In this document: piece by piece, positions 1-64,000 of the stretch | How the letters are laid out: each line of letters begins with the position of its first letter | Position numbering within the stretch: position 1 is the first letter of the stretch | Assembly: GCA_965233865.1 (NCBI GenBank) | Contig: OZ247587.1 | Coordinates: forward strand, 544,001-608,000 | From: Candidatus Neptunichlamydia sp. | GTDB lineage: Bacteria; Chlamydiota; Chlamydiia; Chlamydiales; Simkaniaceae | DNA: 64,000 nt | Direction: 5' to 3' | Position numbers and translations under genes: made by a program | Notes under the pieces: model-generated | Told to the model about the DNA's origin: nothing | The model's input: the letters and a program-made list of their open reading frames with translations, nothing else | The model's database searches: none

Positions 1-720
1 ATCTCGAGCATTATCATGTCCTGACTGAGGAGCAATGTACAGGTCATTAAATTCTAATAACGTCATTTCGGTTGATATTCGGATAGGTGGCAAATGGTCA
101 AAGGTGTCATGAAGACACGCAACTTCTTCTCTTAATATAGCCATAAAATAGCGCTCATAGAAGGTGTTTTGTGAGAGAAGCTCAATACTAGATTGCATAT
201 CTACAGGCGGATTGATTGAGATTACTTTGTCAACAAGGGCTTTAGCTTCGTTGCCACGCTCTCCTACTGTCTTAAGTACGACATTTCCTCCAAGTGAGAA
301 CCCCATTAGGGTGATGGGAGAATGAGGTGCATCTCTTTTGATTTCCTTCAACGTCTCCCAAATGTCGTCACTTGCTCCAGAATGATACAGTTTGCTCCCA
401 TGACCACGTCCGCCTCCACATCCTCGGAGATTGACTCTAATGGCACGAATTTTTTCTTTGTAAAGCTTCTTTGCTATTCTCAGCATGTATGTGGACTTAG
501 TTGATCCACAAAGACCGTGAACCATAACAACTGTAGGATCACTGTCTTTCCACCTTTTAGGTGTTGAGATTTCCATGGCGATCTTTTCCCCATCAGGAAG
601 GTAGACAAAACGTTTTAAAGAGGGCAGCTTTCCTGATGCAAAAAGAAAAGATGCGGCAATTGTTTGAGCATGGCAACCTGTACAAAGCGGGAATGGCTTG
701 AATACAGGCTGTTTTGACAT
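1..720 (-). CDS. YheT-family alpha/beta hydrolase (partial, runs off window start)
   Basis: Manual translation from ATG at 720: MSKQPVFKPFPLCTGCHAQTIA...VVMVHGLCGS...RVNLRGCG...LYHSG...GFSLGGN (GxSxG nucleophile). Absent from the ORF track because there is no stop in the window. Confidence 0.85.
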   Translation of the reverse strand, partial: MSKQPVFKPFPLCTGCHAQTIAASFLFASGKLPSLKRFVYLPDGEKIAMEISTPKRWKDSDPTVVMVHGLCGSTKSTYMLRIAKKLYKEKIRAIRVNLRGCGGGRGHGSKLYHSGASDDIWETLKEIKRDAPHSPITLMGFSLGGNVVLKTVGERGNEAKALVDKVISINPPVDMQSSIELLSQNTFYERYFMAILREEVACLHDTFDHLPPIRISTEMTLLEFNDLYIAPQSGHDNARD

Positions 721-935
721 GCGTTCCCCCCCAGAAATACATTACGCATAGTGGTAGCGCAAGGAGATTTACAACTCCTTAAAACCACCACTGAGCAGTT
801 AAAATCAGCTACTATCTTTTGGTAATCAGACCATATGTGACATATTGGTCGGTCCCCTATATGTATTTTACAAACGACCAAATTTATTAATAAAGGGTTT
901 TTGCAACTATTTTTCGGGTTCTTAGCATAAGAATG

Positions 936-1436
936 TTACGGAAGCGGAATCGAATAGAAACACACAAGGCACTCAGTCCCAGGGTTTTTAAATCCTATGC
1001 TAGCATTTGACATGTGATAGAACATTGCTCCAAAGCGAGATTCGTTCTTGAAGCGATAGGAAAGCTCTGCTGAAGAGCGAAACTCTAGAGGGAACCCCAG
1101 TTCCATTTCTCCCCCCTTTATGTAGATACCAGGGGCAAAGCTTGGGGTAAATACAAGATGAGGAAACAAAAAAACATCGAAAGCAATTCCTGCATAGAGA
1201 TATGCAGATCCTTTTGCCGTTGCCATAGCTCCTATTAGGGGCCGGAAAAAGAGCATCGAATTGCGATAAAAAGCGTAGTCAAAGCGATACTCTACTTGAA
1301 AGTTCACACTTTTTTGATTTCGAACGATATTAAACACCCCGATGCCCATGTTAAGGAGCTTGGAGTCTTTAATTGAAGGTTTGTCAACAGCAATTAAAAT
1401 AAGAGGAAGAAGTAGTAATAGGAGGAGTCTTTTCAC
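936..1436 (-). CDS. Acyloxyacyl hydrolase / PagL-like lipid A 3-O-deacylase beta-barrel
   Basis: Signal peptide, amphipathic beta-strands, LGFPLEFRS and YHMSNA (HxSNA) motifs. Confidence 0.75.
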   Translation of the reverse strand: MKRLLLLLLLPLILIAVDKPSIKDSKLLNMGIGVFNIVRNQKSVNFQVEYRFDYAFYRNSMLFFRPLIGAMATAKGSAYLYAGIAFDVFLFPHLVFTPSFAPGIYIKGGEMELGFPLEFRSSAELSYRFKNESRFGAMFYHMSNASIGFKNPGTECLVCFYSIPLP

Positions 1437-1722
1437 GATAATGCCTCAACAATTTCTTTTCCAAAGAAGGACTATCTTGCCAGATTGCCCCAGCCTTTTC
1501 AAGGTTATCTTTAATTGTTGTTGTTCCTTTTATTTCTTTATTATTTTCACTTTTGAAAGTTATTATTATAATCACTTATCCATAAAAAATGAGCTAATAG
1601 TAATTTTTTGTTTCCAGAAATCATTCTCTATTTAAACTTAAAATGATGTAAAATCTTATTTTGATCCTATTTTTCTATCAAAAATTTCGCTTGAAAAGAG
1701 ATATTTTGGTATCATCCGACCC

Positions 1723-2502
1723 ATGACAGCACTACTTGATAGAATTTCATTAGAATTCCCAGACAGCTCAAGGTCCACTCTTCGGAAGTGGCTAAAGAGC
1801 GGACGCATCCTAGTCGATGGCAAAAAGGTAAAGGAACCTCATGCTACCATTAAGGAAGGAGCGCAGATCTCTTTAAAAGAAAAACAAAAATTTCTAGACT
1901 TAGATGTCGAAGTCTTATATGAGGATCGAGATCTTGTTGTTGTAAATAAGCCTGAGGGAGTGCTCAGCGTTGCCACAGTATTCCAAACCGAAGATACTGT
2001 TCATGGTGTTCTCAAAAGAGCGTATCCTCGTGCTTTTCCAGTCCACCGCCTTGATAGAGAAACTTCAGGCGTGATGGTAGTGGCCCTAACAGAAGAAGCT
2101 CGAGAGGGGCTAAAGGAACAATTCCATTCTCACTCTATCGAAAGGAAGTATGTTGCAATTGTTCGAGGAAAGCTCGAAGGGTCTGGAACGTGGCAATGTC
2201 GCCTTCTTGAGGATCAGAATTACTTTGTTCGTCCTCACCCAAAAGGTGCGGTTGCCATTACTCACTACAGGGTCCTCAACACTCGAGGAAAAACATCTGC
2301 TGTAGAGTATACCCTAGAAACAGGTAAGAAGAATCAAATTCGAGCACAATCTCTAGCTGCTGGCTATCCAATCCTTGGTGATCAAAAGTATGGCGATACG
2401 GCAAATGGACGTCTCCACCTTCACGCTGCACACTTGGCATTTACTCATCCTGTTACAGGGAAAGAAATGTCGTTTCAAGCTCCCCCCATGTTTGAAGTTT
2501 AA
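1723..2502 (+). CDS. RluA-family pseudouridine synthase with S4 domain
   Basis: VNKPEG, VHRLDRETSG, LETGKKNQIR, PILGDQKYG, LHLHA motifs. Confidence 0.93.
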   Translation: MTALLDRISLEFPDSSRSTLRKWLKSGRILVDGKKVKEPHATIKEGAQISLKEKQKFLDLDVEVLYEDRDLVVVNKPEGVLSVATVFQTEDTVHGVLKRAYPRAFPVHRLDRETSGVMVVALTEEAREGLKEQFHSHSIERKYVAIVRGKLEGSGTWQCRLLEDQNYFVRPHPKGAVAITHYRVLNTRGKTSAVEYTLETGKKNQIRAQSLAAGYPILGDQKYGDTANGRLHLHAAHLAFTHPVTGKEMSFQAPPMFEV

Positions 2503-2526
2503 AAAACTATCAGCGATAAGAAATCT

Positions 2527-2934
2527 ATGAAGCGTTTATATCGAGACAGGTGGGATAAAAAGGTTGCAGGAGTCTGCGGAGGCCTGGGGCAGGTTTTAAG
2601 CCTTGACCCAACAGTTGTTCGACTATTGTTGGTCGTCATTTGTATTTTTACGGGAATTCTTCCCCTCATCGTCCTATATATTATTGCCTGGATGCTTATT
2701 CCCCTTGGACCTCCTACATATATTCAATTTGAATGTAAACGCCTCTATCGCTCCATTCGTGACCGAAAAATCGGTGGGATCTGCGGAGGAATCGCAGAAA
2801 GTTTAAAAATTGATGCGACGATCGTTCGAATTGTCATGCTTTTTGCAATGCTCCTAACTTGGTTCTTTCCCCTTCTTATTGTCTATATTATTGGGACAGT
2901 AATTATTCCAGAGAAACCCGAAGAACAAACCTAG
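2527..2934 (+). CDS. Tandem PspC-domain membrane protein
   Basis: Two repeats of KRLYR...K(V/I)xG(V/I)CGG(L/I)...D.T.VR, each followed by a TM helix. Confidence 0.9.
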   Translation: MKRLYRDRWDKKVAGVCGGLGQVLSLDPTVVRLLLVVICIFTGILPLIVLYIIAWMLIPLGPPTYIQFECKRLYRSIRDRKIGGICGGIAESLKIDATIVRIVMLFAMLLTWFFPLLIVYIIGTVIIPEKPEEQT

Positions 2935-2965
2935 TGCTAGGTTTAACAGTAATCATGGCTACTCC

Positions 2966-2989
2966 TGATTTTTTTTGTCCTGTACTAAG
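2966..2989 (-). repeat. Solo IS4-type terminal inverted repeat
   Basis: Reverse complement cttagtacaggacaaaaaaaatca matches the left end of the IS4 element at 35143. Confidence 0.7.
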
Positions 2990-3065
2990 AAAATTTTTAC
3001 ATGTTATAGTGGTTTAAACTTAAGCGACTATAAAATATTTTTCCTTATTTGTATTAACTTTATGC

Positions 3066-4964
3066 GTGTTTAAAATGGAAAAAAAAACCTGTGGATCTTG
3101 GAAGTCTCCTATCACTTCATCGATGATTCTAGAGTCTGCGATTAAACTTGGTGAGGTTGTCATTGATGGAAACGATTTATACTGGAGCGAGTCTCGCCCT
3201 GAAGAGAAGGGACGCTCTGTAATTGTAAAAGGTGGGAAGGATATTCTTCCTGAACCTTATAATGCACGAACACGCGTTCATGAATATGGAGGGGGGGCCT
3301 TTACGGTTTCAAATGGAGATCTCTATTTCTCCAATTTTAAAGATCAGGGTTTTTACAAGCGCGATCAAAAAGGGAAGGTCAAAAAGGTTTGTGGTGGAGA
3401 GGGAATGCGTTATGCAAATCCCCTTTGTGATCACTCTAAAAATGTGATCTATGCCATCCAAGAAGAGCATCGCTCTGAACATGACGTTGTCAACTCTCTA
3501 GTAAGGATTGGAGATAAGGTTGAAGTCATCCATAGAGGACATGACTTCTACTCTATGCCTGCCCTGCATCCTAAAGGAACCCACCTTGCTTTTATCACCT
3601 GGGACCACCCAAATATGCCTTGGGATGGTTCGACACTGTGGGTAGGAGAGCTTACTGAAGAAGGCTCTCTTAAGAATGTAAAGGCCTTTGCAGGAGGAGA
3701 AAGTGAGTCCATCTTTCAACCAGCTTGGAGCCTTGATGGTATTTTGCACTTTGTCTCGGATCGCTCCGGATGGTGGAATCTTTATCGAATGGGCACAGAT
3801 GGAGTTGAAGCTCTCTGTCCGATGGAGGCAGAGTTTGGCCAGCCTATTTGGGTCTTTAAAATGTCTAATTATGGGTTTCTACAAGACGGGAGAATTGCAT
3901 GTGTCTATACTGTTTCGGGGACTGATTACCTAGGGATTTTAGATCCTGATAAAAAGTCTCTTGAGAAAATCGATCTCCCTTTCACAAGTTATTCAGCTTT
4001 TACTGTTGCAGGAAAGTATCTATATTTTACGGGGGCTTCCCCTGACGAAATGTGTACATTGATCCGTTATGATGTGGTCTCTAATAACATAGAGCGAATC
4101 CGAAAATCAAAGGATCTAACTATCAATTCTGGATATCTTTCTGTCCCTGAAACATTAGAATTTCCAACTGAAGGTGGGAAAACCTCTTACGCTTTTTACT
4201 ATCCTCCAAAGAATAAGGACTATAAAGAAACAAATCTTCCCCCTCTAATTGTCAAAAGTCATGGAGGTCCTACCGCACGCGTTTCAGCGAGCTTGAATTT
4301 AGAGATTCAGTTTTGGACCTCAAGAGGCATTGCTGTCTTGGATGTTAACTATGGAGGAAGTACTGGCTACGGCCGTGCGTACCGAGAGCGCCTTAAAGGT
4401 AGATGGGGAATTGTTGATGTTGATGATTGCTGCAATGGGGCCCTTTTCCTTGCTAAGGAGAGACGTGTTGATAAAAAGCGCATGGCGATTAAAGGAGGAA
4501 GCGCAGGAGGTTACACGACTTTAGCGGCTTTGACCTTTCGGGATATTTTTAAGGCTGGAGCAAGCTACTATGGGGTGAGTGATTTAGAAACTCTTGCAAC
4601 CGATACCCATAAGTTTGAATCAAAATACCTCGATAAACTGATTGGTCCCTATCCACAGGAAAAAAAACGCTATATTGAGTTGAGTCCTATTCACCATACT
4701 GAAAAATTATCCTGTCCGGTGATCCTATTGCAGGGGGCTGAGGATAAAGTTGTCCCTCCCGCCCAAGCTGAAATGATGTTCAATGCTTTAAATAAGAAAG
4801 GCATTCCTGTAACTTATCTTTTATTTGAAGGAGAGCAGCACGGTTTCCGTGTATCTAAAAACATTATGCGCGCCTTCGATGCTGAGCTTTACTTCTACGG
4901 TAAGATCTTCGGCTTTATCCCCGCTGACACCCTTGAACCCTTAACCATCCACAATTATCCATGA
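3066..4964 (+). CDS. S9-family peptidase (acylaminoacyl/dipeptidyl aminopeptidase)
   Basis: RVHEYGGG, HGGPT, GGSAGGY nucleophile, QGAEDKVV, EQHGF. Confidence 0.93.
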   Translation: MFKMEKKTCGSWKSPITSSMILESAIKLGEVVIDGNDLYWSESRPEEKGRSVIVKGGKDILPEPYNARTRVHEYGGGAFTVSNGDLYFSNFKDQGFYKRDQKGKVKKVCGGEGMRYANPLCDHSKNVIYAIQEEHRSEHDVVNSLVRIGDKVEVIHRGHDFYSMPALHPKGTHLAFITWDHPNMPWDGSTLWVGELTEEGSLKNVKAFAGGESESIFQPAWSLDGILHFVSDRSGWWNLYRMGTDGVEALCPMEAEFGQPIWVFKMSNYGFLQDGRIACVYTVSGTDYLGILDPDKKSLEKIDLPFTSYSAFTVAGKYLYFTGASPDEMCTLIRYDVVSNNIERIRKSKDLTINSGYLSVPETLEFPTEGGKTSYAFYYPPKNKDYKETNLPPLIVKSHGGPTARVSASLNLEIQFWTSRGIAVLDVNYGGSTGYGRAYRERLKGRWGIVDVDDCCNGALFLAKERRVDKKRMAIKGGSAGGYTTLAALTFRDIFKAGASYYGVSDLETLATDTHKFESKYLDKLIGPYPQEKKRYIELSPIHHTEKLSCPVILLQGAEDKVVPPAQAEMMFNALNKKGIPVTYLLFEGEQHGFRVSKNIMRAFDAELYFYGKIFGFIPADTLEPLTIHNYP

Positions 4965-5251
4965 GATAATTTATATTTCTTCTAGCCTTTCTAGCTTTTT
5001 CTTTTTTTCTTCTTGCTACTCAAGAGGCAGATCAGGGATCTCAAATAACTTCTCTATTTCTAGCTCTGGGGCACTAGGTTAATTTTACTTAAAGACAAGA
5101 ATTCTCTATCAATCTAAAAATAAATAATTTATGAATTTTTACTTCTTCATTTTTAGCCATTTCTTACCAAAGCAATACAAAAAATTCTATTTTCTATCTC
5201 TCAAACTTGTTAAGATCTAAACTTCTTTAACCATTAACGTTCATAAAAAGA

Positions 5252-6946
5252 ATGAAACATAAGATATTCACTTCTCTTTTTCTTCTCTCTCAACTTGGTG
5301 CTCCCTTAGCTGGTGAAGGAGTTCTTCATTTTGATACGACACCCCCAGAAAGTGAAGAAAAATCCTTGACTGTCAATTTTCAGGATGTTTCTATGTTGGA
5401 ATTTCTCCGGTTTGTAAGCTCTGTTGCAGAAAGAAACTTTATTTATGATGAGAAGATCCTAGACTTTAACATTAGCCTAGCCACGGGGAAGCCGACTGAT
5501 CCCGAAAACATTTTAAAAATCATGGTTGAGCTCCTCGAAAAACAAGGGATTCGTACAGAAAAACGCGGCGATTACTACCTTGTCGAGAAAATGGAAGAAT
5601 GGGAACTGGAAGAACAGAAATCATTGAAGCTTGCGAAAATACGCAGCCAAAGGGATGGAAAGGAAGAATTTCATTTGGTCAGTGACAAATCAGGAAACCA
5701 TTTTATTACTCCTCATGAACATGAAAAGAAGGGGGAATTTCATATCTATAAACTACAATACCATGTAGGAAATGAAATTCTCACAGCGATCAAAAGTGTC
5801 GCTATTAGTATGAAAGCAAGCCCCAGTGCATCACAAGAGCTAGTCCAAACAATTGGATCGATGCAGTGGGTAGAATCTACGAATTCTATCCTCTATTCTG
5901 GAACAGAAGAGGGTATCGAAGAGCTCACATTTCTTATTTCGAGTTTAGATGTTCCAAAAAAACAAGTCTTTATCGAGGTTCTCGTGATCGAAACTGACGT
6001 GAAGAAAGGGCTGGAGTTTGGACTCGAATGGGGAGCAGGTGGGCAATATCGTAACAAATTTGGGTATGGACTTGGTAATTTCCCGGCCGCTCCGAAACAG
6101 GCACCTTTTGCAAACACTTTGCAACAGATAAATGCATCGAATACCCCCACAGGAACTGATCAGTTCCCACTGGGGCGCGGGTTTGATCTCGGAGTGCTCG
6201 GGGATATTATCCTCCATAAAGGACAGTCGTACTTTTCACTAGGCTCCCTTGTCTCGGCGCTTGAGGCTGATAGAGACAGTACAATCATCTTGAATCAGAA
6301 AATTATTACTCAGGACAACAAACTTTCCCGCATATTCGTGGGAGATAACATTGCCTTCACGGGATCTGTCATTGAAACTGTGGGAGCAAGCCAACAAACC
6401 TCTGCGAATATTGAATACCGCGATGTTGGAGTAAAACTTAATATCACTCCCCTTTTGGGTGATGAAGATGTGATTACATTAGAAATTTCAGAAGAAATTA
6501 CCAATGTCATTCCTAACCACAATATTGTTGGTGACTCCGTTAATGGAATTAACACAACCAAAACCGATATGGCAACGCAAGTTCACGTCCCTGATCAAAG
6601 TTTTCTCGTGTTAAGTGGCATGATCCGTAACACAAAGAGGGAGAGAAAATCAGGAATCCCCTGTATGGGAGGCCTTCCTCTCGTCGGTGCAGCCTTTAGT
6701 AAAACAACGACTGATGATGAAAAGCGTAATGTGATTGTCTTTGTCCGTCCTCAGATTATTCACTCCGGACAAGAGCATCGAAATGTAACAGCCTACCAAG
6801 AAAACCAGTTCAAAGATCAATCAGCAAATCCTTCCGATTTTCAGATGGGAATCGACATGCTGAAAAAAGAAGACGAAACATATGGAACCAATCAACAACC
6901 TCCTAAACTCGGAATCACAGCAGACTCAGCAAGTAGTCGATCGTGA
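5252..6946 (+). CDS. Secretin (SctC/CdsC- or GspD-like outer membrane channel), shortened
   Basis: Signal peptide, N0-like VNFQDVSMLEFLRFVS, KQVFIEVLVIE, IEYRDVGVKLNITP, GIPCMGGLPLVGAAFS, VIVFVRPQII. Confidence 0.88.
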   Translation: MKHKIFTSLFLLSQLGAPLAGEGVLHFDTTPPESEEKSLTVNFQDVSMLEFLRFVSSVAERNFIYDEKILDFNISLATGKPTDPENILKIMVELLEKQGIRTEKRGDYYLVEKMEEWELEEQKSLKLAKIRSQRDGKEEFHLVSDKSGNHFITPHEHEKKGEFHIYKLQYHVGNEILTAIKSVAISMKASPSASQELVQTIGSMQWVESTNSILYSGTEEGIEELTFLISSLDVPKKQVFIEVLVIETDVKKGLEFGLEWGAGGQYRNKFGYGLGNFPAAPKQAPFANTLQQINASNTPTGTDQFPLGRGFDLGVLGDIILHKGQSYFSLGSLVSALEADRDSTIILNQKIITQDNKLSRIFVGDNIAFTGSVIETVGASQQTSANIEYRDVGVKLNITPLLGDEDVITLEISEEITNVIPNHNIVGDSVNGINTTKTDMATQVHVPDQSFLVLSGMIRNTKRERKSGIPCMGGLPLVGAAFSKTTTDDEKRNVIVFVRPQIIHSGQEHRNVTAYQENQFKDQSANPSDFQMGIDMLKKEDETYGTNQQPPKLGITADSASSRS

Positions 6947-7100
6947 CCCCGCTCCTTGGAAAACCTTTATCTCTCAGTTTTCTGAAGTTCAGCAAAAAGT
7001 CTTTCTAAGAAATATGACTCAACATTTCTCTCAAATGATTACCCGCGATTTAAGAAAAATGAAGGAAACCCTCCGCAAAATGCGAGAAGATAATCGTTAA
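6882..7100 (+). CDS. Small helical hypothetical protein overlapping the secretin 3' end
   Basis: 72-aa ORF with ATG and protein-like amphipathic C-terminus, followed by a hairpin at 7154-7178. Confidence 0.6.
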   Translation: MEPINNLLNSESQQTQQVVDRDPAPWKTFISQFSEVQQKVFLRNMTQHFSQMITRDLRKMKETLRKMREDNR

Positions 7101-7289
7101 ACGATTGCGTGACCTTCTATATTTTTCTCTTTGTTTGCTAATCCCAGTAGAGTTAGTCAGAAGAAACCCTTCGGACTAGTTAAAATCTATAAATAAAGTG
7201 AGACAGTTGGAAGATATTCTGCGCTGTCGGTGCTTTGATTCAAGGAGTTTCCAAAAGCATGAACAACAGGGCGTGCAAAAAGGGGACTG

Positions 7290-8036
7290 TCATATACCTG
7301 GCCCGATTGGAAGAAGGTGACTCACAAATTGTTGGTAAATAAAGGATCCAATGCCGGCGCCAAAAAGAGGGCCAACAATAGGCACCCATGCATAATCCCA
7401 ATCAGAATCCCCTTTTCCTTGAATCGGAAAAAGTGCATGAACGATTCGTGGTCCCAGATCGCGAGCAGGATTAATCGCATATCCTGTCGGGCCACCAAGG
7501 GAAAGGCCAATACTGAAGACAAGCAATCCAACGGCAAAAGGTCCTACGCCACTTCCGATTCCATTATGGGTATTGAAAATGCCAAGAACACCAATCAAGA
7601 GCACCGCTGTTGCAATAACTTCGGTAATAAAGTTCCATGATTTATGACGAATTGCAGGCTGCGTACAAAAGATTAGGAGTTTATGGGTTTTGTTATCGCT
7701 TTTGCCAAAGTGCAAATAATACGATGCCCAAACAAGAACTGCCCCAATGAAAGCTCCAATAAGCTGAGCAATAATATAGGTGGGAACAAGATTCCACCCC
7801 GTCTTTCCAGCAACGGCAAGGCCAAAAGTGACTGCTGGATTAATGTGTCCACCACTCGCCCATCCAATCGTATATACTGCTATCGAAACAGCAAAACCCC
7901 AACTGGTACTGATAACAATCCATCCTCCTTTTTCCCCCTTGGAGTGCTTTAATAATACGTTTGCTACAGATCCATCTCCTAGTAAAACAAGAAGGAGCGT
8001 TCCAATCAACTCTCCCCAAAAAACACTCATTTCCAT
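7290..8036 (-). CDS. glpF: Glycerol uptake facilitator (aquaglyceroporin)
   Basis: SGGHINPA and GYAINPARD dual NPA motifs; divergent from glpK. Confidence 0.95.
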   Translation of the reverse strand: MEMSVFWGELIGTLLLVLLGDGSVANVLLKHSKGEKGGWIVISTSWGFAVSIAVYTIGWASGGHINPAVTFGLAVAGKTGWNLVPTYIIAQLIGAFIGAVLVWASYYLHFGKSDNKTHKLLIFCTQPAIRHKSWNFITEVIATAVLLIGVLGIFNTHNGIGSGVGPFAVGLLVFSIGLSLGGPTGYAINPARDLGPRIVHALFPIQGKGDSDWDYAWVPIVGPLFGAGIGSFIYQQFVSHLLPIGPGI

Positions 8037-8118
8037 GAACCTATCCCTCTAGCATAAATGTCATAATAAAAATTTTTATTGACATATAGCACATCGAAAT
8101 GAAGAGTACAAGTTAGGG

Positions 8119-9603
8119 ATGATTATGAAATATATTTTATCTTTAGATCAAGGAACAACAAGCTCAAGAGCCCTTGTGGTAACGCAAGAAGGGGCGATCA
8201 TTGGTCGAGCTCAAAAAGAATTTCGACAAATCTTCCCAAAACCTGGTTGGGTCGAGCATGACCCAATGGATATCTGGGCAACACAAGCCTCTGTCATGAC
8301 GGAAGCAATGAGCCGCGCACGCCTTACGATGAGGCAAATTGCTTCAATTGGAATCACTAACCAACGTGAAACTACGATTGTTTGGGATAAGAAAACCTCA
8401 ACACCTGTTTACAATGCCATTGTCTGGCAAGATCGACGTACTACTCCCCTATGCAAAAAGCTAAAAAAAGATGGTGTTGAACCCATTTTCAAAAAGAAAA
8501 CAGGACTCCTTCTAGACCCCTATTTTTCAGGAACAAAGATTCGATGGATATTAGACAACGTTGCCGAAGCAAAGGGAAAAGATTTAGCTTTTGGAACAGT
8601 GGATAGCTGGCTTGTTTGGAAAATGACGGAAGGGGCTCAGCATATTACCGATGCCACAAATGCATCCCGAACACTTCTTTATAATATTCATGAAGGAAAA
8701 TGGGATCAAGAGCTTCTCAAAATCCTCGATATTCCTAGAGAAATGCTTCCTGAAGTGAAGAGTTCCAGTGAAATCTATGGTGAGTGTAGTAAAGACGTTT
8801 GTTCGACAACTATCCCCATTGGAGGGATAGCGGGAGACCAACAAGCCGCCCTTTTTGGTCAATCTTGCTTTGAAAAAGGGATGGGGAAAATTACCTATGG
8901 CACAGGATGTTTTATCCTCATAAATACAGGGAAAGTAGCTCCACCTCCCAGCGAACATCTTCTAACTACAATTGCATACCAATTAAACGATGAGGTCCAC
9001 TATGCTTTAGAAGGAAGCGTTTTTATTGGTGGAGCTGTGGTGCAATGGCTCCGTGATTCACTGGGTATTATTGCCCGATCTGAAGACGTAGAATCTCTTG
9101 CAAAAGGTGTTTCGTCCACCGAAGGGGTTGTCTTTGTTCCTGCCCTTGCTGGCCTAGGTGCACCTCACTGGGATCCTCAAGCTCGAGGGGTAATTCTGGG
9201 AATCACCCGAGGAACAACAAATGCTCATATTGCAAGAGCTGCTCTTGAAGGAATCGGATTCCGAGTTTCTGATATCTTAGAAGTCATCGAAGAAAGTGTG
9301 GCAGTCTCAGAACTCCGCGTTGATGGGGGAGCCGTTTCTGATGACCTCTTAATGCAACTCCAATCCAACCTTACAGACCTTCCTCTCATCCATCCTCAAT
9401 TTAAAGAACTAACAGCCCTTGGCGCTGCCTTTTTGGCAGGACTCAGCGTTGGCTATTGGAAAGATCTAAAAGAGTTAAAAGGTCTTTGGAAAGAAGACTG
9501 TCGCTTTGATCCCGATCTTTCTGAAAGGGATAGAGTCAAAGAGAAGAAAAAATGGAAGCATGCAATTGAGTGCACAAAAATGTGGGGGAAGATCTATGAG
9601 TGA
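8119..9603 (+). CDS. glpK: Glycerol kinase
   Basis: DQGTTSSRA, GITNQRETT, DPYFSGTK, GDQQAALFG, YALEGSVF. Confidence 0.97.
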   Translation: MIMKYILSLDQGTTSSRALVVTQEGAIIGRAQKEFRQIFPKPGWVEHDPMDIWATQASVMTEAMSRARLTMRQIASIGITNQRETTIVWDKKTSTPVYNAIVWQDRRTTPLCKKLKKDGVEPIFKKKTGLLLDPYFSGTKIRWILDNVAEAKGKDLAFGTVDSWLVWKMTEGAQHITDATNASRTLLYNIHEGKWDQELLKILDIPREMLPEVKSSSEIYGECSKDVCSTTIPIGGIAGDQQAALFGQSCFEKGMGKITYGTGCFILINTGKVAPPPSEHLLTTIAYQLNDEVHYALEGSVFIGGAVVQWLRDSLGIIARSEDVESLAKGVSSTEGVVFVPALAGLGAPHWDPQARGVILGITRGTTNAHIARAALEGIGFRVSDILEVIEESVAVSELRVDGGAVSDDLLMQLQSNLTDLPLIHPQFKELTALGAAFLAGLSVGYWKDLKELKGLWKEDCRFDPDLSERDRVKEKKKWKHAIECTKMWGKIYE

Positions 9604-9642
9604 TACCGATAACTTTAACCACGCAGATTTAGAGGTAAATGA

Positions 9643-11190
9643 GTGAAACGGGACAAGATGATTCAAAGGCTTGGAGAAAAGTGGGATGTCCTTATTATTG
9701 GAGGAGGAGCTACCGGGCTCGGTGCCGCAGTCGATGCCAGCTCCCGAGGCCTTAAAACTCTTCTTGTGGAGCAGTCCGATTTTGCTAAAGCTACCTCAAG
9801 TCGAAGCACTAAACTCATCCATGGTGGCCTTCGTTATCTCCAACAAGGAAACCTTGCCCTTGTCTTGGAGGCACTGCGGGAACGAGGGCGCCTATGCCAA
9901 AATGCTCCTCACCTCATCTATCATCGTGCTTTCTTTGTTCCAAGTTATCATTGGTGGCAAGGTCCATTTTATGGGGCTGGCCTCAAGATTTACGACATGC
10001 TAGCAGGAAAACTTGGGCTAGAGCCTTCACGTCATCTTTCTAAAGAAGAAACGCTCGATGCTCTCCCTAACATTGAATCAGACGATCTTTATGGTGGAAC
10101 CATTTATTATGATGGACAGTTTGATGATTCCCGCCTCGCAATTGCCCTTGCCCTAACTGCCGCTGATCATGAAGGGGCTCTTATCAACTATATGAAAGTG
10201 ACAGGGCTCATCAAAGAGAATAACCATGTTGAAGGAGCTATTCTTCATGATTCAGAAACGGGAGAGATTCATGAAGTTCGCGCAAAAGTAGTAATCAACG
10301 CCACCGGGGCTTTCACAGATGAAGTACGCCGTATGGACGACCCTAGTGTGCAAAAAATTATCCAATCGAGTCAAGGCGTTCATATCGTTTTAGATAGCTC
10401 ATTTTTAGAAAGTGAAACGGCAATTATGATTCCTCATACAGCAGACGGAAGAGTCCTCTTTATGGTTCCTTGGCTGGGAAAGATTCTCGTCGGCACCACA
10501 GATACTCCCGTCAAAAATTCTTCCCTAGAGCCGAAACCTCTCAAAGAAGAAATTTCTTTTATCCTCAAAGAAGCAGGAAAATACCTCGCAAAACCTCCCA
10601 AACATAGCGATATTCTCAGCACCTTTGCTGGGCTTCGCCCTCTAATTGCAGCTGAAGGAAGAAAAGAGACCGCAACCCTCTCCCGTGACCATTCTATTCT
10701 AGTCTCAAATGCTGGCCTCATTACCATCGCTGGAGGTAAGTGGACCACCTACCGAAAGATGGCTGAAGATGTTATCGACAAAACCCTCCTTGTTGGGGGC
10801 TTTGAAGAACGCGCCTGCAAAACAAGAACACTCAAACTCCACGCATTTCTAGAAGACGCAGACCCCCTTAACCCTTGGAGCACATATGGCAGCGATAAAG
10901 AAAGAATCGACAAAATCATTAAAGAGGACCCTAGCCTCGATCAATTCCTTCATTCTAAGCTTCCTTACTTAAAGGGAGAAGTAATTTGGCATGTTCGAGA
11001 AGAAATGGCCCGCACTGTTGAAGATGTGCTATCCCGCCGCACCCGCTCTCTGCTTCTTGATGCCAAACTGGCTGTTAAAGTGGCACCCCTTGTTGCCTCC
11101 CTAATAGCCCAGGAGCTTGGTCTTCCAAAAACGTGGGAAAATACGCAAGTCGCATCCTTTAAAGAGCTAGCTTCAAACTATATTATCTAG
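9643..11190 (+). CDS. glpD: FAD-dependent glycerol-3-phosphate dehydrogenase
   Basis: IIGGGATG, TSSRSTKLIHGGLRYL, GGKWTTYRKMAE. Confidence 0.96.
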   Translation: MKRDKMIQRLGEKWDVLIIGGGATGLGAAVDASSRGLKTLLVEQSDFAKATSSRSTKLIHGGLRYLQQGNLALVLEALRERGRLCQNAPHLIYHRAFFVPSYHWWQGPFYGAGLKIYDMLAGKLGLEPSRHLSKEETLDALPNIESDDLYGGTIYYDGQFDDSRLAIALALTAADHEGALINYMKVTGLIKENNHVEGAILHDSETGEIHEVRAKVVINATGAFTDEVRRMDDPSVQKIIQSSQGVHIVLDSSFLESETAIMIPHTADGRVLFMVPWLGKILVGTTDTPVKNSSLEPKPLKEEISFILKEAGKYLAKPPKHSDILSTFAGLRPLIAAEGRKETATLSRDHSILVSNAGLITIAGGKWTTYRKMAEDVIDKTLLVGGFEERACKTRTLKLHAFLEDADPLNPWSTYGSDKERIDKIIKEDPSLDQFLHSKLPYLKGEVIWHVREEMARTVEDVLSRRTRSLLLDAKLAVKVAPLVASLIAQELGLPKTWENTQVASFKELASNYII

Positions 11191-11279
11191 GCCACAATCT
11201 AGTATCAAAGAGCTGTCGTAAATACGCTTCTTTCTTCTTTTGAAATTGAAGGGGTTGGCAGAGAGGGCGAGTCCTTAAA

Positions 11280-11315
11280 AAAGATTGCTACCCCCAAAAG
11301 GGGACAGCAATCTTT
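11280..11315. terminator. Stem-loop, probable intrinsic terminator after glpD
   Basis: aaagattgct-acccc...gggg-ac-agcaatcttt inverted repeat. Confidence 0.6.
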
Positions 11316-11656
11316 ATGGATTGAGGTATGGTTTGTTGCGTTTCTAAAACTGTATGTGGAAGAGGAGTCTGTGATTTTGAATTTTGATGATGTGGGAAAT
11401 GGCCGCTGCCATTTTTACTCCTGCCTTAGAAAAGATTTACACGAACTTTATACTGTGCGCTAAATTTATTCAAACTTTTTATGAAACCTTTGAGATTCCC
11501 ATCGATAAAAGCCCCAAAATACAAGCAATAAGCATGAAGAAAAGAAGCGACGAAATGTTTTTCTGTTTTTAAATTCACGCCAACAACTTATAGCTAGTTT
11601 CTTTTTACCATTCATACTTTATTTGATTGTATTCTCATACGGGTATTGTAGGTATA

Positions 11657-11671
11657 TTGTCCTGTACTAAG
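11657..11671 (-). repeat. Solo IS4-type terminal inverted repeat
   Basis: ttgtcctgtactaag, the same core as 2966-2989 and the IS4 ends at 35143/37099. Confidence 0.55.
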
Positions 11672-11674
11672 CCA

Positions 11675-12349
11675 TTAGATATTAGATAAGAACACTGCCG
11701 TTGCTTGTGAAACATTGAGGGAATCAATCGATCCTTGCATTGGAATCATCACGTGGAAATCTGAATTTTTTGAAAGCAAAGGCTGTATTCCACTTCCTTC
11801 AGCCCCCATGATTAACAAGGTTTGACTCGGAAATTCAAAAGAAGAAAGACAGTGCGCTCCAGGGGCCACTTCCGCTGCTACCGAGAAATAGCCTCCTGTT
11901 TGGAATTTCTTCAAAGTATCGGCTAAGTTCGATACTGGCATCAAAGGAACGATTTCAGAAGCGCCCACACTTGCTTTACTCACCACAGGGGTCAGAGCTA
12001 CGTTGCGGTTCTTAGAGTAGATCACAGCGTCTACACCAAAACATTCAGCAGCACGGAGGATCGCTCCAAAATTCTGCGGATCATTGATCGAGTCAACCAT
12101 CAAAACAACGCCCTTCTCAGGCGCAGTTTTTAGAAACTCTTTAGGGACTAGAAACTCCCTTTCCTTCACTTCTGCAATGATTCCTTGGTGCGATTCTGAA
12201 CCTGCCATCGCACTAAGCTTCTGCTTTGAAACAACAGTCACGTCGATTCCTAGATGATTCTTTTTTTTATGAGCATAGACTCTAATTAGTCGTTCAGGGT
12301 TTCTCTTTGCCACCTCTTCAATGGCATGTTTCCCCATAATCACTCTCAT
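11675..12349 (-). CDS. rlmB: 23S rRNA (G2251) 2'-O-methyltransferase, TrmH/SpoU family
   Basis: DPQNFGAILRAA, KASVGA, MGAEGSG, IPMQGSIDSLNVSQA. Confidence 0.9.
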   Translation of the reverse strand: MRVIMGKHAIEEVAKRNPERLIRVYAHKKKNHLGIDVTVVSKQKLSAMAGSESHQGIIAEVKEREFLVPKEFLKTAPEKGVVLMVDSINDPQNFGAILRAAECFGVDAVIYSKNRNVALTPVVSKASVGASEIVPLMPVSNLADTLKKFQTGGYFSVAAEVAPGAHCLSSFEFPSQTLLIMGAEGSGIQPLLSKNSDFHVMIPMQGSIDSLNVSQATAVFLSNI

Positions 12350-12765
12350 TGCTTAAACTCACTTTCAATAATAATATTTTTCTTCTGCCCCGAAATCGAG
12401 TAGCGTGTCAAAAATTTATTAGGGTTAACCCAATTCCACTGGAGGAAATATGAATCGCTTTTGCACTTAGCAAGCCCTTTGAGTTCTCCATCAATAATAG
12501 GGAGCCTCATAAAAAGACGCTCATCTTCTTCTTGATAAAAGAAAATCAACACCTGCTCTAGCGTAAAGTGATATCGGTAAAATTTTGTGGCAAACAAGAA
12601 TTCTTCGTGCTGCGTTTCATGACACATTTGTTCCTGGTATAGGAGCTGGTTTTCTTCATAAATATCGAAGAATCCACTCCCCCACATTCTCCCTTTAGAT
12701 GTCCCATCAAAGGCTGAAATGTTCCTCTGTATCCTCCACTTTCCAATCAAATCTTCTTTCTTCAT
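12346..12765 (-). CDS. DUF6314-like hypothetical protein
   Basis: LIGKWRIQRNI...LYQEQ...YRYHF...C..D.Y...ISGQKK pattern; translationally coupled to rlmB. Confidence 0.55.
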   Translation of the reverse strand: MKKEDLIGKWRIQRNISAFDGTSKGRMWGSGFFDIYEENQLLYQEQMCHETQHEEFLFATKFYRYHFTLEQVLIFFYQEEDERLFMRLPIIDGELKGLAKCKSDSYFLQWNWVNPNKFLTRYSISGQKKNIIIESEFKQ

Positions 12766-12872
12766 ATGAAGAGTATAACATCTTTTAGAGGTATAATGGA
12801 AGTTTGATTTGTTGCTAAATAAAAAATTAGATATAAGAGTGTAGATCTAAATTTTAACCCCAAGGCACCTCT

Positions 12873-13055
12873 ATGGAAGTCCTCGTTGTAGTCTCTAAAG
12901 TCAAAAAAATGATTAAGGAAAAATCTGGAATGAACACCTCTTCATCTTCAATGGAGGCTCTAACCCAAATTATTCACAGCGCATGTGAAAAAGCGGTAAG
13001 CAATGCTCAAGCTGACGGGAGAAAAACTGTCATGGATCGCGACTTTGAAGTTTAG
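12873..13055 (+). CDS. Bacterial histone-fold protein (Bd0055/HBb-like singlet histone)
   Basis: MEVLVVVSKVKKMIKEKSGMNTS...LTQIIHSACEKAVSNAQADGRKTVMDRDF: three-helix histone fold with the RKTV...RD signature. Confidence 0.9.
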   Translation: MEVLVVVSKVKKMIKEKSGMNTSSSSMEALTQIIHSACEKAVSNAQADGRKTVMDRDFEV

Positions 13056-13315
13056 GATTTTATTTCTCTTATGTTTTTAAGCCCCTTCTTTTTGCTTCCT
13101 CAATTGCAGGAGCTTCAGGGGGCTACAAAAATGAGGAAGCTTTAATCATTTGCCAATAATAGCTACTACAAAGCTCTCTCTCACCTTAAAATGCTTAAGA
13201 AAGGGCCTTAGCTCTCTGCATGGTTTGACAACCCGCACCACCTTCAACTTTTAAAAACAGAAAACACTGGTAAAATAATTTTTAATCAGAAATAGTTCGA
13301 ATAAAGACTAATTAT

Positions 13316-14104
13316 ATGGTGCTATGTATGAAAAAGGCTCTCATTATTATTTTCGGAATTATTGTTGTTTTAATTCTTGGAGGGATCCTTGTTTGGAATA
13401 TGCTTCCTACAATTGTTTCTCACAAATTATCAAAACAAGCAGGGGTATCTGTTACGATTGGAGGCATTCAAGTTAGCCCATCTACCGTTCGAGTTGACTC
13501 AATTCGTGTGGGAAATCCATCCGAATATAAAAAGACATCTCGTGCTCTTTCAGTAAAAGAATTGGGGATCAATGTTCCACTTACTCGATTCTTTGATGAT
13601 AATATAGTGATTGATGAAATGACAATAGATGATGTTTATGTGGGCCTAGAATTTGATTCTCCCAAAAGTAAGAATGGGAACTGGACAATAATCATGGATA
13701 ATATAAGCAAGTCTGCTAGTGACGAAAAAGATAAGGCAAAGAAAGCAGGAAAATCAACCTCAGTTCTTATTAAAAAGCTAATTATTACAGATCTTAAGAT
13801 TGAGCTTGCCTATAAAACTGGTGGGAAACTCACCCAAAAGCTGCGACCTATTGGTTGGATTGAGCTGACAAATATTAGTAGCGAAGGCGGTATTCCTACC
13901 TCGCAAATCATGAATATCGTTATGCAAGAAACGCTTCGCAATATCTTCAGCACAGAGGGACTTCAAAATATGCTTGAAGGTGTTCTAGATCCAAGCGGTT
14001 CGGGAGAAGGTGTTATGGACTCCATAAAAGGACTCTTCTCTGATGTTATCCTTCTAGATAATGATTGGAAAGATTATGAAGTGGAGTTTGAAGAGGCTCA
14101 ATGA
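13316..14104 (+). CDS. AsmA-like membrane-anchored hypothetical protein
   Basis: N-terminal TM anchor, GVSVTIG...IRVGNP...IVIDEMTID...NW pattern. Confidence 0.6.
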   Translation: MVLCMKKALIIIFGIIVVLILGGILVWNMLPTIVSHKLSKQAGVSVTIGGIQVSPSTVRVDSIRVGNPSEYKKTSRALSVKELGINVPLTRFFDDNIVIDEMTIDDVYVGLEFDSPKSKNGNWTIIMDNISKSASDEKDKAKKAGKSTSVLIKKLIITDLKIELAYKTGGKLTQKLRPIGWIELTNISSEGGIPTSQIMNIVMQETLRNIFSTEGLQNMLEGVLDPSGSGEGVMDSIKGLFSDVILLDNDWKDYEVEFEEAQ

Positions 14105-14685
14105 GAGAAATATATATCATCCGTCATGGGGAAACGGAGTGGGCTCGAGATGGGAAACATACGGGCCTAACCGATATTCCTATTACAGACGTGGGAGAAT
14201 ACCAGGCTGCTTCTTTAGGGAGGCGCATAGAATCTATTAAGTTTAACCATATTTTTTCGAGTCCTCTTAGACGAGCACTTGACACCTGCAAAATCTGCGG
14301 ATTTGATCCACAAATTGACAAAGACCTTGTAGAAGTAGATTATGGTGCTTACGAAGGGATGACTTCCAAGGAAATTCATGAAACAAACCCAAAGTGGAAT
14401 ATCTTTACTCATGGTGCCCCAAATGGGGAATCTATTGAAGCACTCCTAGCTCGTGTAAATAAATTCATAAAAAAAGTAGAGGGATTAGAAGGAAAAATCG
14501 CCGTCTTTACTAGTGGTCATTTTTTACGTACCTTTGTCACCCAATGGCTTGAACTTCCGATAGATAGTTCAAGACGTTTTTCTCTTGCCACAGCATCACT
14601 TTCTATTTTAGGATATGAACATACTAAACAAGCTTTAAAACTTTGGAACGACATATCTCATTATAGTAGAAAAAGCACAGGATAA
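14101..14685 (+). CDS. Histidine phosphatase family protein
   Basis: RHGETEW, SSPLRRA, EVDYGAYEG, SGH. Confidence 0.92.
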   Translation: MREIYIIRHGETEWARDGKHTGLTDIPITDVGEYQAASLGRRIESIKFNHIFSSPLRRALDTCKICGFDPQIDKDLVEVDYGAYEGMTSKEIHETNPKWNIFTHGAPNGESIEALLARVNKFIKKVEGLEGKIAVFTSGHFLRTFVTQWLELPIDSSRRFSLATASLSILGYEHTKQALKLWNDISHYSRKSTG

Positions 14686-14778
14686 AGTGGTTCACTTTCC
14701 TCTTTCAACTCCTTTTCACATCCTTCTTGAAGAGATTACCAACGAACTAGATAGCGTCTCTAAAGGATCGGTTTAAGT

Positions 14779-15750
14779 CTAAGTTCTGGCGATTTGCTTC
14801 AGACGATTGAGAAGAAGGATATTTTGCTTCAATTTTGGAGTGCATAAGACAAGCACCTCTGCATAACCATCACGCTCAGCAACACGGAGTCCTTCGTATA
14901 GATTAGTAGGCTTTAACTGAAAGTGAACTTCATCATTTACAAAAGACGGTTCATCGCTCATAATCAACCGCTTGCTTCTTGAACTGAGTTTAAGATAAAT
15001 CTTCATCTCTTCCCATGAAGAGAAAAGGCGAACAGCACTGCGCATTTTGGTGAGATTTGAGTTTCCATTCAAAACCAAAGCCAAAGGATGAATCACTACC
15101 TTTCTATTGAGTACCCGTTCAATTTCTCTCTGAGGAGTCACACCAAAACGATACAGAGTTGGGCGCGCTGGGTCTTCTAAAGAGATTAAAGTTGATTCCA
15201 TTCCAAACTTTGCTTCCCCACCATCTACCAAACCTTCAATTTTCCCATTAAAGTCCTCAAGAACATGGCTTGCTTTGGTAGGACTTGGTTTATTCGACTG
15301 GTTAGCAGAGGGAACAGCAAGGGGGCAACCTGTCAGTTCAATCAGTCGGCGGGCAATAGGGTCCGAAGAAATTCGAACCGCAATAGTCTCTTTTCCTCCA
15401 GTAATAAGAGAAGATAAGTTCGGGCTTTTTTTCAAGATGAGAGTGAGTGGACCGGGAAGAAACTCCTTAGCAAGAGCCTGAGCCTCCGGTGGGATATCTG
15501 CTGCAACAAACTGGAGTTGACTAAAGTTAGCAATATGGATCGGAAGTGAGCAATCTTCAGAACGTTCCTTAACTTGATAAAGCTTCTTTAAAGCTCTTTC
15601 ATTCAAGATTGTTGCTCCGAGCCCATAAACAGTTTCAGTAGGAAATGCGACAAGCCCCCCCTGCTGCAACTTTCGTGCTGCACTCTCAAGCTGAGCCGAA
15701 GAACATTCAAGATCTTCGCGATTTACCGGTCCAAAGTATTCGGTGTACAT
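14779..15750 (-). CDS. L-threonylcarbamoyladenylate synthase (Sua5/TsaC)
   Basis: VAFPTETVYGLGA, LPGPLTLIL, PSANQS; divergent C-terminal domain. Confidence 0.88.
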   Translation of the reverse strand: MYTEYFGPVNREDLECSSAQLESAARKLQQGGLVAFPTETVYGLGATILNERALKKLYQVKERSEDCSLPIHIANFSQLQFVAADIPPEAQALAKEFLPGPLTLILKKSPNLSSLITGGKETIAVRISSDPIARRLIELTGCPLAVPSANQSNKPSPTKASHVLEDFNGKIEGLVDGGEAKFGMESTLISLEDPARPTLYRFGVTPQREIERVLNRKVVIHPLALVLNGNSNLTKMRSAVRLFSSWEEMKIYLKLSSRSKRLIMSDEPSFVNDEVHFQLKPTNLYEGLRVAERDGYAEVLVLCTPKLKQNILLLNRLKQIART

Positions 15751-15870
15751 GTGTTCCCATTTATTAACAATTTAGTCAAAGCATTATTACCACTTTACAA
15801 ATTAAATACAACCCCTGATCAATTTTATACTTTTTCTTGCAATTTCCAAAAAAATGGTTACAATGGTGGA

Positions 15871-16233
15871 ATGGAAAAGCAAGCATTAAAAAAAATTGGA
15901 TTGGTTACCCTCATTTATGCGCTCTTCGTCTTCTTAGGAGGTGTTATGGGCTTTGCAATGAAGCAAAGCATGCCATCTTTAGTAATGGGTAGCCTATTTG
16001 GCCTATCACTTCTCTATTTAAGTATTAAAATTATGACTTTTCATCGCTGGGGATTAATGACTGCAATCGTGCTAATTCTTCTTCTTGATGCATTCTTTTC
16101 GTATCGTTTTGTCATTACTCAAACCCTTTTCCCAGCTGGAGTGATGCTACTTCTCACAACCGCAACCCTTCTCATTCTGATGTTTATTCTCAAGAAATTA
16201 AGACCTATAGCCAAAAGTCGTAAGCAGATATGA
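15871..16233 (+). CDS. TMEM14-family membrane protein
   Basis: YALFVFLGGVMGF...SMPSLVMG...FPAG motifs, four TM helices; probable start is ATG 15871. Confidence 0.75.
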   Translation: MEKQALKKIGLVTLIYALFVFLGGVMGFAMKQSMPSLVMGSLFGLSLLYLSIKIMTFHRWGLMTAIVLILLLDAFFSYRFVITQTLFPAGVMLLLTTATLLILMFILKKLRPIAKSRKQI

Positions 16234-16543
16234 GCGTCTCCTTTGTTTAAAATAGCTTCTTATTTTTTGATTGCGGACCAACAGGATTTTTAAACTGACA
16301 GGTAAGGGTTCCAGAATTACACGCGAGTTTTGCAGCAACCTTGATAGAAAGTAAACCGAATCATCGATTCCATCTAACTTCCTCCAAAAAAAAACCGATC
16401 AAAAATTAAATTAAACTTTTATTAATATCGATTTTATTACATTTAAAATAATGATTATTATACTGTTGAAAAACAATGATTTACCAATATTTATGTATAT
16501 GTTATAATAAATTACTTAAAAAGTAATAATTAGGTAGTAAATA

Positions 16544-18115
16544 ATGAAAACTAACATTTCGGTAGATGGCTTAAACCATAGATCTATCTTAGTTCCTCAT
16601 TTTATCCCCACCGAAGGAATGGACACCTCTACCCACAAAAACTACCTCAAAGTTGCAGATGCTTTTCGTCATCATGTGACTGATCCAGAAAAAATTACAC
16701 CCTATGAGGTCGCTGGATTTCCTAACTACCCTGGAAGCTCAAACCTTTTGTATTTACCAGTCGATGCCTATCACACTCTTCGATCATTAGCCCACTCAAT
16801 TGGGCATGGTGACACTGAGGAAATTTGTGATGCCTCGACCCGACTATTAGGAATGCCCGCAAACTTTGTCAGCGCAATCGGATTTCTAATGGGTTACGGG
16901 ATTGAATTTGGAGTCATTCCAAAAACCATTGCTCCATTCCTTCCCTTTGCCTATGGAGCAGGCGTCGCCCTTTGTATCGTTGAAGGAATTGTAGATGCTT
17001 GGTCTTCAAATCGACAGTACAGATTTGAGGACCAATTTGACTTTGACTTTCTCTCAAACCTTCGCTACATGGTGAGTGACTTCGACTCCTCAAAAAGCTC
17101 TGAGGCCATTGAAGATATGGCTGAGTTGGTGAATAAGGACCCTAAAAGTCTTCAGCAACTTTATAAAGAACAGTTTGGAGATGTTAAAAAGCTCTTCAAT
17201 CAAATGAATGAGGAACTTGAAGAAAACCCTTATGATGCAAATCTCATCCTCAAAAAACATGCCTCTCCTCTTGAGGAGATTTCGCGCCTCGCTGTTATGA
17301 AGGACTTAAAGCACTTAGAAAGGCAATATCTGCAGCTTAACCCACAAGAAGTGATTAAAATTCATTCTGATATTCTTCAGCAAAACCAAGAGAAAAATCC
17401 CGAGAAAATTCAAGAGATTACCATGGAGAAGTTGCGAGAAAAATTAGCGATTAAAAAGAAGAACCTTGCACGACGTGTCCGCCCTTGGATGGTTAGTGAA
17501 GCTAGTGAGACAGTTTCCCCTATTCTTAGCGGAGTTGTGCAAAATAATAGTGAAGCTATAAAAGAAGGTCTCCGTCTTGCAGACGATATCCATAGTCAGT
17601 CTAAGAAAAAGAAAATCGTTCATGCCCTAGGAATTATAACCCTTGTATTCGCGGCCGCATCTCTAGTGACAATGTGTGTCACTAGTCCTGCATTTCTCCC
17701 CTTCTTATTGGTTGGGATTGCAACAATTTTTGCCTTAGTTAGGGTATCTGTCTATTCAGGATCTCTCGAACTCCGTGGATGGACTTTTGAACCTAAAAAA
17801 TGCATTCCTGAATTTATTCGAAAAAGGATCTGGGGAGAAGCAAAACCTGAGATAAAGCAGGAAAAATTCCGCCAGAAAGTCGTAAACCCTCTTGATTGTG
17901 AGTACAAAAATGCCCTGCCAAATTGGTCGCTCAACCCAGAGAAAATGGCAGCTAGCCTTCCATCTTCTTCCCCTTCTCAAGGGTTTGTAAAATCCCAGAA
18001 ATCACGCCATGTCGGACATTCAGTCTCTCCATCTCGTTTAGACCCGCTATTGTGGTTCCTCCAGGAGAAGAAACAGCATTCCGAGCTTCACTCATCGCTG
18101 CACCTGTATGTCTAA
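16544..18115 (+). CDS. Hypothetical membrane/coiled-coil protein (Inc-like effector candidate)
   Basis: 523-aa ORF with two paired hydrophobic segments and a coiled central region; 3' end overlaps proC. Confidence 0.65.
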   Translation: MKTNISVDGLNHRSILVPHFIPTEGMDTSTHKNYLKVADAFRHHVTDPEKITPYEVAGFPNYPGSSNLLYLPVDAYHTLRSLAHSIGHGDTEEICDASTRLLGMPANFVSAIGFLMGYGIEFGVIPKTIAPFLPFAYGAGVALCIVEGIVDAWSSNRQYRFEDQFDFDFLSNLRYMVSDFDSSKSSEAIEDMAELVNKDPKSLQQLYKEQFGDVKKLFNQMNEELEENPYDANLILKKHASPLEEISRLAVMKDLKHLERQYLQLNPQEVIKIHSDILQQNQEKNPEKIQEITMEKLREKLAIKKKNLARRVRPWMVSEASETVSPILSGVVQNNSEAIKEGLRLADDIHSQSKKKKIVHALGIITLVFAAASLVTMCVTSPAFLPFLLVGIATIFALVRVSVYSGSLELRGWTFEPKKCIPEFIRKRIWGEAKPEIKQEKFRQKVVNPLDCEYKNALPNWSLNPEKMAASLPSSSPSQGFVKSQKSRHVGHSVSPSRLDPLLWFLQEKKQHSELHSSLHLYV

Positions 18116-18734
18116 GCAAAGCAACTGATCCTTCAATGGTCCTCAATACAAGTTCCCTGGCCTCTACGCTCTTGAATCCAACAGTGATCCCAGCTTGAAT
18201 CATTGCTTCAATAATTAGATAAATAAACGCAGGGGTTGAGCCCGTCAGAGCTGCAAAAGGGTTCATCAGCTTCTCATCAAGCCAAATTGTAGTCCCCAAC
18301 CCCTTTAAAATCTGATCGACCTGTCTTTTATCTTCTGCTAACGCCTCATCCTCATCTGCCACTCCAATCAACCCCATTCCACAAAGGAGGGGAATATTTG
18401 GAAGGAGCCGAAAGATTTTAGGATTGGAAAAATGGCTTCTCAATCGAGATAGAGGCGTTCCAACAAGAATGCTAAGGAGAAATGTTCCCTTTTCTAGAAC
18501 AGGGTTAAGTTCTTTTGCAACTTCTTTAAGATCCTTAGGCTTTACTGCTAAGATTACAACATCACAAGAATGTCCAATTTCTTCGAAAGAAGCGCAAAGT
18601 GTCACCCCTTTTTCCTTAGCCAAGTCTTTGATATTTTCAGGATGCCTTGTATAAAGAAACACCTCTTCATGATCTTTGATGATTCGGGCCATGGAACTTC
18701 CCATTACCCCACATCCGACAATACCTACTTTCAT
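17952..18734 (-). CDS. proC: Pyrroline-5-carboxylate reductase
   Basis: VGCGVMG, LAVKP, LTGSTPAF, VSSPGGTTIAG. Confidence 0.95.
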   Translation of the reverse strand: MKVGIVGCGVMGSSMARIIKDHEEVFLYTRHPENIKDLAKEKGVTLCASFEEIGHSCDVVILAVKPKDLKEVAKELNPVLEKGTFLLSILVGTPLSRLRSHFSNPKIFRLLPNIPLLCGMGLIGVADEDEALAEDKRQVDQILKGLGTTIWLDEKLMNPFAALTGSTPAFIYLIIEAMIQAGITVGFKSVEARELVLRTIEGSVALLRHTGAAMSEARNAVSSPGGTTIAGLNEMERLNVRHGVISGILQTLEKGKKMEG

Positions 18735-18783
18735 ATCGTATCTCTTGCGTTGAATGGGTTAACTTGTTAAATTTTCATATTCT

Positions 18784-19383
18784 ATGAATAACCTAAATGT
18801 TCGCAAATCTTTTTTTTTGCTTCTTGTCGGGTGCGCCTCATATTTCTACATCGATCAACAGATGGTGATGCTGGTATCTCCCTATACAAAACCTTATCAA
18901 GTCCTCTTTAAAGGATGCTCTCTATTGATTTTCCCTCCTCTCTATTTAGCTCTATCAGCAGGTGGATTTATTATAGCACGCCTGAAAAAAAGCAGGTGGA
19001 ATCTCCCGTTTTTTGAAATATTGGTCGCTCAATGCCTCTCTGTTGCTTTTGTTCGGGTTTTCAAAATTATAATTGGGCGAGCACGCCCTGATATTTTCCT
19101 GAAGAAGGGGATCTTCGGCTTTTATGGCTTTGAGTGGGATCAGCACTTTCACTCATTTCCGTCTGGACATTCAATGGCTGCTTTTACCTTAGCTACCTCT
19201 CTTGCTCTCCTCTTCCCCCGATTTCGAATCTACTTCTTTTCCATTGCAGTCCTATTAACCACGAGCCGTATTTTTCTTTTAGGTCACTTCACTAGTGATA
19301 TTATTGGAACTGCAGCCATTTCTCTAGTAATTGCAAGTGGGGTTCATCACTTTATCAATTCCATTACAAGGAGCAGCGCGTGA
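18784..19383 (+). CDS. PAP2-family phosphatase
   Basis: KIIIGRARP, SFPSGHS, SRIFLLGHFTSD. Confidence 0.92.
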   Translation: MNNLNVRKSFFLLLVGCASYFYIDQQMVMLVSPYTKPYQVLFKGCSLLIFPPLYLALSAGGFIIARLKKSRWNLPFFEILVAQCLSVAFVRVFKIIIGRARPDIFLKKGIFGFYGFEWDQHFHSFPSGHSMAAFTLATSLALLFPRFRIYFFSIAVLLTTSRIFLLGHFTSDIIGTAAISLVIASGVHHFINSITRSSA

Positions 19384-19591
19384 CCTTGTAGTTCATGGAA
19401 TGCAAGGTTTTGATTATGAAAAAGCCAAATGTCTTTGTAAACTGCACGATGATTATGCTGTCGAATCAATAATTGCTATAGGAAAACCTGGAAAACAGGA
19501 GACCTCCCTCAAAGTATCCAGGGAAAAGAGATTCTCTTTTCTCGCAGGCCCCTTAAAAAACTTACTTATCGATCTAAATAAAAAAAGCTAA
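19380..19591 (+). pseudogene. Nitroreductase C-terminal remnant
   Basis: LVVHGMQGFDYEKA...YAVESIIAIGKPG is a nitroreductase C-terminus with no N-terminus or start codon. Confidence 0.7.
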
Positions 19592-19614
19592 GTGGGCGTT
19601 TGCCCACCTAGCTT
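19585..19614. terminator. Stem-loop terminator between convergent genes
   Basis: aagcta-agtgggc-gttt-gcccacc-tagctt next to an A-tract (U-tract on the minus strand). Confidence 0.7.
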
Positions 19615-19642
19615 ACATACGGATACTAACAAAGCTTAAAGC

Positions 19643-19966
19643 TTAAGCTTCAGTTTTTTTTCTGCGTCTTCTGCGAACTGGCTTAGCTGCAGTTTTCTTA
19701 GCAGTAGTTTTGCGCTTTTTGCGTCGAGTGGTTTTTTTTGAAGCTTTACGCTTAGTAGTTTTCTGCTTAGCTGTAGTTTTGCGTTTTGTAGTCTTCTTAG
19801 CAGCTTTAGCCTTGGTAGGCTTACGCTTAGTAGCTTTTTTTGCTGTAGTTTTTTTGCGTCGAGTTGTTCTCTTAGCAGCTTTACGCTTAGTGGTTTTTCT
19901 AACAGCTTTTTTTCTAGTTGTCTTTTTTCTAGAAGAAGCTGCTTTTTTTCTTCGCTTAGCAGGCAT
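19643..19966 (-). CDS. Histone H1-like basic nucleoid protein (Hc2/HctB-like)
   Basis: 107 aa, almost all K/R/A/T, with repeated KKTTKRK units; AAGGAG RBS upstream. Confidence 0.8.
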   Translation of the reverse strand: MPAKRRKKAASSRKKTTRKKAVRKTTKRKAAKRTTRRKKTTAKKATKRKPTKAKAAKKTTKRKTTAKQKTTKRKASKKTTRRKKRKTTAKKTAAKPVRRRRRKKTEA

Positions 19967-20316
19967 GTATTGTGCTCCTTATTTGGAATTCCTTTTTGGT
20001 GATTTAAAGCTAAAATTTGCAAATGCTTTAAAAACCCTTGCTTTGTCCTACAAACTTAAATATACAATTTTTGTAATAAAAAATAAAAATTATTTTTAAC
20101 ATTTAATTAAATGAAACTTTTTAGTTTTATTAAAAATCAGCTCTGAAACTATTCTGAATACGATTTTGAAAAGAAAATAAATTTTTAAAAAAATTGAAAG
20201 TTTTATAAAAAAATGAAAAAAACATGAAAGTTTTGAATAAAAAACGATTCAGACTGAAGTTTTTTTTAATTAAGGATTTACGTATTTCTAAAAATCCAAA
20301 AGTATCTGAACTGCAA

Positions 20317-20448
20317 TTATTTACAACTATTTAATAGTTGACGAGCGGGATGACGACGAACATTAGAAAAACGGCGCAGCCGTTTAGCTTTTAGCTTCTC
20401 TTTAAGAGGGTTTTTTGTTGTTGGTCTAATATTTTTCTTCTTAATCAT
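20317..20448 (-). CDS. Putative 43-aa basic small protein
   Basis: Manual translation MIKKKNIRPTTKNPLKEKLKAKRLRRFSNVRRHPARQLLNSCK*; higher GC than the flanking AT-rich spacer. Confidence 0.4.
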   Translation of the reverse strand: MIKKKNIRPTTKNPLKEKLKAKRLRRFSNVRRHPARQLLNSCK

Positions 20449-20529
20449 TGCGAATCTTCATAATATTTGATGCCGAAACTCTTGTATATGTTGAATGATA
20501 ATTATCGAAAACATCTTTCCTTAAGATGG

Positions 20530-22437
20530 TTATTTTGAATATCTTATGGAAAACTCATTCATCTTATCTTCCCAGTTGTTAAGATCGCACTCCCATTTTT
20601 TTTCAAGTGCATCCTTCTGATTGATCACTTCTTGCTGCTTTGATGGTGGTGTTTGTTCATAAAATCCGGGTGCAGCCAGTTGTTCGTTTATTTTTTCGAT
20701 CTTTTCTTCTGAATTTGCAATTTCCTTTTCGAGTCTTTCGATATCTCGCTTTAATCGGTTTCTTTCTTTTCTCTCTTCTTTCTTTTCTTCATAGTTCTTT
20801 TGCTTTCCTTCAGACTCTGGAATGATTTGATCTAAATAATCTCTTTCGTGTTCTTCTACAAATTCCTCATATCCTCCCTGAAAATCAACTAAACCTGCTG
20901 GCCGGAGCTCGATGATTCGATTAGCCACTTCTGAAATGAAATAGCGGTTATGACTCACCATAACAAGGGTCCCCTTATATTCCTTAAGAGCTTGAATCAA
21001 TGCATTGACACTTTCCATATCGAGGTGGTTAGTCGGTTCATCTAAAATGAGAAAGTTTTGCTCAGACAACATGAGATGAGCAAAGACCAGCCGAGCTCCT
21101 TCCCCTCCACTAAGTGCCTCTATTTTTTTTCGAATCGCATGCTCATCAAAAAGCATCTGTCCTAAAATTTGCCTTATTTTTTGATCTGAAACCCCTTTTG
21201 AAACTCCACTAATCCAATCATATAGTGTCATTTCTTTGTTCAAGATGCGGTGGAAATTTTGAGGAAAGTATCCCCATCGAACATGAGGACCCCACCGAGA
21301 CTTTCCTTGATCAGGGGCAAGATTGTTAGTGATTATTTCAATTAAGGTTGATTTTCCCATCCCGTTAGGTCCAACAATTGCCACTTTTTCAAACCTCTCG
21401 ACCTCAAAAGAAATCCCTTTTAACACAGCATGTTCTCCAAACGACTTTGTCAGATCTTTTATCACCAGGGCCCTTTGACCTGAAGGACGGGCGTAAGAAA
21501 ACTGAAAGTGGGGGTGCAGCCTTGTTGAAGGAAGGAGTTGATATTCTTTTTCCTCTTCTTCGAGCTTTTCGATCATCCTTTCTCTAGAGCCTGCTTGGCG
21601 CGCTTTAGAAGATTTAGCCTTAAAACGTGTTATAAAGCGCTGTATATTTTTCTTTCTTTTTGCAAAAGATTCGAGTTGCGACTCTTTTGCCGCAACTCCT
21701 TTTGATTTTTCCTGAAGAAAATGGTCAAAATTCCCGATATAGCGTCTCATTTCTCCATAATCGATATCTAAAATCTCCTGACAAACACGATTGAGGAAGA
21801 ACCTATCATGCGAGCTTAGGATAACTGTTCCGGGATAATCAATTAGATATCTCTCGAGCCATCGAATCGAAAAGAGATCAAGGTAATTGGTTGGCTCATC
21901 AAGCAGAAGGATCTCTGGCTGAACAAATAGAACTTGAGCAAGAAGAACGCGTAGCTTATAACCGCCAGATAAGGTATCGAGTGACATCCCATGCTTTTTG
22001 GTTTCTATCCCAAGTCCGCTTAGAAGCTGAGCTGCTTTTGCTTCTGCGCGATACCCTCCTTGCATCGAAAGTTTCGATTCAATTTCACTTATCTCTTCTG
22101 TTTCTCTATATGTGAGTTTCTCCTTGCCTAAGAGAACCTCTTTCCTCTTAAGAACCTTCCAGAGCTCTGTATCACCCATCATTAATATGTCTAGGATTGG
22201 CTCAGCGCCAAAACGGTAGTAATCTTGGTCAAGTATTCCAACGCGCACTTCTTTGGGAATCTGGATATTTCCTTTGCTCGGTTCAAAAGATCCGCTGATG
22301 ATTTTTAAAAAGGTTGTCTTCCCCACACCATTAGCTCCAACAAGGCCATAGCGTCTTCTAGAAGAAAAATGAAACGAAACACCTTGAAAGAAGATCCTAT
22401 CCCCATAAATCATTGTAAGCCCATCGATAGAAAACAT
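20530..22437 (-). CDS. ABC-F family ATPase
   Basis: Two ABC domains (GANGVGKTT, LSGG, LDEPTN; GPNGMGKST, LSGGE, LDEPTNHLD), no TM helices, coiled-coil tail. Confidence 0.93.
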   Translation of the reverse strand: MFSIDGLTMIYGDRIFFQGVSFHFSSRRRYGLVGANGVGKTTFLKIISGSFEPSKGNIQIPKEVRVGILDQDYYRFGAEPILDILMMGDTELWKVLKRKEVLLGKEKLTYRETEEISEIESKLSMQGGYRAEAKAAQLLSGLGIETKKHGMSLDTLSGGYKLRVLLAQVLFVQPEILLLDEPTNYLDLFSIRWLERYLIDYPGTVILSSHDRFFLNRVCQEILDIDYGEMRRYIGNFDHFLQEKSKGVAAKESQLESFAKRKKNIQRFITRFKAKSSKARQAGSRERMIEKLEEEEKEYQLLPSTRLHPHFQFSYARPSGQRALVIKDLTKSFGEHAVLKGISFEVERFEKVAIVGPNGMGKSTLIEIITNNLAPDQGKSRWGPHVRWGYFPQNFHRILNKEMTLYDWISGVSKGVSDQKIRQILGQMLFDEHAIRKKIEALSGGEGARLVFAHLMLSEQNFLILDEPTNHLDMESVNALIQALKEYKGTLVMVSHNRYFISEVANRIIELRPAGLVDFQGGYEEFVEEHERDYLDQIIPESEGKQKNYEEKKEERKERNRLKRDIERLEKEIANSEEKIEKINEQLAAPGFYEQTPPSKQQEVINQKDALEKKWECDLNNWEDKMNEFSIRYSK

Positions 22438-22515
22438 GAAAAGTCCTTTACTTATAGTGCGAAAAATTATATGTCTTAATGTTTTAGAAATCACTTAAAA
22501 ATTTCAAGGCCCCCA

Positions 22516-22776
22516 ATGGACGATGAACATCGACCGATCTTGGTTCTCTATTATATGCCGACTTGTCCTTATTCAAAGAAAGTTCTTGCGTTTATTGAAA
22601 AAAAAGGACTTGAAGTCCCTTTGAAAAACATAGATGAAGATGCAAAATCTATCGAAGAACTCCTTCATCTAGGCGGCAAATTCCAAACTCCTTGTCTATT
22701 TATTGATGGCAAACCTCTCTATGAATCTCAAGATATCATCGATTGGTTAAACGATAAGAAGGATCTATTAGAATGA
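22516..22776 (+). CDS. Glutaredoxin family protein
   Basis: CPYS active site, GGKFQTPCLFIDG, YESQDII. Confidence 0.88.
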   Translation: MDDEHRPILVLYYMPTCPYSKKVLAFIEKKGLEVPLKNIDEDAKSIEELLHLGGKFQTPCLFIDGKPLYESQDIIDWLNDKKDLLE

Positions 22777-24188
22777 TAGGCCCTTCAAACCCAAAAAGAG
22801 TGATTTCAGTTTTTGTCCTTGCGATGTTGAATATTTCAATGATGGCAAGCCTCCGAAATCTCCCTCTTGTTTCAGAGCTGGGGTGGGGAATGCTTTTTTT
22901 CTTCGTTGTAGTAGCTGCTATTTTCCTCGTTCCTTGTGCCCTTGTTTCAGCTGAGCTAGCAACAGGATGGACAAAATCAGGGGGAATCTATGTTTGGGTT
23001 CGAGAAGCTCTTGGAGATCGATGGGGATTTTTCTCAATTTGGATGCAGTGGGTCCACAATGTAACGTGGTATCCAGCAATTCTTGCTTTTGTAGCTGCTA
23101 CTCTCGCCTATATCATCAACCCAGAGCTCGCGGCTAATAAGATCTATATTCAGGCAATTGTTCTCATTGTTTTCTGGGGTATGTCTCTCATCAACTACTT
23201 TGGAGTGGAAACCTCAGCGATTGTTAGTACGGTTGGAGTCATTATTGGAACAATCATCCCTGGGCTATTTATTATCGGATTGGGTGTGACTTGGGTTGCT
23301 CTAGGAAGACCTATTGTAATTCCCTTCCAAGCAGAGAATCTCCTTCCTAACTTTAGAGAGCTTGGGAGCCTTGTCTTTCTTGCTAGTCTTTTTCTCTCAT
23401 TTGCGGGTTTTGAAGTCGCTGCGGGTTATGCAGGTGAAGTCAAAAATCCTCAAAAGAATTTCCCTCGAGCCATTATTATTGCGGCAGTTGTCACCTTTTT
23501 TCTTGTCGTACTAGGTGCTCTTTCCATTGGAATTGTAATTCCAAAGGATAAAATGAGCTTAGTGGCTGGTCTTATGGAAGCAATGAAATTATATTTAGCA
23601 AGTTATGGCCTAAGTTGGCTACTGCCGGTGCTTGCAGGGCTCCTGGTGATAGGCGCCATTGCTGAGGTGAATTCATGGATTATGGGGCCTGTGAAAGCGC
23701 TTCATACTACTTCTGCTCATGGAAACCTCCCTCCATTTTTTCAAAACCTTAATAAGCATGGCATGCCCACTCACCTTCTCTTATTCCAGGCAATTATTGT
23801 TACCATTTCATCATTCATCATTGTGTATATGCCAAGTGTGAGTTCTGCCTATTGGATTTTAAGCGCCTTGTCAGCGCAAATGTACCTTATCATGTACGTC
23901 TTCATGTTTATTGCTGCGATCCGATTGCGCTACACGCATCCACACGTTCCTAGAGTCTACCGTATCCCCCATCCCCATAAGGGAATCTGGATTGTTTCAT
24001 GTGTTGGAATTCTAGCATCCTTATTTGCGATTTTTATTGGGTTTATCCCCCCCCTTGGGTTCGAAATTGGAAACTTCTTTGCTTATGAAGCCCTACTCAT
24101 CATCAGCCTACTCACAATGGTTGCCATCCCTCTTATTATTTATCAGCTTCGGAAACCCTCATGGGTCCCTGAAAAACACCGAAAGTGA
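22773..24188 (+). CDS. APC-family amino acid permease (GadC-like)
   Basis: About 12 TM helices, SLRNLP, AELAT, GGIYVWV, EVKNPQKNFP. Confidence 0.9.
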   Translation: MIGPSNPKRVISVFVLAMLNISMMASLRNLPLVSELGWGMLFFFVVVAAIFLVPCALVSAELATGWTKSGGIYVWVREALGDRWGFFSIWMQWVHNVTWYPAILAFVAATLAYIINPELAANKIYIQAIVLIVFWGMSLINYFGVETSAIVSTVGVIIGTIIPGLFIIGLGVTWVALGRPIVIPFQAENLLPNFRELGSLVFLASLFLSFAGFEVAAGYAGEVKNPQKNFPRAIIIAAVVTFFLVVLGALSIGIVIPKDKMSLVAGLMEAMKLYLASYGLSWLLPVLAGLLVIGAIAEVNSWIMGPVKALHTTSAHGNLPPFFQNLNKHGMPTHLLLFQAIIVTISSFIIVYMPSVSSAYWILSALSAQMYLIMYVFMFIAAIRLRYTHPHVPRVYRIPHPHKGIWIVSCVGILASLFAIFIGFIPPLGFEIGNFFAYEALLIISLLTMVAIPLIIYQLRKPSWVPEKHRK

Positions 24189-24201
24189 TATACATGTCAC
24201 C

Positions 24202-25455
24202 ATGTCTATTCCACTCGCTGAACAGTTAAGACCACAATCTTTTGATGAGGTTGTAGGCCAGGATGCCCTTGTCTCCCTCCTTTTGAAGGTTATTGAAAAA
24301 GGACGCCCCTTGTCTATTTTATTATGGGGTCCCCCAGGATGCGGAAAAACAACCATTGCTCGCCTTTATGCAAAGGCATTTAACTGCCCTTTTATTCCGT
24401 TTACAGGTGTAATGAATGGAATTGCTGATATTAAGAAAGCAATACAAGAAGCAAAGTCCCGCCCACTAACGCATGGGAACCTCATCCTTTTTATCGATGA
24501 GATTCACCGCTTTAATAAAGCGCAGCAAGATGTATTTCTCCCCTGCATTGAAGACGGAACTGTGATTTTAATCGGGGCAACAACAGAAAATCCTTCCTTT
24601 ACAATCAACAATGCCCTCCTCTCTCGCCTCCGCGTTTTAACTCTAGTAAACTTAGCACCAAAATCCCTCACAAAAATCATTACACGCTTTGAAGCGAGCT
24701 CACAGAAAATCTTCCTTACACCTGAAGCTAAAAATGCATTGATTGGATTTTCTCATGGTGACGGACGCCACCTCCTCAATGCGCTAGAAAACCTGCAAAC
24801 CCTCCAAGAGGGAGAGATAGACCTAAACACCCTCTGCGCTCTAGTACAGAAAAAACCTGCGGCCTATGATCGCCATGATGACAGTCATTTTAATTTAATC
24901 TCTGCCATGCATAAGTCCGTTCGAGGATCTGATCCTGATGCGGCACTTTATTATTTTGCACGGATGTTAGAGGGGGGCGAAGACCCTAACTACCTTGCCC
25001 GACGTATTGTTCGAATGGCAATTGAAGATATAGGATTAGCTGACCCCCAAGCTCTACCTCTCTCTCTTGCAGCATGGCAAACATATGAGAGACTAGGCTC
25101 TCCTGAAGGAGAACTAGCTCTTGCTGAAATGATCCTTTACCTCGCCCTTTCCCCAAAAAGTAATGCTGCTTATCAAGCGTTTAAAAAAGCTCAAAAATCA
25201 GCTAGAGAAAGCTCCCATCTAAATCCTCCTAATACGGTCCTGAATGCGCCCACGGAGCTGATGAGAAAACAGGGATATGGACAAAACTACAAATATGACC
25301 ACGATCTCCCTCATGCTTTTTCAGGACAAAACTACTTTCCTCTAGAGATGGAGCATCAAAAGTATTATAGCCCCGTAGAGAGAGGATTTGAAAGAGAGAT
25401 GGAAAAGCGATGTGTTTTTTTTGAAAATTTACGTAAAAAACTTAACAACAGTTAA
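24202..25455 (+). CDS. rarA: Replication-associated recombination protein A
   Basis: PLAEQLRP, GPPGCGKTT, DEIHRFNKAQQD, GATTENP, SAMHKSVRGSD. Confidence 0.95.
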   Translation: MSIPLAEQLRPQSFDEVVGQDALVSLLLKVIEKGRPLSILLWGPPGCGKTTIARLYAKAFNCPFIPFTGVMNGIADIKKAIQEAKSRPLTHGNLILFIDEIHRFNKAQQDVFLPCIEDGTVILIGATTENPSFTINNALLSRLRVLTLVNLAPKSLTKIITRFEASSQKIFLTPEAKNALIGFSHGDGRHLLNALENLQTLQEGEIDLNTLCALVQKKPAAYDRHDDSHFNLISAMHKSVRGSDPDAALYYFARMLEGGEDPNYLARRIVRMAIEDIGLADPQALPLSLAAWQTYERLGSPEGELALAEMILYLALSPKSNAAYQAFKKAQKSARESSHLNPPNTVLNAPTELMRKQGYGQNYKYDHDLPHAFSGQNYFPLEMEHQKYYSPVERGFEREMEKRCVFFENLRKKLNNS

Positions 25456-25542
25456 TTACTGTATTTCAATAAAGCTACTCTTTTAAACCTTTATTTTTTT
25501 TTTTATATTTCATAAAATTTATGCGAAATCGGAGAAAATTTT

Positions 25543-25947
25543 ATGACCAAGTGCGTTTTTGATAAACCAACTCTCAACGAAATGTTTGACAGAGCAAACG
25601 GGTTCAAAATTGTGTGCCGCATGTATAGCGAGGCTGTGGTAGCTTTCTTCACACATGCAGTAGCAGCTTATTTGATTGGTCAGAAAGTTCTAAAACCAGG
25701 GCTAATCGGAGGATTATCTATTTTAACCGCCTATTCTCTAACTATCGGAGACCACCTTTATTTTAGATCTGAGGCAAAAGTGCATCAACGCTTGCATGGG
25801 TTTATCCGTGCTGGTACAAACATGGGAATCATCTATTTAATTTCTCGCCATATCGTAGCTGTGAACTGGAGGTGGTCAGTAGCCTCTATCTCGTTAACAA
25901 CCTATTTTTGTGAATTTGAAAAATCCAGAGCTGCCCGCCGCAATTAA
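25543..25947 (+). CDS. Hypothetical membrane protein
   Basis: 134-aa ORF with GGAG RBS and hydrophobic segments. Confidence 0.55.
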   Translation: MTKCVFDKPTLNEMFDRANGFKIVCRMYSEAVVAFFTHAVAAYLIGQKVLKPGLIGGLSILTAYSLTIGDHLYFRSEAKVHQRLHGFIRAGTNMGIIYLISRHIVAVNWRWSVASISLTTYFCEFEKSRAARRN

Positions 25948-25953
25948 GGCATT

Positions 25954-26287
25954 AAAAAACCTTCAAGCTCCCGCGGCTCACTAGGATTCTTTCGTCTCCT
26001 ATCAAGCACGCAGTCGCATTGAAGGTCCGAAGCTGCGTTGATCCTCTAGCTAAGTCCAGGTTGAGAAGCCGTAGCCTCAATCTAACCTTTCGTCTCTATA
26101 AGAGACATGATGACCAGAGTCGCCCAGGAAATGACCGCTTCAAGCGGGTCTCTGAGAGCAACGCTCTCGATCTGAGGCTGCAGCCTCCCTAGAACCCTAA
26201 GATTCTAACTTTTGCCAAAACTCTTAATGAGATTTATTAACCTCCTGCTCGCCATTCAGCAAGCTGTTTGTTTGGCATCTAGTTCTA
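25954..26287 (-). ncRNA. Putative structured non-coding RNA of unassigned family
   Basis: GC-rich island with no ORF. Long-range helix 26063-26082/26169-26189 with G-U wobbles on the minus strand, several internal hairpins, an extended -10-like TGcTAAATT upstream and a terminal U-tract. Confidence 0.65.
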
Positions 26288-26473
26288 CACTTAATTTAGC
26301 ATAGAAACGATTAATCAATTAAGTTTTTTATTTAAAAAGCCTCATAAAACATTTATATTCAAACAATAAAAAATTAAAATTATTATAAACCTATAAGATA
26401 TATTTACTTTGGATTCAAGATGTTTTGTATCAATAGGATCTGCTGAATTTTCTGAAAAATAATAATACTTCGC

Positions 26474-27157
26474 TCATTGAACCCTCTTTAGAAATTGTTC
26501 TATCTCTGAAGAAAAAACTTTTCCTTCTCCACTTTTTTCTTGAGGTTGTTCTTTATTTTCTCCCTTCCGGTACAGACCATGGCGAGAAAGAGAAACTAGA
26601 ATCTTCCCTTGTTCATCGATAAAGAGAAGACTTGTAGGGGCATTTCCATGAATTAACATCCCTTCTTGTCCCTTTGTGGGAACAATAACAAAATGGGGAA
26701 GCTTATTTGCGATCCCCATTGCAATATTTGGCTCACTTGATTCATGGTAAAAATTCATCATAGGAGAAGACCCTCCCCGAATGAATGTGGCCATATTTCC
26801 TTCCCGATCTCCTAACCCGACCGCAGCTCCCCCATCTTTTAAGGGGAAAAAAGTACCAACGATTTCCTGCTGTTCATTTTTCATAATTATTGCAGGAAAT
26901 GCTCCTCCTTGTAATTGGAGTCGAGGGTTTCCCTCTACATCATTTAAAGTCAGTAGGGTATTTTCATCATCTCCCTGTAGAATAATATTAGGCGTCCCAT
27001 TTGTCCCTTTTAATACAATTCGACGTGCTTCTAGAGTTCCATCTGATTGAAAAAGATTAGGTCTTACGTAAGCAAAAAAACAGATCATCGCAATAAAGAC
27101 ACAAAGATTCGCAATAAAAAACATGCGATTAAATCTAATAATTTGCCTTATCCTCAT
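26474..27157 (-). CDS. Hypothetical membrane-anchored beta-rich protein
   Basis: N-terminal TM helix; repeated LxLxDxxG-type units. Confidence 0.7.
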   Translation of the reverse strand: MRIRQIIRFNRMFFIANLCVFIAMICFFAYVRPNLFQSDGTLEARRIVLKGTNGTPNIILQGDDENTLLTLNDVEGNPRLQLQGGAFPAIIMKNEQQEIVGTFFPLKDGGAAVGLGDREGNMATFIRGGSSPMMNFYHESSEPNIAMGIANKLPHFVIVPTKGQEGMLIHGNAPTSLLFIDEQGKILVSLSRHGLYRKGENKEQPQEKSGEGKVFSSEIEQFLKRVQ

Positions 27158-27270
27158 AAATCAGCCTATTGTTATACCTTACTCAGAAAGTAATAATTAA
27201 CTTTATTTAATTAAAGAAAATAATAATATTTTTGTTGATTTATGTTTCTACGCTTGTTAGAACTGAAAAT

Positions 27271-28800
27271 ATGGAAAAATTTGATGTGATCATTATTGGT
27301 TCAGGTGCAGGAGGAGGAACTCTTGCTTATACGCTTGCTGAAACAGGAAAAAAAATTCTTATTGTAGAGCGAGGAGATTTTCTTCCCCGAGAAAAAGAAA
27401 ACTGGGAACCCCACTCTGTCTTTATTGAGGGTCGGTACAATCCTGGTGAAGAATGGCTCGATAAAAATGGAAAAAGTTTCACTCCAGGTACTCACTATTT
27501 TGTTGGTGGAAACACCAAATTTTATGGCGCGGCCCTTATTCGTCTTCGAAAGGAAGATTTTGAAGAGCTAAAACACTATGATGGGGTTTCTCCAAAATGG
27601 CCACTAACCTATGAGGATTTCCAGCCCTATTACCTGAAAGCCGAGGAGCTATATTCTGTCCACGGCCTTAGAGGCGAAGACCCTACAGAGCCACCCGAGA
27701 GTTCCCCCTACTTCAATCCCCCCTTATCTCATGAACCCCGTATTCAAGAGATCTTTGACCAAATTAAAGGAAGTGGGCATAAACCTTTTCCACTCCCCGT
27801 TGGGATCCGCCTCAATGAAAAAAATCGCGAAAAGAGTCAGTGCGTCAGATGTGACACCTGCGATGGATTTCCTTGTTTGGTGGATGCTAAAGCTGATGCC
27901 CATACAACCTGTATCCGTAAAGCCTTAGAACATGAAAATGTCACTCTAAAAACTGGGGTAAAGATTAACCGCCTCCTGACTTCAGGAAGAAAGGTCACAG
28001 CAATCGAAGGTGAAGAAAGTGGCAAGCCCATTATATTAGCAGGAGACCTCATCGTCCTTTCCTGTGGTGCCATTAACTCGTCTGCCGTCCTTTTAAAATC
28101 AAAAAACAACGAGCATCCCAACGGACTTGCAAATAGCTCAGGTCTTGTAGGACGTAATTACATGTGCCATAACAACTCCGCCATTGTTGCAATTTCGACT
28201 AAGAAAAACCCCACGCATTTCCAAAAAACTCTCGCAGTCAATGATTATTACTTTGGTGCAGATGACTCAGAATATCCCTTGGGACATATTCAACTCCTTG
28301 GAAAGGTAAAAAAAGAGATGCTTGAAGGGGATGCTCCTGCTCTGATACCAGGAATAGCTCTTGAAGAAATAGCAGATCATGCAATCGGATGGTGGATCAC
28401 ATCAGAGGACCTCCCCGATACGGAAAACCGCGTCGAAATCTCCGCCGAAGGACGGATCATCCTTCATTACACGGAGAATAATATGGAAGCCCACGAGCAC
28501 CTGTTGAAAAAGCTAGAAAAAATGCTTGAATCCTGTGGGCCTCATACCCATATCTTTCCTAGCAGCATTTATCTATCTAAGAAAATCCCTTTAGCAGCAG
28601 TTGCCCACCAAGTTGGAACCTGCCGCTTTGGAATTGACCCAAGCTCTTCAGTCCTCGATACCAACTGCAAAGCGCACGATTTAGACAACCTATATATCGT
28701 CGACGGCTCCTTCTTTCCTTCTATTTCCGGAGTGAATCCAGGATTGACTATAATCGCGAATGCAATTCGGGTGGGTGAACACCTGAAGAAAGTTCTATAA
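27271..28800 (+). CDS. GMC-family oxidoreductase
   Basis: IIGSGAGGG, VGGNTKFYGAAL, AHQVGTCRFG, NPGLTIIANA. Confidence 0.93.
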   Translation: MEKFDVIIIGSGAGGGTLAYTLAETGKKILIVERGDFLPREKENWEPHSVFIEGRYNPGEEWLDKNGKSFTPGTHYFVGGNTKFYGAALIRLRKEDFEELKHYDGVSPKWPLTYEDFQPYYLKAEELYSVHGLRGEDPTEPPESSPYFNPPLSHEPRIQEIFDQIKGSGHKPFPLPVGIRLNEKNREKSQCVRCDTCDGFPCLVDAKADAHTTCIRKALEHENVTLKTGVKINRLLTSGRKVTAIEGEESGKPIILAGDLIVLSCGAINSSAVLLKSKNNEHPNGLANSSGLVGRNYMCHNNSAIVAISTKKNPTHFQKTLAVNDYYFGADDSEYPLGHIQLLGKVKKEMLEGDAPALIPGIALEEIADHAIGWWITSEDLPDTENRVEISAEGRIILHYTENNMEAHEHLLKKLEKMLESCGPHTHIFPSSIYLSKKIPLAAVAHQVGTCRFGIDPSSSVLDTNCKAHDLDNLYIVDGSFFPSISGVNPGLTIIANAIRVGEHLKKVL

Positions 28801-28873
28801 TTTGATTGATTTGCTCATGAATTTGCAGGAGTGTCAGCATGGACAAATCACATTACCCATACTTCCGTAGAAT

Positions 28874-30640
28874 TTATTTGAGTATCAGTTCTTTTATCTT
28901 AGGTTCAACCCAACGATCATGGTCTTTTATGAGCTGAATCAATCGAGCAACGGCTCCGGAGTAGTGAATCCCCCGCTCAACGCATGTTTTACCAACATAA
29001 AGGTCTATCTTCTCTCGCCCAGAACCAACATAACCAAAATCCGCATCAGCCATTTCTCCAGGACCGTTGACGATGCATCCCATGATAGCAATTTTAACGC
29101 CGGGAAGATGCTCTGTCTGAGCACGGATTTTTTTTGTGACCTCTTGCAGGTCAAATAAGGTCCTTCCACAGCTTGGGCATGCAATAAATTCGGTTTTTGT
29201 CGCTCTCATTCGGCATCCTTGAAGGATATTAAATGAGAGTGAAGCTGCTTTTTCTGGACTGAGTTTAGTTTTGAGAAGGAGTCCTTCCCCAAGTCCATCC
29301 TCAAGGAGAGCTCCAATCTCTGCCGAAGCGTGAATCACTGTATCTTCCTCTGAAAGAGGGTAGTTGCCAACAAGAATAACTGGAAGATCAAGCTTCGCTT
29401 CCTGGATCCATTCAAAAAAATAGCGTCCTTGATGAAGAATCGATTCGGTAAGCTCTAGCATAATGAACTCTGCACTCTTTTCAAGCAGCTTCGACCAGGT
29501 TGTAGGATCACCGTCTTTAACATAAACGACAGCTTTCTCTCCATCAAGATCGTTTATCGAAACAACTGGAAGAATCTCATCTTCATAAAAAACTCCCTCT
29601 CCGTTGAAAAATGCATCAACATTGATTTGATCGTCTTTTTTTCCCCACAGAATAACAGAACCATCACGATGAAGAGGAGCAACATGGCGCGTATAACGCC
29701 TTTTAATTTCGCGGATATCTCGCTTAGTTTCGATAAAAGGAATTGTCCCTTTCCCATGATAACTATTTGAAAAATCGATCAGTCGCTTGCATGGGTCAAT
29801 CTCAAGCCATGGGTCTTCTGTAAGGGAAACACGAATAGTATCCCCAATTCCTTCTAGAAGTAAAGAACCGGTTCCAATAGCAGACTTAACACGACCAGAT
29901 TCTCCATTACCAGCTTCGGTCACTCCCAAATGCAAGGGGTAATCCCACCCCAGCTTCATCATTTCGGCCACCAAAAGACGATAGGATTGAATCATCACAA
30001 GAGGATTGCTTGCTTTCATTGAGAACATAAAATCATGGTAGTTATAGTCACGGCAAACACGGGCAAATTCAAGGGCTGACTCGACCATTCCAAAGGGAGA
30101 ATCTCCATAACGATTCATAATCCGATCCGATAAAGAACCATGATTCGTTCCAATCCGTATTGCTTTTTTGAGCTTCTTGCATTTTTCGACTAAAGAACCA
30201 AATATTTCCCGAATTCTATCGAGCTCAGCAGCATAGCTCTTGTCGTCATAATCAATTGTTTTGAACGTCGCACGCTTGTCAACAAAGTTGCCAGGGTTCA
30301 CCCGAACCTTATCGACAAATTCTGCAACAAGCATCGCAGCCGGAGGGTAAAAGTGAATATCTGCAACAATAGGAATGGTGTATCCTTTTTGGATAAGGGT
30401 ACTTTTAATTCCCTCACATGCTTCAGCTTCTTTCTTTCCTTGAACAGTAACTCGAGCAATCTCGCACCCACTATCAGCAAGGCGGATAATCTGATCAACA
30501 GTAGCGTCTATATTGCTGGTATTAGAGTTCGTCATTGACTGAATGCGAATGGGGTGGTCTCCCCCTACGCCAACGCTACCGATCATGACCTCCCGAGTTC
30601 TGCGCCGTTTAGTCTGATACACTGATTCTAAGTATTTCAT
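28874..30640 (-). CDS. ispG: HMBPP synthase (long chlamydial/plastid type)
   Basis: IRIQSMT, VADIHF, IGTNHGSLSDR, HLGVTEAG, CPSCGR, MGCIVNGPGE. Confidence 0.96.
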   Translation of the reverse strand: MKYLESVYQTKRRRTREVMIGSVGVGGDHPIRIQSMTNSNTSNIDATVDQIIRLADSGCEIARVTVQGKKEAEACEGIKSTLIQKGYTIPIVADIHFYPPAAMLVAEFVDKVRVNPGNFVDKRATFKTIDYDDKSYAAELDRIREIFGSLVEKCKKLKKAIRIGTNHGSLSDRIMNRYGDSPFGMVESALEFARVCRDYNYHDFMFSMKASNPLVMIQSYRLLVAEMMKLGWDYPLHLGVTEAGNGESGRVKSAIGTGSLLLEGIGDTIRVSLTEDPWLEIDPCKRLIDFSNSYHGKGTIPFIETKRDIREIKRRYTRHVAPLHRDGSVILWGKKDDQINVDAFFNGEGVFYEDEILPVVSINDLDGEKAVVYVKDGDPTTWSKLLEKSAEFIMLELTESILHQGRYFFEWIQEAKLDLPVILVGNYPLSEEDTVIHASAEIGALLEDGLGEGLLLKTKLSPEKAASLSFNILQGCRMRATKTEFIACPSCGRTLFDLQEVTKKIRAQTEHLPGVKIAIMGCIVNGPGEMADADFGYVGSGREKIDLYVGKTCVERGIHYSGAVARLIQLIKDHDRWVEPKIKELILK

Positions 30641-31020
30641 GGATCATAGGATACTCCACAAAAGAGGCAATCGTCAAGGAGCTAATTCAAAATTTCATCC
30701 CTATATAATAAATATCTCAAACTCAAGAAACTTTCTGATTCTTGCAGAGCAAGATAAACTGCTTCTCTATTTGAACAAACTTCTCTTCTCCTCGTTTTTA
30801 CTGAAAAGAGGGAATATGATTTAGGTTAAGAAATTAGTGGAATAGTTTCATTATATTCTCGTATTTTTTTTAAAAAGTTATTAAATTATAAAAATGATTT
30901 CAAGAATTAAAGTTTTTATTAAACTCATGACTCTCAAGGGTTTTATTTTGAAAAATGATTGCCTTAATTTCTTATTTTAATTTATAAAGACCTGCTAAGC
31001 AGAACATTTTTTGAGGTGAC

Positions 31021-32094
31021 ATGGCTAAACGCTCCTTACTCGCACTTACCCTTCTCCCCATTGCATTAATGGCAAAACCTTCAGGACCAGATGTTATCCA
31101 GGGCGATGCAATTTTTGTACATCCAGCGAAACACACAATGCAAATTGTAACGGGAGACCAAACAATCATCAATTGGGATGAGTTTTCAATTGATTCCGGT
31201 GAAACAACCCGGTTTATTCAACCGAATCATTCTTCGGCTGTCCTCAATCGAGTCGTTTCAGGAGCCGAAAGTCACATTATGGGCTCTCTTTTTGCTAATG
31301 GAAAGGTCTTTCTTGTAAACCCCAATGGCATCCTTATTGGCCCTGATGCAACAATCGACACCCATGGATTCATTGCCTCAACTCTCGATGTTTTAGATAG
31401 CGAGTTTATGAAAGGAAGAGACCTTCGCTTCCTTGGTAATTCCGAAGGAAAAGTCGTAAATCTCGGGAAAATTCGAGCCTGGGACGGAGACATTGCCCTG
31501 ATTGGGAGGTTTGTCGAAAACCAAGGGTTACTTCAAGCACCAAAAGGAATAGCAGCTCTTGCCGTTGGAAAAGAAGTCTTATTGAAACCGAGCGATGAGG
31601 AGCGTGTGTTTATTTGTGCTTTGAGCCAAAATTCTAGCAAGAAAGGAACAGGTATTTTCAACAGTGGTGAAATCGAGGCATTAAAAGTACGTCTCCTTGC
31701 TGACGGAAACCCTTATAAGCTAGCCATTAATCATGAAGGCAAGATTGATGCGACTAAAACAGAAGAAAGGCATGGAGAAATCTATCTTGTTGCAGAAAAT
31801 GGAACGGTAGAAGTCAATGGAGAAATTTGCGTTGCAAAGGGTGATATCAGGGTCCTTATCAGTGAAATGCTTACGGACCTTCACCCCTATGATGAATACT
31901 TAGGATGGCTGCTAGAATTCCAAACAGCTTATGCTGCTTTAGAATCTACGAAAATAGATGAGAAGGTAACTTCTAGTTTTCAAGTTATCCCAGACCAGCT
32001 ACACTACCTTCGCATAAAGAAGAACTTTGATCACAATCAAAGAATTACCCATTTTGTCACGTTCCCCAAAACGCTTAATACAGGAAAAGAATGA
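31021..32094 (+). CDS. Filamentous haemagglutinin N-terminal (TPS) domain protein, TpsA-like, short
   Basis: Signal peptide, IINWDEFSI, AVLNRV, ANGKVFLVNPNGILIG. Confidence 0.88.
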   Translation: MAKRSLLALTLLPIALMAKPSGPDVIQGDAIFVHPAKHTMQIVTGDQTIINWDEFSIDSGETTRFIQPNHSSAVLNRVVSGAESHIMGSLFANGKVFLVNPNGILIGPDATIDTHGFIASTLDVLDSEFMKGRDLRFLGNSEGKVVNLGKIRAWDGDIALIGRFVENQGLLQAPKGIAALAVGKEVLLKPSDEERVFICALSQNSSKKGTGIFNSGEIEALKVRLLADGNPYKLAINHEGKIDATKTEERHGEIYLVAENGTVEVNGEICVAKGDIRVLISEMLTDLHPYDEYLGWLLEFQTAYAALESTKIDEKVTSSFQVIPDQLHYLRIKKNFDHNQRITHFVTFPKTLNTGKE

Positions 32095-33812
32095 ACTCCC
32101 GTTTTTTGATTAGTGCCGCACTCTTATCTATTTCTCTATTTGGAGTTGACTTTGACCGCGTTAAACCCCAGGAGCTGACCCAGTTTAAAGGTGAGCGGGT
32201 CGCGACATATACTCTTGAAGGAATGAGTCCTCAAGTCTCAAATGGAGACCAGGTCGTTATTCCCAAGTTAAAGGGGATCATCGTAACCGACACCCACGAC
32301 CAAGCCTCTGATGAAGAAATCATGAGAGCTGTTGGTGGAGCTGAAACAATTAACATTCAAGTCCCAGGAACAATCAAAAGCTTCAATTCTATGCTAAAAA
32401 AGGAGTTCCTGGACAGCCCCTTAACAAAGCAAGGAATGTTGGATCTTAAGCGAGAAGTTCTTCTCTATTACCGTCGATGGAGACGCCCCGTTGTAACTAT
32501 TGAGATTCCTGAACAAAAAGTTACTGCTGGCGTTTTGCAATTAGTGATCATCGAAGGAAAACTTGGAAAAGTCGCCACAGAAGAGAATAAGTACTTTAAG
32601 AGTAGTACTCTTGAAGGTTATATTCGCTTGGAAGAAGGTCAGGCTATTGACTCTAATACATTGATTACTGATCTTGACTGGATCAATCGCAATCCCTTTC
32701 GTCAAGTTGATGTGATTTATGCTCCTGGAGAAATTGCTGGAACGACTGATATCCGCCTTTTGACATTGGATCATCGTCCATGGCGGTCCTATGCAGGTGT
32801 TGACAACACAGGATTTGATGAAACCGAAAATACACGTCTATTTACGGGCGCAAATTGGGGAAATGTTTTTGGAACCGATCAAATTCTTTCCCTTCAGTTT
32901 ACTTGTGCCCCTAATGTTGATCGCTACTGGGCGATTACAGGACACTACACAATCCCCCTCCCTTGGAGAGATATCTGGGTCTTTTATGGAGGATACTCTC
33001 ATGTTCATGCCAATATGGATACTCCAAAATTTGATAACTCAGGCTATGCCGCTCAGGCAAGTACGCGATACAACTTTATTCTCCCTAATGCTCCAGGATT
33101 TCTGCAAGACCTTACCCTTGGATTTGACTACAAGCGAACCGACAACAACTTAGAATTTGGTGGCGAGCATATCTTTAAACACAGCGTGAATCTCACGCAA
33201 CTTGTTTTTGGTTATAATACAGCTTTTGATAGTGACTACTTCAAAACATCCATGACTCTAGAAGTTTTTTATTCTCCAGGTGACTGGATTCCTGAGCAAA
33301 GCAACTCTGATTACAGACGGGTCCGATACAAAGCCAAAAGTCATTACATCTACTACCGTCTTGCCTTTGCTCCTATTATTCGTCTGCCTAAGGATTTTTC
33401 TTTTGCCCTAACAATTCGCGGTCAAGGAACCAATCAGAATCTTCTTGCTAGCGAGCAGTATGGCCTAGGTGGGTACAATACAGTGCGAGGATATAAAGAA
33501 CACGCTGTGAACGTCGATAATGCCTTTCTTTCCTCAATAGAGCTCCGCTCCCCTTCTATAAACTTGATTGGAAGACGCCACTTTAAGGATATGGTTCAGT
33601 TTTTAATCTTTTTAGACTATGCAATTGGGCATAACGTCCATACTTTTCCTGAAGATCCCAATCCAGAATATCTATTAGGATTTGGCCCTGGTGTCCGCTA
33701 TGAGGTTACCCCCTATTTGAACTTCCGCGGCGATCTCGGTTTTCAACTAAAAAGCGTTGATAAAGATGGTTCTGGATTCCGCTTCCACTTTGCCCTAGTT
33801 GGTAGTTTCTAG
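32091..33812 (+). CDS. ShlB/FhaC/HecB TpsB outer membrane transporter
   Basis: POTRA-like IPEQ...GVLQLVIIEG, VDNTG, LGGYNTVRGY, terminal Phe. Confidence 0.92.
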   Translation: MNSRFLISAALLSISLFGVDFDRVKPQELTQFKGERVATYTLEGMSPQVSNGDQVVIPKLKGIIVTDTHDQASDEEIMRAVGGAETINIQVPGTIKSFNSMLKKEFLDSPLTKQGMLDLKREVLLYYRRWRRPVVTIEIPEQKVTAGVLQLVIIEGKLGKVATEENKYFKSSTLEGYIRLEEGQAIDSNTLITDLDWINRNPFRQVDVIYAPGEIAGTTDIRLLTLDHRPWRSYAGVDNTGFDETENTRLFTGANWGNVFGTDQILSLQFTCAPNVDRYWAITGHYTIPLPWRDIWVFYGGYSHVHANMDTPKFDNSGYAAQASTRYNFILPNAPGFLQDLTLGFDYKRTDNNLEFGGEHIFKHSVNLTQLVFGYNTAFDSDYFKTSMTLEVFYSPGDWIPEQSNSDYRRVRYKAKSHYIYYRLAFAPIIRLPKDFSFALTIRGQGTNQNLLASEQYGLGGYNTVRGYKEHAVNVDNAFLSSIELRSPSINLIGRRHFKDMVQFLIFLDYAIGHNVHTFPEDPNPEYLLGFGPGVRYEVTPYLNFRGDLGFQLKSVDKDGSGFRFHFALVGSF

Positions 33813-33829
33813 AGTACTAAGCAGAGTAT

Positions 33830-34174
33830 CTAACCTTCGTGAGAAATGAATTCGGTTTCAATTTTGGCAGCAAGAATAAAGTCGCTTTCGCTTAGACCAT
33901 CAATTTTATGGGTCCAGATTTGAAGAGTCACCTCCGCCCATGAAAGAAAGATATTGGGATGATGCCCCTCTTCCTCAGCAAGAATCCCAATAATATTCGT
34001 AAAAGCAAGAGCCTCTTTGAAATTTTTGAAAGTATAGGTCTTTTCAAGCTGATGCTCACCAACGATTGACCATCCTTCAAAAAGTTGTTCAGCAAAAGGT
34101 TTGAGTAGGCCTCCTTTAAGCGGTACCGCGCCAACAACGCAAGGTGTACATTTTCTGAGCGCAAGATCTTTCAT
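33830..34174 (-). CDS. Pterin-4a-carbinolamine dehydratase
   Basis: AEEEGHHP, WTHKIDGLSESDFILAAK. Confidence 0.93.
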   Translation of the reverse strand: MKDLALRKCTPCVVGAVPLKGGLLKPFAEQLFEGWSIVGEHQLEKTYTFKNFKEALAFTNIIGILAEEEGHHPNIFLSWAEVTLQIWTHKIDGLSESDFILAAKIETEFISHEG

Positions 34175-34848
34175 AAGTCTCCCTTAATGGTTTGAAGGTA
34201 AGCCTCCGTTTCTCCCCACGGAAATGAGACAGGGAAGGATTTTCCAATACGAAAAGCATTTTCGTCGTAGTCTGTGAGAGGATAGCTAATGCTAATAATT
34301 TTTGTCCCTTTTGGGAAGGCCTTTAAACGATCGACAAGAGATGTGATTTCTTGGTCTTTTAGGCATGTTCCGTAAAGGTAAATGATGGAAGCTTCTGGTA
34401 TGTTTGCTTGAAGCATATCGGCGCAGATAAAAGAGACTTTTTCAAGTTGGTGCTTTTGTGCTATGTACTTCGAAAGTTTTACAAACTGAGGGATCCGTTC
34501 AATTCCAATCACTGCGCAGTGGAAAAAATGATAGAGAAATAGGGCTCCTCTCCCTCGTCCAGACCCTAGCTCAAGAAAGGTGTCTGTTTCTTTTAACTCA
34601 CACTCTTTCACGATTTTTTCATATGTTTTAAGAGGGGTTTCTCCATAGGTATGAATTTCCCTATCATGATGCTTCCTGAGATAATTCTTGCTGATTGTAT
34701 AGGGATTCTTGAAAATATAAGCAGTGAGAAGCGCTTTATCAATTTTAGCAAATTCTGAATCGAGGTAATACTCCTCCTTCACCCCTTTCTGAAGCTTCCG
34801 ATCTATCCAGGCATATTTGATTGCGTCAAGTAGTCGTCTCATCCCCAC
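34171..34848 (-). CDS. Class I SAM-dependent methyltransferase (DOT1-like YGE motif)
   Basis: TYGETP...FLELGSGRGR...GIE; C-terminal FPWG. Confidence 0.8.
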   Translation of the reverse strand: MGMRRLLDAIKYAWIDRKLQKGVKEEYYLDSEFAKIDKALLTAYIFKNPYTISKNYLRKHHDREIHTYGETPLKTYEKIVKECELKETDTFLELGSGRGRGALFLYHFFHCAVIGIERIPQFVKLSKYIAQKHQLEKVSFICADMLQANIPEASIIYLYGTCLKDQEITSLVDRLKAFPKGTKIISISYPLTDYDENAFRIGKSFPVSFPWGETEAYLQTIKGDL

Positions 34849-35142
34849 ACATTAACACCATTTTGATATATGAACCTATCCCTATAATGAATTTTTGGTG
34901 TTTTTTCTCTTTTCAGCTGATTTTTCCTCTTAATTTATCGACCTTGTCTATTGACAATTCCTTCAAATAAAAAGAAAAAATCTGTAAGAAGATCCATAAA
35001 AATTCCAATAAATTGACTCTTAGTATAAGACATTTTTTAACAGGTCTCAAATTTTCCATTAATAATATGTCCTCTAGGGCGCAAGAACCAACACCTAGTC
35101 GAATAGGTTTTCCTTTTATGAAATGAAGTATTATCTAGGATA

Positions 35143-37099
35143 CTCAGTACAGGACAAAAAAATCAAGGTAAAGTAACCCGTTGATATGCAACACTTCCAT
35201 TGAAAAAATGAGGTTGTAATATGCATATCAATTAGCTGTTCAAGACCTTAAATCAGTACTGCAATTTTCACAAGTCCCGATCGGACTGTTTTGCTCAGCT
35301 TGTAATAGTGATGATTACCGTTAAAACTGTCAATGTCACACACCTTGCAGCAGCATTTATGACAGAGTCTTTTCCTGAGTCATGCTACAAGCGCATCCAG
35401 AGGTTCTTTCGATTTCTTAAATTTGATCTTTTTACTGTAGCCTCTATGGTGATCACGCTTTTTGGTTTGAAAAACAAAAAGCTGAGTTTAGCCCTAGATA
35501 GTGTAGTCACGAGATTTCTACCCATAAAGCCAAACATCTGATCTGAACCGCAGCCAAGAAAGAGGATGTGTGCTTAGCATAGCGTGTAGCAATTCCTCTC
35601 CATCGCTTCAAATGCAAAAAAGCATTTTCTACAAGATGTCTCAATTTATAGAGATGCTTATCATAAGTTCTCTTGCTTTTCTTATTTTTTCTGGGAGGGA
35701 TAACCGCCTTTATTCTTTGAGAGATCGCTTGAGTTACGATTGCATCGCTGTCATAACCCCGATCTGCTAGTAGGTAATCGGCGTTAATTCCCTCTATTTA
35801 AGTGTTTGGCCTGAAGGTAGTCTGATTGAGTACCTGACGTAATAATCGCTCTGACCGGCATACCATGCGAATCCACGGCCAAACGTAATTTCGTGTTGAA
35901 CCCCCTTTTGTTCGAGCCATATCTTGATTACTAACTTGTGCACCTGCTGCGTGAGGGTGAACTTTGATATGGGTTGCATCGATCATTAACCACTCGTAAT
36001 CAGGATCGTCCACTACTTTTTCCAGAAGAAGTTCCCATAGTCTGGAGGTAAGTCACTCCATGGAGCTCCGGTACGAATAATCCAAAAAACCGCGTTGATA
36101 AATCGCCGATTATCTTGTGCTACCCCTCCCCACACCCCTCTTCTTCCTAGAAGATAAGGCTCAAGTTTTTTCCAAATTCGATCTGAAATATCGTGACGTC
36201 TGTGCGCTGGTACGATCATCTCTAAACCTCTCCTTGAAAGTTTAAGAAACCAGCTTATCGCAAATTTAAACTTGTGTCTACACTATATAGATCGTACAAA
36301 TTGGAAATTTGGAAAATTAGACATCAATATTCTCATGCTAACGGTAGCCTATAAAGGGATTGCTCTGCTGTTGATGTGGAGTTGCTTCAAAAAAAGAGGC
36401 AACTCCAATACCTTGGAGCGGGTCGGTTTGATCAAACAGATTCTTCTCCTTATTGGTTCTGAGAATGTTGCCAACCTGCTTGGAGATCGAGAGTTTATTG
36501 GCATGGAGTGCATCAAGTAGTTGGGTGAGCAGAATATCCCCTTTCTTTTCCGTATTCGCAACAATAGTTTGCTTGAAGGGGTTTTGCCAGTAAGCGAATT
36601 TTTTAAGAGGCTGCCACCTCATAAAAAAGTCAAAAATGGAAAAACTACTCTATGGGGAAGACCTGTTTATCTGAGCGTAAGATGGTCGTATAAAAAAAAT
36701 GAACTTGTCACGATTATCTCCAGTCGAAAGTTTCAAAGTCCCTTCAAACTCTATAGAAAAAGGTGGGAAATAGAAACACTTTTCGGGTGCTTAAAAAAAA
36801 GAGGATTCTGCTTCGAAGATACGCACCTTATACATATCGCTCGGATAGAGACGCTGATTTGTGTTTTGACAATAGCTTTTTGCTGGAGTCACTTTGTGGG
36901 CGAAGCAAAAGAAGAGAAAGCCCCGATCGAAATAAAATCTCATGGAAGAAAGGCAAAAAGCATTTTTAGATATGGGTTTGATGAGCTTCGAAGGGTGTTT
37001 TTGAACTGAAGGGGGAAATTCGGACTATTCTTAAAATGGCTTAAGCTACTGGTTATTAATGATAAATTTGAGGTCTCTTAAAAAATGCCCTGTACTCAG
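35143..37099 (+). mobile_element. IS4-family element with pseudogenised transposase, interrupted by an IS5
   Basis: IRs ctcagtacaggaca / tgccctgtactcag; 10-bp target duplication atctaggata (35133-35142, 37100-37109); transposase pieces ALD|RTNWKFG, GDREFIG, YRKRWEIETLFGCLK. Confidence 0.9.
35498..36287 (-). mobile_element. IS5-family (IS427-like) element, degenerate, nested in the IS4
   Basis: IRs atagtgtagtcacgag / cttgtgtctacactat; TA(G) duplication; fragments WIIRTGAPWSDLP and MIDATHIKVHPHAAG. Confidence 0.88.
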
Positions 37100-37310
37100 A
37101 TCTAGGATAAGGATCTTCTTAGATGGGAGTTTTGGCAATAAGTTTTCCTAAATCCAACATGACTACCAAAGCAACGCTGTCCTGTTGCCGCTCTCATCAA
37201 TATAGATAATGCGCCTTCCTAAAGATTCATATCTTACTATCTTTTCTCAGAAGAGTTACCTTTTTTCGCAGGCCTTAGGATGATTGAATGTTTTTTATAG
37301 ATGGTTCATC

Positions 37311-38300
37311 TTACCAGTTGATGGTTTGCCCAGGCTCAAGTACCCGAAAACTTTTTGGATCAACCCCTTCCTTTTTTAAAGCACAAAAAAGATCATAGGG
37401 GGGTTGTTCAAGTCCCTCACTAGAAAGGCGGAAGGTTTTCCAGTGCATTCCCACACTAAGCAAGGACCCCACTTCATCATGAATCTTAACGGCTTTCTTC
37501 GGACAAATATGGACTGGTCCCATAAATTCCCCAGGATCATAGGTTCCTATAGGAATTAGACTGAGATCCATTTCTCTAAATTCCTTTCCAATATTCTTAA
37601 AATCTTTTCGGTTATACCCCGTATCCCCGACGAAATATAGCCGCTTTTCTTGGTTTTTTTTCTGCAGAAAATCAACGACATATCCCGCCCAAAGAGTTTT
37701 ATTTTTATCAAAGAGCCCCCTTCCTGAATAGTGTTGCGAGGGCACTGAGGTGATGATGATCTCCTGTCCTTTGATCCCAATATGAGTTTCCTCCCACCAT
37801 TGCATTTCAACGATGTGTTGCATTCCAAGTTTCTGAAGTCTCTTCTTCACTCCAAGAGGAACAATCCATGTAATTCCAGGGCTTTTTTTTTGAAGTTTTA
37901 GAACCGTTTCACGGCATAGATGGTCATAGTGATCATGACTAATCAAAACAATATCAATTTCCGGTAGGTTTTCCAGGGCCAATGGAGCTATGTGCCTGCG
38001 TTTTGGCCCCAGAAATGATAATGGCGAACACCGATCCTCCCAAATGGGATCGGTTAAAAGATGTAACCTTCCAACATTCACGAGGAATGTACAATGGTTG
38101 ATCCAAGTAACTTTAGGAGCATTTTCTTTGAGTTTTTGTTTAGAATTTGGATATTTAAAATTGTTAGGCCGCGGCTTTCGTTCTTTTTTTTCGTTGTAAA
38201 AGCCCAGCTGCCACAAAGCTATATCTATAAGTGACCGTTTTGTTGAATCAATGTGAGGGTTGACAAAGCGTCGCCCCTTCTTATGATATCCCTTCTTCAT
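37311..38300 (-). CDS. MBL-fold hydrolase (NAPE-PLD-like)
   Basis: LTDPIW, SHDHYDH, PSQHYSGR, GDTGY, PIGTY, MHWKTF. Confidence 0.9.
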   Translation of the reverse strand: MKKGYHKKGRRFVNPHIDSTKRSLIDIALWQLGFYNEKKERKPRPNNFKYPNSKQKLKENAPKVTWINHCTFLVNVGRLHLLTDPIWEDRCSPLSFLGPKRRHIAPLALENLPEIDIVLISHDHYDHLCRETVLKLQKKSPGITWIVPLGVKKRLQKLGMQHIVEMQWWEETHIGIKGQEIIITSVPSQHYSGRGLFDKNKTLWAGYVVDFLQKKNQEKRLYFVGDTGYNRKDFKNIGKEFREMDLSLIPIGTYDPGEFMGPVHICPKKAVKIHDEVGSLLSVGMHWKTFRLSSEGLEQPPYDLFCALKKEGVDPKSFRVLEPGQTINW

Positions 38301-38385
38301 ATTAACTCCCCCCGAGACTTTCTTTTAACCGAAGGTAGAAATATTCAGAAAGGGTTTTCGGAAAAAAAATTTAAGAAATTTAATA

Positions 38386-39966
38386 TCAGGTGAGTAAAGA
38401 TTTAGGAATTTGATCTGTAATTACAGAATCCCCATCAAACTGAATGGGACCGGGATACGCATAATGATCTTCAACCATCCACTTGATCCGATTTCTGCTA
38501 AAGGTTTTAAAAGCAGAGCCTGAAAGATCAAGCAGAGCTTTACGAATCACAGGTTTATCTTGCCCCTTCCTCTTCTCTAGATTCATGAGCGCTGTAATCG
38601 GGATTCCACAGATATCCCACTCGGCAGCAGGTTTGGTAAGATGCCTAACGCAGCTCATATAGCCGGTATGGCCATCCCTTATGAGCAGTGCTGCGATATG
38701 CCCAAGAGAATAACAATAGGTAGCATCAAAGTTTGTTGGAAGCCCTGAGCGCCCCTCATATCCAAAGAAATGGTGAATCGGGCTGAATTTACCTTTATAA
38801 GAAGGTCGATTCTTTAGCTCTTCTTTAACCGCTCGGCTAAAGAGAAGATCGGTTTGAATGTGAGAGACTTGAACATTCCCATGAGGGTCGCGGTCTAGAA
38901 GTAGCTGCTGCGCAATCTCTTTCGGTAAAAATTCAAAAGTCGCTTTAGCCTTAGCGCTTAGAGCACCCTCATCTTTTCCTTCTGCTAGAAGGGTATTGAG
39001 CTCACTAATTAAGGTCTTCATTTCCGGGATGAATTCAATAAGTCCTTCAGGAATAAGGATCAATCCGTAGTTCTTTCCACTGTTTCCCCTCTTTTGAATC
39101 ACATCAGCGATCTCTGATGTTACAGCCTTTAGGGTCATTTTCTTTTCTGCTATTTCTTCTCCTATCAGACAAATATTGGGATGAGTATTCAGCGCACATT
39201 CCAAAGCAATATGTGAAGCAGAACGGCCCATCAACTTAATAAAATGGGTATACTTTTTTGCAGATAGCACATCGCGTGCAATGTTGCCTACCATCTCAGA
39301 GTAAATCGCCGTTGCCGTATGAAATCCAAAAGAAATATCAACAAGGTCATTCTTCAAATCTCCATCAATCGTCTTGGGAACACCTATCACCTTGGTTCTG
39401 CACCCTTTGGCCAGACAGGTCTCAGCGAGTACTGCTACATTGGTATTGGAATCATCCCCTCCAATAACGACCAATCCATCGAGTTGAAGTTTATTGAGTA
39501 CCACAAGTGATTTCTCGAGTTGCTCCTCAGTTTCAATTTTGGTTCGGCCTGATCCAATAAGATCAAAACCTCCTTGATTTCGATACTGCCCCAATAGGTC
39601 TTCAGAAAGCTCGCGAATTTTGCCTTCAATTATCCCAGAAGGACCATTTAGAAAACCCACTAAATGAGACTCAGGGTGAAATGTTTTGAGAGCATCAAAG
39701 AGACCCGTAATCACATTATGCCCTCCAGCAGCCTGACCTCCAGAAAAAACAACTCCAACTTTAAGCGGTTTTCCAAGAAGAGCCTCTCCCTTTATAGGGG
39801 TCAATAATGGGCGTCCGTAACTTTTTGGGAAAAGGACTTCGATCTCCTTCTCATTCGCAATACAAGTTGTTTCCCCTTGTCCTTTGAAGGTAACAACGCA
39901 CAGGTCTTTCAATATCTTTGGAAGGGTAGGTTGGTAGAAGAGTCGATGTTTTTGTAATGGCGTCAT
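38386..39966 (-). CDS. pfp: Pyrophosphate-dependent 6-phosphofructokinase
   Basis: SGGQAAGGHNV, GGDDSNT, PKTIDGD, MGRSASH, FGYEGR. Confidence 0.93.
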   Translation of the reverse strand: MTPLQKHRLFYQPTLPKILKDLCVVTFKGQGETTCIANEKEIEVLFPKSYGRPLLTPIKGEALLGKPLKVGVVFSGGQAAGGHNVITGLFDALKTFHPESHLVGFLNGPSGIIEGKIRELSEDLLGQYRNQGGFDLIGSGRTKIETEEQLEKSLVVLNKLQLDGLVVIGGDDSNTNVAVLAETCLAKGCRTKVIGVPKTIDGDLKNDLVDISFGFHTATAIYSEMVGNIARDVLSAKKYTHFIKLMGRSASHIALECALNTHPNICLIGEEIAEKKMTLKAVTSEIADVIQKRGNSGKNYGLILIPEGLIEFIPEMKTLISELNTLLAEGKDEGALSAKAKATFEFLPKEIAQQLLLDRDPHGNVQVSHIQTDLLFSRAVKEELKNRPSYKGKFSPIHHFFGYEGRSGLPTNFDATYCYSLGHIAALLIRDGHTGYMSCVRHLTKPAAEWDICGIPITALMNLEKRKGQDKPVIRKALLDLSGSAFKTFSRNRIKWMVEDHYAYPGPIQFDGDSVITDQIPKSLLT

Positions 39967-40055
39967 ACACAAAAGATTAGTGAATTCAATAAATGGTTGC
40001 AAGGATTGATTTGGCTTTAAACTAACCAAAAACCTTAGTAACCTGAGTTTTGAGT

Positions 40056-40982
40056 TTATTTTTGCTTCTTTGAGTGAAATTGAAGATCATTTTTTGGATA
40101 GAGAAAAACAAGAAGAGCCGTTCCTATCACAATCAAACAAAAGCCTAGGATTACCCCTGGAGCAACCCCTTCTCCCCAAATAAAATATTGGATGATCGCA
40201 CCAAATATAAAACTGAGATAAATAAAGGGGCTCACAAGGCGCATGGGCGCAAATTTTGCAGACAGAGTGAGAAGTGCTTGAAAGATCGCAGCAAAAAATC
40301 CCGCCAGCAATGCATAACCTAAACTTTTATCCGTAAAAACTATGTCAGGATCAGGAAAAAGGAATAGAACTAATGCCGTTACAATAACGCTCAGCACAAA
40401 ATAGTAGGCTGTTATCCGTTCCCAAGGCTCCGTGTAGCTCAGTGTACGAACCGCTACGACAGCAGTCCCTGCAAACATCGCACCAACAAGCGGAATAATA
40501 ACTAAGGGATCAAACATGTTTTCACCAGGACGAAGAGCAAAAAGAAGACCCAGAAATGCTATCCCAAGCCCCCACCAAAGACGCTGAATGAGTTTGACAC
40601 GAAGCCAAAGCCTTGAAGCAATTGGAACAAAAAGAGGGAAGGAGTAAAAAATAAGAGTTCCTGTAGCTAGAGAGAGCTTTGTGATACTGTAATAGAAGCA
40701 AAAAAGAGCAGACACTCCACATATTGAGCGAACAGCGTGCTGAGTGTAATTTTTGGTTTTAAAAAGCTGGTTGATTTTAGGTGCAGTTGGAGAAATAAAG
40801 ACCCAAAGAACAAGCATGAAAAGATTGACAAATGACCTTGCAAAACACAGGAAATTCGTACTTAGGTATGGAGATGCAAGCTTCACAAACATTGCCTGAA
40901 TGGCAAGCATCACCGTTGCAACCACAATAATCAGGATTCCGAGTCCCAGTCTCTTTTTCGGTCTTTCTAAATGTTGAATCAT
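40056..40982 (-). CDS. DMT/EamA family transporter
   Basis: About ten TM helices in two EamA repeats. Confidence 0.88.
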   Translation of the reverse strand: MIQHLERPKKRLGLGILIIVVATVMLAIQAMFVKLASPYLSTNFLCFARSFVNLFMLVLWVFISPTAPKINQLFKTKNYTQHAVRSICGVSALFCFYYSITKLSLATGTLIFYSFPLFVPIASRLWLRVKLIQRLWWGLGIAFLGLLFALRPGENMFDPLVIIPLVGAMFAGTAVVAVRTLSYTEPWERITAYYFVLSVIVTALVLFLFPDPDIVFTDKSLGYALLAGFFAAIFQALLTLSAKFAPMRLVSPFIYLSFIFGAIIQYFIWGEGVAPGVILGFCLIVIGTALLVFLYPKNDLQFHSKKQK

Positions 40983-41037
40983 TGCCTTTTTTCTCTATTT
41001 GGTTATACTGTTTACCTCATAGCGGAAAAGGAGACAA

Positions 41038-42615
41038 ATGGCAAAAAAATATATTTTTATGACGGGAGGAGTTGTTTCTTCCCTAGGTAAAGGGCTCGCG
41101 TCAGCATCGATTGGAATGCTTCTCGAAGCCCAAAACCTCAAAATTGCCATGCTAAAACTCGATCCTTATCTGAATGTCGACCCAGGAACAATGAATCCTT
41201 TTCAACATGGGGAGGTCTATGTTACCGACGATGGCGCTGAAACAGACCTAGATCTTGGCCATTATTACCGCTTCACCAATTCCCCTCTCTCCAAATCAAG
41301 TAACGCGACCTCAGGGCAGGTTTATGATACTGTGATCAAGCAGGAGCGACATGGAGATTACCTCGGGAATACCGTTCAGGTAATCCCCCATGTCACTAAC
41401 GAAATTAAGAAACGCATTCACAGGTGTGCTGATCAAGAAAAAGAGATTGATATCATTTTAGTTGAAGTTGGAGGAACTGTAGGAGATATCGAATCCCTAC
41501 CTTTTCTGGAGGCAATTCGTCAATTTCGCTTAGATCATCCGAGCGATTGTATTAATATTCATATGACCTATGTTCCCTATTTGAAAGCCGCAGGCGAGGT
41601 AAAAACAAAACCTTCGCAGCACTCAGTTCGTGAACTTCAAAGCTTAGGAATTTCCCCAGATCTTATTTTATGTCGCTCTGAAAACCCTCTTGGTAAAGAA
41701 GTTAAGGATAAAATCGCCCTCTTCTGTAACGTCGCAAAAGAAGCTGTTGTTGAACAAGTTGATGTCTCTGAAACAGTGTATAAACTCCCCCTTACCATGG
41801 TAGATCAAAAACTTGATAAGCAACTCTGCTCTCTTCTTAATCTTAAATGTAAGAAGACATATATCTCTCCTTGGGAAAAAATGGTTAACATTCTTTCAAA
41901 TTCCAAGAAAACGGTTAAGGTCGGGCTGGTTGGAAAATACATTCACCATCAAGATGCTTATAAATCGGTGGTAGAGGCTCTTTGCCATGGAGGCACTTCC
42001 CACGAAGTCAAGGTTGAAATCCAAGGCTTTGACTCTGAAAGTGACTCAAAGGTGGATGGGTGTGATGGCTACCTTGTCCCTGGGGGGTTCGGGGAACGAG
42101 GTTTCGAAGGAAAGATCAAAATTGCAAAGTATTGCCGGGAAAATAAGATCCCTTATTTTGGGATTTGCCTAGGAATGCAAGTCCTAGTTGTTGAGTTTGC
42201 CCGCTCAGTCCTTGGACTTGAAAATGCTAACTCAACGGAAATGAATGCTGACACCTCTGATCCAATTATTTCTTTGTTGACAGAACAAGAAGATGTCTAC
42301 AACCTCGGAGGCACGATGCGATTAGGGAGTTATCCCTGCTCTCTTTTGCCAAAAAGCAAGGCTTTTGCAGCTTATAAAGAGAAGGAAATTGAGGAGCGCC
42401 ACCGGCATCGCTATGAATTTAACAACTCTTACAAAGATAAATGCGAGGAAAAAGGGCTTGTTATTTCGGGAACTAATGACTTCCTTTGCGAAATTGCTGA
42501 AATCCAGAACCATCCTTGGATGGTGGGCGTTCAGTTCCACCCCGAATTTAAATCAAAGCCAATAAAGCCTCACCCCCTATTTGCTGCTTTTATAGGAGCT
42601 ATGCTCCATGGGTAG
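41038..42615 (+). CDS. pyrG: CTP synthase
   Basis: GGVVSSLGKG, DPYLNVDPGTM, GICLGMQ, QFHPEF. Confidence 0.97.
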   Translation: MAKKYIFMTGGVVSSLGKGLASASIGMLLEAQNLKIAMLKLDPYLNVDPGTMNPFQHGEVYVTDDGAETDLDLGHYYRFTNSPLSKSSNATSGQVYDTVIKQERHGDYLGNTVQVIPHVTNEIKKRIHRCADQEKEIDIILVEVGGTVGDIESLPFLEAIRQFRLDHPSDCINIHMTYVPYLKAAGEVKTKPSQHSVRELQSLGISPDLILCRSENPLGKEVKDKIALFCNVAKEAVVEQVDVSETVYKLPLTMVDQKLDKQLCSLLNLKCKKTYISPWEKMVNILSNSKKTVKVGLVGKYIHHQDAYKSVVEALCHGGTSHEVKVEIQGFDSESDSKVDGCDGYLVPGGFGERGFEGKIKIAKYCRENKIPYFGICLGMQVLVVEFARSVLGLENANSTEMNADTSDPIISLLTEQEDVYNLGGTMRLGSYPCSLLPKSKAFAAYKEKEIEERHRHRYEFNNSYKDKCEEKGLVISGTNDFLCEIAEIQNHPWMVGVQFHPEFKSKPIKPHPLFAAFIGAMLHG

Positions 42616-43027
42616 AATTCTCGGTATAGACTTTGGAATGAAACGGATTGGGCTTTCTCGTTCTGACCCAATGAAGATCATCGCATCTCCTTTAAAAACT
42701 ATTTTTGCTGGGAAAACGCTTGAGGCAACAGCCGAGCTGATTGTAAAAGAATGCGACGGTGTTGAAACCATCGTTCTCGGTCTTCCCCTTCTTCTTTCAG
42801 GAAAGGATAGTGAAACAACAACAACAGTGAGAAAATTCGCCTTAATATTAGAGGAAAAAAGTGGACTTCCACTCATTTTATGGGATGAGCGTCTCACTTC
42901 TAAACAAGTCGAAAAACTGTTGATTGAAGGAAATGTAAGTAGAAAAAAACGCACCCACCATGTCGATATGATGAGTGCAATTCTTATTCTACAAAACTAC
43001 CTGGATGGCAACTCCTATGGAAGCTGA
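42608..43027 (+). CDS. ruvX: YqgF/RuvX RNase H-fold nuclease
   Basis: LGIDFGMKRIG, VLGLP, WDERLTS, D..SA.LILQ.YL. Confidence 0.93.
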   Translation: MGRILGIDFGMKRIGLSRSDPMKIIASPLKTIFAGKTLEATAELIVKECDGVETIVLGLPLLLSGKDSETTTTVRKFALILEEKSGLPLILWDERLTSKQVEKLLIEGNVSRKKRTHHVDMMSAILILQNYLDGNSYGS

Positions 43028-44015
43028 AGAACTCTATGAAAAATTGAAACACATTGATGTTGATAACCCCCTATGCACCTATACTATAGAGAGATGTGAG
43101 CGTCTTACCCCTCTAATCAATGAAATTAATGCGCTTAAAGAAGAAAAAGACGCTCTTATTTTAGCACACTCCTATGTCCACCCAGATATTATCTATACTG
43201 TCGCTGATCATGTAGGAGATTCTTACGGACTAGCTCTAAAAGCTAAAGAGACAACAAAAGAAACGATTGTTTTCCCTGCCGTTCGTTTTATGGCTGAAAC
43301 AGCCAAGATCTTAAACCCAAAAAAAATAGTTATTGACCCTAACCCTAACGGGGGATGCTCACTTGCTGACAGCATTACAGGTGCTGATGTCCGCCGTCTC
43401 AGAAAAGAATACCCGGACCACACTTTTGTCTGCTACATCAATACAACAGTAGAAGTAAAAGCAGAATGCGACATCTGCGTCACCTCTTCAAATGTTAATT
43501 TAATCATAGAGCAACTCCCAAATGACAAGATCTATTTTCTACCCGATAAGCTCATGGGACAAAATGTAAAGAACGCTCTTGGTAGCAAAAAAGAAATCCA
43601 GCTTTACGATGGAAGTTGCTATGTCCACGAGGAGTTCTCCCGCTTAGAGGTTGACACACTTCGAAAGACTCATCCTAATCTCACTGTACTCGCTCATCCA
43701 GAGTGCACAGAAGAGGTTGTCAAAACAGCAGATGTTGTTGGCTCTACAAGTCAAATTATAAACTATGCCAAAGAGCATCGAAAAGATAAAAACCCTTTCT
43801 TGATTCTTACCGAGTGTGGAATCGCCTCTCGCCTTCAGGTCGAACACCCTGACCTTAATCTCGTGGGCTCTTGTATGATGTGCCGCTATATGAAGTCGAA
43901 TAGCCTCGAAGGGATTTTAAATTCCCTAAAATCTCCCCGCTATGTGATAGAAATCGACCCCTCCATTCAAAAGAGGGCTCTTGCTTGTGTCGATGCCATG
44001 TTTACTATCGTCTAG
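43017..44015 (+). CDS. nadA: Quinolinate synthase
   Basis: ILAHSY, VRFMAETAKILNP, GCSLA, YINTT, CYVH, AHPEC, GSTS, CRYMK; exact start uncertain (43005 or 43017). Confidence 0.93.
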   Translation: MEAEELYEKLKHIDVDNPLCTYTIERCERLTPLINEINALKEEKDALILAHSYVHPDIIYTVADHVGDSYGLALKAKETTKETIVFPAVRFMAETAKILNPKKIVIDPNPNGGCSLADSITGADVRRLRKEYPDHTFVCYINTTVEVKAECDICVTSSNVNLIIEQLPNDKIYFLPDKLMGQNVKNALGSKKEIQLYDGSCYVHEEFSRLEVDTLRKTHPNLTVLAHPECTEEVVKTADVVGSTSQIINYAKEHRKDKNPFLILTECGIASRLQVEHPDLNLVGSCMMCRYMKSNSLEGILNSLKSPRYVIEIDPSIQKRALACVDAMFTIV

Positions 44016-44020
44016 GCTTG

Positions 44021-44962
44021 TTAGTTACCAGTTTGAGAAGGGATAAAAGAACAAGATAAAACCCTATGCATTTCAACGGTTCCATCGACTTTTTTATCAA
44101 TAACCATGAAACCCCCACTAGAAAGCCGCTCATCATAGCTGGATTTCCTTTTTCCTGCTGCTACAGGAAGAATCAACCGTCCCCCAGGTTTGAGCTGATC
44201 AACTAGGGGTTGTGGAATTTCCTCACACATAAAACCCACGGTAATAATATCATATGGAGCTCCTTCCAAATACCCTTTTTCTCCTTCAGTTGTGATAAAT
44301 GAAATTCTGCTTGCTTCCTTGGGGAGGTACCTTTGAATCGTGTTTGCAGCAGTATGCGTTAATGAATCGTAGTATTCCAACCCATATATTTCTGCGTCGG
44401 GCACTAGATGAGCAAAAATTGCGGCAAGATATCCCGTTCCAGTCCCAACATCAAGTATCTTCTTAGCGTTTCCAATAAAGTCTTTGCTTAACTCCAAATA
44501 CCAGATATGCATGCTAGGGGAGGAGATGCACATCTTGCATCCAATATCTATTGCAGTATCATAGTATGGAGTCTTTAAACAAAACCAACCGCGATCAATT
44601 TCCCTAAAAGCTTGCTCGATTATAGGAGTTACAAGTGTATGAGAATATTTAAGGCTCTCAATAAGACTTTCTAAAGAATCACATTTTTCATATAAGGCTG
44701 GAAGGATCTTGTCTATGTCAAAAACAAGCCTTGGATATGAGTCAATGGGGAGAGTGTGATCACGAACTCGAACCGTGACCTGATTCTCCTCAATTGATAA
44801 TATTTCAGCATGATAGTTTTTATTCCTCCAAGAAACTAAGCAACACCCCCCAACACGATACCGTTGCATTTTTTCTATTCGTTTATCTATCACTTTATTT
44901 CCACCACAAAACACCACTGAACAAAGCAGAGTCAACACTAAGTTCATACAATTCTTTATCAT
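44021..44962 (-). CDS. pcm: Protein-L-isoaspartate O-methyltransferase with N-terminal extension
   Basis: IDRGWF, ISSPSMH, LDVGTGTGY, APYDII, LVDQLKPGGRLILPV. Confidence 0.85.
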   Translation of the reverse strand: MIKNCMNLVLTLLCSVVFCGGNKVIDKRIEKMQRYRVGGCCLVSWRNKNYHAEILSIEENQVTVRVRDHTLPIDSYPRLVFDIDKILPALYEKCDSLESLIESLKYSHTLVTPIIEQAFREIDRGWFCLKTPYYDTAIDIGCKMCISSPSMHIWYLELSKDFIGNAKKILDVGTGTGYLAAIFAHLVPDAEIYGLEYYDSLTHTAANTIQRYLPKEASRISFITTEGEKGYLEGAPYDIITVGFMCEEIPQPLVDQLKPGGRLILPVAAGKRKSSYDERLSSGGFMVIDKKVDGTVEMHRVLSCSFIPSQTGN

Positions 44963-45196
44963 TCAACTTCCTTTATGGGAGAAATATGCTCAAAAAAATA
45001 AATTTTTTCAAGCTTTAATAGTGTTAATAAACCTATCCCTATAATCAATTTCCGGTGCTTATGAGGGAAACTTCTGAAGTTTTCCCCATGAAGATCAGTT
45101 TTATCTTTCTTTAAAAAAAATTCGCAATTTTATTTTTTTGGTTAACACTCTCAAATTCTGATAGATTAAAATCGTTTTTTCACTTAAGTTTAAGAA

Positions 45197-46741
45197 ATGG
45201 TAAGCGAAGAAATACACCCTTTTGAAGAGCCAGGTCAAACTTCAAGAAGCTTAGACCCTTGTGTTGTTGTTATTTTCGGCGCAACGGGTGATTTGACAGC
45301 GCGAAAACTCATGCCCGCCTTGTATAATTTAAAGCGAGAAGGGCAACTCCCCACAAATTTTGCATGCTGCGGATTTGCGAGACGGGAAAAGACCAATGAA
45401 GCTTTCCGCAACGAAATGAAAAAAGCTGTGAGTGAGCACTCCCGCGTGAAACCCCTTGAAGAAACTCTCTGGGATTCCTTCCATCCACAACTCTTTTACC
45501 ACCAGTCAGAGTTTGATGATGATGCTGGATATGAGAAGCTTGCCACGCATTTAGCAGATCTTGACACACAGATGGGAACTCAGGGCAACCGAATCTATTA
45601 TCTATCAACTCAACCCAGCTTTTTTCCAACCATCATCGAGAAGCTCAAGAAACATAAACTCGTATACGACCATAATACCGAAAAAGAGAAATGGTCTCGG
45701 GTTATCATTGAAAAACCTTTTGGACACGATCTAAATTCAGCCTTAGAGCTTCAAAAAGATTTGATGCAACACCTAAGTGAAGAGCAGCTCTATAGAATTG
45801 ACCACTACCTTGGAAAAGAAACAGCACAAAATCTCTTGGTATTCCGCTTTGGGAACTCCATTTTTGAAAACCTTTGGAACCACCGCTATATCGATCATGT
45901 CCAGTTCACTGTTGCAGAGAATATTGGAATTGGAACTCGGGGGAGATTCTATGAAGAGCAGGGACTTGTTCGCGACATCATGCAAAACCACATGATGCAA
46001 CTCTTCTCACTCATAGCAATGGAACCTCCGGTGAATTTAAGCCCAAGCGCTATTCATGATGAAAAGGTTAAAGTATTAGAAGCCCTCCGCCCTTTTAAGG
46101 GTGATGATTTTGAAAAATCAGCCGTACGTGGACAATATGGCAAAGGATTCACGATTGGAGAAGAGGTCAAAGGATACCGAGAAGAAGATAATGTCGATCC
46201 CAAATCAAAGATAGAAACCTATGGGGCTGTGCGCTTCTTTATCGATAACTGGAGATGGGATGGTGTCCCATTCTATTTGAGAGGAGCAAAAAGATTACCC
46301 AAACGAGCGACAGAGATCGCTGTGACTTTCAAACACCCTCCCGGAATCTTGTTTCACGAGTGTGGACAAAAACACGAATCCAACGTCTTGGCAATTCGAA
46401 TCCAACCTAATGAAGGAATTGCGCTAAAAATTAATTGCAAGGTTCCAGGACCAAGTAGCCCAATTCAACCTGTAAAAATGGACTTCCGCTATGGAGCATT
46501 TTTTGGGCTCACCCCTCCTGATGCTTATGAGCGATTGATTTGCGATTGTATGGCCGGAGACAGTACTCTTTTTGCAAGGCAGGATGAAGTCTTCCATTCC
46601 TGGAAATTTTTCACTCCCCTTCTTGATCATTGGGCGAATACAGCTCCTAAAGACTTCCCTAACTATGAAGCTGGCACCTGGGGCCCCAAAGCTTCGGATA
46701 GAATGCTCGCACGGGATGGACGAAAATGGCGCTTGATATGA
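45197..46741 (+). CDS. zwf: Glucose-6-phosphate 1-dehydrogenase
   Basis: GATGDL, EKPFG, RIDHYLGKE, DIMQNH, AYERL. Confidence 0.97.
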   Translation: MVSEEIHPFEEPGQTSRSLDPCVVVIFGATGDLTARKLMPALYNLKREGQLPTNFACCGFARREKTNEAFRNEMKKAVSEHSRVKPLEETLWDSFHPQLFYHQSEFDDDAGYEKLATHLADLDTQMGTQGNRIYYLSTQPSFFPTIIEKLKKHKLVYDHNTEKEKWSRVIIEKPFGHDLNSALELQKDLMQHLSEEQLYRIDHYLGKETAQNLLVFRFGNSIFENLWNHRYIDHVQFTVAENIGIGTRGRFYEEQGLVRDIMQNHMMQLFSLIAMEPPVNLSPSAIHDEKVKVLEALRPFKGDDFEKSAVRGQYGKGFTIGEEVKGYREEDNVDPKSKIETYGAVRFFIDNWRWDGVPFYLRGAKRLPKRATEIAVTFKHPPGILFHECGQKHESNVLAIRIQPNEGIALKINCKVPGPSSPIQPVKMDFRYGAFFGLTPPDAYERLICDCMAGDSTLFARQDEVFHSWKFFTPLLDHWANTAPKDFPNYEAGTWGPKASDRMLARDGRKWRLI

Positions 46742-46770
46742 GCCCCATAAACAAGGTATAGTGCAACCCT

Positions 46771-47868
46771 ATGACTCAAGCAATCCACCCAGCCGATATC
46801 GAATCTGAATTGGACCGGATTTGGGATTCTCTTCAGGGATCCAATAAAATGCGGGCCTGCCTCTTTAATCTGATTATCTATGCAAAGAAATGTCAGCGCG
46901 TTGGTTACCTTAACCAAATCGCCCAGAAGGTCATTGAAAAATTTCCTTCACGAGTCATTTTTATCACTTATGACGACACCTGCTCGAACCAAGATCTGCT
47001 AACATCCGTCTCGGTGATGACTGCCGACGAAGGCGAGTATGAAATCGCTTGTGATTTGATTGAAGTCGAAGTCTGCAGCAAGGATCATCCCCGAGTCCCC
47101 TTTGTGATCCTTCCCCATATCCTGCCAGATCTTCCCATTTACCTCGTTCACGCTGATGACCCCTCCTTTGAAAACCCTATTGCAGAAAAACTCGAACACT
47201 TAGCAGACAGAATTATCTTTGACTCTGAATCTGCATGTGATCTGCCAGCCTTTGCAAAGGCAGTGCTCTCACGCGATCTACGATGTGGCGCTGATGTTGC
47301 AGACCTCAATTGGGCCCGCATTGAAGGCTGGAGGCAACTCTTTGCCAATGTCTTTAAGTCCTCTGAGGAACTTGAAAGATTAAAGCATGCAAGCAAAATC
47401 TCCATCAGCTTCAATTCAAAAGAAACCGACTACCTCTGCCACACAAACATCCAATCAGTCTATCTTCAAGCTTGGGTTGCGGTTCAACTTGGATGGACCC
47501 TCAAAAAGGTAAACTCAAAAGGAGAACATCTCACATTCCTCTACGAAAGTAAATTTGGCAAAATTGAGTCTGTGATTATCCCCAATGCTTCTGAGGAGGT
47601 TTCTCCAGGTCGACTTCTCTCAATTGAGATTGAAACAGACCGAGAGTACCGGTATGCTTTTAAGCGTAATTTGAAGTGTCCCCATCATGTGATGATTGAG
47701 AAATCGAGTCCCGAGTTTTGTTCACTTCCTGTAAATTATGTCTTGGATAAGGATGTCTCAGGGCAATCTCTCGTCAAAGAAATTTGCCATAAAGGGACTA
47801 GCTTTCATTATACGAAAATGCTTCGACTCCTATCCGATATTAAAAATGAGAGTCTGTGTAATGAGTGA
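46771..47868 (+). CDS. opcA: G6PD assembly protein OpcA
   Basis: Lies between zwf and pgl; PSRVI, LPDLPI, RIIFDS, DLNWAR...WR. Confidence 0.88.
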   Translation: MTQAIHPADIESELDRIWDSLQGSNKMRACLFNLIIYAKKCQRVGYLNQIAQKVIEKFPSRVIFITYDDTCSNQDLLTSVSVMTADEGEYEIACDLIEVEVCSKDHPRVPFVILPHILPDLPIYLVHADDPSFENPIAEKLEHLADRIIFDSESACDLPAFAKAVLSRDLRCGADVADLNWARIEGWRQLFANVFKSSEELERLKHASKISISFNSKETDYLCHTNIQSVYLQAWVAVQLGWTLKKVNSKGEHLTFLYESKFGKIESVIIPNASEEVSPGRLLSIEIETDREYRYAFKRNLKCPHHVMIEKSSPEFCSLPVNYVLDKDVSGQSLVKEICHKGTSFHYTKMLRLLSDIKNESLCNE

Positions 47869-48628
47869 TAAGCCTCATTTCTTTTCTTGGGATGATAGAA
47901 GAGATATTGCCCACCCTGGGGATCGAAAACACACACTCGATTTTGCTGTTGAACACTTTATTAGCTGTGCTAAAGAGGCAATGAAATCCCATGAATATTT
48001 TGCTGTAGCACTCTCAGGAGGATCAACTCCAAAACAGATCTTTGAAATGCTTTCCTCCCCTTCCTACTCAGGAGAAATTGACTGGACAAAAGTCTTCATT
48101 TTTTGGGGAGATGAGCGGCCTGTTCCTCCAACCGACCCCGACAGTAACTTTCGAATGGCAATGGATGCCGGATTGAAATCTCTATCGATCCCGCCCACTC
48201 ACATCTTTCAGATGGAGGCAGAAGAAAATATTGTAGAAAATGCCAAAGCCTATGAGGAAAAGATTCTAGAGATTTTAGGATCCCGCCCTTTTGACCTCAT
48301 AATGCTTGGAGCGGGCGAAGATGGTCACACAGCCTCTCTTTTCCCAGGAACTAAAGCCCTTGAAGAAAAAGCCGCTCTTGCCGCTGCAAACGAAGTCCCT
48401 CAAAAAGAGACTTGGCGGATGACACTCACTTATCCTTGTATTAACTCTGCTCGCAACATCGCGATTTATGTTCTAGGTAAAAGCAAAGCAAAGATAGTGA
48501 GTCAGGTTTTCCTTAAAAGCCACAAGCCTCCCTATCCTGTTTCCCTCATTGGAACATCTCGCAACAAAGCGCTATGGGTCCTCGACAGCGACGCCGCCGA
48601 TCCTATTCTAAAGAAAAGGCCGAAGTAA
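47861..48628 (+). CDS. pgl: 6-phosphogluconolactonase
   Basis: LSGGSTP, WGDERPV, DSNF, LGAGEDGHTASLFP, RMTLT. Confidence 0.95.
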   Translation: MSDKPHFFSWDDRRDIAHPGDRKHTLDFAVEHFISCAKEAMKSHEYFAVALSGGSTPKQIFEMLSSPSYSGEIDWTKVFIFWGDERPVPPTDPDSNFRMAMDAGLKSLSIPPTHIFQMEAEENIVENAKAYEEKILEILGSRPFDLIMLGAGEDGHTASLFPGTKALEEKAALAAANEVPQKETWRMTLTYPCINSARNIAIYVLGKSKAKIVSQVFLKSHKPPYPVSLIGTSRNKALWVLDSDAADPILKKRPK

Positions 48629-48737
48629 TTACTTATTTTCTTTTGCTTCTGCAGGAGAAAAGAATCAAAAAAAATGTTGCAGAAATTGGTAATAGTACAT
48701 TTAATGCATTCGACTTTGTTTTTTATAGAGAAAAAAA

Positions 48738-49403
48738 ATGTCAATAGAGCCAGTAGATGTAGCATCCAATTCGATAAACAATGAATATAAAGAAGAGGAA
48801 GCCCTCTTAACAACCACATGGAATGGACTAGATGTTAGTCCCGAATGTACTGAAAATAAAGTGTTGGAAGAAATAGCTCTCAATTTTTTCAAGGAAATAC
48901 ATATTCAGCCAGGAGTAACAACTTGTAGTTTTTTATGGGGATACTTTGATCCAGAAAATAGAGCTCTTAATGACTTCGAAATCAAAGTTATGATGAATGC
49001 AATTCAATGTAGTTCTAAAGAAGAGCAAGACAAGAAACTCAAAGAGCTCGAGGGTTTTGTGAATGGTCTTGTTCTTTCGACCGGAGTTATTACGATAGCG
49101 ATATTTTCTAAAGACTATAAAACTGCTGCCATATCGGCAACGGCCTTATTTTTTCTGCTTAAAGAGAAATTATGGATGACCCAGGATCAATTGAATATCT
49201 TTTTAAAAAAAGAAGGTAAAACATATGAGGATTTACATTTTTGTACTTTAATAGAAGACTACATGAAGAACCAGCAAGAGCTGATATCAAAAGGAATTAT
49301 TTTAGATATGCTCAACCCAATGTATACAGAAAATTCTCACTATACAAAGAACCCTCATTATAACAAACCTTTAGATCCTAGTTTCAAACCATTTACATCA
49401 TGA
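48738..49403 (+). CDS. Hypothetical protein with a hydrophobic hairpin (islet cargo)
   Basis: 221-aa AT-rich ORF with no recognised motif. Confidence 0.6.
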   Translation: MSIEPVDVASNSINNEYKEEEALLTTTWNGLDVSPECTENKVLEEIALNFFKEIHIQPGVTTCSFLWGYFDPENRALNDFEIKVMMNAIQCSSKEEQDKKLKELEGFVNGLVLSTGVITIAIFSKDYKTAAISATALFFLLKEKLWMTQDQLNIFLKKEGKTYEDLHFCTLIEDYMKNQQELISKGIILDMLNPMYTENSHYTKNPHYNKPLDPSFKPFTS

Positions 49404-49568
49404 TAAATAGAGCAAAAAGTTACGCATATGAATTTTTTCTTTTTGGAATTATTTTTTCTAAAATGGTGGATATTTTAATGGATGATTTTTCTTTTCCTCC
49501 TATGAGAATTGGAGTAATATTCTTACTAATATACTCATTTTTCCTAATAAAAAAGAGAGTTCGTTTGG

Positions 49569-50110
49569 ATGAAGTTTAATCTCACGAAAAAAACAATATT
49601 TACTGTCGCATTATGCTTAATCAATATTGGTTGTTTTGCACATTTAGCAGACTATTCGATCATTTATGGTGTTTTTGTCAAAACCAATTCTTTAGAAGAG
49701 CAAGATAGAATAGAGGACCTTTTTATTTCATTAGAAAAAAAGTACGGCATTCAACTCGTTGTCAGTGATAGTTCTGTGCGACCCAAAGAATTTGAAAAGC
49801 TTAAGGGTGCGCTTTTTTTTTGTTAATTTCACCAAATTTTTCTAATGCAGAAAGCGCGTTAAATGACTCGGAGGAATCGCCTAGAAAACTGATAGATAAA
49901 ATGATATGGCCAGTCGATCCAACAATAGGATCAACTTTTAAATCCCAGGGATCTATCTTCATGAAGACCGGGGAAATATTCTTTGATTCTAATTCAGAAA
50001 TTGGGGGCAGTGTTCAACCTTCAGTGGTTCTAACAAACATAGAACGGAATTTAGAGAAAACCATTTCAATGCACAATTATAAAAAACCTTTGGTAATTTT
50101 ATTTTTTTGA
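49569..50110 (+). pseudogene. Two short overlapping ORFs, possibly one gene split at a T9 tract
   Basis: ORFs 49569-49826 and 49820-50110 meet at T9 (49813-49821). Confidence 0.35.
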
Positions 50111-50124
50111 CTCTTAATAGAAAA

Positions 50125-50161
50125 GGCCGAAGTAAATAGAGCTCGTCCCTAACCTTCGGCC
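50125..50161. terminator. Stem-loop overlapping the right direct repeat
   Basis: ggccgaag...cttcggcc inverted repeat. Confidence 0.45.
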
Positions 50162-50409
50162 GAAGCTCAATTAAGTGTTTGCTGCTTCTCTCTGATAGAT
50201 TCCAAGAATCTCATCAAAAATTCGTGCATCATACCCTTGTCGTTCATTCCTCAAAATTCCCTCTAGAGGAGGAGTTGAGGGAACTGGCTGCATCTCGTAA
50301 GTAGGGAAGCGAGGATATAGCCCAGAAGGATCGAAGTACTGTCTTGGAGGCTGCGCACCGGTTGCTACAAGATGAGCTTCTTTATGGAGGTTCGAGATGT
50401 GATTAAACA

Positions 50410-52307
50410 GTGGAACAAGGGCTCAGCACTATTGTGGCCGACTTCTTAGAGGAAGATCTCATAAGTAATGCTTATTTTGCCTTCCTCAATCGGAATCGAG
50501 ACCAGATCAAAATCCTCTACTTTGATGGAGATGGTTTAGCGATTTGGCAAAAACGACTTGAAAAAGGGAGGTTCCCAAAACAAAAGAAGCCAGACCCTCT
50601 TATGAGCAGACAAAACTTCTTGATGCTTCTTGGAGGCATTGTTCCAAAAAGGATAAACAAGCGGATTAATTTTTCTTGAAAAAAAGAACAAAATCTCTTT
50701 TTTTCTCTCTATGGGAAAATGATAAAATAGCAGCCATGAATCCACAAGCTTTTCTGCAAAAAACCGCCCAACTTCAAGAGCAAGTTCTCTCTCTTGAAAC
50801 GAAAGCATCAACGCTTCAAACAGAGAAAGAATCCCTCGAAACTCAGCTCCTTCAAGCCAACTCTCAACTCGAATGGCTCAAAAAGCAGCTCTTTGGAAAG
50901 CGCTCTGAAAAGTTTTAACAAAGAAGATCAAGAGCAACTTCTTTTTGAAGGATTTGAGATCAAGGAGCCCCCTAAGGATAAACAAACAAAAGTCAAAGGG
51001 CATACGCGCAAGAAGAAGAATAAAGGAAAAGACACAATCATTCTTCCGCCAGACCTACCCATCGAAAAAGAAACCATCGATCTTCCCGAAGAAGAGAAGG
51101 TTTGTCCAAGCACCAAAAAACCTTTAGAAAAAATTGGAGAAGAGATCAGCAGTAAGCTTGCCTATCGACCTGGAAGCTACTACATCAAGCAGATCATCAG
51201 ACCCAAATATGCAAGCCTTGATGGGAGCATCAAAACAGAGCCACTTCCAGAGAGTCTCCTGGATCGCTGCCAAGCTGATGAAAGCCTACTTGCTCATATT
51301 ATCGTTCAAAAGTACACCGATCACCTTCCCCTATATCGACAAAGCGAAATCCTAAGAAGAGGAGACATCAAGATCTCTCGGCAAACCCTCAGCAAATGGG
51401 TGATAAGATGTGGAAAAGCACTAAAACCTCTCTATGAAGAACTCCAAAAGCAAATACTCCAAAGCAAAAACATCTTCATTGATGAAAACCCCATCTCGAT
51501 GCAAGCCTCAAAAAAACTTAAGCAAGCCTATATGTGGGTCATAGTAGGGGGCAAGGCTCTGATCCTCCCTATAGAGCCTATCACTTTAGACTCAATCGAA
51601 AACATGAACATGCTAAAGAACTCCTTAAGGACTACCAAGGGACTTTCCACTCTGATAAATATGGGTGCTACGAACAGTTAGCCAAAGACAAACGCTTTAA
51701 CTGGTGTCCCTGCTATAGTCACATTAGAAGGAAGTTCTTCGAAGCAGAGGGAGGAGAGTTTAGAAAAACCATCCTTAGAAAAATCCGATACCTCTTCTTA
51801 CTTGAACGAGTTGCATGGGCAAGAGATTCCGAAGAAAGACTCAGGATCCGAAAAGAAAAAGAAATTCCCCTCATCGAGGAGCTCATAGAACTGGCCCAAG
51901 AAAAACTCAAAGACTATCGAGTCCTCCCTAAATCAAAGCTCAGAGAGGCGCTAGGCTACCTGTGTAGCCTGCGCCCTCATCTAAAGAGCTACACCAAACA
52001 CTCGCAAGCTCGCCTCGATAATAATGTGGCCGAAAGAGCCATTAGACCCCTAGCTCTTGGAAGAAAGAACTGGCTCTTCGTGGGGAGCGAAGAAGGAGGA
52101 GAAGTCGCAGCCACCCTCTTCTCTCTGGTTCAGTCCTGCAAAGCATCCGGAATCAATCCCGAGAAATATCTCACAGATGTGATGAAAAGGCTTATGAGCC
52201 ACAATTCCCAGAAGCTCGTAGAGCTTCTTCCTGATCAGTGGGCCAAATCCCAAGAATCAGACCCTACCTCCTGATCTTCTGTCAAGACGGTTTCCGTTGA
52301 CGCTTAC
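50410..52307 (+). mobile_element. IS66-family element, left-truncated, with frameshifted tnpC
   Basis: TnpB fragment (FLNRNRDQIKILYFDGDGL...KRLEKGRF); TnpC in three frames (FGKRSEK, KYTDHLPLYRQ, DNNVAERAIRPLALGRKNWLF); right end ...gacgcttac at 52307. Confidence 0.9.
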
Positions 52308-52985
52308 AAAACAACCGCTAGCATCAGATCTACAGCGGCATCCTATTTGAATTGCTTGAAACATTTGCAAACTCCGGACCCAGGACGGGAGTTTTCTATT
52401 ACAAAATGGGTTGAAGATGAATCCTCTGATTCATGGCTTTTTCTTTCTTGTGATACTAAAAGCAGAGACACCATGCGTCCGTTGCTTAGCGCGTGGTATT
52501 CAACGGCAATGAGATCTCTGATGGCTCTTGATTCTTGTGACGATAGGCGCGTATGGTTTGTCAATGACGAACTTCCATTGATGGACCAAATCAATGGTCT
52601 GAGCACCTGCCTTTCAGAGGGAAGGAAATACGGAGCCTGCGCCTTGCTTGCTACGCAATCGCCCTCTCAGATAGTAGATATCTATGGATCTCAGCAGGCG
52701 CAAACAATCACTTTGAATTGCCAAACCAAAATCGTCTTTCGTGAGTCCGAGCCACAGAATGCTGAGCAGCTGTCAAAATTGTTTGGTAACCTAGAACTTG
52801 AAGAGACAAAAGAGGGGCTTTCCTATGGTGCCAACGATATGAGAGATGGTGTAACACAGAGCAAACAGCGTCGCAAGCAAGCAATGGTATCAGTCACAGA
52901 TATACAAAATCTTAGGGTGAATCATTGCTATTTAAGAGACACAAAAGGCAAAATCAAGCACTTAAAGCTAAGGATTGCTAAGTAA
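52308..52985 (+). pseudogene. traD: TraD/TrwB type IV coupling protein, C-terminal fragment
   Basis: RVWFVNDELP (Walker B region), EGRKYGA, QSPSQI..IYG, SYGANDMRDGV; N-terminus cut off by the IS66. Confidence 0.85.
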
Positions 52986-53063
52986 GTAGACTTTAGATTT
53001 ACCTTTTAGCAAGCTATAGAGAAAATAACGAATTTTAGACGATTTTTTACTTTTTGGGTATAG

Positions 53064-54305
53064 ATGGGATCAAAAAATAGGCTAAGAATAGGAAACTATA
53101 CACTTTTTTGTTCAAAGAATAATCTTATTAACTGTAAATTTTTGTTTTTTAGAGAAAATAAGAAAAATCATCTTTATCAAGATCCAAGTAATTTCAAAAA
53201 AGACAATCCTAAACCTGCATATATCGTACCAATATCAAAAATCAAGGAAAGATTAGATCTTCATGGATTCACATTAGAAGAATCTGAAAGTTTTGTTAGA
53301 ATGGTTAGCGAAAATAAATTAAATTTTAATTCTTTTCTTAAAATGCTTTCGTTTATTGACTTTAATCAAAAAAGCTCTGAATTTTTAAATGCCGAAATGA
53401 TTAAAGGCGACTTAAAAGAGATTAAAAGTTTAGAGTTACTTGGCTATGATATGCAATCCTTATATAGCATAAGATTATTCCTTAATAAAAATAAAAAAGC
53501 TATCGACTTATTGAAAAGCTGTAACATTGAAACGAAATTTTTATTTCAGTTAGACGAAATGGACCCATATCTGATACTTAGATGCCTTGCAGAGATAGAT
53601 ATTTTTTCAGAAAACCAACTTGTTTGGGAATATTTTGATCTAGTTGAAGGAGGGTGGATTGATGACCTCGATATTAATCTTAAAGATAGTATAACTTACT
53701 TGATATTAACTGAAGGAAAAACAGATAAAAAAATTATATCAGGAGTTTTTAATAAATTTAAGCTAGAATTGAGTGATTTGTTTTCATTTACAGATGATGA
53801 TTTTCCTTTCGGTGGAACTGAAGATATGGTTAAGCTCTGTAAGCTATTAAAAAATTTGGAAGGTATTGGCCCTGTTATTGTGTTGTTAGATAATGATGGT
53901 GCTGGGAATAAGTCATTAAAGAAATGTGATAAGGTAGAAATCCCTAATAATATTCGTGTAATTTCTCTACCTGAACTAAAAGATTTCAATAGTTTTCGAA
54001 CAACTCAATCAAAGAAAATCTCTAATTCTACCCAGATTACAAAAAAGAACATTAATGGAATCGGTGCATCTATAGAATTGTATTTAGATTTTAAATCGAT
54101 TGAAGAAGATCCAATGATCATATTGGATTCTCCAACACATGGAAAATTGGATAAGAAAATAAAAAATAAATTACAACGTGCTTTTCATGAAGAAATGGAA
54201 AAAAATAGTCAAACTTACAACTACTCGAAACTTCGAATTTTAATCGAATATATCATCTCTAACTGTAAAGACATGGGTAAGTGTGATCTTCCCCCAAAAA
54301 AGTAG
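53064..54305 (+). CDS. HEPN/Toprim-associated N-terminal domain plus TOPRIM domain protein
   Basis: MGS...L.IG N-terminus, IKERLDLHGFT, W.Y.DLVEGGW, ILTEGKTD (TOPRIM Glu), LLDNDGAG (DxD), SIELYL; very AT-rich. Confidence 0.72.
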   Translation: MGSKNRLRIGNYTLFCSKNNLINCKFLFFRENKKNHLYQDPSNFKKDNPKPAYIVPISKIKERLDLHGFTLEESESFVRMVSENKLNFNSFLKMLSFIDFNQKSSEFLNAEMIKGDLKEIKSLELLGYDMQSLYSIRLFLNKNKKAIDLLKSCNIETKFLFQLDEMDPYLILRCLAEIDIFSENQLVWEYFDLVEGGWIDDLDINLKDSITYLILTEGKTDKKIISGVFNKFKLELSDLFSFTDDDFPFGGTEDMVKLCKLLKNLEGIGPVIVLLDNDGAGNKSLKKCDKVEIPNNIRVISLPELKDFNSFRTTQSKKISNSTQITKKNINGIGASIELYLDFKSIEEDPMIILDSPTHGKLDKKIKNKLQRAFHEEMEKNSQTYNYSKLRILIEYIISNCKDMGKCDLPPKK

Positions 54306-54570
54306 ACAGTTATGATGTAGACTCTTCAAAATATTGAGGAGAAAATAACATGAAAAAATTTGACGCTGATTTTAAGAAGAATGCAGTCAAGCTGGTGATT
54401 GAAGAAAAATTACCGATTAAGCAGGTATCTCAAGACTTAGGGATCGGTCATTCAACATTAAATATGTGGTTGTCTGATTACAGAAAAGGAAAATTTTTTA
54501 AGAGTGAGAAAGAGAAATTTTAAAAAAGGCCATGGGCATCTTCTCCTCAATGTCAAAAGCAAGCACAGAG
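54284..54570 (+). mobile_element. IS3-family left-end remnant
   Basis: IR tgatcttccccc...gtagaca; OrfA HTH MKKFDADFKKNAVKLV...VSQDLGIGHSTL; right boundary approximate. Confidence 0.8.
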
Positions 54571-54793
54571 TTATGAGCACGGCTTTTGCATGAAAATAAT
54601 TTCTTTACAGAAAGGGCTGTAGCGGCAGATTTTTACCATAGATTTTGTAACAAAACCCATACCTGAAAACATTTTTCAATACTGCGAAGATCCTAATCAT
54701 CATTTCTGAGTGAATTTTAAGGAAAAGTGCCGATTTTAGGCATAGTTATTCCAAATGATTCAAGTGTTCTGGGTAATAATGGTGTTTGGAGTA

Positions 54794-54879
54794 CAACTCA
54801 TTGCTAGTTTATTTTGCCCCTAATTTGTATGAAACGCTTTATTTGATTGCAGATGGATTGTAACCTTATCGCCGTATAG
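54794..54879 (+). repeat. 86-bp inverted copy of the adjacent IS5 end
   Basis: Reverse complement of 55935-56020 with one mismatch. Confidence 0.85.
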
Positions 54880-56020
54880 CAACTCATTGCTAGTTTTCCC
54901 AGAAAATCAGATGGAAGATTTATGCAGCTAAGTCGAAAATTCACATTGGAGCCGAAAAAATGCTCTACTTCCTCTGCATGGCACGAAAACAGCCATTTTT
55001 GGACATGCGAGTGCATTGTCAAAACAAACTGGTCTCGATGAAAGTAGGTTCATTTTGGGCCTAGACACTACAAAAGTGGCGTAAGTTAATGAGTGCAAAA
55101 GCGATATACTTCATCCCATAATGATGCGAGCTAATTCTCTCGAATCGTATAAGAAGCCGTTTAAACTTGTCCTCCCATGCGAAAATCCTCTCTATGGTAC
55201 GGAAGCGTTCTTTAAAAACTTCGAAGTCAAACATGGGCTTGCGACTACTCTTGCTCTTTTTTCTATTTCGTTTGTTTGGATTGATGTTAGGTTTCATTCT
55301 CGCATTGAAGATTTTCTTACCGTTTTTACGGCAATCATAGACCCCATCGAGGCTCATGGTGGATCCTTTAATGTTGAACCCCACAGCCTTTGCAATACTC
55401 TTCAATGGGCCCATTGCTTCGCGTATGAGGGGAGACTCATTCTTGTTGCCTGGCGCAAAGATCATAGGTGCTATAACATTGCAGTTACGATCACATAGGG
55501 CGACAACCTTATCACCTTTCATATGCTTGTGACCGTTGAAACCTATATTATCGCCCCTTTTTTAGCCGTTGTCGTGCTACCATCTCCGTGAATCACATCG
55601 GTATTCAATATTTTTTTTGAAAAAAACTGCTGAACGGAACCCACAAATATCTTTTCGAAACAGCCATCCCTATGCCACCGTTGAAAGGTGCGGAATATGC
55701 GAGTGTGGTGGATTTCCGGCTTGCCAGATGCATCTTTTTTAATGGGAATTTCTTCCCGTTGGCACCCGGTATGCATCAACTTCAAAATGTAGTTGAAGAG
55801 ACGGTAAAATGACACCTTTGTCTTAGGTCCTCTTGATCCTTCAGTGAGATGGGGCAAGACAAATTGATTAAATTCCTCTACTGACAAATAGATCGGAATG
55901 CTTTGGTATTTTTTGCTTCTACTCATTTTTACTCCTATACGGAGATAAGGTTACAATCCATCTGCAATCAAATAAAGCGTTTCATACAAATTAGGGGCAA
56001 AATAAACTAGCAATGAGTTG
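54880..56020 (-). mobile_element. IS5-family element with a two-ORF transposase
   Basis: IRs caactcattgctagttt; ORFs 55543-55926 and 55061-55522 joined near an A6G4 slippery site; SLDGVYD, RTIERIFAWEDKFKRL. Confidence 0.88.
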
Positions 56021-56148
56021 CATGCAAATCAGAGGGGCTCCATTCGGTATTTTTAGCCCATCAAGATACGTGAAATTCGATATAAGATCATAAAGATCAG
56101 TAAGAAGAGCTAAGGAAGATTTATAAATCATGCACTTGATTCAGGCGA

Positions 56149-56517
56149 TTAATATTGAACTTCTTGCTGATTTAGAATCTCCTTTTTGCGGACTTCTAAC
56201 TTGTCGATCTCCTCTTGATACCGTGCAGCAATTTCCCGACTCGTATCAGCTTCATTCCAGTAGCGACGTGCATCGAGTAGGTTGTGAGACTGAAACTGGA
56301 GGCGATCTCCTTGGTTTTGTGACCAAGCAGCATTGGAAAGTTCTTTGTTTCTAAGATCAGTTAGCTTAATGACTGCCTGATCGATGGTTTCCACTTCTTG
56401 CTTCCAATTTTCCGACGACTGTTCTTTCACAAGAGCTAGTACTTCTTTATCTAACTGAGGAAGAGTTCCATATGCCATTCCAAACACCGAAAACCCCAAT
56501 ACAATCCAGAATTTCAT
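56149..56517 (-). CDS. Secreted coiled-coil hypothetical protein
   Basis: Signal peptide MKFWIVLGFSVFGMAYG followed by a helical body. Confidence 0.7.
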   Translation of the reverse strand: MKFWIVLGFSVFGMAYGTLPQLDKEVLALVKEQSSENWKQEVETIDQAVIKLTDLRNKELSNAAWSQNQGDRLQFQSHNLLDARRYWNEADTSREIAARYQEEIDKLEVRKKEILNQQEVQY

Positions 56518-56753
56518 CCCATCTCCATGTACGATTCTTCCCTTCCACATTTACCCGATCCTCTAATTGAAGAAAAGACCTAGTGATTATACCTACTAAT
56601 ATGAACCTATCCCTATAACCTGAGTTTTGAGCTTATTTTCAGAAAGGGATGTAACGTAAGAAGTAATCAAGCTCATCCAACGAAAGTATAAAATCTTTCA
56701 TACAACCACTCAAATAGATCGCTAGTATTGCCCAGATCAGCTATAATGACTGC

Positions 56754-57743
56754 ATGAAACATGTTCTTTTTTGTTTTATTTTTACGGTTCACTCCCTCTT
56801 TGCTTTTAGCTTAAAAGACCGGTTCTTAGAAGCTGAAGAAGGAACCTATATTGTCACGGAACAAAACCAACTAATCTCCCTTTTGCACCTTCATACAAAA
56901 GGGGAAAAACGCTTCTTATTTGAGGAAATTAGTATTCCCCAACACCAAGTCAAAAAAATGAAATGGGATGAATGGGTGAGTAGAGGAGCTCCTGGACATA
57001 CTTCATGGATCCTATATGAAATCGATCTCGAAAAGAAATCTGTTACCGAATGTTACTCAAGGACTCGCAGAGCCTGGGTTCCAACCGATGAAATGGCGGC
57101 TTTCTTAATCCCCCTAATGTCTTTGAATCTTAATTATCTTTCTGAAGAAGAGAGGATGCAAACAGGCCCCACTTCCAAACCTGGAACAATCCAAAATCGT
57201 CCTTGGGGACCCCCTCAGGTCCTTGAAGGAAAGAAAATTAAAGAGGCTGAATATGACGTTTATACCGCTAAATGGCCCATAGATCACGCAGACCTTTCTG
57301 GAAAATCAATAATCCTCTACTTCGATAAAGAGCGTAAAGATTTCCCTTTTCCCTACTGGCTACAGGTTAGAGATGGGGTGATAAAGTTTAAAATCCGTGC
57401 TCTTGATTCAGGAAGAGGGATGGTTTCTCCTGCGCGCGATATCCCCCGTCGCAGACCAGCCTTTACTTCAAGCGTCCACAAAGAAGACGGGAAAATGCAG
57501 CTATCGCTCAACTGTCCAACATACTTTGATTCTTTAAATCTTTATGCAATCGATATGACCGAAAGCCCCCGTCTCACCCACGTGATCCCATGCGATGAGA
57601 AAAGAAATGGAGAGTCTCTCACCCTCTTAATTGACCAAAATAAAACTGATGCTCTTTTCACTTCTGGCCACGAATACTTATGGATTGTTTCTTCAGAAAC
57701 TCCTGAAATGGCGATTGAATCGCCGCATTCCTATACTCAATAG
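56754..57743 (+). CDS. Secreted hypothetical protein
   Basis: Signal peptide; W...GAPGHTSW and FPYW motifs. Confidence 0.75.
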   Translation: MKHVLFCFIFTVHSLFAFSLKDRFLEAEEGTYIVTEQNQLISLLHLHTKGEKRFLFEEISIPQHQVKKMKWDEWVSRGAPGHTSWILYEIDLEKKSVTECYSRTRRAWVPTDEMAAFLIPLMSLNLNYLSEEERMQTGPTSKPGTIQNRPWGPPQVLEGKKIKEAEYDVYTAKWPIDHADLSGKSIILYFDKERKDFPFPYWLQVRDGVIKFKIRALDSGRGMVSPARDIPRRRPAFTSSVHKEDGKMQLSLNCPTYFDSLNLYAIDMTESPRLTHVIPCDEKRNGESLTLLIDQNKTDALFTSGHEYLWIVSSETPEMAIESPHSYTQ

Positions 57744-57809
57744 AGCTGAAGCTCTATCGGTAACGTCGAAAGTCCCTTCCTTATTTCAAAGAATAACGAT
57801 ATATCCTTT

Positions 57810-58142
57810 TCACAAAGACTTAATTGCGTTGATTTCAGATGCAACAAACGCAATCTGCTCAAAGTAATCCATAGCGCTTTGTTCGGAATCTTTACGAGAA
57901 ATATCTCTATCTAGATCCATTACGTGCTTGTGTACAAGACGCATTGCCTCACTGATTAAAGCATCTAAACGATCATGCACATAGGGTGAAACTTCTTGAA
58001 TATCCTTCATGATAATTTCGACAGTATCTCTCCAATTATACAGATCAATCATAATAGGGGGCTCTTTCAGTTGCTCTCCAAGTTGAAAAAGGAGCAACTG
58101 AAGTTTTTCTTTGGAAGAATCATCTTCCGGAATTTTAGTCAT
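57810..58142 (-). CDS. Hypothetical acidic helical protein
   Basis: ORF with AGAGG RBS before ATG 58142. Confidence 0.65.
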   Translation of the reverse strand: MTKIPEDDSSKEKLQLLLFQLGEQLKEPPIMIDLYNWRDTVEIIMKDIQEVSPYVHDRLDALISEAMRLVHKHVMDLDRDISRKDSEQSAMDYFEQIAFVASEINAIKSL

Positions 58143-58480
58143 TCTAGTACCTCTATTATTGGTAAGTACTATAATCAATATAATTATTGCACTATGAACC
58201 TATCTCTAGAGTCAATTTTTATGAACATAAAATAAGATTCAAAAATAATAAAATGAGCTTGAAAAAATGCATCCAACACACCTCTATAGAAAGTTTGTTA
58301 ATAATTAATAAAGAACATGTTATGAAACTTCAATAATTTCTTTATAAAAATTTTACTTTACATCAATCGAGAAAATGCGATTCTCCTGCAGAAACAGTTA
58401 TGAACAAGTTTTCCACATGAACCCTGCCACGTGAGAGTCTCACGTGTACATTTATGTTTTGATGCGTTAGAATCTGCTCT

Positions 58481-60331
58481 ATGAAAATATACCGATTAAA
58501 AAAATCTCTCCATATCTTCCGTCACATCTTAAAACTCTATCGAAGAAAACAGAAAATCCTATCAGAAAGTCAACGGACGGAAGTTGTCCACACCTTGAGT
58601 AATCTCCAGGAACAAATTCTTGAGAAAAACCGCGCGCAAGCTTCAAAAATAGCCCATAAGGCAGAAAAGTTTACGACCCTTCATCTCAAAAAAAGCCCGC
58701 TGGAGCGCGTGCGAGATTTTATTGTTGGACTAGGGCTAGCTCTTTTGGTTGCAGTCCTCATTCGAACTATGTGGTTTGAACTATATGAGATACCGACTGG
58801 ATCGATGCGACCGACGCTTGCAGAAAGAGATCGCCTTGTTGTCTCGAAAACCACATATGGCATTAACATTCCATTGAGACAAGGACATTTCCTTTTTGAT
58901 CCTAACTTGGCACTCAGGAATGGAACAGTCGTCTTCACTGGTGCAGGAATGGATATCCATGACGTAGATACCTTTTACTTCTACCTCTTTCCTGGAAAAA
59001 AGCAGTTTGTAAAACGTCTCATTGGAAAACCTGGAGATATTCTTTATTTTTATGGAGGTGAAATCTACGGAATCGACAAAAATGGAAATGATATTTCAAA
59101 AGACTTAAATCCTGAATTCTTAAGCAAAATTGATCATGTCCCCTATATTTATTTGAATGGGAAAATGATGCTCCCTGAGAAAGCAAAGGGTGGTATCTAT
59201 GCCCCAGTTACTCTAAAGCAAATGAATAAAGCAGTTGCACAACTCTCATTAGAATCTACCAATAAAATTATTGGGGAAATGCTTCCTCCTTTCAAGGGAG
59301 CCGTAGAAGATTACTATGAGCTTTGGGGCTTTAGCGATTATGGTGTTTCCCGCCTGTTAACCGATCGCGAGGTCGAGAAATATGCAAGTACCCCCTTGAA
59401 TCAATTAGAAAAAGCCCCTCTCTATATGGAAGTCATCCACCATCCGACAGTGAAACACCCTAAAATAGAGAAGAACCCCATGGGACGATTGGTCCCTAGC
59501 TTAGGAACAACATCCTCTGTGATTCCTCTGTCGCAGGACCATTTAGACACTTTGATGAGCAACCTCTACACCGCTCGATTTATCGTAAAAAATGGTCATG
59601 CTTACCGATATGGGTCAAAGCTAAGCCAAGCAAGTCCCAAACTTTCGGGCATTCCAAATGGAACCTACGAGTTTTACTACGGAAAAGGATATCAAGTGCG
59701 CTTTGGAGGGATTACAACCGAACTTCCAAAGGATCATCCTCTCTATCAATTTACACCAGAACGGATGCAACTTCTTTATAATTTAGGAATTGAGTGGATG
59801 ACGTTCTATGCTCCTTATGCAAAGGATCAGTATCTTCTCCCTTCTCGCTATGTTTATTACCGGGATGGAGACCTCTTTGCAATGGGCGCCTCTATGATTA
59901 AAAAGGATGATCCCACCCTTTTAAAGTTCATTCAACAAGAATACCTCCGTCAAGAGGCGGCCCCCAATTATCGCCCTCACATCCCTTTTGATGATCCTGG
60001 TCCTCCCCTTACAAGTGAAGGGAAAATCGATACAGTTCTCCTCCAGCAAAAAGGGATTGAGATCCCAGTCAATCGATATATGGTGCTAGGAGATAACTAC
60101 GCAATGAGTGCAGACAGCCGCGATTTCGGGTTTCTTCCTGAAGAAAATATTCGAGGAGCCCCTGATTATATTTTCTGGCCTCCAGGCCCTCGCCTTGGAG
60201 CCGTTCTACAAGCAAACCATCCTTTCTTTAATTCTCCTCGTTTTGTCGTTTGGATCCTTGCTTTTGTTGGCTTTGGCACCTACTATGTTGTTTATCATAA
60301 GCGGAATAAACTCCCTCAAAAAATCAAATGA
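58481..60331 (+). CDS. lepB: Signal peptidase I (long chlamydial type)
   Basis: IPTGSMRPTL, FVKRLIGKPGD, LGDNYAMSADSRDFG with a large insertion. Confidence 0.94.
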   Translation: MKIYRLKKSLHIFRHILKLYRRKQKILSESQRTEVVHTLSNLQEQILEKNRAQASKIAHKAEKFTTLHLKKSPLERVRDFIVGLGLALLVAVLIRTMWFELYEIPTGSMRPTLAERDRLVVSKTTYGINIPLRQGHFLFDPNLALRNGTVVFTGAGMDIHDVDTFYFYLFPGKKQFVKRLIGKPGDILYFYGGEIYGIDKNGNDISKDLNPEFLSKIDHVPYIYLNGKMMLPEKAKGGIYAPVTLKQMNKAVAQLSLESTNKIIGEMLPPFKGAVEDYYELWGFSDYGVSRLLTDREVEKYASTPLNQLEKAPLYMEVIHHPTVKHPKIEKNPMGRLVPSLGTTSSVIPLSQDHLDTLMSNLYTARFIVKNGHAYRYGSKLSQASPKLSGIPNGTYEFYYGKGYQVRFGGITTELPKDHPLYQFTPERMQLLYNLGIEWMTFYAPYAKDQYLLPSRYVYYRDGDLFAMGASMIKKDDPTLLKFIQQEYLRQEAAPNYRPHIPFDDPGPPLTSEGKIDTVLLQQKGIEIPVNRYMVLGDNYAMSADSRDFGFLPEENIRGAPDYIFWPPGPRLGAVLQANHPFFNSPRFVVWILAFVGFGTYYVVYHKRNKLPQKIK

Positions 60332-61590
60332 GCACCCCAGAAAAACCCCTTAAGTCGCGCAGTTTTTCGACACGCTTTGCTTTTATCTGGATGCAAATTG
60401 CGACTGAGCCTTTCATCGCTTTTTATACCCTTCTTTTATTTATATTGCGGAAAGATCTACACGCCACCGCTCTCCAGATCTCAGTTTTAGCGACCCTTCG
60501 TCCCGTCCTCTCAGTTTTATCCTTTTACTGGAGTGCAAATCTACTGAGAGAAAGAAGTAAACTTCTCTCTAATTTTATGGGAGCATGGGTTCTCTCTTTT
60601 ATCCCCTTCCTCTGCCTACCTTTTATTAGCAATGTCTGGTTCGTCATCTTGTGTGCTGGAGTCTATCAGTTATTTTCAAGAGCCTGCATCCCTTCAAAAA
60701 TGGAAATTCTCAAGCTTAACCTTGAGAAGGAGCCTCGTGAAAAACTCTTCTCCCGCCTGTATGTTCTCGGGTTTATAGAAAGTATTTGCTTAGGTCTCTT
60801 TGTAGGGAAATTTCTTGATGTCTACAAAGGATCCTGGCAGATCCTATTTGCCCTTGCAGCAATCCTCTCCTTGACCAGCACTTTCATTCAAATGCGTATC
60901 CCCCTTCCTCAAAACCTAAAGCAAGACGGCAACATCCTACCAATCTCCTCAAATCGTCTCTTACAACCGATAAAAGATTCGATCCATTTGATGCGTTCTC
61001 GCCCCGATTTTGCTAATTTCCAGTGGGGATTTATGCTGGGAGGATTTGCGCTAATGTTTATGACTCCTGCTATCCACATCTATTATGCTGACACCCTCAA
61101 CCTTACCCATGATAATTTGGCAATTGCCCGTTATATTTGGATGGGAATTGGAGTCGTTTCCACATCATTTTTATGGAGGCAAGGAATTAGCCGTATCTCT
61201 TTAAATCGCCTCACGGCATTTATAATTCTTGGATTTAGTCTCTTCCCATTTACCCTCCTTTTTGCCACGTCCAATATCTTCTGGGTGAACATTGCCTTTC
61301 TATTCTATGGAATAGCCCAAGCTGGAAGTAACCTTATCTGGCATCTTTCTGGAACCCTCTTTGCTGCCGATGAGGATAGCTCAAAATTTTCGAGCGTGAA
61401 TATTCTTATGGTCGGGCTCCGCGGCCTCATTGCCCCCGTTCTAGGCGGCATCTGCTGCAGTTTTTTTTCCCCTTTGACGATTCTCGGAATCGGAATTGTT
61501 ATTGGTTTAACGGGAGTTTTGTACATGCTACGCCCGGCTCCAAAAGTTCTACCTTCCCAGCACCTCCATCAAGTGCGTAGCGACAATTAA
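60328..61590 (+). CDS. MFS transporter
   Basis: About 12 TM helices; translationally coupled to lepB. Confidence 0.82.
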   Translation: MSTPEKPLKSRSFSTRFAFIWMQIATEPFIAFYTLLLFILRKDLHATALQISVLATLRPVLSVLSFYWSANLLRERSKLLSNFMGAWVLSFIPFLCLPFISNVWFVILCAGVYQLFSRACIPSKMEILKLNLEKEPREKLFSRLYVLGFIESICLGLFVGKFLDVYKGSWQILFALAAILSLTSTFIQMRIPLPQNLKQDGNILPISSNRLLQPIKDSIHLMRSRPDFANFQWGFMLGGFALMFMTPAIHIYYADTLNLTHDNLAIARYIWMGIGVVSTSFLWRQGISRISLNRLTAFIILGFSLFPFTLLFATSNIFWVNIAFLFYGIAQAGSNLIWHLSGTLFAADEDSSKFSSVNILMVGLRGLIAPVLGGICCSFFSPLTILGIGIVIGLTGVLYMLRPAPKVLPSQHLHQVRSDN

Positions 61591-62346
61591 GAGGCAAGGT
61601 CACCTGAGACTCAATGTGACTTGATGGAAATCCTGAGATTACTGGGTAAGGAGCATCAGAAAAATAGTCTCTACAAATCTTTTCAATTGTCCATCCATCT
61701 TCCATATCAGGCTTGCAATCATCCCATGATGCTAAAATCAAACCCGCTAGATTATCTACCATTCTCGCTTGCCTTAATTGATTGAGCATCCGATCGACCC
61801 GATAAATTTTTTTTCCCATATCTTCAAGAATAAGAATTTTTCCTGCAGTATCAAGCTGCCACTGCGTTCCAATATGAGCAGTAATTAAAGAAAGATTTCC
61901 TCCCACGAGAATCCCTTCTCCCTTTCTTCCTACAATTGTTTCGCATGCTAGAGGGTTTTCATAAACACTGGTTCTTCCTTCACCTACAGTATCCCATATT
62001 CCCTGCTCTAAAAGCTCTGTCTCTTTCGTTGGGTCGAATGTCCACTTTGCGACAGGACCTAAAAATGTGGCAAGGCCCGCCTTCTGCATCAAAGCGATAT
62101 GAAGAGCTGTGATATCACTCATCCCAATAAAGATTTTAGGATGCTCCCGAATGTAATCATAATCTAAAAGATCTAAAATCCGCCCCGATCCATGCCCCCA
62201 CGAATACACCAGATTGCTTTAATTTCAGGGTCTTTTCAAACCTCCATTAAAGCTTGAGCTCTCTCTTTATCTGCCCCAGCTAGATATCCAAACCTCTTCT
62301 CAAAGTTAGAGGGTAGTTTAACTTGAAACCCGCGTCTTTTCAAAAC
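61499..62346 (-). pseudogene. LD-carboxypeptidase (peptidase S66) pseudogene
   Basis: GYLAGADKERA...V*KDPEIKAIWCIRGG (stop plus frameshift), GMSDIT, GGNLS, LED; 5' part separated by an IS3 remnant. Confidence 0.85.
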
Positions 62347-62871
62347 TGATCTTCCCCCGTTTTTGTAGACACTCTTAACATAGACTATTCTCATGTTTTT
62401 CTTCAAATTTCACCGGGCTCAAATATCCCAATGTTGAATGTCTTCTCTTATTGTTATAGTAGCGTTCTATATAGTTAAATATTTCCTTTTCAGCAGCTCC
62501 TCTTCCTGAGACTGCCTGCTCTAAAGCTTGTATGATCAGTTCTTTTCTCATATGCTTTTTGATGGAATGTCCAACGATTTTCCTAGAGTAAAGATCCTAT
62601 TTTCTTTTTTCAGTCGCTTAATCTCTTCTTCCTCCCTTGTCTGCCTTAATCAATTTCTCAGTCGACTATGGTCATGCTTACTGAGCCATATTTTTAGCGT
62701 AGAAACACCTATACTCAGATCACTTGCTACCTCTTCTATCTTCAATCCCTCTTCTCTCACTAACTTGACCGCATTCCCTTTAAATTCATCATTGAATTTT
62801 CATTTACTTTTACTCCTCTTTAAGTTCGAGAAGTCTATATCATAACTGTCCTATTTTTCGGAGAAAGATCA
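62347..62871 (-). mobile_element. Internally deleted IS3-family element
   Basis: Ends tgatcttccccc... and ...ggagaaagatca; OrfA HTH and integrase C-terminal fragments on the minus strand. Confidence 0.82.
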
Positions 62872-63062
62872 GAACTCTCAAGATCTTGGGTACAGACTAA
62901 ACGTAAAAAATGAAAGCAATCTTCAACAGAGTCTAACTCATTTTTGCAAAATGCCCCTGGAATGAAAATCAGGTTAAAGTTGTCCTTCTTGAAAGGAATC
63001 GAACTCAGCAAAATCATAGCAAAAGCAATTCACCGAAACTGCGACCAGAAGAAGCGACCATT

Positions 63063-64000
63063 TCATTGCTTCTCAAGCGAAATCACGGCCCGCTCTCCAT
63101 TTAAATCCCACTCTTCTCCCTCTGTTGCTTCGAACTTCACTTCAGAAGCTAAAACCTCGTGGATGATAGTATTGCGGTACTCCTCAAAACATTTTCTTAC
63201 ATGAGGTGTTGTATCAATCACCATTTTGACGCGATCTGTCACCTCAAGCCGCATGTTGCGTCTTTGCGTGTTGACTTTGTTCACAATCTCGCGTGCTAAT
63301 CCTTCAAGCCTAAGAGCATCGTCCAGAGTCGTATCTAGTGCAATTGTCATTGCCCCTTCTGTTGCAGCAACAGATCCTTCCTTAACCTTCCGATCAACGA
63401 GGACATCCTCTGAGGTAATGGAAAACTTTTCTCCATCAAGATCTAGTTCATAATTTCCTCCATCCAGGGCACTTGGATCGAGATCAAGAATCGCTGCTTG
63501 AACTTTTTTCATTAACGGCCCAGCACGCCGCCCCAGCGTCTTAAAGTTAGGTTTGATTAAAATCTCAACAAACCCCTTTTCATCACTGTGATATTCAACA
63601 GCCTTCACATTGAGTTCATCTAAAATCAGATTTTCCTGTCCTTTGAGGAGTTTAATCACCTGAGGATTACTTGAAATCAAGTGGACCTTTAGCAGAGGTT
63701 GTCGCACCTTTAATTTGTGCTCTTTTCTCAAAGCATGCCCCATGCTAACAGCCGTTTGCACCGAGGCCATCTCCTCTTCAAGAACCTCATCGCGCCACGT
63801 CGCGTCATAACTTGGAAAATCGCAGAGATGAACAGAGATCGGATCCTTTTTTGTTCGAAGATCTTGATAAATGGCATCACTAATAAAAGGAACAAATGGC
63901 GCCGCGATCTTTGACAACTGAAACACTACCGTATAGAGAGTCTGGAATGCTTCCGTGCGATCTTCAGTCTCCTCATCTGCCCAGAATCGTCCTCGATTTC
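63063..64000 (-). CDS. ileS: Isoleucyl-tRNA synthetase, C-terminal part (partial)
   Basis: APFVPFISD, SVHL, KVRQPL, ELNVK, EGLAREIVNKV...R; open to the window end. Confidence 0.93.
   Translation of the reverse strand, partial: NRGRFWADEETEDRTEAFQTLYTVVFQLSKIAAPFVPFISDAIYQDLRTKKDPISVHLCDFPSYDATWRDEVLEEEMASVQTAVSMGHALRKEHKLKVRQPLLKVHLISSNPQVIKLLKGQENLILDELNVKAVEYHSDEKGFVEILIKPNFKTLGRRAGPLMKKVQAAILDLDPSALDGGNYELDLDGEKFSITSEDVLVDRKVKEGSVAATEGAMTIALDTTLDDALRLEGLAREIVNKVNTQRRNMRLEVTDRVKMVIDTTPHVRKCFEEYRNTIIHEVLASEVKFEATEGEEWDLNGERAVISLEKQ

Follow-up and report, generated by a model that had tools for sequence, protein, structure and literature searches.

The 60-codon open reading frame at 12873..13055 (+ strand) of the 64,000-nucleotide stretch of DNA analyzed here (the window) encodes a protein that clearly belongs, among the alpha3-truncated histones, to the HBb/Bd0055 'bacterial dimer' class. 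Our results show that the frame is a real gene under purifying selection. They point, with a probability that we put at about 0.85, to a nucleoid-associated histone of the HBb class that would act as a homodimer, bind DNA independently of its sequence and bend it locally without wrapping it, as one of a mixed nucleoid set. Published work already covers the family, its occurrence in Chlamydiota and its expression in a single chlamydia; what is new here is one well-supported member together with its genomic context.

Results

Reality and conservation of the gene

The frame opens with ATG, runs for 60 codons and closes with TAG, the stop codon being included in the coordinates given above. Among 5.8 billion protein clusters, a word-indexed search found 69 relatives, 60-74 aa long, at E-values from 3e-26 to 2e-8, and the 67-row alignment of relatives contains 14 invariant positions and 11 more that are at least 90% conserved. 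When the gene was compared with 13 orthologs from genomes of the same family, synonymous differences greatly outnumbered non-synonymous ones. The dN/dS ratio was 0.076-0.149 in eight of these 13 comparisons (0.089-0.149 for the four closest orthologs and 0.076-0.117 for four more distant ones), dS being saturated in the other five, which therefore gave no ratio. The number of relatives, the conservation along the alignment and the low dN/dS together rule out a chance open reading frame. The N-terminal and C-terminal motifs quoted in the preliminary description are present as written, at residues 2-23 and 45-57, respectively. It had also warned that a frame this short is easily missed in annotation; this does not apply here, since the identical protein is present in the NCBI and ENA public collections, where it carries no name, and gene callers had therefore not missed it. 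Four sequencing runs containing the stretch were found, none of them recorded as RNA.

Fold and class of the protein

A phmmer search against all PDB chains gave 10 matches, of which the top two are HBb (8fvx_A, E 5.5e-16; 8cmp_A, E 6.2e-16), while HTkC, an archaeal face-to-face histone (9f2c, 5e-5), HLp of Leptospira (9qt0, 6e-4) and further histones from archaea match more weakly. In the alignment with HBb (8fvx/8cmp), 34 of the 57 aligned residues are identical by our own count. The score of 20.4 bits (E 6.3e-4) against Pfam PF00808 (CBFD_NFYB_HMF) falls narrowly below the gathering threshold of 21.4, and that of 30.9 bits (E 2.8e-7) against NCBIfam NF043032 (archaea_histone) falls below the cut-off of 50. 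Both models are built mainly on longer, nucleosomal-type histones. The depositors of the HBb structures label HBb itself as a CBFD_NFYB_HMF protein.

The AlphaFold2 (AF2) model, obtained with the 67-row alignment, has a pLDDT of 94.9 and consists of alpha1 (residues 6-18), alpha2 (25-47, 23 residues) and an alpha3 of a single turn (55-57). This agrees with the shortened alpha2 and the alpha3 of only 3-4 residues that characterize the bacterial-dimer class. All five of the best Foldseek matches of this model in the PDB are HBb entries (TM 0.82-0.85, E 1e-5 to 6e-5). HLp and HTkC come next with TM 0.78-0.80, nucleosomal histones reach 0.49-0.64, and the TM to archaeal HMfB (1a7w) is only about 0.5. 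The likeness to Bd0055/HBb that had been proposed from the motifs is thus borne out by the sequence search, by the confidence of the model and by the comparison with the Bd0055 structures, which rank first.

Schwab et al. 2024 (PMC11390915) distinguish, among the alpha3-truncated histones, formers of face-to-face (FtF) tetramers, the 'bacterial dimers' typified by HBb, and smaller groups, the bacterial-dimer class being defined through sequence clustering. The same work describes FtF histones as marked by R48 and N52, both of which are missing from the bacterial dimers. In the numbering of the FtF logo these residues lie 6 and 2 positions before the clamp arginine, and the corresponding positions are occupied by N44 and D48 in the window protein and by S and D in HBb. 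The RxTxxxxD clamp itself is formed by R50, T52 and D57 (R50-K51-T52-V-M-D-R-D57), all three invariant in the 67-row alignment. Hu et al. 2024 (PMC11317129) give the main DNA contacts of HBb as N22, R57, S9, T53, T8, S24, K10, K12, K52 and K16. Nine of these 10 are identical here, the pairs (window protein = HBb) being K9=K10, K11=K12, K15=K16, S8=S9, N21=N22, S23=S24, K51=K52, T52=T53 and R56=R57, and the exception is T8, which is V7 in our protein. K9, K11, R50, K51, T52 and R56 do not vary across the 67 relatives. By our own count (K/R minus D/E) the net charge is about +1, below our count for the HBb chain. All sequence and fold features defining the bacterial-dimer class that could be tested are found in the window protein.

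Predicted dimer and proposed mode of action

Prediction of a two-copy complex gave a score of 0.91 in each of three runs versus 0.00 for the best of three controls, a result that may reflect similarity to the already solved HBb dimers and so speaks for resemblance rather than proving binding. The three runs agreed in at least 98% of contacts, with a pLDDT of at least 94. In the calibration of this procedure, a pass was obtained for 20 of 30 solved homo-pairs and for 1 of 23 proteins whose solved structures are single chains. Within the predicted interface L1 pairs with L2 (residues 21-23 with 52-53), as is typical of histone dimers, and residues 2-6 and 9-10 also lie there.

On the basis of this model, two 60-residue chains would associate head to tail into a histone-fold homodimer. 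By analogy with HBb, the dimer would bind DNA without sequence preference, at the minor groove and the backbone, with contacts probably made by the alpha1 lysines K9, K11 and K15, by N21 and S23 of loop L1 and by K51, T52 and R56 of loop L2. It would then bend DNA locally in the manner of HU/IHF, and compaction would be achieved without nucleosome-like tetramers or superhelices. HBb has been reported as a DNA-bending dimer (PMC11317129; PMC11390915) and as abundant, nucleoid-associated and probably essential (PMC10627809). The two published studies of HBb on DNA in vitro conflict, one having it coat straight DNA end-on as a filament and the other having it bend DNA (PMC11390915), so the binding mode assumed here is the later one and is not settled, for HBb as for the window protein. 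Our analysis establishes the homology, fold, class signature, conserved contact residues, selection and distribution of the window histone and predicts its homodimer; that it binds and bends DNA, is abundant or acts in the developmental cycle is inferred.

Genomic neighborhood

The histone gene is divergent from a gene for a 139-aa DUF6314 protein at 12346..12765 (- strand; PF19834, E 5.4e-17), whose stop overlaps by 4 nt the gene for a 224-aa SpoU/RlmB-type rRNA methyltransferase at 11675..12349 (- strand; PF00588, E 2.4e-37; PF08032, E 1.9e-12). The PF19834 and PF00588 matches on the - strand agree with the divergent DUF6314-rlmB arrangement first described for this locus, and 107 nt separate the start codons of the histone and DUF6314 genes. 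The downstream neighbor on the same strand, at 13316..14104 (+), encodes a 262-aa AsmA/DUF748-like protein (PF05359, E 1.7e-14; PF05170, E 1.4e-9). In a comparison restricted to 1.5-kb flanks, the rlmB-type methyltransferase/DUF6314 neighborhood was found at 16 of 19 histone loci of the same family versus 1 of 10 loci of other chlamydial families, and DUF6314 adjoins the histone gene in most same-family loci. In one relative, an inserted kinase-like gene (657 aa) separates DUF6314 from the histone.

Upstream of the gene lies a sigma-70/66-type promoter-like block at 12809..12837 (+ strand), made of TTGTTG (12809-12814), a 17-nt spacer and TATAAG (12832-12837), and a putative ribosome-binding site, AAGG, was read at 12862..12865 (+), 7 nt before the ATG. 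The position of the block is conserved across 15 aligned upstream regions of the same family, where the relatives have TTGATT-17-TATAAA/G, and the same 15 regions carry AAGG, AAAGG or GAAGG at the ribosome-binding position. A consensus promoter scan found no + strand promoter in 12766-12872; the block has 8 of 12 matches, which is below the threshold. Its conservation suggests that the TTGTTG-17-TATAAG block and the AAGG serve as promoter and ribosome-binding site of the histone gene.

Between the histone and the AsmA-like gene, close relatives have an intact uridine-kinase-like gene (243-aa ORF) and an outer-membrane-protein-like gene (340 aa). When the intact genes of one such relative (L035) were used as tblastn queries, remnants of both were recovered in the spacer at 13056..13315 (+ strand). 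The kinase remnants lie at 13076-13132 and 13122-13256 in differing frames and cover, with these frame shifts, the codons for about residues 26-106, and the outer-membrane-protein remnant at 13192-13251 corresponds to the final 20 codons. The 260-nt spacer is the scar of a two-gene deletion and not a designed terminator region. No intact copy of the uridine-kinase-like gene was found elsewhere in the genome. A consensus scan found no terminator 3' of the histone gene. A hairpin at about 13080-13124 was considered as a candidate and dropped, being no better than shuffles (z -0.61) and aligning as leftover coding sequence of the lost uridine-kinase gene. The suggestion that the gene is monocistronic is therefore favored on its upstream side, by the conserved promoter-like block and ribosome-binding site, but not on its downstream side, where the scan gave no terminator and the spacer is a deletion scar. 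Transcription may read through from the histone into the AsmA-like gene at 13316. No Rfam family reached its gathering score anywhere in the window.

Distribution in the phylum and beyond

At E <= 0.001 an HBb-type gene was present in 93 of the 401 genomes of the phylum, and in 72 of the 335 that are at least 90% complete, a survey that answers the call for a search across Chlamydiota. The gene occurs in all 14 other genomes of its own genus, once as a 25-residue fragment at a contig end, and in 30 of 34 genomes of its own family. Three large families had none (0/23, 0/30 and 0/46), and two others had it in 19 of 69 and 9 of 90 genomes. The family without hits among 30 genomes comprises what we presume, from genome size, to be Chlamydiaceae (1.0-1.4 Mb, most genomes being in one or two contigs), searched with the protein query at E <= 0.001; a profile search likewise gave none in the 29 genomes that were scored, one remaining unscored. 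For these presumed Chlamydiaceae, the contrast drawn in the preliminary description is supported.

The genome is chlamydial, as the first reading of the window had it: in a scan of species-representative genomes, the closest named relative is a Simkaniaceae bacterium whose histone is 93% identical and whose flanking genes are the same, with insertions between them. Other close relatives are labeled Simkania sp., Chlamydiales and Chlamydiia. The family is also common outside the phylum, at least 541 genomic stretches in species-representative genomes encoding a relative, and HBb-type relatives are common in Bdellovibrionota, Planctomycetota and Myxococcota. Among 1.84 billion representatives at 50% identity, 536 match at E <= 1e-3, the top scorers being tandem doublets and longer fusions.

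In a maximum-likelihood tree of 110 rows and 62 columns, 22 rows of the same family form a supported clade (SH-aLRT 94), and chlamydial labels cluster, with 7 changes versus 34.9 when shuffled. Such a pattern fits vertical inheritance of the histone within the family. Since 51 of the 95 inner branches are unresolved, the tree does not separate ancestral presence followed by losses from transfers.

Other nucleoid proteins and a second histone

The window lies on a single contig of 1,830,388 bp, and the genome encodes several further candidate nucleoid proteins. A homolog of Hc1/HctA scores 58.3 bits with PF07432, above the cut-off, and 76.7 bits with the NCBIfam HctA model, below its cut-off of 100. 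Two proteins belong to the HU/IHF family. Within the window, at 19643..19966 (- strand) and 6.6 kb from the histone gene, a composition scan found a candidate nucleoid protein of 107 aa that is lysine/arginine-rich (35% K), repetitive with short repeats, and Hc2-like by composition, with no NCBIfam match. This protein recurs in 12 of 13 other genomes of the genus, its open frame measuring 93-224 aa and lying about 5-10 kb away from the histone gene; in one relative within the family (G060) the distance is about 19 kb. By our own estimate the genome has at least six candidate nucleoid proteins, the window histone included; the others can be counted as four or five. The presence of Hc1, the Hc2-like protein and the two HU/IHF proteins means that dominance of the nucleoid by the histone is not implied.

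A second histone-fold gene was found by sequence similarity outside the window (G000:C1:718002-718205, - strand). Its 68-aa product is 37% identical to the window histone and carries an N-terminal lysine-rich tail of about 10 residues. The best PDB match is HLp (E 5.4e-8), with HBb close behind (6.4e-7), and the face-to-face signature is present as R54 and N58, invariant in 28 sequences. A profile-profile comparison matched the paralog to the HBb-type family with a probability of 97.5%. Its monomer model is mediocre (pLDDT 71.0), and Foldseek gave no match at E <= 0.001 with it, HLp chains coming top at E 0.3-0.6, so the assignment as a histone is made from sequence. We therefore describe the paralog as a probable histone with an HLp-type face-to-face tetramer signature. 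The search gave clear orthologs (E <= 3e-22) for 12 of the 35 genomes in its own family, the source genome included, and for 0 of the 366 other genomes of the phylum sample, where the weaker matches of the query hit the HBb-type gene. In 11 of the 12 the tail contains four or more lysines. The word-indexed search returned only 27 relatives of the paralog, all at least 71% identical, and those with names are Simkaniaceae or Chlamydiota. Bacterial FtF histones are reported often to carry positively charged tails (PMC11390915), and neither that study nor the HLp paper (PMC12701072) names Chlamydiota among the FtF-predominant phyla. Lying outside the window, the tailed HLp-like paralog is a modest addition to the main finding.

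Discussion

The preliminary description had gone beyond the identity of the protein and attributed true core-histone-fold chromatin to its organism, which would require the window protein to build DNA-wrapping particles resembling nucleosomes or hypernucleosomes. The window protein does share with nucleosomal histones a histone fold with the RxTxxxxD clamp, and the related alpha3 histone HLp wraps about 60 bp as a tetramer (PMC12701072). However, the AF2 model has a one-turn alpha3 and a short alpha2, the face-to-face residues R48 and N52 are replaced by N44 and D48, TM scores to nucleosomal histones are only 0.49-0.64, and, according to Schwab et al., confident multimers of this class do not go beyond the dimer (PMC11390915). 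Any wrapping of DNA in this organism would be better sought in the tailed paralog, which has both the R and the N. For a protein of the alpha3-truncated dimer class, in a genome that also encodes Hc1, Hc2-like and HU/IHF proteins, the claim of core-histone chromatin overreaches, and we regard wrapping by the window protein as highly improbable.

That the fold serves as a scaffold with a function other than DNA binding, for example as an adaptor between proteins like the TAF or CENP folds, is a possibility that Hocher et al. raise for bacterial histone folds in general (PMC10627809). The near-neutral charge of the window protein (own count) and its weak Pfam matches to CENP-S (E 0.067) would agree with it, but identity at nine of the 10 HBb DNA-contact residues and the invariance of K9, K11, R50, K51, T52 and R56 in 67 relatives form the pattern expected of a conserved DNA surface, and no neighboring gene is conserved beside the histone outside the family, all of which makes a scaffold role very unlikely. 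The same invariant residues bear on whether the protein could be secreted to mimic host histones and act on host chromatin. The group of the source bacterium consists of obligate intracellular bacteria of eukaryotes, and there are chlamydial proteins that reach the host nucleus, such as NUE (PMC2904774) and Wcw_0377 (PMC6426960). Still, the same protein with the same invariant residues is common in Bdellovibrionota, Planctomycetota and Myxococcota, none of which lives inside eukaryotic cells. Moreover, no N-terminal segment is free for secretion, residues 2-6 and 9-10 lying in the predicted interface and alpha1 starting at residue 6, and the fold is the prokaryotic alpha3-truncated one, unlike that of eukaryotic histones. 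An effector of this kind is thus extremely improbable, and our preferred reading is the nucleoid-associated HBb-class dimer, which would work as one member of a mixed set with Hc1, the Hc2-like protein, two HU/IHF proteins and the tailed face-to-face-type histone.

The textbook account of chlamydial development, in which the H1-like proteins Hc1 and Hc2 condense the nucleoid, was worked out entirely in Chlamydiaceae. The apparent absence of the HBb-type histone from the presumed Chlamydiaceae and its presence elsewhere in the phylum mean that the nucleoid biology of environmental chlamydiae may differ from that of the model species. An HBb-type histone occurs in roughly one in four of the genomes sampled across the phylum, and one family adds the tailed HLp-like paralog. 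The caution that chlamydial cases may already be known proved justified. Schwab et al. 2024 (PMC11390915) and Hu et al. 2024 (PMC11317129) both list Chlamydiota among the phyla with bacterial-dimer histones, the HLp paper (PMC12701072) aligns D6YWW1 of Waddlia chondrophila and F8L7X8 of Simkania negevensis, and Hocher et al. 2023 report histone-fold proteins of W. chondrophila as highly expressed (PMC10627809, Fig. 6a). The full-text literature that was searched contained no paper devoted to a chlamydial histone-fold protein and no biochemical or developmental-cycle study of those of Waddlia or Simkania. The main text of Beder and Saluz 2018 (PMC6090853) discusses hctA and hctB and not a histone-fold gene, and the supplementary files of the Waddlia heparin-binding proteome (PMC6426960) contain none of the terms 'histone', 'D6YWW1', 'CBFD' or 'Hc1'. 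Simkania and Waddlia are cultivable relatives in which a bacterial histone could be studied beside H1-like condensers.

The more interesting question is how two histone types coexist with H1-like proteins in one chlamydial family. A composite chromatin of the Simkaniaceae type could be imagined, in which an HBb-type dimer and a tailed HLp-like tetramer histone work with Hc1/Hc2, different members dominate in the replicating and the infectious forms, and the histones have been lost in the reduced genomes of Chlamydiaceae. We consider this proposal unlikely as it stands; if true, it would be a bacterial parallel to the 'core plus linker' organisation of histones.

Comparison with known systems

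HBb/Bd0055 (8fvx, 8fw7, 8cmp, 9ezz, 9f0e) is the closest known system. Both proteins have about 60 aa and no tails and are encoded by a stand-alone gene, and they have in common the fold (TM 0.82-0.85), the clamp, the alpha1 lysines, nine of 10 contact residues and the lack of R48/N52, the window protein being a predicted homodimer. They differ in their setting, since HBb belongs to a predator and the window histone to an intracellular chlamydia with Hc1/Hc2-type proteins, and in detail, T8 of HBb being V7 here and the net charge of the window protein being lower by our own count. The rlmB-DUF6314/AsmA-like gene neighborhood is specific to this chlamydial family. D6YWW1 of Waddlia chondrophila and F8L7X8 of Simkania negevensis come from the same phylum, and Simkania shares the NCBI family name of the closest relatives; both are cited here by accession, and each may be of either the HBb-like or the tailed type.

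HLp of Leptospira perolatii (9qt0-9qt2) and HTkC (9f2c) have the same alpha3-truncated fold (TM 0.78-0.80) and the same RxTxxxxD clamp, but they form stable tetramers through R48/N52 and wrap about 60 bp, and in the window protein these two residues are replaced by N and D. With archaeal HMfB (1a7w) and the eukaryotic core histones it has the handshake dimer and the RD clamp in common, while these have a longer alpha2, an alpha3 of about 10 residues and a four-helix-bundle contact that leads to tetramers and superhelices. Hc1 (HctA) and Hc2 (HctB) are, like the window protein, small basic nucleoid proteins of chlamydiae. They are nevertheless lysine/alanine-rich and H1-like, have no histone fold and no similarity to the window protein, and are of unrelated origin.

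Candidate nucleoid proteins beyond the histone gene

A lysine-rich ORF of 107 aa (35% lysine, with short K/R/T/A repeats) lies in the window at 19643-19966 on the minus strand; it matched no NCBIfam family, and its composition marks it as a candidate Hc2-like protein. Of the genus's 13 other genomes, 12 retain it, as open frames spanning 93-224 aa; there the distance to the histone gene is about 5-10 kb, against about 19 kb in one relative from the family. Outside the window, a 93-aa ORF with 30% lysine (G000:C1:517106-517387, minus strand of the same contig) is K-rich in its N-terminal two-thirds, followed by a short C-terminal segment without repeats, and may encode a further small DNA-binding protein.

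Surroundings of the histone gene

The spacer downstream of the histone gene (window 13056-13315) is a deletion scar in which a uridine-kinase-like gene survives as pieces in shifted frames and an outer-membrane-protein-like gene as its last 20 codons. Close relatives carry both genes intact (L035:3131-4877 in the closest named relative, a Simkaniaceae bacterium). No intact copy of the uridine-kinase-like gene was found elsewhere in the organism's own genome. In this closest named relative, a protein-kinase-like ORF of 657 aa (L035:692-2665, minus strand) is inserted between the DUF6314 and histone genes, and it has no counterpart in the window. An Rfam scan of window 1-64000 returned no family at gathering score, tRNA included.

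Other histone-fold proteins

The top-scoring representatives of the exhaustive search, P0112-P0130 (98-274 aa), contain two matched stretches each and are tandem doublets of the HBb-type fold. N-terminal extensions of 40-150 residues are present in many of the other matches. A second histone-fold gene, coding for 68 aa with an N-terminal tail rich in lysine, is found outside the window (G000:C1:718002-718205, minus strand; locus L002:1498-1704 / L115). Clear orthologues were detected in 12 of 35 genomes of its own family in the phylum sample, and in none of the remaining 366. Chlamydiota are not named by Schwab (PMC11390915) or the HLp paper (PMC12701072) among the phyla where face-to-face (FtF) histones predominate; the R and N residues of the FtF, HLp-type tetramer are both present in the 68-aa protein.
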